A stretch of DNA of 64,000 nucleotides, taken from positions 417,572 to 481,571 of the forward strand of contig JADJXM010000001.1 in assembly GCA_016715865.1 (NCBI GenBank), in the 5' to 3' direction. The translations under genes and the position numbers were made by a program. Source of the stretch: Acidobacteriota bacterium (GTDB lineage Bacteria; Acidobacteriota; Blastocatellia; RBC074). A model generated the notes under the pieces. That model made no database searches. It saw nothing but the letters and a program-made list of their open reading frames with translations, and had not been told where the DNA came from. Shown here piece after piece: positions 1 to 64,000 of the stretch. Within the stretch, counting starts at the first letter, position 1; each line of letters opens with the position of its first letter.

Positions 1-2
1 AT

Positions 3-352
<350 letters not shown>

Positions 353-356
<4 letters not shown>

Positions 357-1138
357 GTGACGCAAAACCGCAACTCGGTTTCATCGGCAAAGTCGTTCTC
401 GTCACCGGTGCGGCTGAAGGGATAGGCCGAGAAGTCGTCTATCAGTTCGCCGCCTGCGGCGCTCGGGTTGCCGTCCACTATCATCGCAATCGTAAAGAGG
501 CTGACAGGACAATGGCCGCGATCGGTGGTGAACACACATTGCACCAGGCCGACATCACTGATCCCGATCAGGCCAAAAGGCTGATTGATGAGGTCTATGA
601 AAGCCATCATAGACTGGACATCCTGGTCAATAATGCCGCGATCTTCGAACCTCACCCGATCGCTACGACTGATTATGAAGACTGGCAGGGCGCCTGGAAT
701 CGGACCATAGCCGCGAACCTGCTCGGGCCGGCCAATGTTACCTATTGCGCTGCGCGGAGGATGATCGAACAGGGCGGAGGCCAAGGGGGGAGGATCGTCA
801 ACGTCTCGTCGCGCGGAGCCTTTCGCGGTGAACCGACTTCTCCATCCTACGGCGCAAGCAAGGCCGGCCTCAATGCCATGAGCCAGTCGCTGGCGCAGGC
901 ATTGGCCCCGCATAATATTTTCGTCTATGTCGTCGCTCCGGGGTTCGTCGATACCGAACGCGTCGCCTACAAAGTGCGCGGCCCCGAGGGTGAAGCGATC
1001 AGCGCTCAGAGCCCGCTCAATCGCGTCGCCCGGACCGACGAAGTCGCGCGAACCGTCCTCTTTCTCGCTTCAGAGGGTACAGATTTCCTGACCGGTTGCA
1101 TCGTCGATATCAACGGCGCTTCCTATCTGAGATCCTGA
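353..1138 (+). CDS. short-chain dehydrogenase/reductase (SDR) family oxidoreductase
   Basis: GTG start at 353 overlaps the upstream stop in a GTGA junction. It has the [11 protein letters not shown]ossmann motif, an NNAA motif and the YGASKAG catalytic Tyr-x3-Lys motif. Confidence 0.85.
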
Positions 1139-1144
1139 TGCTGA

Positions 1145-1255
<111 letters not shown>

Positions 1256-2026
1256 AAATCAGGCTCAGGCAAGTCAACCCGGCTTCGGCTTTCTGAAGCT
1301 CGCTGATATCCAGCTCCTCGACCAGAAAACCCCGTGCTTCGATCAGTAGTCTCGATTTCGGATTTCCCGCCGTTAACAAAATTTTATCGCTGATTGAAAT
1401 CGTATTGGCTGCCCAAGGCTCATCGGGCGGTACTCTGATCAGGTCGAAATCGGCAAATCGAGTGAGATCTATCCATTTCGCATTGGCGATAACGGTGTTG
1501 TCGCCGATGTAGGTGCAGCCGGTCTTGAGGTGCAGGCAGCCGTTCATCGCGACCGGGAGAAGTTCATAACCGCAGGGTTTGACGATCCTGCCAAGCTGGT
1601 CGATGCCCTCGGCATTTGTCCGGCTTGACTGGCCGACGTAAATCCGGCGTTCGATGAGCAAGACATCGCCACCATCAAGCGTCCCCGGCTCATGAATTTC
1701 CTGAACCGTTCGAAAATCAGAAAGCACAGGCAGCAGGCTGGCCGTCTCAGCTCTTCGCGACTCTGCGCCGGGCCGCGTTAGAATGGCAACATCGTCAAAC
1801 ACAATGGCGGCATCCTCGATGAAGACGGCATCGGGCAGGCCGGTCAATGCCGGCAAATGGATCAGATCGACGCCGAGTTGCACCAGCTTCTCTCTGTATT
1901 GCTGATGCTGGGCGAGGGCGAGATCCTGATCGACCGGTTCCCTCGAGACATGCGTCAGCTCGCAGTTTTCCAGAGGCTCGCCGATCTCACGTGTGATCGC
2001 TGTCATTCTCGATTTATTACCCATGC

Positions 2027-3373
2027 TTAACGCGGAGACTTGTCTTCTTCCAGAACCATGGTGGTTCCGAACGTCAGTGTGGCTGGTTTGAGCCTGATCG
2101 ACAGTGGAGCGGCCGGTTGATACTGATCGTCGAGCAGAAACATTTTGTTGACCGATTTCAGATCGCACCTCGCGGTCGATGCCTTCTGATTATCCTCTTC
2201 AGTTCTCGGATTCCCAGGCAGACCACAGGCGACGGCAACCTGTTCGATCTCGCCCGCAGCAATGCGTCGTGGAAGGCGAATTGTCGTCCGATAAAATCCG
2301 CTCCGGTCGATCCGGTATGATCCGATGCCCTGATCGGAGTTGTACCACGTCGGATCGTTCTTCAGTTTGACCGAAAAACTGATCGCACTGCCGTTGTTCT
2401 GGACCGACTCGGCGTCAAGATAGAGATAGTTGCGCAGGTCTGCGATCCGTTTACCGAGTGTCCGTTCGTCGGTCAGTTTGCCCTCGCGGAGCATCTCCTC
2501 CGCCATGACCTGATATGTCCACGGATGCCTGTCCATGACCTCTTCGCGCGATGACCGCCTCAGATCAACCGCAATCGGGCTGAGCGTGAACCGGACACCC
2601 GTCACTCCGACATCGGAAAAATTGTTGTTGTCCGAGGCTACGCGCAGCAGCGGATGATCGGCCTCCATGCGTCCGCTGAAGATCGTCGTTTCGTGATTGA
2701 CACCCTGAAAGATCATTGCGGGGACGCCAATCTTCCTGTCCAGCCTGGTTTCGATTACCCATTCGATATCAGTCGTGCGACCCCATCTGGACATAAGCGC
2801 GCTGGTCTGGGTCCCGCCGTCCTCATTGCTGAAGATGACCGTATAACGCAGTGAAATCTTTCCTCCATCATCGATCGTCTCGTAGTACATCAGCAAAGGG
2901 ATGTCACTGAATTTCCCGATCGTGTTGGTCCGGGCATAGAGAAATGGTGTGTTTGCGATCCCCGCAAACCGCGGGTCATTGCGTCCGACCAGCGAGACCA
3001 CGGCATCGTCGATATGAACCGTCTTCGCCCCTGCAGCAGAGAGCTTGCGATTGACCTCGATGCGAAGCCTGTGTTCGCCGGCCGCAACTCTGCCCAGCAG
3101 AACCGAATACGTGAAGCGTTTATGACCCGAGTGCAAAATCAGGTCCTGATGATATCGATCGTCAACGAAGATGGTCACCGTAGCCGCTTCGCTCCCGCTC
3201 TCCCGCCAGGAGGTCCCAGGCGCACGTGCCGTCAGATCCAGCACCGCCTCTGATTCCGAGTCTGAGCGAAAGGTCTTTTCGATTAGTGTCTGCGAGAAGA
3301 CGTTTGTTTTCAGAATGATCAACGCGAGCATGATCAATAAAAAATGATTGATAATCCTTGGAGGTGATTTCAT
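2027..3373 (-). CDS. secreted hypothetical protein with an N-terminal signal peptide
   Basis: Start chosen at [21 protein letters not shown], a hydrophobic signal-like N-terminus. The ORF is long and overlap-free. No motif recognised. Confidence 0.55.
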
Positions 3374-3400
3374 AAAAATACTTGCTTTCCTGCGGCTAAT

Positions 3401-3490
3401 ATGGAGTACGGCGGCCCGGCGCCGCTTTCCTTTCACTTTCAGTGTTGCAGACTTCCGATACCAAAGCGGCGCCGGGCCGCCGCACTCCAC
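3401..3490. terminator. 28-bp GC-rich near-perfect inverted repeat (hairpin) between two minus-strand genes
   Basis: ATGGAGTACGGCGGCCCGGCGCCGCTTT ... AAAGCGGCGCCGGGCCGCCGCACTCCACAT. It produces two mirror-image spurious ORFs in the ORF track. Confidence 0.5.
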
Positions 3491-3496
3491 ATACGT

Positions 3497-4885
3497 TTAT
3501 TTGTCCGAAACTCTCCGTACAAGAGACATCGTCTTTTCCATAATCTTCTCTTCGATGACAGGCATGAACGGCCCGGGCTGATCGTAATAGATCATCGATT
3601 CGACGACTTCGTATCCGCCTTCGGGGAACATCCGCGCCGAAGGGACATAAGCGAAGACGTCATTCGAATATCCGGCGACCCAGACTCTGCCTTTCACTTC
3701 GCGCTTCAGCCGCAGAGCGTAATCGGTCACGATCTCTCCGGCCAGTCCGATCATCGTGAAATCGGATCCGATCCGTACGACCTGGATCGGATATGGGTAT
3801 TCAGAGATCAGCCGCCCGTCCTTCCCCAACCGATCCAGCATACGCCGCGCGTGGCGCTGGTGAAAGACATTCGGGTGCGAGAGCTGTGCAGTGAACATCT
3901 CCTTTGTCGGCGGCGGAGCGAACGGCAGGCTGACGATGTCGAAGGCCGCGCGAACTCCTCCCTTGACCGGCGACATCTTCGACTGCAATACCGTTCCGAC
4001 CGCAGAGCCAAGCTCTTTGCCGTGTTGCGTCGCCAGTTCGAGTTTGCTGCGCGGATATGGATTAATATCGGCTCCGCATCCCATCAGAAAAAGGGCAGTC
4101 GCGCCAGGATGTGTGCTTTCGATCTCTTGCTGCGCAAAACCGGCGTAATCTCCGCTCCACTGCTGAAACTCACCGGTCAACGTGGTGTTATGGCAGGCAT
4201 AGCCGAAAAGGACGCCTCTTATCCTGCCGGCCTCAGATTCGATCTTCAGGACAGGGACGCTGCGATCGACTACGCCACCCGGGTTCGGGCTGTTGATCAC
4301 TCCGTCGGGTGTGATCTTGCGGCGATTCATCGCAAAAGACGCTTCTCCAACGCCGTATGAGATACGCGCCGGCGCCAGATCGCCGAGCGCGCTTCCGATC
4401 AGGGCTACGATCTGGTCTTCAAGTTTTCCGGTGTAGGCATCGATCGCTTCGATCTGATCTTTCTCCAGTGCATAGGCTCCGGCAAGCGAATCGCGCAAAA
4501 CCGGCCCTGAATGCGTGTGCGATGAATTGAGCAATATCGATTCGCGGCCGAGCCCGTATTTTTTGCCCGCCTCAGCGGCGATCCGGTCAGCCGTCTTGCG
4601 CGGGAAACCGAGCAGATCACTGGTGACGATGACCAGACGATGACCCGCAGAGTCTTCGATCGCCAGCGCTTTGGCATAAAGATCCTGAAGCTTGCCCTCG
4701 GCGGGTTTCGTGCGTGCGGCATAACCGGCCATCCAGAGCGGCTGTTGCGGCGTGATGACGACCTTCGCCAATCCCGCCCTGAGCTCTCCCGGTTTTAAAT
4801 TCTTTCCCTGCGTATGTGCATCCATCTTTAATGGCTGGAAAATAATCGAAAACGAAAGAAGGATTAAAAGTAGCGATAACTTCAT
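3497..4885 (-). CDS. neutral/alkaline ceramidase-like hydrolase, secreted
   Basis: Signal peptide [16 protein letters not shown] is followed by the [18 protein letters not shown] motif typical of the neutral-ceramidase N-terminal domain. GGAG lies 9 nt upstream of ATG 4885. The longer ORF up to 5017 reads through the palindromic repeat and is rejected. Confidence 0.65.
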
Positions 4886-4911
4886 TATTCTTTTCTCCAG
4901 TATGGGAGCGC

Positions 4912-5012
4912 ATATCCGGGAGCGCAGGCATCCTTGCCTGCATGCTTTGATCAATAGTCTTGTGGATTTCATTCGGTTTTCGGCATGAGTCCATGCAGGC
5001 AAGGATGCCTGC
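4912..5012. repeat. REP/MITE-like palindromic element, copy 2, interrupted at its right arm by the IS (remainder at 6419-6432)
   Basis: GGGAGCGCAGGCATCCTTGCCTGCATG ... CATGCAGGCAAGGATGCCTGCGC, then the IS. The element resumes as CTGCGCTCCCAGG immediately after the right end of the IS. Confidence 0.6.
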
Positions 5013-6418
5013 GCCATTAGTTTCTACACAAGTTTGATCTTTGAAAAACCTTTGATAAACATGTCTGTATGTCATTAAAGTTCCTGACATTGAGACGCGG
5101 TTGCAAGAAAGGTATCGTAAATTAGTGCAACAACATCTGAGTATAGCCAAGGGTGTTGCCGCCGGATTACGACATTTTTCTGCAACATCCAGACCAATGG
5201 CGGCGGCACAAGCAGCCTGGCGATTCTACAAGAATGAAAGAGTCAGTCTGGTCGAACTGGCCAAGCCAATCCTGGAGCAGGCTAAAGTTGCCGCCACAGC
5301 ATGTCGTGAATGGGCGCTGGTGATCCATGACTGGTCGCCGCTGCACTACACGAATCATGAAAGCAAGAAAGATCGAATAGTTCTCTACAACAAGAACGAT
5401 TTCGGCTATCTCTTGCAAGCCGCCCTGCTGATCTCAGATCGTGACGGAGCGCCGTTGTGTCCGGTGTATCTGGGAGTCGAGGCGGCCGACGGCGTCCACA
5501 GCACGCGGCGTGAAGGTCTCTTGCCGCGTCGCCCGGAGATAGATGAGATCAACCGGACGATGGGCTATATCGAGCAGCAGGAACCGGCCATAAGATCGTC
5601 CATATCATCGACCGTCAAGGCGACAGCTTACTGCACTTGCGCCGATTTGAACGCTGCGGAAGAACTTACCTGATTCGCGGCAACGATGTGCGAAGAGTCG
5701 AGCACGAAGGGCAAAGCCGACTCTTGAGCGAGGTCGAAGCGATGATGGAAGATCAATTCCGCTTCAGCCGTGAGATCCAGTACAAAGGCCGCAAGGCTTT
5801 TCAATACGTATCCGAGACGACAGTTACGCTCTCCGGTCCGGCACGAAAACAACGCCGACGCGGAGGCAAGCTCAAATATCAAACGATCCAAGGGCGTCCA
5901 ATTATTCTCCGGCTCGTACTGGCTCAAGTCCGTGATCAGAATGGAGCCGTGCTCGCGACCTGGCGACTGTGGACCAATCTTCCTGCTTCGGTAACCACAG
6001 AGACGGTATCTCTCTGGTACTACTGGCGCTGGAGAGTTGAATCCTATTTCAAGTTACTGAAACGTGCAGGTCAGCATGTCGAGCAATGGCAGCAAGAGAA
6101 TGCGGATGCCATTGCCAAACGGTTGATGATTGCCGCACAGGCCTGCGTTATCGTCTGGGCACTCGATCAGTCGACTGATACGCAGGTCGCGCCTTTGCGG
6201 CAAATGCTGGTCCGTTTGAGCGGACGATTGATGAAACACGGCGTCGATTGGACAGCACCAGCCTTGCTCGCGGGAATGTGGAACCTGATGGCAATCATCA
6301 GCGCTCTCGAACAATATTCCCTCGACGAGCTTGAACAGATGTCACAGCTTCTCTTTCAGATGCTAGATCTGGAAGATGAGTTCAAAGGTTTCAAAGAACA
6401 TGTGTAGAAACTAATGGC
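5013..6418 (+). mobile_element. IS4-family insertion sequence (~1.4 kb) with 18-bp perfect terminal inverted repeats GCCATTAGTTTCTACACA / TGTGTAGAAACTAATGGC
   Basis: The TIRs at 5013-5030 and 6401-6418 are exact reverse complements. A short flanking duplication containing CTGCG is present. The internal transposase carries the YREK signature YYWRWRVESYFKLLK. Confidence 0.75.
5101..6407 (+). pseudogene. IS4-family DDE transposase split into two overlapping ORFs (5101-5673 and 5637-6407, a -1 frame relation)
   Basis: The ORFs are consecutive and overlap by 37 nt, with the second in the -1 frame. The C-terminal ORF has the YREK motif. IS4 transposases are normally a single ORF, so this is either a frameshift or a sequencing error. 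Confidence 0.65.
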
Positions 6419-6434
6419 CTGCGCTCCCAGGGGA

Positions 6435-7289
6435 TTACGGCCATTCGGTCTTCGGACGAAAATTGTAAGTCAGAAAGTACTGATTGATTGTTGCGTTGTT
6501 CCATTTCGAGACCTTGATCATTTTCGTTCGTTCAAGCGTTTTAACCGGATCGATCAACTTTGAAAAATTCGTGAAGTCCTTCCACGAGCCGGTGAACTTG
6601 CCTGGCCAGCCAAGACGTGCAGCCAGCGGATGATCGATCAGCCGGCGACCCTCTTCGGACAGCTTGCGATAAGTTCCTTCCTGATAATCCTTGAGCGCAA
6701 TCGCCTGATCTGTCGGATAGTATTTCTTCTCGACATCGCCCGATCCGGCGACGATCCTCATCTCTTCCCATCCGTGAGGCAGAGACCCGTGCTTGCCCCA
6801 CTGGACGTTGATGCGCGGCCGCATCCCGTTGCGGCGGGCATCGGACAGCGCTTCGGCGCCTCCTTCGAGTATCCGCCCGTGGAAATAGGTCCAGATCTTC
6901 TCGATCGTTTTTCGATCGTTTGAATACCGCACCCAGATCAGTTCGTGATCGCAGGGATCGTTGTCTTCGGGAAAGTCGATATCGTCCTCCCAGAAGAAAT
7001 GATAAGCGATGAGCGGCTCAGTCGGGTGAATCAGGACGGCGAAATCCTTGAGCGGAAAGAACTCAGTCGGCGTGACGAACAATCGCGGAGCGAATTTGAC
7101 GGCGAGATCCTTCTCATCGGCAGTCGGCACGCGTGGAGGGTCCATTTCGATCACGCGCCTGTATTCGCGGCTAGCATCATCCAGGCAGCGTTTCAAATGA
7201 TGCGCAATCGCTCGCTCGTTGATTTCACCTGCATTCTGGGCAGCCAGAACGGGAATGATCATCAGAATCAGCCGAAAAAATGTCATCAT
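6435..7289 (-). CDS. secreted hypothetical protein
   Basis: Signal peptide [20 protein letters not shown]. It overlaps the GH4 gene by 4 nt in an ATGA junction, so it is the last gene of the MIOX-GH4 operon. Confidence 0.55.
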
Positions 7290-8662
7290 TTCAAATCCCC
7301 AAGGTGGTCGACGTCGGATCGCACCAGCACCCGGACCAGTTCATCCGCTTTGCTCCATTGCCCTACGATCGGGTAGGCCAAAAGCGCTAGTTTCGCCAGA
7401 TCGGCCGATCGCTCGATCGCTGCGCGGATCGTCAGGTTCTCATACTCCTTTACGGATTGAACGAGACCTTTCACAGCGCCTGGCAGAGCTCCGACAGCCA
7501 GCGGCAGAGCCCCGTTTCGATCGACCAGACAGGGAACCTCGACTACGTCATCATTTTTAAGGTCACTGATCGCTCCACGATTGCTGACGTTGACTACGAT
7601 GCGTGAAGGCGAGTCCGCTGCCAGCGCCGTCATCACGTCGAGCGCGATCCGGTGATAACCCGTTGCGGCATCGAACGGGTCTGCTTCCTGTTCAAGCCCA
7701 TCAGCCAGAGCTGAACCTGCCTCTGCTTCGAGTTTCATGTACGATCCCGAACGGCGGCGCAGGTAGTCACGATAAACCTCGAGTGCCTGATCCATCCGAC
7801 CGGAATGCATCTCAGTCAGCAATCGATCGAAGAGCGTTGAATTCAGGCGGACGATCTCTTCGCCGCGGCTGGCGCCCGCCTTGAGCTGATTAGAAAGCGC
7901 CCGACTCTGCTCGTAATAGAAATAGAGATACTCACTCGGGATCATCCCGAGCGCGCGGATCATTGCCGGATCGAACAGGTCAGCATGATACAGGCTGCGC
8001 AGCGCTGCATCGTTGTTAATGATGCTTGAAGTGACATCTTCTCCACGCAGCAGGATGCGTCTGACCCAGCCCAGGTGATTGAGGCCGAAATAATCGCATT
8101 GAACCTCACATGCCGGAGCCTTGAGCACCAGCGCGATGCGATGGAACATCTCGCTCGGCGTGTCACAGATTCCGATCAGCCTCAGATTTGTATGAGCGGC
8201 CAGCGCCTGCGTGATCAGCCCCGCCGGGTTGGTGAAGCTGACGAACCATGAGGCCGGTGCGTATTTTTCAACCGTCCGGGCATGTTCCAGCGCGACGGGT
8301 ATCGTCCGCATCGCTTTCGCAAATCCGACTATGCCGGTCGTCTCCTGCCCGGCGATGCCGTGATCGATCGCCAGCCGTTCATCCCGCGCGCGTATGTCCA
8401 TGCCTCCAACGCGGATGCTGCTGATGACGAAATCGGCGCCCTCGACGGCCTCCTCGATACGCTCCGGCGTCGTCACCCAGACCTCTCCGCGCAACTGGCG
8501 GGCGACCTCCTTTGAAAGTTCACCCGTCAGTCTGACACGATCACGGTCCGGGTCGTACAGCGATATCTCTTCAACCCCGATAACTTCCCGCGACTGTATC
8601 AGACCATGCGCAACCAGAGGTGTCCGTATCCCGCCTCCGCCGATGATGGCTACTTTCTTCAT
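7286..8662 (-). CDS. glycoside hydrolase family 4 (NAD+/Mn2+-dependent glycosidase)
   Basis: N-terminal NAD-binding motif [11 protein letters not shown], plus the GICDTP and GLNHLGW motifs typical of GH4. ATG at 8662 lies 3 nt after the MIOX stop. Confidence 0.8.
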
Positions 8663-8665
8663 CCG

Positions 8666-9502
8666 TTACCACCGGAGCTTTTCAGGGAAGAATTCCGAAA
8701 CCAGCTCCTCGTAATACGGCTTGAGTTCGTTGATGTCAGGTCTCACTTCGCTCTTCGAGTAGAGGTCATACGGATTGAAGGCTCGAACCCATTTCAAAAC
8801 TTCGGCATCTCCATCATTGAGCAGATGCGTGTAGGCGCCTTCCCTGTGAATCGGATAGCACGAATGATAGCGGATCATCCATTGAGCCTCTTTCGGCAGG
8901 TAGTCCCGCGTGACCAGATACAGATATTCATCATGGCCCCACGAAATGTGTAGATTGTCGATGCCGCAATGTTCTTCATAAATCCCGTTCGGAGTGCTGT
9001 AGACGGGATGATCGTAATCCGGGTTGGCCTTGAACAGTTCGGGGTAGACGATCTTGTCTGAAAAAGCGCAGCCGACGGGGAAGGTGTCTCCGACGACGGC
9101 CCACTGCGGCTCGTCGTACATGCAGAGCACCTTGCCCAGATCGTGAATGAAACCGGCCAACTGAAACCAGCGCGGATGCCCGTCCAGCCGTATCGCCTCG
9201 GCTGTCTGCAATGCGTGGTCTATCTGCGGCAGATCGATGTCCGGATCGCTGTCGTCGACCAGACTGGTCAGATACTCCATCGCCTCCCAGATGCTCATCT
9301 CGGCTTTGTCCAGCCGGCCGTATTCAGCCTTTTTCGAAAGGACGAAGTCGAGCGTCTGGTTGGCGTGGTTGAGCCTGTACAGTTCCTGAACGCAGGCGCG
9401 GGCTTCGGCCGCGTAGTTTCGATACTTATCTGCCTGCTCGATATTTTCTAAAAAAGGTGATGATGTTTCAGGTAGATTTTGTGGGTGTAAGACTTCTGAC
9501 AT
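8666..9502 (-). CDS. miox: myo-inositol oxygenase
   Basis: Contains the [17 protein letters not shown] and [19 protein letters not shown] motifs. AAAGGAG sits 8 nt upstream of ATG 9502. Confidence 0.85.
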
Positions 9503-9565
9503 GAACCTGACTCCTTTGAGGGCGGACACGTTGATGGAACGATAAAGTATTGCGCTGGGTGAATA

Positions 9566-10659
9566 ATATAGGACTTACGCAAAACGACATTAATGTCGCC
9601 AGTTCATTGAAAAAGGGTTAGAGTCTTGGGTATGAAACCCCCTGTGACTCGATTGGAATATTGCCAATATTTGCTGGTCAGTCAGATCAACTACACACTG
9701 ACGAACTTTGCCGATCATAGTGAAAAATTCTCGCACGATGAGATAAATCGCTATCTTCGCGGAGAGAAAATCACGCCATGTCTGGTCTGGGAAAACGTAG
9801 AGAGCCAGATCGAACGGACGCCAGACGGGTATTTGATCTTTGACGATACAGTTCTTGATAAGAACTATTCTTTCTCGATCGAACTCGTGCGGAGCCAGTA
9901 TAGCGGCAACGCTCACAGCGTGATCAAAGGGATCGGCGTAGTCACCTGTATTTACGTCAATCCGGACCTCGATCGATTCTGGCTCATCGACTATCGCATT
10001 TACGATCCAGACGGAGATGGCAAAAGCAAACTTGATCATGTGCAGGAGATGCTGACCAACATCATCCACCAAAAGCAGCTGCCATTTCACGCCGTTTTGA
10101 TGGATAGTTGGTATGCCACCAAGGATCTCATATGTTCATCGAATCGGTTCCAGAAGTTCTACTATTGCCCGCTCAAAGACAATCGTCAGGTCGACGATTC
10201 AGGAGGCGAGCGTTCCTATCAGCGAATCGATTCATTGAACTGGAGCGAAGACGAACTTCGCCACGGCAAGCGGATCAAAATCAAGGGTTTTCCCAAAGAC
10301 CACAAAGTGCAGTGTTTCCGGGTCAGAGACGTCTACCCGTCGCACGGATTGGATCGTCACCAACGATCCGGCTGCCGATTCCACTCCAGGCTACACAAAA
10401 GTGTGCGGCTTCCGTTGGAAGATCGAGCAACTGCACCGCGAAGGTAAACAACTCACAGGCCTGGAACGATGCCAGTGCCGCAAGGCCCGAATTCAGCGCA
10501 ATCACATCGGCTGCGCTTTGTTGGTCTGGGTCAGACTCAAAGAACTAGCGCTTCAAACCGGTCGCACGGTTTACCAAATCAAACACGGGTTGCTGGATGA
10601 TTACCTCATTCAGCAGCTCAAAAATCCATCGATCAAGATGGTTAATGCGTAAGTCTATA
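9566..10659 (+). mobile_element. degenerate IS element (IS4 superfamily, IS701-like) with imperfect 13-14-bp TIRs TATAGGACTTACGC / GCGTAAGTCTATA
   Basis: The TIRs flank a transposase that is split by a frameshift near 10330. Confidence 0.55.
9626..10652 (+). pseudogene. DDE transposase, frameshifted (ORFs 9626-10447 and 10401-10652)
   Basis: Contains HAVLMDSWYA. A frame switch of +1 reveals DWIVTND and the YREK-type motif FRWKIEQLHREGKQ. Confidence 0.6.
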
Positions 10660-11020
10660 ATAGAAAATTTTCCTCAAAGGTGAAAGACAGCTTTGTCTAA
10701 ACCGGAAGTAATTAAGAATAGTTATCTCATAATCGGAGGGATAACGATGGAGTGCTGCATGCCACTCACGTAAATTATTAAAATTCTTGACTTGCCCCCC
10801 CCCCCTTTCGAGTAGGCTTATCAACAAGCCCCAAAAAATATTGAAAGAACAATAAAACAGCCTGACTCAGCTCTTTCGTCAATTACATTGCTCGATCCGC
10901 TAATGCCATCCGATTGAAGGTTACGGGCATGGTGTGCCCGAAAGCAGGATCGTAACCCAGATCGCTCATGACCTTGTGAAGCGTCCAACCGGAGGTCTGT
11001 CTCCAGCGGAAGCCATAGCC

Positions 11021-11440
11021 ATGAAAATCAGACTGCGTCGTCTTTTCATTCTCACAACAATCATTATCCTCGCCGGTTTTGCATCACTATATCTGATTCA
11101 CGCGACTGAACACGGTCTCACTGATGCATTCAGAATTGACAGTTCGCAGGCGGATCAGCTCAATGCAATCCGTTTCGTGATCACGCCACGAGGTTTGGAG
11201 CCTGCCGATATGTCAATAACGCCCGGCCGATACTGGGTAGCCATCGACAACAATCTCGATTTTAAAGAGAACAGTCTCAATATCGACAGGATCGGCGGTC
11301 CCCGTATCAAGAGCGGCAAGACTTTTCAGGGCCAGCGTAAATTCAGAGGATTCGTCGATTTCAGCCCCGGCGAATACCTGGTCTTTGAAAGCAGCCGTCC
11401 CGGTCTTCAGAGCAAAATTACAGTCAGCGCGCAAAAATAG
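11021..11440 (+). CDS. hypothetical membrane-anchored protein
   Basis: ATG at 11021 is followed by a hydrophobic stretch RRLFILTTIIILAGFASLYL. No motif recognised. Confidence 0.35.
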   Translation: MKIRLRRLFILTTIIILAGFASLYLIHATEHGLTDAFRIDSSQADQLNAIRFVITPRGLEPADMSITPGRYWVAIDNNLDFKENSLNIDRIGGPRIKSGKTFQGQRKFRGFVDFSPGEYLVFESSRPGLQSKITVSAQK

Positions 11441-11487
11441 CATCGACAGGGCGACTCCCATAAGTTTTACCGGAAAGGAGCGGATCC

Positions 11488-16698
<5,211 letters not shown>

Positions 16699-16875
16699 AT
16701 CCCATTAGGCGGGAGCTAGGGCTTGCAGAGAGATCTTACTACACAGCTCAAAGAGTTTCGGCTCCTTTCAATACCGCATTCAATAATGATGGCCGAGAGC
16801 TCAAGTTCAGGCTGAGCGGCAAGGATAAGATCTTGCGCTGGCGCAATGATCTTGTGGGAGGAAGGTTGCAGTAAA

Positions 16876-17682
16876 ATGAAACCAACCAGACTAGGTAAAC
16901 TATTACTGGCCTTGCTATGGCTTGCTTTAGGCAGCCCAGCACACACTGATAAGATAGATCTGGAGAGCGACCAGAACATCAGGAAATTGCTAGCGGAAAT
17001 GCGAGACCCACTCGTCAACAAGGCCGAATTATCCAAGCTCTTTCAGATCGGAGACAAGCAGATCAATGATCTGGTAAGCGCTCTTGAAGATTCAGACCGG
17101 CAAATCAGTTTGCGCGCTCAAATCGTGATCCGCTATCTGGGAAGTGAAGCCGGAATGTCTGAGTTAATTGAGTGGTACGGAAAGCAGCAGCAGTTTTCTA
17201 TGTCAGGTCCGATTCCTTCGCCATTAAGAAAGTGGGACTACAAAGTTATCAAGATGAACTACCTGAATCAACCTGCTGGAAGCTGGGTTTCAGTTGAAAG
17301 GTACATATATGCGCTCGCTATTGATGGATCTTCAGAAGCAAGTGTGACTCTGGCTCAAATAGCCGAAATGGTTAGAGTTATGGACGAAGGAGCAGTCGCC
17401 AAACGAGCGGTGCAACTCGTAAAGACCGCAAATGCGGGAGCAGCCTTGGGTAGCAATAAGGATTTAGCAAACTTGGTACTAAAGAATGCATTCTTCATTC
17501 TCACTGAAGATCGGAAAAATGCATCTGCACAACTTCTCGCCTTCAGTCATACAAGAGACAAAGCACTGGTCGAAGTGAGGGTCAATCGTGGGAGTTTTTC
17601 AGAAGAGTGGTATCATGTTGTGATGCGCAAACAAGGATCAGAATGGTACTTCTTGTCAATTACTCCTCTAGCTATCTCCTGA
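16876..17682 (+). CDS. candidate cognate immunity protein (secreted/lipoprotein-like, helical-repeat)
   Basis: It sits immediately downstream of the RHS toxin tip. Signal peptide MKPTRLGKLLLALLWLALGS. The coding region is AT-richer than the flanks. ATG at 16876 follows a TAA of the alternative toxin frame in a TAAAATG junction. Confidence 0.55.
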   Translation: MKPTRLGKLLLALLWLALGSPAHTDKIDLESDQNIRKLLAEMRDPLVNKAELSKLFQIGDKQINDLVSALEDSDRQISLRAQIVIRYLGSEAGMSELIEWYGKQQQFSMSGPIPSPLRKWDYKVIKMNYLNQPAGSWVSVERYIYALAIDGSSEASVTLAQIAEMVRVMDEGAVAKRAVQLVKTANAGAALGSNKDLANLVLKNAFFILTEDRKNASAQLLAFSHTRDKALVEVRVNRGSFSEEWYHVVMRKQGSEWYFLSITPLAIS

Positions 17683-17857
17683 ACGAATCAACCAAAGTAC
17701 GGTCGGCTGATTGATGAAAAGGTCAATTGAATAACGTCATTGTGAAGAGTGTTTTGAAGACACCTCACGCAGAGGATAGCTGACAAGCCCTCCTTACTTG
17801 ACCAAAAGCCGAAACGAGGCGTGAGCCAAGCACTTGACTCATTCGTCGGAGCGAAGG

Positions 17858-18181
17858 CTACGAGCTTTTCTTCATAGTCAGAGAGTCGAAATACCTGTCA
17901 GCTACTTTCTCGAGTACCTTCTGCCAGTCAGGAGAAAGAGGTCGAGTCGGATCAAAACCCGCCGCTTGAGACAGAGTCGTGGAATCCTGAGCCGCCTGCC
18001 TGGTTTCGATAATCGCCTGATAAATAGCTTCAGATTGTTCGCCGGCGAGCCTGGCGATCTGATCTTTGATCTTCTTGCCCTGGAGACCGCTGCCGTAAAG
18101 CGCGGCTCTGGTTCCAGGCACTGGGTCAGCCGCCGAAGGAATCTTCTTGCCGGTTCTGCGTTTGGCCAGTTTGCGCACCAT
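17858..18181 (-). CDS. small hypothetical protein (107 aa)
   Basis: ORF with ATG at 18181. No SD and no recognisable motif. The overlapping plus-strand ORF is Arg-rich and looks off-frame. Confidence 0.3.
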   Translation of the reverse strand: MVRKLAKRRTGKKIPSAADPVPGTRAALYGSGLQGKKIKDQIARLAGEQSEAIYQAIIETRQAAQDSTTLSQAAGFDPTRPLSPDWQKVLEKVADRYFDSLTMKKSS

Positions 18182-18285
18182 CGAGCGCTTATCGAAAGTA
18201 ACTGCGAAACTCGCGCAACAGTCTTTTCATACCATTTATGACCGGTGGAGCAACCGGAAGATCGACATAGCCGCATCTTTAACAA

Positions 18286-19194
18286 TCAGTCAAGTTTCGG
18301 GAAGCCATCGATTCCACCGAGGCTGCGCGTCGAAAGCGCTCCGCAGAGATTGCCGATCCGCAGGCACTTTTCGGTAGGCTCTTCCTTGAGCCATCCGTAC
18401 AGAAATCCGGCGTCGAAGCAGTCTCCCGCTCCCGTCGTATCGACCGGAGTGACGGGGATCGACTCGCCTCTGACCAGATTCCCGTCATCAAGCATCGCCG
18501 ACCCTTTTGCTCCCAGCTTGAGAACCGTTGAGATGCCGTGATCCACCAGCCATAGCAGCATCTTCTCAGGCTCCGTCTCTCCGCTGATCAATTCGGCTTC
18601 ACGTTCATTGGGCAGAAAAAGATCGACCGATCGCAGACCGTCGAGTGCGCGCGAATCGGTCAGCCAACTGGTCTGCCAGCCGACGTCGATGGATATGGTG
18701 CATCCGGCCGAATGAAGGTCCTTCGACAAATCGATCAGGAAATGGAAGTCTATAGGGAATGCTATATGGATGTGACGAGCGTTTCGCATCGATAATATCC
18801 ACTCAGAAGTTTTCATGGCTTCTGCCAGATATTTGTTCGCGCCGGTATAAGTGAAATAAGCACGGTCTTCCGAGGTCGAAACGCTGACGGTCAATCCCGT
18901 CGGCTCGGATGGATGGTCGTGCAAGAGGGCTGTCGAAACCCCGCAGGATAAGATTCGATCGCGAAACCACACGCTGTCATCGCTACCGACCGACGCGAGC
19001 AGAGCGGTTTTGAGTCCCAACCGTGAAAGCCCGCAGGCTGTAATGGCCGCGCCTCCGCCGATTTCACGGTGCAACTGTTCGGCGAACGATTCCTCGCCAG
19101 GCTGTGGCCAGGCTGGAAACCCGCTCATGACCAGATCGATGAAGACATCGCCGATTGTGATCACGTCCCATTCTTTAGTGGGTGTCCTGTTCAT
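18286..19194 (-). CDS. PfkB-family carbohydrate kinase (ribokinase-like)
   Basis: Has the DTTGAGDCFDAGF signature and an N-terminal GDVFIDL motif. Confidence 0.85.
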   Translation of the reverse strand: MNRTPTKEWDVITIGDVFIDLVMSGFPAWPQPGEESFAEQLHREIGGGAAITACGLSRLGLKTALLASVGSDDSVWFRDRILSCGVSTALLHDHPSEPTGLTVSVSTSEDRAYFTYTGANKYLAEAMKTSEWILSMRNARHIHIAFPIDFHFLIDLSKDLHSAGCTISIDVGWQTSWLTDSRALDGLRSVDLFLPNEREAELISGETEPEKMLLWLVDHGISTVLKLGAKGSAMLDDGNLVRGESIPVTPVDTTGAGDCFDAGFLYGWLKEEPTEKCLRIGNLCGALSTRSLGGIDGFPKLD

Positions 19195-19270
19195 GTGTAA
19201 CGCCAGTCGCCAATAGCGGGATCAGGTATTCTCTGTGCTCTCTGTGCCTCCGTGGTATGAGAACTGTATT

Positions 19271-20638
<1,368 letters not shown>

Positions 20639-20643
20639 GTTTA

Positions 20644-22881
<2,238 letters not shown>

Positions 22882-22899
22882 ATCAATATTTGATCGAAG

Positions 22900-23048
22900 A
22901 TGTTTCCAGTGGGAAAAGTTTCCAGTTTCCAGTCGTTTCACCACGCTTCGTAGTCATCAATATCACAATCGTTGCAAGCTGACAGATAAGTTGCACTATC
23001 TAAGAACACTGGAAACTGGAAACTTCTTCCACTGGAAACTTCTTACTA
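22900..23048. promoter_or_regulatory. array of AAGTTTCCAG / CTGGAAAC repeat motifs in inverted arrangement upstream of the E1 gene
   Basis: GTTTCCAGTGGGAAAAGTTTCCAGTTTCCAG at 22901-22935 and CACTGGAAACTGGAAACTTCTTCCACTGGAAAC at 23007-23045. The same module recurs at 38421-38480. Confidence 0.4.
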
Positions 23049-23052
23049 CTTT

Positions 23053-25728
23053 CTACTTTTTACTCATCGAGATGAGATTGGCGAACAGTCGATAGGCGCC
23101 TTCGACTCCCGCCGGGAGCTGCCGGTAAAAGGCATAAGCTGCATAGGTGAAAGTCCCTTTGCCGTAACGGGCAAAAAGCAATCCTCCGCGTTGAGGCGCC
23201 TGACCGCGATCGTTGCATTCCAGGAGCGGCTGGTAACGGCTGTCCCATTCGGCGAGCCATTTCGATCCGCGTTCTTCGACCCAGCCGTCGAAAGCAGATG
23301 CCGTAATCCTGTTCGGCCAGGTGAAGACAGGGTGTTCCGGATCCAGAATCGTTACCCGGGAATCCTCTTCCGACACCTCTTCGGGATTACGCCCCATTTT
23401 GTAGGGATAGGGGCCGTATGCAAGTTCATCAAATTCAGGAGTCTGATACTGCCAGATCAGGTTACCTCCGCGTTCGACATAATCCAGCAGCCGCCGGTTG
23501 TAGGATTTCACATCGGAGCGCACCGCCGAGGCGCGAATGCCGATGACGATGGCGTCGTACTTTTCAAGCGGACCTTCGGCCAGCTCAGCTGCGCCAAGCA
23601 TCGAAACTTTTACCCCGATCTGTTCAAGCGCGGAAGGCACCTCGTCGCCGACACCCATGATATAGCCGACGTGCAATCCGGCGGCGACTTTGGCATCGAC
23701 TCCTTTGACCTCCATGACCGCCGGGCGATAGAGATTTCGAGGTTCAAGATCAGGGTGAGCGATCGCACGATATCCTTCAAGATAACTGCGGCCTCCGTAT
23801 TCGGCGATCGCCTGAATCCGGTAAACGGTCTTCCTTTGAACCGATGGAATCGTGACCTGAAAAGCGAAGCCGCTCTCTTCGCCTTCGTTGGAAAATCTCA
23901 ACGGATGAGTTTCAGGTTCCGATTTCCAGCCCTCGGGCAGTTGCAACCTGAGCTGCCCTACGACCTTTCCCTTGACGTTGCTCGAAACATTGACCGTCAC
24001 AGAGTAACGCGTACTGGCTGCATCGAGCGCGACCACGCCGATGCGTGGAGTGAGAGTGAGGTTGATTGCCGGAGCAATTGTCAGCAGCCGGCGCTGCTCT
24101 CCGAGTGGAGCGACGTTATACGATGTCTGAGCAGGCTGTGAAATCTGAAAAGTCACGCCGTCAACCTGGTAACTCAGCACGCCCGTCAAAACGGGAGGGG
24201 GAAAAGGCAGGCCGGCATTTCGCGGATCGTCGAATCTGTATTTATGATCGCGAATCTCGCTCGAGCGTGACCAGTGAGGTCGCGAATATTTTGCGTTATC
24301 GGCAACACGGACCTTGAACCGGCTGCTCGAAGTTTCGTTGTAACCAAGTGTATTCGCGCCGGAAGATATGCTATCGATGGTTGAGAAGTTGCCAGCTTCA
24401 GCCACCAGTTTCGGAGGTGCTGGAATCGTTAAACTGGCGCGGCTGCGATTGACAATCTTCATCGTCAAAGTGAACTCCTGTCCGGGGATGGCCACGGCGA
24501 AAGTCTTGCGAGGCATGAACATCGCCATCTGACCTTCGACAGGGTTATCAGGATCGACGAGGACTTCAGCGTGCAGCCCGAGAGCCAGATTCATCGCATC
24601 GTTGAATTCACGGTCCTTGTTTTTGAGCAGGAAGAGCAGGTGGTCTTTTTGAACCGGACCAGGACTGTATGAGGAGACGTTGTCGATCAGCGAGCGCAGC
24701 CTTCGCGCTCCAACGGCCAGATCCGTTGCGATCGTCCACGGGGTCCTGGCGTCGAATCGTCTGAGCGCCGATTCAACCCTGGCATTGATCGCCTGAAGCT
24801 CGGCAGTCAGGGCGGCATTTCCGGCCGCGACCCTGGATAATCCGAGGATCGAAGTATCGATTCCATCAAACAGACTCTCTTCCTTCTCATTTCGCGGCAG
24901 AACGGTCTCAGCCAACTGGACCGATGAGAAGGACGAGCCAGGCGAAGGTCTGCCTCTGCCCATCGACTGTGAGCGGTGCATACTGTAACCAGCCATTGCG
25001 ATTTCGCGGTAGGATCGCCCCATCAACGGGTTGTATTCACCGACGTCGATCTTCAATGATGATGTTTCATTCGGACGGGTGCTCAGATAGAGTTTTTTGA
25101 CTTGCCACGCTCTAAGCCCTTCCCTTATCTGTTCAGGGAAACTGTTCTGATCGGCAGCGGCTTTGAATGCCTCGATGCTCAGCAACCCGGATGCCTGATG
25201 ATTTCCATGTCCGTCGCGGGCCTTGCCGTGAAACCGCGAGACGATGACGTCGGGCCGGTACATCCTGATGACTCGCACCATCTCGCGCAGCACATTCTCT
25301 TTTCCCCAATGCTCGATCGTTTCATCAAGCCGCTTCGAAAAACCGAAATCTGACATCGAGGTGAAGAACTGGGCATCCAGACCGTAGAAGCGGTCGGCAG
25401 CCAGCAGCTCTTCGGTGCGCAGAACTCCGAGCGCATCGTAAAGTTCGGGGCCGATCAGATTCGCTCCGCCCTCGCCGCGGTTGATTGTGAGCATCCCTGT
25501 TCTCACGCCCTGCCCGCGGGCCAGCCATGTCAGCAGCGCCGCATCTTCGTCGTCCGGATGAGCCGTTGTATGCAGAACCGTGGCGGTCGTTCGCAATCTG
25601 AGCAATGCCTGCCAGGCAGCTGCTGCGCCTCGGTCCTCGTTTACATCGCGAATCTGCGCCGCCGACCGGCCGGCGTGTCCGCTCACAAGCAAACAGGACA
25701 ATAGAACGAGTGTCACGATCCTTCTCAT
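23053..25728 (-). CDS. secreted multidomain protein: N-terminal PIG-L/LmbE-family deacetylase with a C-terminal ThuA-like class-I glutamine-amidotransferase-like domain
   Basis: Signal peptide, HPDDEDAALL motif of LmbE deacetylases. The C-terminal region has GYIMGVGDEV...YDAIVIGIRA...GGNLIWQYQ, resembling the ThuA/GATase1-like fold. Confidence 0.65.
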   Translation of the reverse strand: MRRIVTLVLLSCLLVSGHAGRSAAQIRDVNEDRGAAAAWQALLRLRTTATVLHTTAHPDDEDAALLTWLARGQGVRTGMLTINRGEGGANLIGPELYDALGVLRTEELLAADRFYGLDAQFFTSMSDFGFSKRLDETIEHWGKENVLREMVRVIRMYRPDVIVSRFHGKARDGHGNHQASGLLSIEAFKAAADQNSFPEQIREGLRAWQVKKLYLSTRPNETSSLKIDVGEYNPLMGRSYREIAMAGYSMHRSQSMGRGRPSPGSSFSSVQLAETVLPRNEKEESLFDGIDTSILGLSRVAAGNAALTAELQAINARVESALRRFDARTPWTIATDLAVGARRLRSLIDNVSSYSPGPVQKDHLLFLLKNKDREFNDAMNLALGLHAEVLVDPDNPVEGQMAMFMPRKTFAVAIPGQEFTLTMKIVNRSRASLTIPAPPKLVAEAGNFSTIDSISSGANTLGYNETSSSRFKVRVADNAKYSRPHWSRSSEIRDHKYRFDDPRNAGLPFPPPVLTGVLSYQVDGVTFQISQPAQTSYNVAPLGEQRRLLTIAPAINLTLTPRIGVVALDAASTRYSVTVNVSSNVKGKVVGQLRLQLPEGWKSEPETHPLRFSNEGEESGFAFQVTIPSVQRKTVYRIQAIAEYGGRSYLEGYRAIAHPDLEPRNLYRPAVMEVKGVDAKVAAGLHVGYIMGVGDEVPSALEQIGVKVSMLGAAELAEGPLEKYDAIVIGIRASAVRSDVKSYNRRLLDYVERGGNLIWQYQTPEFDELAYGPYPYKMGRNPEEVSEEDSRVTILDPEHPVFTWPNRITASAFDGWVEERGSKWLAEWDSRYQPLLECNDRGQAPQRGGLLFARYGKGTFTYAAYAFYRQLPAGVEGAYRLFANLISMSKK

Positions 25729-25921
25729 CGGTTCTCCCCCACATCAGGATGTCAGATTGTTTTCTGTTTTGATATTTCGTCAGATTAGTCGGCCAAAGAT
25801 AGCATGGCCGGCGAAAAAGTCGAAGGTTTCATCCTGAACTATTTGGCTTCCGAAATCGTTGCCGCACGAATTCACGCGTGCTATCTTGACGCACATGCGA
25901 GGCCTTGAAATCTCAGACCAT

Positions 25922-26515
25922 ATGAAGATCACACCTCAGCAAATAATCGCCGGATACTCGCAGGGCTATTTTCCGATGGCTCGCGGACGGTTCGGTGAGA
26001 TCGAATGGTTCGTCGCCGATCCGCGCACAATCATTCCCCTCGATGAGCGTTTTCATATTCGCAGATCGCTTCGTCAGACCATGCGCAAACTGGATTACAC
26101 AGTCCGTATCGATTCGGACTTTCCGGCAGTCATCAGAGCCTGCGCGCGCCACGATGAGGTCGCCTGGCACGAGATCTGGCTGAGCGAGGAGATGATCGAA
26201 CTCTATATCGAACTGCATCGCCTGGGTTATGCACATTCAGTCGAAGTCTGGATCGATGACCGGCTCTCCGGCGGGCTGTATGGAATTGCATTGAAGGGCG
26301 CTTTCTTCGGTGAGTCGATGTTCAGCCTTGTCCCATCGGCTTCCCAGATCGCCCTCGTCGCTCTGGCGCAAAGGTTACGTGAGCGAGGCTACCTGTTACT
26401 GGATGCCCAGATGAGAACTCCGCATATCGGCTATTTCGGAGCCATCGATGTCACTCCGGATGAGTATCAGAAGCTTCTGACAGAGGCATTACAGGTCGAT
26501 TGCAGTTTCGCTTGA
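25922..26515 (+). CDS. aat: leucyl/phenylalanyl-tRNA--protein transferase
   Basis: Contains GYSQGYFPMA, W..P..R, the GESMFS motif and an overall Aat-like sequence. Confidence 0.8.
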   Translation: MKITPQQIIAGYSQGYFPMARGRFGEIEWFVADPRTIIPLDERFHIRRSLRQTMRKLDYTVRIDSDFPAVIRACARHDEVAWHEIWLSEEMIELYIELHRLGYAHSVEVWIDDRLSGGLYGIALKGAFFGESMFSLVPSASQIALVALAQRLRERGYLLLDAQMRTPHIGYFGAIDVTPDEYQKLLTEALQVDCSFA

Positions 26516-26523
26516 GATTCTAT

Positions 26524-26681
26524 TAAATCGCAGAGGCCGCAAAGAGGCAAAGAATTAATCGCAAAGGCCGCAAAGGGGCAGAGATTTTTTGGTGATATGA
26601 ATATCCGGGTTATTGCCCACTGGATATAATTCGAACACTTATCTTCCCTGTATATCTTTGCTCCTTTGCGACCTCTGCGAT
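26524..26681. repeat. long imperfect inverted-repeat element just 3' of aat (arms AATCGCAGAGGCCGCAAAGAGGCAAAG / CTTTGCTCCTTTGCGACCTCTGCGATT)
   Basis: 27-bp arms separated by ~100 bp. The left arm is internally duplicated. It is compositionally related to the 39478 and 41110 repeats (NCGC...GGC..CAAAGA...AATT). Confidence 0.45.
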
Positions 26682-26713
26682 TCACTAGTTCAAAGACTTG
26701 GGCTACAGAGTAC

Positions 26714-27592
26714 TCACTCTCCAAAGATCTTCCCCAGATTGACACCTCCGCTGCTCGACTGACTTGGGAAGAAGGGTTTCATCACCCCTGCGAAGGCTGC
26801 AAGGTTGCGTGTCTGAATGAGGATCTCTCCCGGGCCAGTGAATTCGGCCACAATACCTTCTCCGCTGAGCAGGCTTCGAAACCAGCCGGATGCAGCGGCC
26901 TTACGGAGGTTGTAGGGCATATGGCCCTCCCAGGCGACAAGATGGCCCGTATCAACGACATACTTTTCACCGTATCCGAGTTTTTTCCGATGAATCGCGC
27001 CGAATGAAGAGACAAGAAGCAGTCCGGTTCCCTGAACCTGGAGGACGAATAGACCCTCGCCGCCGAAAAATGATTTCGCTCCGCCCCAGCGGGTATCGAT
27101 TGTCAGACTTGTGTCGCCGGCCAGATATGAACTCGACTGAACATAAAATATCTGGTTCGACATCTCGATGGCGGCAATATCCCCTGGCGTCGAAGGGGCA
27201 AGTGTGACCTCACCCTTGCCTCCGCGAGCTGTAAAAGTCGAGATAAATGCCGTCTCACCGCCGACGGCCCGTTTGAGCGCCCCTGCAAGTCCGCCTTTCA
27301 TCTGTGAATTCAGTTCGACGTGGCCTGACATCGAGACCATGGCGCCCGCTTCGGCCTGGATTGATTGCTCCGCCTGAAGCTGGACTACCGCCAGCGCGAA
27401 GGCTGATCCGTGAAGAATCTCGAAATTATAGCCGCGACCGCTTCCGCGACCATCGGCGTCGATATGAATGCCGGCGCCCGCTCCGGCAGGTGGCGCGCCG
27501 GATACGCCCGCCCCGGCGCTCAGATTAGATCCACATGCGCTGCAAAAAAGAGCGCCATCTGGTAAATATGTTCCGCAGACAGGACAGTTCAT
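26714..27592 (-). CDS. AIM24/TIGR00266-family protein with an N-terminal zinc-ribbon
   Basis: N-terminal CPVCGTYLPDGALFCSACG zinc ribbon. The remainder resembles the AIM24/DUF124 family. SD GAGGGAAA lies before ATG 27592. Confidence 0.6.
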   Translation of the reverse strand: MNCPVCGTYLPDGALFCSACGSNLSAGAGVSGAPPAGAGAGIHIDADGRGSGRGYNFEILHGSAFALAVVQLQAEQSIQAEAGAMVSMSGHVELNSQMKGGLAGALKRAVGGETAFISTFTARGGKGEVTLAPSTPGDIAAIEMSNQIFYVQSSSYLAGDTSLTIDTRWGGAKSFFGGEGLFVLQVQGTGLLLVSSFGAIHRKKLGYGEKYVVDTGHLVAWEGHMPYNLRKAAASGWFRSLLSGEGIVAEFTGPGEILIQTRNLAAFAGVMKPFFPSQSSSGGVNLGKIFGE

Positions 27593-27733
27593 GTGCGTTT
27601 CCCTCACAGGTTGAGCCGTTACTCCGATTCTTTGGTTGACAATGATGACAAGCAAGCTAAGATTACGTTTTCAGTCAGCGTCTTGCAACACCCAAAAATG
27701 ATTGTTGTCAAACCAGCAAATGGAGTCTCGATC

Positions 27734-33204
<5,471 letters not shown>

Positions 33205-33210
33205 TTCCGT

Positions 33211-33295
33211 CCACAAAGTACACAAAGAAGACACAAAGGAAGAGCAAGAATGACAGGGGATCTCTCTCTTTGTGTTTACTTCGTGTTCTTTGTGG
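33211..33295. terminator. bidirectional terminator-like hairpin built from CACAAAG heptamer repeats between convergent eno and ATP-grasp genes
   Basis: CCACAAAGTACACAAAGAAGACACAAAGG ... CTCTTTGTGTTTACTTCGTGTTCTTTGTGG: three direct CACAAAG units followed by three inverted CTTTGTG units. Confidence 0.45.
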
Positions 33296-33303
33296 ATCAT
33301 ATA

Positions 33304-34653
33304 TTAGTTATCGATGATCAGCATCGGAACAGCCGAGCCGCCGCCCGCCGTAACGTTGAGCAGGGAAGAGGATGAGAGCCTGACTCCGGCCGCTTCGACG
33401 CTCTCTCCACACCAGGTGTACGGGTCTAGATCCAGAAATCGCTCTTCCATCTCGATTCCTCTGTTGCCGATAACCGGAAAGGTCTCTTTCGACATTTCGA
33501 CGCGTTCCTGTACGACGAACGGCGCTCCGAGAGCGTCGGTGATCGATCGCTGCCACTGCTCGTCTGCGCACTCCCATCCCAATGTGACGCCTCTGCCACC
33601 ATAATCTCCGCTTGGTTTGAGGACCAGATGTTCCCTGTGCAATTGTACGAAATCGATCAGGTCTACTTTTCGCCCGCGCCATGTCGTGAAGCCCTCACGC
33701 AGTCGACGCGTCCATGGGATGTGCTGTCGCAGGGCTGAAATTTCGTCAACCGTGAAGAGGTTGGAGTATTCAGGATCATCGAGCAGCGCAAAAAGGATCT
33801 TTTTCGATAACATCTGCACCCGGAATGAATTGACGACGCAGACAGCACGCTCTTTTGCCGCGACAGCCAGGGGATGCCCTGAATCGCAGCGCTCGATAAA
33901 TTCGGCTGTTACAATGCGCTTGTATACCAGATCGATCATGAAGTCGCCGGCCCGCAGCAGGCCACCACGGTATTCCAGTTCCCCAGGATCGACGATCATT
34001 GTCGGGCAACCCATCGATTCGAAATATTCCCTGCAGATCTCGAACTCGCTGCGCGTCTGCACTTCTTTCCAGTCGACTATCGCAATGCGTGGCATCCTGT
34101 TCGGCCGGGACAGGTTCCATTGTGAAAAGCTGTTGAGCAGCGCGTCGAAGAGGAGCGGTCTGACCGGAATCCGCCGCAGAGGATGTCTCTTCGAGAACTC
34201 CCGTACGACCTCCATCTCCATAAATATCTCGCCCAGCACATCGCCAAAGAGCAGTCCGCCCGGACTGTCCGCATTGTATTCGACGAACCTGAAATCGCCG
34301 TCCGCATCGAGAAACGCGTCGAGCCGGCCGCTGGCGTCAGACGCACTGTAACCAGGATCGATCGAAATAATCTCTTCCTCAGCCGGTGTCAGCTCGAGAT
34401 TCGCTCGCAGTTCGTGATTGTCCAGCAGCGTCCGGCCCAGCCTGTAGATGGCCGAAAGAACCATCGCCGAGCCGTGTCGAATCCGGTCGTACCGGGATGA
34501 GGTGAGCAAAAAGGGGCGCAACACGTTGCAGATCGGGCGGTTTCCGAACGACAGGTTATGGCGCTCGATTCCGGCATTCAGCGTCTGTATTGCCTGCTCC
34601 TCCAGCGATCCCCTGAGAAGTGCATGGTAGTCTTCGATGGCGCGTTCATTCAT
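33304..34653 (-). CDS. circularly permuted ATP-grasp type 2 family protein (COG2308-like)
   Basis: Length and overall sequence resemble the circularly permuted ATP-grasp / glutathionylspermidine-synthase-like family. Confidence 0.6.
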   Translation of the reverse strand: MNERAIEDYHALLRGSLEEQAIQTLNAGIERHNLSFGNRPICNVLRPFLLTSSRYDRIRHGSAMVLSAIYRLGRTLLDNHELRANLELTPAEEEIISIDPGYSASDASGRLDAFLDADGDFRFVEYNADSPGGLLFGDVLGEIFMEMEVVREFSKRHPLRRIPVRPLLFDALLNSFSQWNLSRPNRMPRIAIVDWKEVQTRSEFEICREYFESMGCPTMIVDPGELEYRGGLLRAGDFMIDLVYKRIVTAEFIERCDSGHPLAVAAKERAVCVVNSFRVQMLSKKILFALLDDPEYSNLFTVDEISALRQHIPWTRRLREGFTTWRGRKVDLIDFVQLHREHLVLKPSGDYGGRGVTLGWECADEQWQRSITDALGAPFVVQERVEMSKETFPVIGNRGIEMEERFLDLDPYTWCGESVEAAGVRLSSSSLLNVTAGGGSAVPMLIIDN

Positions 34654-34795
34654 AGGGTTAAACTCTTGGCACTGGTCACTGACTGCCGTATATTATCATC
34701 GGTTTTGTCGATCGTCGCAGTGCGATGACAAGCAATATAACTTAGCTGAATCTAAAGACATCAATACAGCACAGGCCAGAACAGGAAATTTACCA

Positions 34796-36668
<1,873 letters not shown>

Positions 36669-36704
36669 TAGCGCCGCTTCATTCCCAACAATAGAGATTA
36701 AGCA

Positions 36705-38414
36705 ATGAAAACCCGTTTTTTTGTTTTTGTGGCCCTCATAGCGGGCCTGACATTTCTATCTTCGCGGGCGCAGACGGTGGCGACGGAAGTCGCGGATCTG
36801 GTGCTGCTCAATGGTCGTGTCTGGACCGGCGCGGATAATTCGTTCGCGCAGGCTGTTGCTATCAAGGGAAATCGCATCGCCGATGTCGGAGCCGACAACA
36901 GCATCAGGAGGATGATCGGCCCCGGCACTCAGGTCATAGATCTCAAGGGGCGACTAGCCGCGCCGGGCTTCAATGACGCGCATATCCATTTTCTGGGTGG
37001 ATCGCTCAGTTTGAACGAAGTCGATCTAAACGGATGCAGGACCGTCGCTGAGATGCTCGAACGCATCGGCGCTTATGCGCGCAAGAACCCTGACGCTGAG
37101 TGGATCAAGGGCCGAGGTTGGGAGTACACCAAATTCCCAGGTGGCCTCCCGACGAAAAGTTATCTGGATGCAGTAGTTCGCGACCGGCCGGTATTCCTGA
37201 GCGCCTATGATGGCCACAGCGCCTGGGTCAATTCGAAAGCGCTCGAACTGGCTGAGATTGACGAAGAGACCCGTTTCGAAGGCTACGGTGAAATCGTCCG
37301 AAACGCCGCCGGAGAACCTACCGGAGCGCTTAAGGAGGGCGCTCAGTCCCTGGTTCGAAAGATCATTCCCCAGCCGACTCGTGAGGATAAGCTCGCGGCT
37401 CTGCGCAACGGGCTTAAACTGGCGGCTTCTCTCGGCATCACCAGCATTCAAAATGCCAGTGGCTCCCCGGAAGAGGCGTCGCTATACGAAGAGTTGCTGG
37501 CCGGCAATGAATTGACTGCACGCGTTTCGGTTGCCTTCTCGATCGGACTGCAGACGACGGAAGAAGATCTGAAGCGGTACTCTGAGTTGCGGATCAAGCT
37601 CAATCGAGCTCCGATGATCAAAGCCGACTCAGTCAAGATCATGCTCGACGGTGTGATCGAATCGCATACGGCCGCGATGATCGACAGATACAGCGACCTG
37701 CCCGCAAACCATGGCGCTCCGATGGGCATTCTGGCCATTCCGCCTGATCAATACCGCGCACTGGTAATCAATGCGGACAAGCTTGGATTTCAGATATACA
37801 CTCACGCCATCGGTGATCGCGCCGTCCGCGAGGCGCTGAGCGCCTATGATGTCGCGTACCGCAACAATCCACACAGGCTGACGCGCCACCGCATCGAGCA
37901 TATTGAGACGATCTCCCCTGAAGATCTGGGTCGATTCGCACGCCTCGGAGTTCTCGCCTCGATGGAGCCGATTCATGCGGATCCCTCAACGGTGGATGTC
38001 TGGGCCCGTGCCGTCGGGATCGAAAGGCTGCCATTCTCCTTTGCCTGGTCTTCGCTCATCAAGGCAGGCGCGACACTTGTTTTCAGCAGCGACTGGCCGG
38101 CAGCCATCAGCATCAATCCGATTCGCGGCCTCCATATCGCCGTCAATCGCCGAACAACTGTCGGCGATCCGCCCAGGGGCTGGATCCCCGAACAACGAAT
38201 TCGCATCTCCGATGCCATGAGAGCCTATACCTACACGGCCGCCTATGCCTCTTTCGAAGAACACGTCAAGGGTGTCATCGCTCCGGAGATGCTGGCTGAT
38301 ATCGCAATCTTCTCACAGGACCTCTTCAGGATTGATTCGATGAAGATCCACGAGACTCGCGTCGTCATGACTGTCTTCGATGGAAAGGTCATATACAAGG
38401 ATGGCTCGTTTTGA
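36705..38414 (+). CDS. secreted amidohydrolase-3 family metal-dependent hydrolase
   Basis: Signal peptide, then [13 protein letters not shown] (metal-binding HxH) and an overall Amidohydro_3-like sequence. Confidence 0.8.
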
Positions 38415-38420
38415 TCCTGG

Positions 38421-38570
38421 AGAAGTTTCCGGTGGGAAGAAGTTTCCAGTTTCCAGCAGGAAGTTTCCAGTTTTTTTGAAGACGAAAAATAAAATATCGA
38501 ATCGGACCAATAACTGGAAACTACTCCCACCTGAAACTTTTTTCATTCCACCTCTGAAACCTTTCTGCAT
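38421..38570. promoter_or_regulatory. second copy of the AAGTTTCCAG repeat module, upstream of the DUF4097 gene
   Basis: GAAGTTTCCGGTGGGAAGAAGTTTCCAGTTTCCAGCAGGAAGTTTCCAG plus a downstream ACTGGAAAC. It is nearly identical to the module at 23000-23045 in the same orientation relative to the downstream gene. Confidence 0.4.
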
Positions 38571-38632
38571 GAGTCATCACCTACACTGCGACACTTATTT
38601 GCTCATTCAATTTGAAAGGACAAGAGGGAACC

Positions 38633-39430
38633 ATGAAAAAAATCAACCTGAAAACGATTACTGGTCTTGCCATATTTTGCCTGATGGCTGCGATCACAGC
38701 CACGGCCCAGGATTTCCAGCAGAGCTACGGTCTGGGAGCAGGCGGAACCGTCAACATCCGTAACGTTTCCGGCAAGATCACAATCACAGGATACAACGGC
38801 AATCAGATTGTTGTCACCGGTTACAAGGAAGGCCGCGATCGCGATCAGATCTCGATCGAGGATCAGAGCAGCGGCAACAGCGTCAGCGTCCGAGCACGAT
38901 ATCCGGAAAACTGCAACTGCAGTGCAAGTGTGCGCTTTGAGGTCAGGGTGCCCACCGAAATCAGCTACCGCTTCAATTCAATATCAAGCGTCAGCGGCGA
39001 CGTTTCGATCAGCAATGTCATGGGTGATCTGATTGCCAAATCGGTCAGTGGCGGCGTCACAGTTAACGGCGTCAGCGGCAAAGCGACGATATCTTCGGTC
39101 AGCGGTTCGGTGATGGTCGGAGCTGTCAACGGATCGGTCACTGCAAAATCGACCAGCGGAGACATCAAGGTCGAGATCAACCGCCTGAGCGGAACCGAGG
39201 ATATGGAATTCGCCTCTGTCAGTGGCGATGTGCACGTCAAACTCCCCGGAAACCTGAATGCCAACGTCAAGCTCTCGACGCTCAGCGGCGACCTGCGAAC
39301 CGATTTCCCGATCACGATCGATGAATCCCGCTATGGCCCCGGTCGCCGTGCTCAGGGCGTCGTAGGTTCAGGCGAACGCAATCTTAAAATTTCAACCGTC
39401 TCGGGTTCAGTTCACCTGCTGCGGATGTGA
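38633..39430 (+). CDS. DUF4097-like putative adhesin / beta-helical secreted protein
   Basis: Signal peptide [26 protein letters not shown], followed by repetitive VSGxV/SGDV units. Confidence 0.6.
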
Positions 39431-39477
39431 TCCTGTGACTAATAGAAGTTACTCATGCCTGATTGAGTGCTAAGGAT

Positions 39478-39516
39478 TGAAACGCCAAGGCGCCAGGAAG
39501 GCCAAGAATTTTTAAG
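39478..39516. repeat. copy of the AAACGCCARGGCGCCARGAA...AATT...TAAGG intergenic repeat, 3' of the DUF4097 gene
   Basis: GAAACGCCAAGGCGCCAGGAAGGCCAAGAATTTTTAAGG is ~75% identical to 41108-41146. Confidence 0.4.
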
Positions 39517-39770
39517 GTTTTGAAAGACCAGTCCGATTCAATAATACTCAGCGAGCGCGTCGAAATATATTCTCGATGCGCTTTTTTTATCTCCTGTCGG
39601 TTTGGTCTGACCATTGATCTGGCCGCTCGGAGAGAGTAAAATCCTGGCTATAATTGAATAGATCAAGGTCGGTGCCTGCACAGGCCCGCCTCGCTTTCGT
39701 GGAATTGGCTGATACATACTGTAATGAAAGCAATTAATTCGAGACCATGCAAAAACAAAAAGGAGATGAA

Positions 39771-41087
<1,317 letters not shown>

Positions 41088-41109
41088 TTCCCTGAGGGCC
41101 AGGATGTTT

Positions 41110-41192
41110 AAACGCCAGGGCGCCAAGAAAATTAATCTTCTATAAGGTCATTCCATCCTTATGCATTTCTTGGCAGTCCTGGCGTTTTTCGT
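41110..41192 (+). terminator. hairpin repeat with T-run, the likely terminator of the Gfo/Idh/MocA gene
   Basis: AAACGCCAGGGCGCCAAGAA ... TTCTTGGCAGTCCTGGCGTTTTTCG is a 20-bp stem followed by T5. Confidence 0.5.
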
Positions 41193-41421
41193 TAAAACTA
41201 TGGTCAATCGACTAAAATTGATGGAAGAAAACGATTTAACTCGATTTTCGCAATCCGGTTAGGATAGAATTGAATTCTTCATACTGCGTGTTGGTATGCA
41301 AGCGCGGGATGATTTCAAACTTTTAAAATTGAATTGTTTCCGAGGGCTCGACAAGGACGCGGCAGGCGAGCCTGAACTGTGCCGGAAATTGCCCGGAAAT
41401 AGCATGGTCAAGGAGAAAACC

Positions 41422-44400
41422 ATGTCACTGAAGATCAGCCAAATCGCAAAAACCAGAACATCCAAAGTTGACGGAAGACCGTTCAAAGTCGGGTTGATCA
41501 TTATCCTGACATCAATGGTCTTCATTTATGGGTTGATCGGAGCGATTGCGTCGAATGAGAGTTCTTCGCCGGTTGCAGTCGATAGTTCAATCGCTTTTGC
41601 GGTTCAGACAGAAAAGAAGGATGACAAGCAGGATCATAAGTTGGAAGCCGGATCGGTCATCGAAAGAGATATCAACGGAAGCGAAGCTCACAATTACAGT
41701 TTTGATCTTGATGCCGGGATGTCTGTGCGCATAGTCGTCGATCAGAGACTTGGCGATGTCCGAATCAAATTGTTGAACATGCAAGGGGAGAAGGTTCACG
41801 AGGTCGACCGGGCCGGTTTAGTCAGTCTCTCGGCGATCTCCGACGTGGCGACGACGTACCGGATCAGTGTCGAGTCTTTGCAACGGGCCGGTGTTGCCGG
41901 TCGGTATGTGCTGAAACTGGATAACCTCCATGCAGCCAGGGCCGAGGACCGGCAGCGCCTGATGGCGGAGAAACTGGTCAACGAGGGGCTTTCACACGGC
42001 AAATCCAGAAAACATGCAGACGTAAAAGAAGCCATCATCAGGCTGACTAAAGCTGCTCAAATATGGGAAAAACTGGGCGATTCGCGCGAGCTATCGGCAA
42101 CCCTTTATTTTCTGGCCCAGCGTCACGAAGATCTTGGCGATTACGATGAAGCCAGGAAGGCAGATGAGAAAGCTCTTGAACTAAGCCGCCAGAACTCGGA
42201 TCTGATTCGGGAAAGCCTTGTGCTCGGCCATCTTGGAAATCTCGCAATCAGGATAGAAGATGACGATCAGGCGCTTGATTATTTCGAGAAGGCTGCCGGC
42301 GTCAGCCGGGCCGCCGGCAAACTGAATCTTGAACAGATTCATCTGGCCAACTCAGGAGTGATTGCAAAGAGAAAAAGGGATTATGGAAAGGCGAGGATTA
42401 TTTACCTTCAGGCGCTCAAGGGGGCGAGGGAGCTGGGCGACGAGTCAGTCGAAGCGTCGATCCTTAATAATCTGGCGCGTGTTTATGATCTGAGCGGCGA
42501 AAAGCAGAAAGCAATCGAGACATACGAAGAAATTCTGCCAATCTGGCGCAGGTTGGAGAGTTCAGATAATGAAAGCGCTACACTCAAAAACCTCGGCGCC
42601 GTTTATGAATCCATGGGCCAGAATGAGACTGCGCTGCAACATTACAAATTCGCGCTGGAGAAAGGCAGACATCTCGGTAATCCTAACCGTGAGGCCCATA
42701 TCCTGGCCGATCTGGCCCGCGTTCACCGGGCGCTTGGTATGCGCGATCAAGCCAGGATCGATATCGAACAGGCGCTCGCGATCTTCGAATCTCTCCGTGC
42801 CAGACTGGCCAATCCGACTCATCGAGCGATGTTTGCGGCCAGCAGTAGAAAATATACCGATTTGATTCTCGATCTGCTCATTCAGGATAAGAACCAGAAG
42901 GTGGCGACACTCAATCAAAGTAAGGCGTTCGAATACAGTGAGCGGGCACGTGCCCGCTCCTTGCAGGAGATGTTGCTCACAGCCGGCATCGATTTTAGAC
43001 AGGATGCCGATCAGAAGCTTCTGGATCGAGAGACTCAGTTGAAAAAACAGATCCAGTCCATGGACAACCAGCGTCTCCAATTGCTGGCCAGAAAGGATGG
43101 CGCCGCCAAAGCCGCTGAGGTTGAAAAAGAGCTGGGCAGTCTTTACTCGCAATACGAGAACCTGGTCTCGGATATGCGCAAATCGAACCCGCAGTTGGCG
43201 AATCTGACCCAATTTCAACCCGTCAGAATTGATGAACTGCAGAAAAATCTGATCTCTGACAGGGCTGTCCTGCTCGAATATTATCTTGGAGATGAGCAGA
43301 GCTTTTTAATGGCCGTGACCCCGGATTCATTGGTCTCCTTCGTTCTGCCGCCGCGCGAAACGATTGAGAAGCTCGCCAATAAACTCTATGACGCGATGAG
43401 CGCCCCGGGACAGAAGATACGCTTTGAAACGCCACAGGAGCGAGTCGATCGGATGGCCAAAGCCGAACGCGATTTTAATCTTGCTTCCAGTGAGCTGAGT
43501 CGGATATTGATTGCTCCGGTCCGTGACCAGCTTGGCGACAAGACTCTTCTGATCGTTCCGGACGGCGTTCTCCAGTACGTTCCATTCGCGGCCCTGCCCG
43601 ATCCGCGTGCCGGATCGATCACTCCGCTCATAGTTCATAACGAGATCGTTAATTTGCCGTCCGCGGCGGCTTTTATGACTCTCAGGCGGAACTATCGCCC
43701 GCTGCCGGAGACTGGCCGATCAATTGCCGTTATGGCTGATCCGGTCTTCAGCAGGGAAGACTCGCGTTTTGAACTACTGACTGCGACGGCAGTCTCGGGG
43801 AATAATGATGAGACCGCTGTCGATATCATGCAGAACATCATGACGCGCGGTTCAGGACACGGTTTAAAGCTCCCACGGCTCAGATATTCACGCAGTGAAG
43901 CGACGTCGATTGCTGCATTGTCTGGTCTCAAATCAAGCATGGTCGCTCTGGATTTCAAGGCCAATCTCGATCTCATCAAAAGCGTTGAGATGAGCCGATT
44001 TGGCTATCTCCACATCGCCACTCACGGCTTGATGAACAGCGAAGTCCCCGCACTATCGGGGCTTGTGCTGTCGCTGGTCGATGAGAACGGTCAGTCGCGT
44101 GACGGCGTTCTGAAACTGGATGATATATATAATCTGAAGCTTAATGCCGAATTGGTGGTGCTCAGCGCCTGTCAGACAGCGCTCGGCAAAGAGATCAAAG
44201 GCGAGGGTGTTATCGGTCTGACAAGGGGATTTATGTATGCCGGTGCTCGACGCGTCGTCTCAAGTCTCTGGATGGTCGATGATGCCGCAACCGCTGAGAT
44301 GATGAAGGTCTTTTACGAAGGCATGTTGAAGAAGAATCTCAAGCCGGCCTCTGCACTTCGGGCCGCGCAGATCGCCATGTTGAAGAAGGATAACCGGGAT

Positions 44401-44448
44401 GCCCCTTACTTCTGGGCAGGATTCATTCTGCAGGGAGAACCACGTTAG
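41422..44448 (+). CDS. membrane-anchored TPR-repeat protein with C-terminal CHAT (caspase-like) domain
   Basis: AAGGAG lies 7 nt before ATG 41422. An N-terminal TM is followed by multiple TPR-like repeats. The C-terminal region has the His/Cys dyad context YLHIATHG ... [12 protein letters not shown] typical of CHAT. Confidence 0.8.
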
Positions 44449-44460
44449 TTAATTGAAGTC

Positions 44461-44614
44461 TGTGCAAGTTGATTTAACAAGGAATTCAGGAAGAAGAATT
44501 TTAGCCGCGAATGAACACGAATATTCACTCATAAAAGATTATCAGAAAATCATTCGTGTTCATTCGTGGCTAAAATTCTAAACCACTGATCATGCTTGAC
44601 TTAAATTTGCACAC
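44461..44614. terminator. nested inverted repeats between convergent CHAT gene and the 44672-46741 gene
   Basis: Inner 26-bp arms GAATTTTAGCCGCGAATGAACACGAAT / ATTCGTGTTCATTCGTGGCTAAAATTC. Outer arms TGTGCAAGTTGATTTAACAAGG / CTTGACTTAAATTTGCACAC. Confidence 0.5.
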
Positions 44615-44671
44615 GCTTCAGTTAATTAATGCCGCCGTGCAAAAGAGGCCATATCCGTTGTCGAGATAAGG

Positions 44672-46741
<2,070 letters not shown>

Positions 46742-46832
46742 GGCTTTTACCTGATCCCCTATACCCGTCGTTAACTGCTGTAAGTTTCGAAAATGACACG
46801 CAGTTCAGATCCGATTACCGGTAGTATTGCGC

Positions 46833-46879
<47 letters not shown>

Positions 46880-46973
46880 GTTGAGTAGTTTTAACCGAGG
46901 TAGTTGTGATCTTTCCCTCTCACTTCCCGTATCCTGAGGGGAGGTCACGCTGTAAACAACTGTTCCTCTGTTA

Positions 46974-47004
<31 letters not shown>

Positions 47005-47031
47005 ATGACGAGCTGGTTGCATTTAATTGAC

Positions 47032-47121
<90 letters not shown>

Positions 47122-47156
47122 ATTAAAAAGATCAACTTTCAAAGGAGTCGTCTGAA

Positions 47157-47543
47157 ATGTGCCTCAGACGTCAGTGGACAGGTGTCTTCGCTTGCGGTCC
47201 GGTCTGGAATCTGAAAACCGCAAAAGTTTCACTTACAAAAACCGCAAAAAAGCTTGTACTCAATATCAGCCTGATTCTGATGGCTGTCATCTGGGTCGTA
47301 ATAACAAATACAAACTCAGCTGCTCATTCATTCTCCAATAATAACCAGCCGGATAAACTGCCGCCACCTGTTGTATCAAGGATGCTCGCCGCCATTGTCA
47401 TTAATCCGGGCCCTGTCGAAATAGAGGAAAGTCAGTCCCGGCATGGAGAAACGGATGCGGAATCATTCGTCATGGCTCCTCCGCCTCCGCCGCCCGATAA
47501 CGGGTCAAGCGGGGATGATATCCTGATTCGCGTCGAACGCTGA
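47157..47543 (+). CDS. small hypothetical membrane protein with Pro-rich tail
   Basis: AAAGGAG lies 9 nt before ATG. One TM LVLNISLILMAVIWVVI and a PPPPPP stretch. It lies in the low-GC islet. Confidence 0.35.
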   Translation: MCLRRQWTGVFACGPVWNLKTAKVSLTKTAKKLVLNISLILMAVIWVVITNTNSAAHSFSNNNQPDKLPPPVVSRMLAAIVINPGPVEIEESQSRHGETDAESFVMAPPPPPPDNGSSGDDILIRVER

Positions 47544-47972
47544 AATATTTTCTTGTCTTTAAGTTCGTATCAAGTTAGTATGGCCGCGTGATTTCCTTCA
47601 GTGCCATATTTCAGAGTGTGATTTTAAGTTTTCGGTCCTCCTCAATTATTTGATTGTGACAAAGCAATTTTGTCGTGTCAGGCCTCACGGACAAGCGTCT
47701 GACGTCGATCTTCCTGACAGGCATTGGTGCTTTATTTCTGAAGCAATCTAATCCGATATCCCCCTGATATAAAAGTTATTAAGAAATACGGGAGTGGTTT
47801 GTTTTAAGCGCAGTTTTGACGTTTAAACGGTCAGAGAATGTGAGTGGGGTAACCATTCCGGGATATGGTGTATGCATCGATCAATATTTTCCGGTTTGGA
47901 TTATCCATACGTTTTTTGATTCCATGATTTATCAATCGAACTGATGGTTTTTATTTAACCCGGAAGGTGGAT

Positions 47973-48512
47973 ATGGAGACACAGGACTACAAATTGTCTA
48001 ATTCAGAGCTCGCTGTGGATAGTGTTGGTAATCAGGGCAGGCAGTTAAACGGTCTGACGGCGCAACTGGCTGATGAAGTGCGTCCGCCCAATCAGGTTGG
48101 CGGACTCCACGCGGCTTTTTCAGAATATGTACTGAGCTGGTATGAAAGATCGGGCAATGATCTCAATTTCATAAGCACGGGGAGCAGACCGCAGCATCTG
48201 GCGCAAGTTTTGGAGATCACGATTTTTCGTGTTTTTCAGGAGGCGGTGGCCAATATCTTTAAACATTCATTTGCGAGGAATGTGTTCGTCTCAATCGAGG
48301 ATGCGGATGAATCGATCTCTCTGACGATCGACGACGATGGTATCGGTTTTGATCCTCATGAGCCTGATTTTTTGCTATTCGGCCCGACCAAATTGGGCTT
48401 GAAGGTAATGCGGGAGCGAGTAGCCCATGTTGGAGGAACACTCAGAATCGATTCGGTCATCGGTAAAGGCACCGGGATCAGAATCCGGATACCTGTCGGG
48501 TATGAAGGCTGA
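47973..48512 (+). CDS. stand-alone histidine-kinase ATPase (HATPase_c) domain fragment, HisKA_3/NarX-type
   Basis: N-box-like FQEAVANIFKHS, then DDGIGF and the G-boxes GLKVMRERV...GGTL...GKGTGIRIRIP. No dimerisation or His domain, sensor or TM upstream. Confidence 0.55.
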   Translation: METQDYKLSNSELAVDSVGNQGRQLNGLTAQLADEVRPPNQVGGLHAAFSEYVLSWYERSGNDLNFISTGSRPQHLAQVLEITIFRVFQEAVANIFKHSFARNVFVSIEDADESISLTIDDDGIGFDPHEPDFLLFGPTKLGLKVMRERVAHVGGTLRIDSVIGKGTGIRIRIPVGYEG

Positions 48513-48707
48513 CATTATCCTATACTCGAATTACACGGAATTCCGGGAGCGCGGGCTGGAAGCATGCGCTCCCGGGAAGGCGATCATCACCGATCCTGAT
48601 CCTGATCAGTCAGGGGGAGAGGTCTGAACAAAAAGAATGAATGACTGGCGTTGACAAGTTTCTCGGGTTTACAATGTGTCGGCAACTGAAAAATTGTCGA
48701 CATAACC

Positions 48708-50639
48708 ATGAATATCCTTTCACTAGATAATGTCAGTAAAACCTTCGGAATTAAGCCACTCTTTGAAGCCGTCACATTCAGCATAGATGGTACTGATAAA
48801 ACAGGCGTCATCGGGGTCAATGGGGCAGGCAAATCGACATTGCTCAAAGTCATAGCCGGCGAAGAGCAATGCGATTCCGGGCGCGTCGTCCTGACTAAGG
48901 ACAAGGTCGTCACCTATCTTTCGCAGAATCCTGCGTACAATCCGGATCAAACTGTCATAGAGGCCATCTTCAGCGGCAACAGCGAAACTTTGCGTCAGAA
49001 ACTTGATCTCCTTCGTCGATACGAAGTCGCCTGTCACGATCTGGCCGAACAAGGCGGGACCGACGAAAAACTGCTGGCCCTGGTCTCTGACCTCGCCGTC
49101 GATCTCGAAACAGATGGCGTCTGGCATCTGGAGATCGAAGCCAAAGCGATTCTTGCCGAACTGGGCATTACGCAATTCGATGCCGTTATGAGCACGCTTT
49201 CCGGCGGTCAGCGCAAACGTGTCGCGCTCGCGCACAGCCTTTTCATCAAACCCGACCTGCTGATTCTGGACGAGCCTACCAATCATCTCGATGCTGAGAC
49301 TGTTGAGTGGCTGGAACGATATCTGGCGGATTTCAGAGGCGGGCTGCTGCTGGTGACGCATGACCGTTACTTCCTCGATCGAGTTACGAATCGGATTCTC
49401 GAAATTGAACGGGGCCGTGTCAGATCGTTCCCTGGAAATTATGCAAAGTATCTGGAGAAGAAACAGGAGCAGGAAGAACGACTGGCCGTCGAATCGCAGA
49501 AGTTGAAACAGATGGCGCGAAGAGAGCTGGAATGGCTTCGCAGGGGGCCCAAAGCCCGTACTACCAAGGCGAAAGCCCGCGTTGATCGTGCTCGTGAATT
49601 GATACAGCAGTCGCGACAACTGGCCGGTGATATCGCATCCAGACGCACGCTCGATATCACATTTGATTCGAATCGTCTTGGCAAAAAGATTCTCAGCCTG
49701 CATTCCATTTGTAAAAGCTATGGTGACAAAACGGTCATCAGCGATTTCAGCTATTATTTCAAGCGTGGGGATCGCATAGGTATCATCGGTCCCAACGGCG
49801 CCGGCAAGACGACTCTGCTTGAAATCATCTCGCAAAGACAAAAGCCCGATTCGGGCGAGATCGAAATGGGCGAAACGGTTGTTATTGGTTATTATGATCA
49901 GGAGAGCCGGCAGTTCGACGAGTCGCAGCGATTGATCGATTACGTTAAGGATGTGGCCGAATACATTCGAACTGTGGACGGTGATGTAATCACAGCCAGC
50001 CAGATGCTCGATCGGTTTCTTTTTCCGCCTGCCATGCAGTATCAGACCATTGGCTCTCTTTCGGGCGGTGAACGCCGAAGGCTCTATCTGCTGCGCATTC
50101 TGATGAGCGCACCGAATCTGTTGCTGCTTGACGAGGTTACCAACGATCTTGATATCCCGACCATGATCGCCCTCGAGGATTTTCTGGAGAGCTTCCCCGG
50201 CTGTCTGTTAATCGTCAGCCACGACAGGTATTTTCTTGATCGGACAATTGATTACATCTTCAGATTCGAAGACGGCGGCTGTATTCGAGAATACCCCGGT
50301 GATTACAGCACCTTTCTGGAAATCCGCGAACGGGAAAAAGCCGAAGCAGGCTTAACCCCGACAGACAAAAGATCACTTGGCCGTAATTTATCCGCAATCG
50401 CTGCAACCGCTGCACAAAATGTGAAGCGCAAACTGACATTCAAGGAAAAGCGGGAATTCGAAGAGCTTGAAGATCGGATCGCAGTTACTGAAGCTCGTAT
50501 TTCCCGGCTTGATGCCGAGCTGACGGCAAATGGCAGCGATCACGTATTAGTGGCGAGGCTCTATGATGAATTACAGGAGCTCAGGACGAAGTTGGACATC
50601 GATCTTGAACGATGGACGGAGCTGGCAGAATTGGCTTGA
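48708..50639 (+). CDS. ABC-F family ATPase (two ABC domains, Uup/EttA-like)
   Basis: Two Walker A motifs (GVNGAGKST, GPNGAGKTT), two LSGGQ/LSGGE signatures and a C-terminal coiled-coil. Confidence 0.9.
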   Translation: MNILSLDNVSKTFGIKPLFEAVTFSIDGTDKTGVIGVNGAGKSTLLKVIAGEEQCDSGRVVLTKDKVVTYLSQNPAYNPDQTVIEAIFSGNSETLRQKLDLLRRYEVACHDLAEQGGTDEKLLALVSDLAVDLETDGVWHLEIEAKAILAELGITQFDAVMSTLSGGQRKRVALAHSLFIKPDLLILDEPTNHLDAETVEWLERYLADFRGGLLLVTHDRYFLDRVTNRILEIERGRVRSFPGNYAKYLEKKQEQEERLAVESQKLKQMARRELEWLRRGPKARTTKAKARVDRARELIQQSRQLAGDIASRRTLDITFDSNRLGKKILSLHSICKSYGDKTVISDFSYYFKRGDRIGIIGPNGAGKTTLLEIISQRQKPDSGEIEMGETVVIGYYDQESRQFDESQRLIDYVKDVAEYIRTVDGDVITASQMLDRFLFPPAMQYQTIGSLSGGERRRLYLLRILMSAPNLLLLDEVTNDLDIPTMIALEDFLESFPGCLLIVSHDRYFLDRTIDYIFRFEDGGCIREYPGDYSTFLEIREREKAEAGLTPTDKRSLGRNLSAIAATAAQNVKRKLTFKEKREFEELEDRIAVTEARISRLDAELTANGSDHVLVARLYDELQELRTKLDIDLERWTELAELA

Positions 50640-50650
50640 ACTGCCGTAAC

Positions 50651-50700
50651 AGAAAAGCCCGACAGTATCTAATTTATACTGTCGGGCTTTTCTGTTTACG
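50651..50700. terminator. bidirectional Rho-independent terminator between ABC-F and giant adhesin A
   Basis: Perfect 17-bp stem GAAAAGCCCGACAGTAT / ATACTGTCGGGCTTTTC with a 7-nt loop, flanked by T-runs on both strands. Confidence 0.75.
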
Positions 50701-50714
50701 GCGACTCGATTTGC

Positions 50715-57747
<7,033 letters not shown>

Positions 57748-58180
57748 TAAACTACTCCTGAATTTAAAGAACTAGCAATTTAAAATCGCTATCATGTCAT
57801 TCTATTAATGACCTGGCGGGCGAGATTCACTTATGGCTGATCATAGCTCGCATTTTACCTCGAATCCAGAAGCTGAGAATTACTTCAGGATCATCCTGAT
57901 CCCTTTCCCTCTTGTAACCATAAACGAGATTATCGTTACATTTTAGAGAAAATCCAAACCCAATATTTCACTATATGTATCAATGTACATCGTACATGAG
58001 GACCATTTTATTAAATTAATCCAGCATATTTGGGTTAAAATTAGAAAGTGCCAATGGGCAGGATGCTGATGTAGTAGTTGCGGTGGAACTGGTGCAATGC
58101 GGTAAGTCAATGTATATCAGAATATTGCGATTGCTGATATTAAGCGATTTGTTAAGGTTAAATTGATCTGATAAAGAGAT

Positions 58181-58215
58181 CCGGGCACCAGATGAAATGG
58201 CACCCGGATAGGCTA
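58181..58215 (-). terminator. candidate Rho-independent terminator of giant adhesin B
   Basis: The minus-strand RNA folds CCGGGUGCCA-loop-UGGUGCCCGG (10 bp with 2 GU) followed by AUCUCUUUAUC. Confidence 0.45.
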
Positions 58216-58237
58216 ATAGTGTGACTACCATGTAGAA

Positions 58238-63616
<5,379 letters not shown>

Positions 63617-63821
63617 ATTTCACCTGCATTAAATCGATGTTTCGGGTCAGGGCGCCCGGCTTTTTTGGACACACTTGTGACAGGGCGATCTCCCGGTCAC
63701 CCGGCAACTCACTCACGCCAATTCATGGTTTTTCGAAGGTTTAGACGATTACCGCGAAGGCTATTTGTTGGATGGTCAGTTATTTTTGATGAATAATTGC
63801 CTGAATAAGGGAAGCGTTTAT

Positions 63822-64000
63822 ATGGATGGACAAGCTTTGGTCTATTGCGAGGGCTTTTTTGGCACACCTGTCGGAAAGACAGCCAACGGGCTGGTCAGGT
63901 TCACTGCCAGATATGAAGTTAAGGGTGTGATCGATTCGACGCTGCGTGGTCGTGATGCCGGAGAGGTTCTTGATGGAAAACGCTGTGGAATTCCGATCTT
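63822..64000 (+). CDS. DUF1611-family protein, N-terminal fragment (runs off the window)
   Basis: AAGGGAAG upstream of ATG 63822. MDGQALVYCEGFFGTPVGKTANGLVRFTARYEVKGVIDS resembles DUF1611 N-termini from memory. Confidence 0.4.
   Translation, partial: MDGQALVYCEGFFGTPVGKTANGLVRFTARYEVKGVIDSTLRGRDAGEVLDGKRCGIPI

Follow-up and report, generated by a model that had tools for sequence, protein, structure and literature searches.

A Tn5/IS50-like insertion sequence of the IS4 family inserted in a REPIN-like palindrome of a Blastocatellia-type acidobacterium

Results

Genes and features at the locus

The window, i.e., the whole 64,000-nt stretch of DNA that was analysed, comes from a Blastocatellia-type acidobacterium. 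In its first part, two co-oriented genes on the minus strand border an insertion sequence (IS). The downstream one, at 3497-4885, is ceramidase-like (Pfam Ceramidase_alk, E 8.6e-18) and syntenic with three loci of a related strain; the upstream one, at 6435-7289, codes for a 284-aa protein with no Pfam family. The 135-bp spacer between them contains a REPIN-like element, situated 31 nt from the start of the ceramidase-like gene and 3-4 nt from the stop of the 284-aa gene. The first-pass annotation had located the insertion between the ceramidase-like start at 4885 and the upstream gene end at 6435, in agreement with what we found. A MIOX / glycoside hydrolase 4 gene cluster ends with the ceramidase-like gene. 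We hold with high confidence that the locus carries a cut-and-paste DDE element of the IS4 family, from its Tn5/IS50-like clade, which was inserted recently into one arm of a REP pair.

Ends, size and target duplication

The IS spans positions 5015-6416 on the plus strand (1402 bp) and has the ends CATTAGTTTCTACAC...GTGTAGAAACTAATG. Its limits were set by where similarity among multi-copy relatives stops; in this comparison of more than 70 relatives the tips at 5015 and 6416 were 5'-CATTAG...CTAATG-3'. The sequence GCCATTAGTTTCTACACA is present in the window exactly twice, at 5013-5030 (plus strand) and at 6401-6418 (minus strand), while none of 100 shuffled sequences gave two matches. This pair had been described as 18-bp perfect terminal inverted repeats (TIRs). 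The repeat is indeed present at both positions, but its length had to be corrected, as the outer GC of each copy belongs to the target duplication and not to the IS. Realignment, which had been named as a point where the match might be lost, recovered the inverted repeat; the true TIR is perfect at 16 of 16 positions and matches at 19 of 20 overall, and an imperfect continuation extends to about 40 bp. The left TIR (5015-5034, plus strand) reads CATTAGTTTCTACACAAGTT, the right TIR (6397-6416, minus strand) has the reverse complement CATTAGTTTCTACACATGTT, and the family consensus is CATTAGTWTCTACACA.

The 8-mer GCCTGCGC directly abuts both IS ends, with the left copy at 5007-5014 and the identical right copy at 6417-6424. 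The same 8-mer is single-copy in an intact REP of the window, at 1240-1247, and also at the empty site described below, where it occurs as ACCTGCGC, since the gene strand of the three loci has GCGCAGGT. Thus, the short duplicated CTGCG-containing target proposed earlier is a genuine duplication, whose exact form is these 8 bp.

The target element and the empty site

REP arm A of the interrupted element lies at 4916-4944 (plus strand; CCGGGAGCGCAGGCATCCTTGCCTGCATG) and has its own small hairpin, GCAGGCA-TCC-TTGCCTGC. It is followed on the same strand by a loop of 47 nt (4945-4991) and by the inner part of REP arm B, which runs to the insertion point (4992-5014) and is 100% complementary to 4922-4944. 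The outer remainder of arm B (TCCCAGG), complementary to the region of 4916-4922, was displaced by the IS to 6425-6431 (plus strand). When the IS and one copy of the duplication were removed, the full arm B was restored in a 106-nt hairpin with a DNA folding energy of -38.5 kcal/mol (z = -9.7). The restored 4916-6431 hairpin is equivalent to an intact paralogous element situated between convergent genes at 1150-1253 (plus strand; -36.9 kcal/mol, z = -10.1), so that the earlier statement that removal of the IS rebuilds the intact copy holds.

Besides this paralog, an empty orthologous site was seen at three loci (L211, L212 and L213) of a related strain of Blastocatellia (Acidobacteriota). There the REPIN-like element is a complete palindrome and the IS is absent; a flanking gene has 94% amino acid identity and the gene order is the same as in the window. 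Exact-sequence look-ups of both flanking proteins gave no match; the site was reached by a homology search, from which the 94%-identical protein was then looked up. With the intact paralog and the empty site, to which the first-pass annotation had proposed a comparison, its description of a precise insertion into a REP-like palindrome was substantiated. The insertion event is recent and strain-specific.

The window has four REP arms in two inverted pairs and one related short hairpin, all intergenic and strongly folding. These are short imperfect palindromes, as REPs are, intergenic and in inverted pairs, and the same REP is present in related contigs. Of the original wording "REP/MITE-like", only the first half can be kept, since the element appears to be an inverted REP pair (REPIN-like) with conserved arms and unrelated loops. 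The loop at 4945-4991 shows no sequence relationship to those at 1179-1224, on L001 (the contig with an intact IS copy) or on L211-L213. Like a REPIN, i.e., a REP doublet hairpin, the element consists of two inverted REPs of about 29 nt, each with a small hairpin, with a spacer of 20-47 nt. It is also intergenic and recurs both in the window (1150-1253 and 4916-6431) and in related contigs. Unlike in REPINs, there are just 2-3 copies in 64 kb and the spacers show no conservation from one copy to another. REPINs are the presumed substrates of RAYT transposases, and a high copy number in the genome together with a RAYT (Y1 transposase) gene is characteristic of them.

The roles of target and mobile element could also be reversed, with the REP halves belonging to the mobile element and the small palindromes being MITEs derived from it. 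The outermost inverted repeats that bracket the region are in fact CCGGGAGCGCAGGC (at 4916) and GCCTGCGCTCCCAGG (at 6417). We consider this reading refuted, with hardly any probability left to it, by the complete palindrome that exists at the empty orthologous site. Furthermore, relatives with the same conserved ends have unrelated flanks, the CATTAG/CTAATG ends are immediately flanked by an 8-bp duplication, derivatives with true internal deletions (L146, L158) have retained the IS ends and not the REP ends, and the loops of the REP copies are not conserved.

The transposase gene

The N-terminal frame of the transposase (5101-5673, plus strand) corresponds to real protein to about 5586, is out of frame beyond this point and holds the first catalytic D (5329-5331). 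The C-terminal frame (5587-6407, plus strand; listed ORF 5637-6407) contains the second catalytic D (5610-5612), the equivalent of R210 in LIRGND, the YREK motif YYWRWRVESYFKLLK at 6018-6062, and the catalytic E (6039-6041). Since the conservation among homologs begins at LQERYR..., the translation start is probably TTG 5101 or CTG 5065. Once repaired, the protein would have 435 aa.

The ORFs 5101-5673 and 5637-6407 occupy different frames, and a transposase split by a frameshift, as first annotated, was confirmed by a 1-nt deletion with respect to an intact copy of the element. This copy, on another contig (L001, 2326-3728), was 98.5% identical to the window IS in a pairwise alignment and has an uninterrupted gene; it answers the earlier suggestion to look for other copies and for intact single-ORF versions. 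Between the two copies there are 20 substitutions, five of them amino-acid-changing, and a single indel in 1403 bp, at a GGG run. There the window (5584-5589, plus strand) has CCGGCC compared to CCGGGCC in the intact copy; one G was lost. The range 5637-5673, formerly given as the split position, is just the overlap of the ORFs. Across the frameshift site, protein P0001 reads ...IEQQEPGHKIVHIIDRQGDS.... We detected more than 1675 homologs; each of those listed is one continuous protein with a length of about 330-490 aa, and many are on contigs of about 1.4 kb.

Because the L001 copy and the listed homologs are single ORFs, the split appears to be a defect of the window copy and not a property of the element. 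Judged from the aligned copies, either a mutation or a sequencing error is behind it. Programmed -1 ribosomal frameshifting, as in IS3 or IS1, would make the element active and regulated, and, seen from ORF1, ORF2 does occupy the -1 frame, with an overlap of 37 nt. Still, this is extremely improbable, given that the protein is continuous in the 98.5%-identical copy and in the listed homologs. Also, the point at which the frames part, CCGG(G)CC, is located about 50 nt upstream of the overlap and has no slippery heptamer, and transposase genes without frameshift are a hallmark of the IS4 family (PMC2266710). Somewhat unlikely, in our estimate, is an error of sequencing or assembly in the short homopolymer, with the cellular copy being intact. 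The loss of one base in a GGG run, the small share of amino-acid-changing substitutions with no other sign of decay, and a second possibly frame-broken gene pair at 50715-57747 all speak for such an error. On the other side, a 3-nt run is not very error-prone and inactivating indels are frequent among IS copies, though neither of these counts as direct evidence. Other overlapping ORFs of the window do not decide the question of assembly quality.

As it stands in the assembly, the window copy would be unable to make a full-length transposase and is probably dead. With its ends intact, it could still be mobilised by a transposase from another copy.

Family assignment

The IS belongs to the Tn5/IS50-like clade of the IS4 family. 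The family name given at first was upheld by the full Y(2)R(3)E(6)K motif, the 5'-CA ends and the 8-bp duplication, and by Tn5 transposase being the best match in both sequence and fold; matches to DDE_Tnp_1 and to IS4 NCBIfam models were weak. In an alignment of 14 sequences (A1), the motif in YYWRWRVESYFKLLK fits the IS4 signature Y-x2-R-x3-E-x6-K with invariant Y, R, E and K. It aligns with Y319, R322, E326 and K333 of Tn5, where K333 was deduced from how E326 aligns and how the motif is spaced. The catalytic residues D (in HDWS), D (in IIDRQGD) and E (in RVES) are likewise invariant in A1. The A1 profile matched Tn5 transposase (1mus) with an E-value of 3e-5, aligning D97, D188, R210 and E326. 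Pfam searches with the 14 clade members found DDE_Tnp_1 in 12 and, as in Tn5, an N-terminal DNA-binding domain of Tn5 type (Tnp_DNA_bind) in 6. In a fold search with an AlphaFold model, which is of moderate quality (pLDDT 66.5) with a more confident catalytic core, each of the top six PDB matches was either Tn5 transposase or the inhibitor form of this protein, the best E-value being 8.5e-12.

The general features of the family (PMC2266710) were observed as well. A transposase encoded by a single ORF is seen in the L001 copy and the homologs, the window copy itself being frameshifted; a DDE triad in an RNase H-like fold is indicated by A1 and the fold search. The target duplication is about 8-13 bp in the IS4 family compared to 4-6 bp in IS701, ISH3 and IS1634 (PMC2266710); we observed 8 bp in the window and L001 copies and 8-10 bp in 45 relatives. 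IS701 was rejected on the complete YREK motif and the 8-bp duplication, compared to an incomplete motif and 4 bp in that family, whose NCBIfam models scored 15-32 bits. Curated cut-offs were missed by Pfam DDE_Tnp_1 (17-19.5 bits vs. 23) and by NF033590 transpos_IS4_3 (87.5 vs. 160). These are annotation thresholds and not biological definitions; the clade is a divergent branch of the IS4 family.

For the IS50 subgroup, a size of 1350-1550 bp, a duplication of 8-9 bp and the end consensus CW------Y---CA-A--W- are given (Table 1, PMC2266710). The window IS has 1402 bp and 8 bp, and CATTAGTTTCTACACAAGTT agrees at all seven specified positions. The tip is 5'-CA, compared to the usual 5'-NT of IS50 and IS10 (text of PMC2266710). 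The loose limits of the IS4Sa subgroup (1150-1750 bp, duplication 8-10 bp, ends CA------T; PMC2266710) fit too and do not discriminate it from IS50. The matches to Tn5 by profile, predicted fold and Tnp_DNA_bind domain serve as proxies and suggest placement in the IS50 subgroup.

Site preference among relatives

The same REP position was hit in four complete insertions by relatives of 67-99% identity (L001, L204, L203 and L202). An end-only junction (L120) lies at this position as well. An internally deleted copy (L158) has a matching right flank and non-identical flanking 8-mers, and is consistent only. A rule of insertion into REPs alone fits both known copies of the element (window and L001), as well as the complete insertions by three relatives of 67-77% identity and the end-only junction. 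REP-targeting IS form the "type 1 association" category defined by Tobes and Pareja 2006. The choice of target is not random; the lineage has repeatedly used the same 8-mer, GCNNGCGC on the window strand, at one fixed position of the CCTGGGAGCGCRGGC REP family, and has done so in either orientation.

In 45 insertions from several phyla, the duplication lay at the centre of a palindrome of about 20 bp. Complementarity about the duplication centre was 0.58-0.89 at distances 2-10, compared to 0.26 in controls, and at least 9 of 12 symmetric matches were found for 12 of the 45 insertions compared to 0.12% of control positions (random intergenic). The 45 insertions are not independent, as several come from one genome and one repeat family. 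The surroundings of the window duplication are weakly palindromic, with 5 of 12 symmetric positions vs. 7-12 in most relatives; therefore, the palindrome-centre rule fits the window insertion less well than the REP-sequence rule.

Survival bias could add to the association with REPs, where insertions are harmless. Taken as the whole explanation, with no target preference of the transposase, survival would draw on the fact that REPs are intergenic and tolerant of insertion and that all our data are natural insertions already passed through selection. We regard it as very unlikely, since diverged relatives arrived independently at the same REP nucleotide in both orientations, and since duplications fall on a palindrome axis far more often than random intergenic positions do.

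When metagenomes were scanned for the 16-nt IS terminus, most of the matches listed were due to chance and came from unrelated environments; at least about eight loci were real IS ends. A relative inside a Tn7-like element (L205-L209) was considered as a case of co-option; its normal ends and 8-bp duplication indicate an ordinary insertion.

Discussion

The window IS and IS50/Tn5 share a DDE transposase made from one ORF with the (R)YREK motif. On the other hand, the window transposase has just about 16-17% sequence identity to that of Tn5, the tips are 5'-CA compared to 5'-CT in Tn5, and the element, at 1.40 kb, is shorter than IS50 with its 1.53 kb. The site preference of the clade is also much stronger than that of Tn5 and is directed to REPs, and neither an inhibitor protein nor composite transposons were indicated for the clade. 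Out of 19 positions, the Tn5 outside end CTGACTCTTATACACAAGT (PMC2566895) and the window IS end agree at 12, of which 11 fall among the last 12, and TTNTACACAAGT is common to both. Further points of likeness are a duplication of 8-9 bp that begins and ends with G/C and a preference for symmetric targets (Tn5 target properties: PMC1525189).

By analogy with Tn5, a transposase dimer would bind the ends of about 19 bp and excise the element via hairpin intermediates. Both 3' ends would then be joined to target phosphates staggered by 8 bp, and gap repair would leave the GCCTGCGC duplication. The likeliest reason for the choice of target is that a two-fold symmetric transpososome contacts a symmetric target, as for Tn5, IS10 and IS231; REPs would supply many copies of the site in harmless places. 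It is conceivable, though we think it doubtful, that the clade is a natural group of Tn5-like transposases that choose targets by DNA shape (extruded or easily distorted REP hairpins) and not by base sequence. If true, this would explain why duplications share the axis of a palindrome of about 20 bp despite very different target sequences, and it would mean Tn5 relatives with built-in site selectivity.

Targeting of REPs is itself already known, in the IS4 family and in others. Every copy of ISRm22 of Sinorhizobium meliloti (IS4 family, IS4Sa subgroup) is in a REP, with insertion on the palindrome axis (PMC1525189; PMC2266710), and insertion into REPs or on a palindrome axis is likewise seen across the present clade. 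Unlike the window IS, ISRm22 has unrelated ends (CAGGGCTGTCC...), and its transposase N-terminus is without evident resemblance by eye (supplementary file 5 of PMC1525189). Therefore, the resemblance is one of behaviour and not of close kinship; plasmid protein searches had no Sinorhizobium among the matches listed. REP-specific insertion at a fixed position is known as well for IS1397 and ISKpn1 (IS3) and for ISPpu9, ISPpu10, ISPa11 and IS621 (IS110) (PMC1525189). The window IS shares with these elements site-specific insertion into REPs at a fixed position. Its enzyme differs from that of IS110 elements in being of the DDE cut-and-paste type with an 8-bp duplication, with no guide RNA indicated. 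In IS110 elements, the recombinases are of the DEDD type with a bridge/seek RNA as guide, and the duplication is 2 bp or absent.

For the locus itself, the importance of the insertion is small, being recent, strain-specific, probably a dead copy and in a harmless place. A change of ceramidase expression by the IS, raised in the first-pass annotation, is plausible, and would amount at most to a putative polar effect on the ceramidase-like gene. Promoter and terminator scans of 4700-6700 gave chance-level results, which speak neither for nor against such an effect.

The broader meaning lies in the clade. The homologs form a very large and poorly annotated clade of Tn5-related transposases, with relatives in Acidobacteriota, Planctomycetota, Verrucomicrobiota and Proteobacteria. 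In the annotations returned, they are just "transposase" or "hypothetical protein", and at NCBI the nearest plasmid relatives are "transposase" only. Insertion directed to palindromes or REPs is consistent in the clade, which extends REP targeting of the ISRm22 type to the Tn5-like branch. Because Tn5 is a major laboratory tool, relatives with a strong natural site preference may be of interest to transposase engineers.

Boundaries and anatomy of the insertion sequence

In the 64-kb window the 18-mer GCCATTAGTTTCTACACA was found at two places only, 5013-5030 (+) and 6401-6418 (-), and none of 100 shuffles contained two matches. The repeat finder extended the terminal repeat to 22 nt at 95%. 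To fix the ends of the insertion sequence (IS) we gathered 80 loci from species-representative genomes, a near-identical copy on a metagenome contig (L001) and several further relatives. We observed that nine identical copies in a Pyrinomonadaceae genome diverged directly outside 5'-CATTAG...CTAATG-3'. Since multi-copy relatives stop being alike at this point, the IS was assigned to 5015-6416, with a length of 1402 bp. The first-pass annotation had taken the 18-mers as the element's terminal inverted repeats; the enclosing repeats are real, with their outermost GC being part of the target duplication. The short duplication proposed there was likewise found, its exact form being the 8-mer GCCTGCGC at 5007-5014 and 6417-6424. 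Target duplications in relatives were 8, 9 or 10 bp long. The terminal repeats enclose two ORFs, 5101-5673 and 5637-6407, which are read in different frames; the second carries the motif YYWRWRVESYFKLLK at 6018-6062.

Family assignment

The transposase motif fits Y-x2-R-x3-E-x6-K, and both this motif and the DDE residues were invariant in a 14-member alignment. The profile of this alignment matched the Tn5 transposase in PDB with E 3e-5, covering the three catalytic regions and the R210 position. Pfam DDE_Tnp_1 was matched by 12 of the 14 members and Tnp_DNA_bind, the N-terminal DNA-binding domain of Tn5, by 6. The AlphaFold model (pLDDT 66.5, pTM 0.69) was more confident in the catalytic core, and its six best PDB matches were all Tn5 transposase or its inhibitor form (top E 8.5e-12, ~440 columns). 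The IS end CATTAGTTTCTACACAAGT and the Tn5 outside end CTGACTCTTATACACAAGT (PMC2566895) agree at 12 of 19 positions, with 11 of these agreements falling in the last 12.

The ends also fit all 7 specified positions of the IS50-subgroup consensus CW------Y---CA-A--W- (PMC2266710). The size of 1402 bp and the 8-bp duplication suit IS50, as they do the looser criteria of IS4Sa; IS701 is ruled out by the complete YREK motif together with the 8-bp duplication. Curated cut-offs were not reached for Pfam DDE_Tnp_1 (about 17-19 bits vs 23) or NCBIfam IS4_3 (87.5 vs 160), and the nearest plasmid relatives of the transposase, at 33-38% identity, were annotated as 'transposase' only. From the motif, profile, domain, fold and end matches we conclude that, within the IS4 family, the IS belongs to a Tn5/IS50-like branch that is divergent and poorly annotated. 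This upholds the original family call and adds a probable subgroup to it.

The repaired transposase (5101-6407) also matched positions 416-767 of NCBIfam NF011312 / PRK14723, 'flagellar biosynthesis regulator FlhF', with E 3.4e-28; this model probably includes a stretch of transposase, either fused or introduced by contamination.

The REP target and its empty site

Pairing is perfect between the arm at 4916-4944 and 4992-5014, and the bases at the outer end of this arm are complementary to 6417-6431 (repeat finder). The flanks of the IS are thus the two parts of one palindrome, as had been read from the sequence: rejoined with one copy of the duplication, they form a 106-nt hairpin with a DNA fold of -38.5 kcal/mol (z = -9.7), close to the -36.9 kcal/mol (z = -10.1) of the uninterrupted copy at 1150-1253. 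Each palindrome consists of two inverted ~29-nt REP copies, each with a small hairpin GCAGGCA-loop-TGCCTGC. The spacer between them is not conserved, measuring 47 nt in the interrupted element, 46 nt in the intact window copy (1179-1224), 20 nt at L001 and 44 nt at L211-L213. Of the earlier label 'REP/MITE-like', the REP side stands; the layout is REPIN-like rather than MITE-like.

Names attached to homologues place the host in Blastocatellia (Acidobacteriota). A homologue 94% identical to the 284-aa protein (6435-7289) was found on three contigs, L211-L213, from the same study as L001. The gene order MIOX, glycoside hydrolase family 4, 284-aa, ceramidase-like, 434-aa, DDAH-like is common to these contigs and the window. 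The comparison with related genomes, suggested in the first-pass annotation, thus yielded an empty site: on the three contigs the 135-bp spacer lacks the IS and carries an uninterrupted pair of inverted REPs (...CCCGGGAGCGCAGGTATCCTTGCCTGCATG - loop - CATGCAGGCAAGGATGCCTGCGCTCCCGG...). Because this orthologous spacer is empty, the window insertion is strain-specific and recent.

Between window 4945-4991 and L212 3996-4039, the REP arms are nearly identical and the loops completely different, which would reflect either very fast loop turnover or replacement of the element. A short related hairpin, CCGGGAGCGCGGGCTGGAAGCATGCGCTCCCGG, at 48543-48575 shares the outer REP arms GGGAGCGC and has no long spacer. 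An extra partial REP (TGGGAGCGCA) lies at 4903-4912, between the REP pair and the ceramidase-like RBS, and recurs in the empty-site strain. A 14-nt near-repeat (13/14; CATTCGGTTTTCGG and CATTCGGTCTTCGG) has one copy in the REP loop (4970-4983) and the other in the upstream gene's 3' end (6442-6455), and may be due to chance.

Target site preference

The L001 copy sits in another REP pair at exactly the same REP position, with the same duplication GCCTGCGC; the inner hairpin of that REP has compensatory changes, CTTCCAG/CTGGAAG in place of CATCCTTG/CAAGGATG. Relatives of the window lineage used the equivalent position: L204 (67% amino acid identity to the query; caaggat/GCCCGCGC/tcatgg), L203 (68%, opposite orientation; cctggga/GCGCGGGC/agcttgccc), L202 (77%; cctgggt(A/G)CGCACGC/ttccagcgtgcc, with 7 of 8 duplication positions identical) and L120 (an end-only junction, /GCCTGCGCTCCCAGG). 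At L158, an internally deleted derivative has a matching right flank (GCCTGCGCCCTCAGG) and two differing flanking 8-mers, and is only consistent with the same position.

We surveyed targets across the clade in 45 insertions with duplications of at least 8 bp. Complementarity about the duplication centre was 0.58-0.89 at distances 2-10 and fell toward background beyond ~11, compared to 0.26 for random positions in the same loci. At least 9 of 12 symmetric matches were seen in 12 of the 45 insertions vs 0.12% of controls; typical sites were cccaggGCGCAAGCcctggg, gcactGGCGAAGCCagtgc and cccccgGTGATTCACcggggg. In the 8-bp class, the duplication began with G and ended with C in 78% (symmetrised counts), which resembles Tn5 targets, whose duplications are reported to have G/C at their ends (summary in PMC1525189). 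The window site itself is weakly symmetric (5/12). In its lineage the conserved REP sequence, especially the outer CCTGGGA side, may weigh more than symmetry.

Short elements with the same IS ends (CATTAGTTTCTACAC...) were found at L146 2294-2584 (291 bp) and L158 965-1222 (258 bp), the latter adjoining the same REP family; they resemble MITE-like derivatives of this IS family that have lost their interior. A 58%-identical relative at L205 2405-3813 (also L206-L209) has an 8-bp duplication, GCTTAGGC, and lies between tniB-like and tniQ of a Tn7/Tn5053-like element, an IS nested inside another transposon.

REPs are well documented as IS targets (PMC1525189; PMC2266710), for example of IS1397 and ISKpn1 (IS3 family) and of ISPpu9, ISPpu10, ISPa11 and IS621 (IS110 family) (PMC1525189). 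Within the IS4 family, ISRm22 inserts in REPs on the palindrome axis (PMC1525189; PMC2266710). Its ends are unrelated to those of the window IS and its N-terminus has no evident resemblance by eye; the likeness is one of behaviour. The insertion is ordinary biology, cleanly documented. Two points are modestly new. Insertion directed at REPs and palindromes runs through a whole Tn5-like branch, and this branch is large although most of it has no name in the returned annotations.

Origin of the frameshift

At 98.5% identity, the window copy and L001 differ by 20 substitutions and one indel; L001 encodes one continuous protein (P0001). The sole indel is a G absent from a GGG run, the window having CCGGCC (5584-5589) where the intact copy has CCGGGCC. 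The split had been noticed earlier at the ORF overlap; the split is confirmed and the position of the frameshift moves to 5584-5589. With the G restored, a 435-aa protein is read from TTG 5101, differing from the L001 protein at 5 residues; the remaining substitutions are silent or outside the ORF. Programmed recoding would also give two overlapping frames. It is ruled out by the intact L001 copy, by the single-ORF transposases (mostly 400-450 aa) among the homologues listed, and by the published description of IS4-family transposase genes, which names the lack of a frameshift as a hallmark (PMC2266710). The split is therefore either an assembly error or a deletion that recently inactivated this copy.

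The element combines a Tn5-type DDE transposase with conserved ~19-bp ends and an 8-bp staggered target duplication; one REP position is used repeatedly, in both orientations, and the window copy carries a single-base lesion. By extension from Tn5 and IS10 biology, excision would proceed by hairpin formation, and a two-fold symmetric transpososome would read symmetric target DNA. Since its ends are intact, the window copy should still be mobilisable in trans by the transposase of an intact copy, e.g. L001.

Neighbouring genes

The IS-bearing REP pair lies downstream of the 284-aa gene, 3-4 nt from its stop. The IS lies 130 nt upstream of the ceramidase-like start, and its transposase gene is antisense to both genes. 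Altered ceramidase expression, raised in the first-pass annotation, is speculation: a polar effect would be likely if the gene is co-transcribed with the upstream cluster, and little change would be expected if a promoter is still attached within the 130 nt. Consensus scans for promoters and terminators over 4700-6700 gave chance-level results.

The MIOX / GH4 / 284-aa / ceramidase-like / 434-aa / DDAH-like order conserved on L211 spans 1212-9529 (-). The 284-aa protein matched no Pfam family and has > 500 homologues, many from Acidobacteriota. Farther along, two very large PKD/Ig-repeat ORFs, 50715-55691 and 55438-57747 (both -), share 254 bp that are read in different frames. A single giant adhesin gene broken by a frameshift could account for them, as could an over-extended ORF call; the overlap bears on assembly quality.
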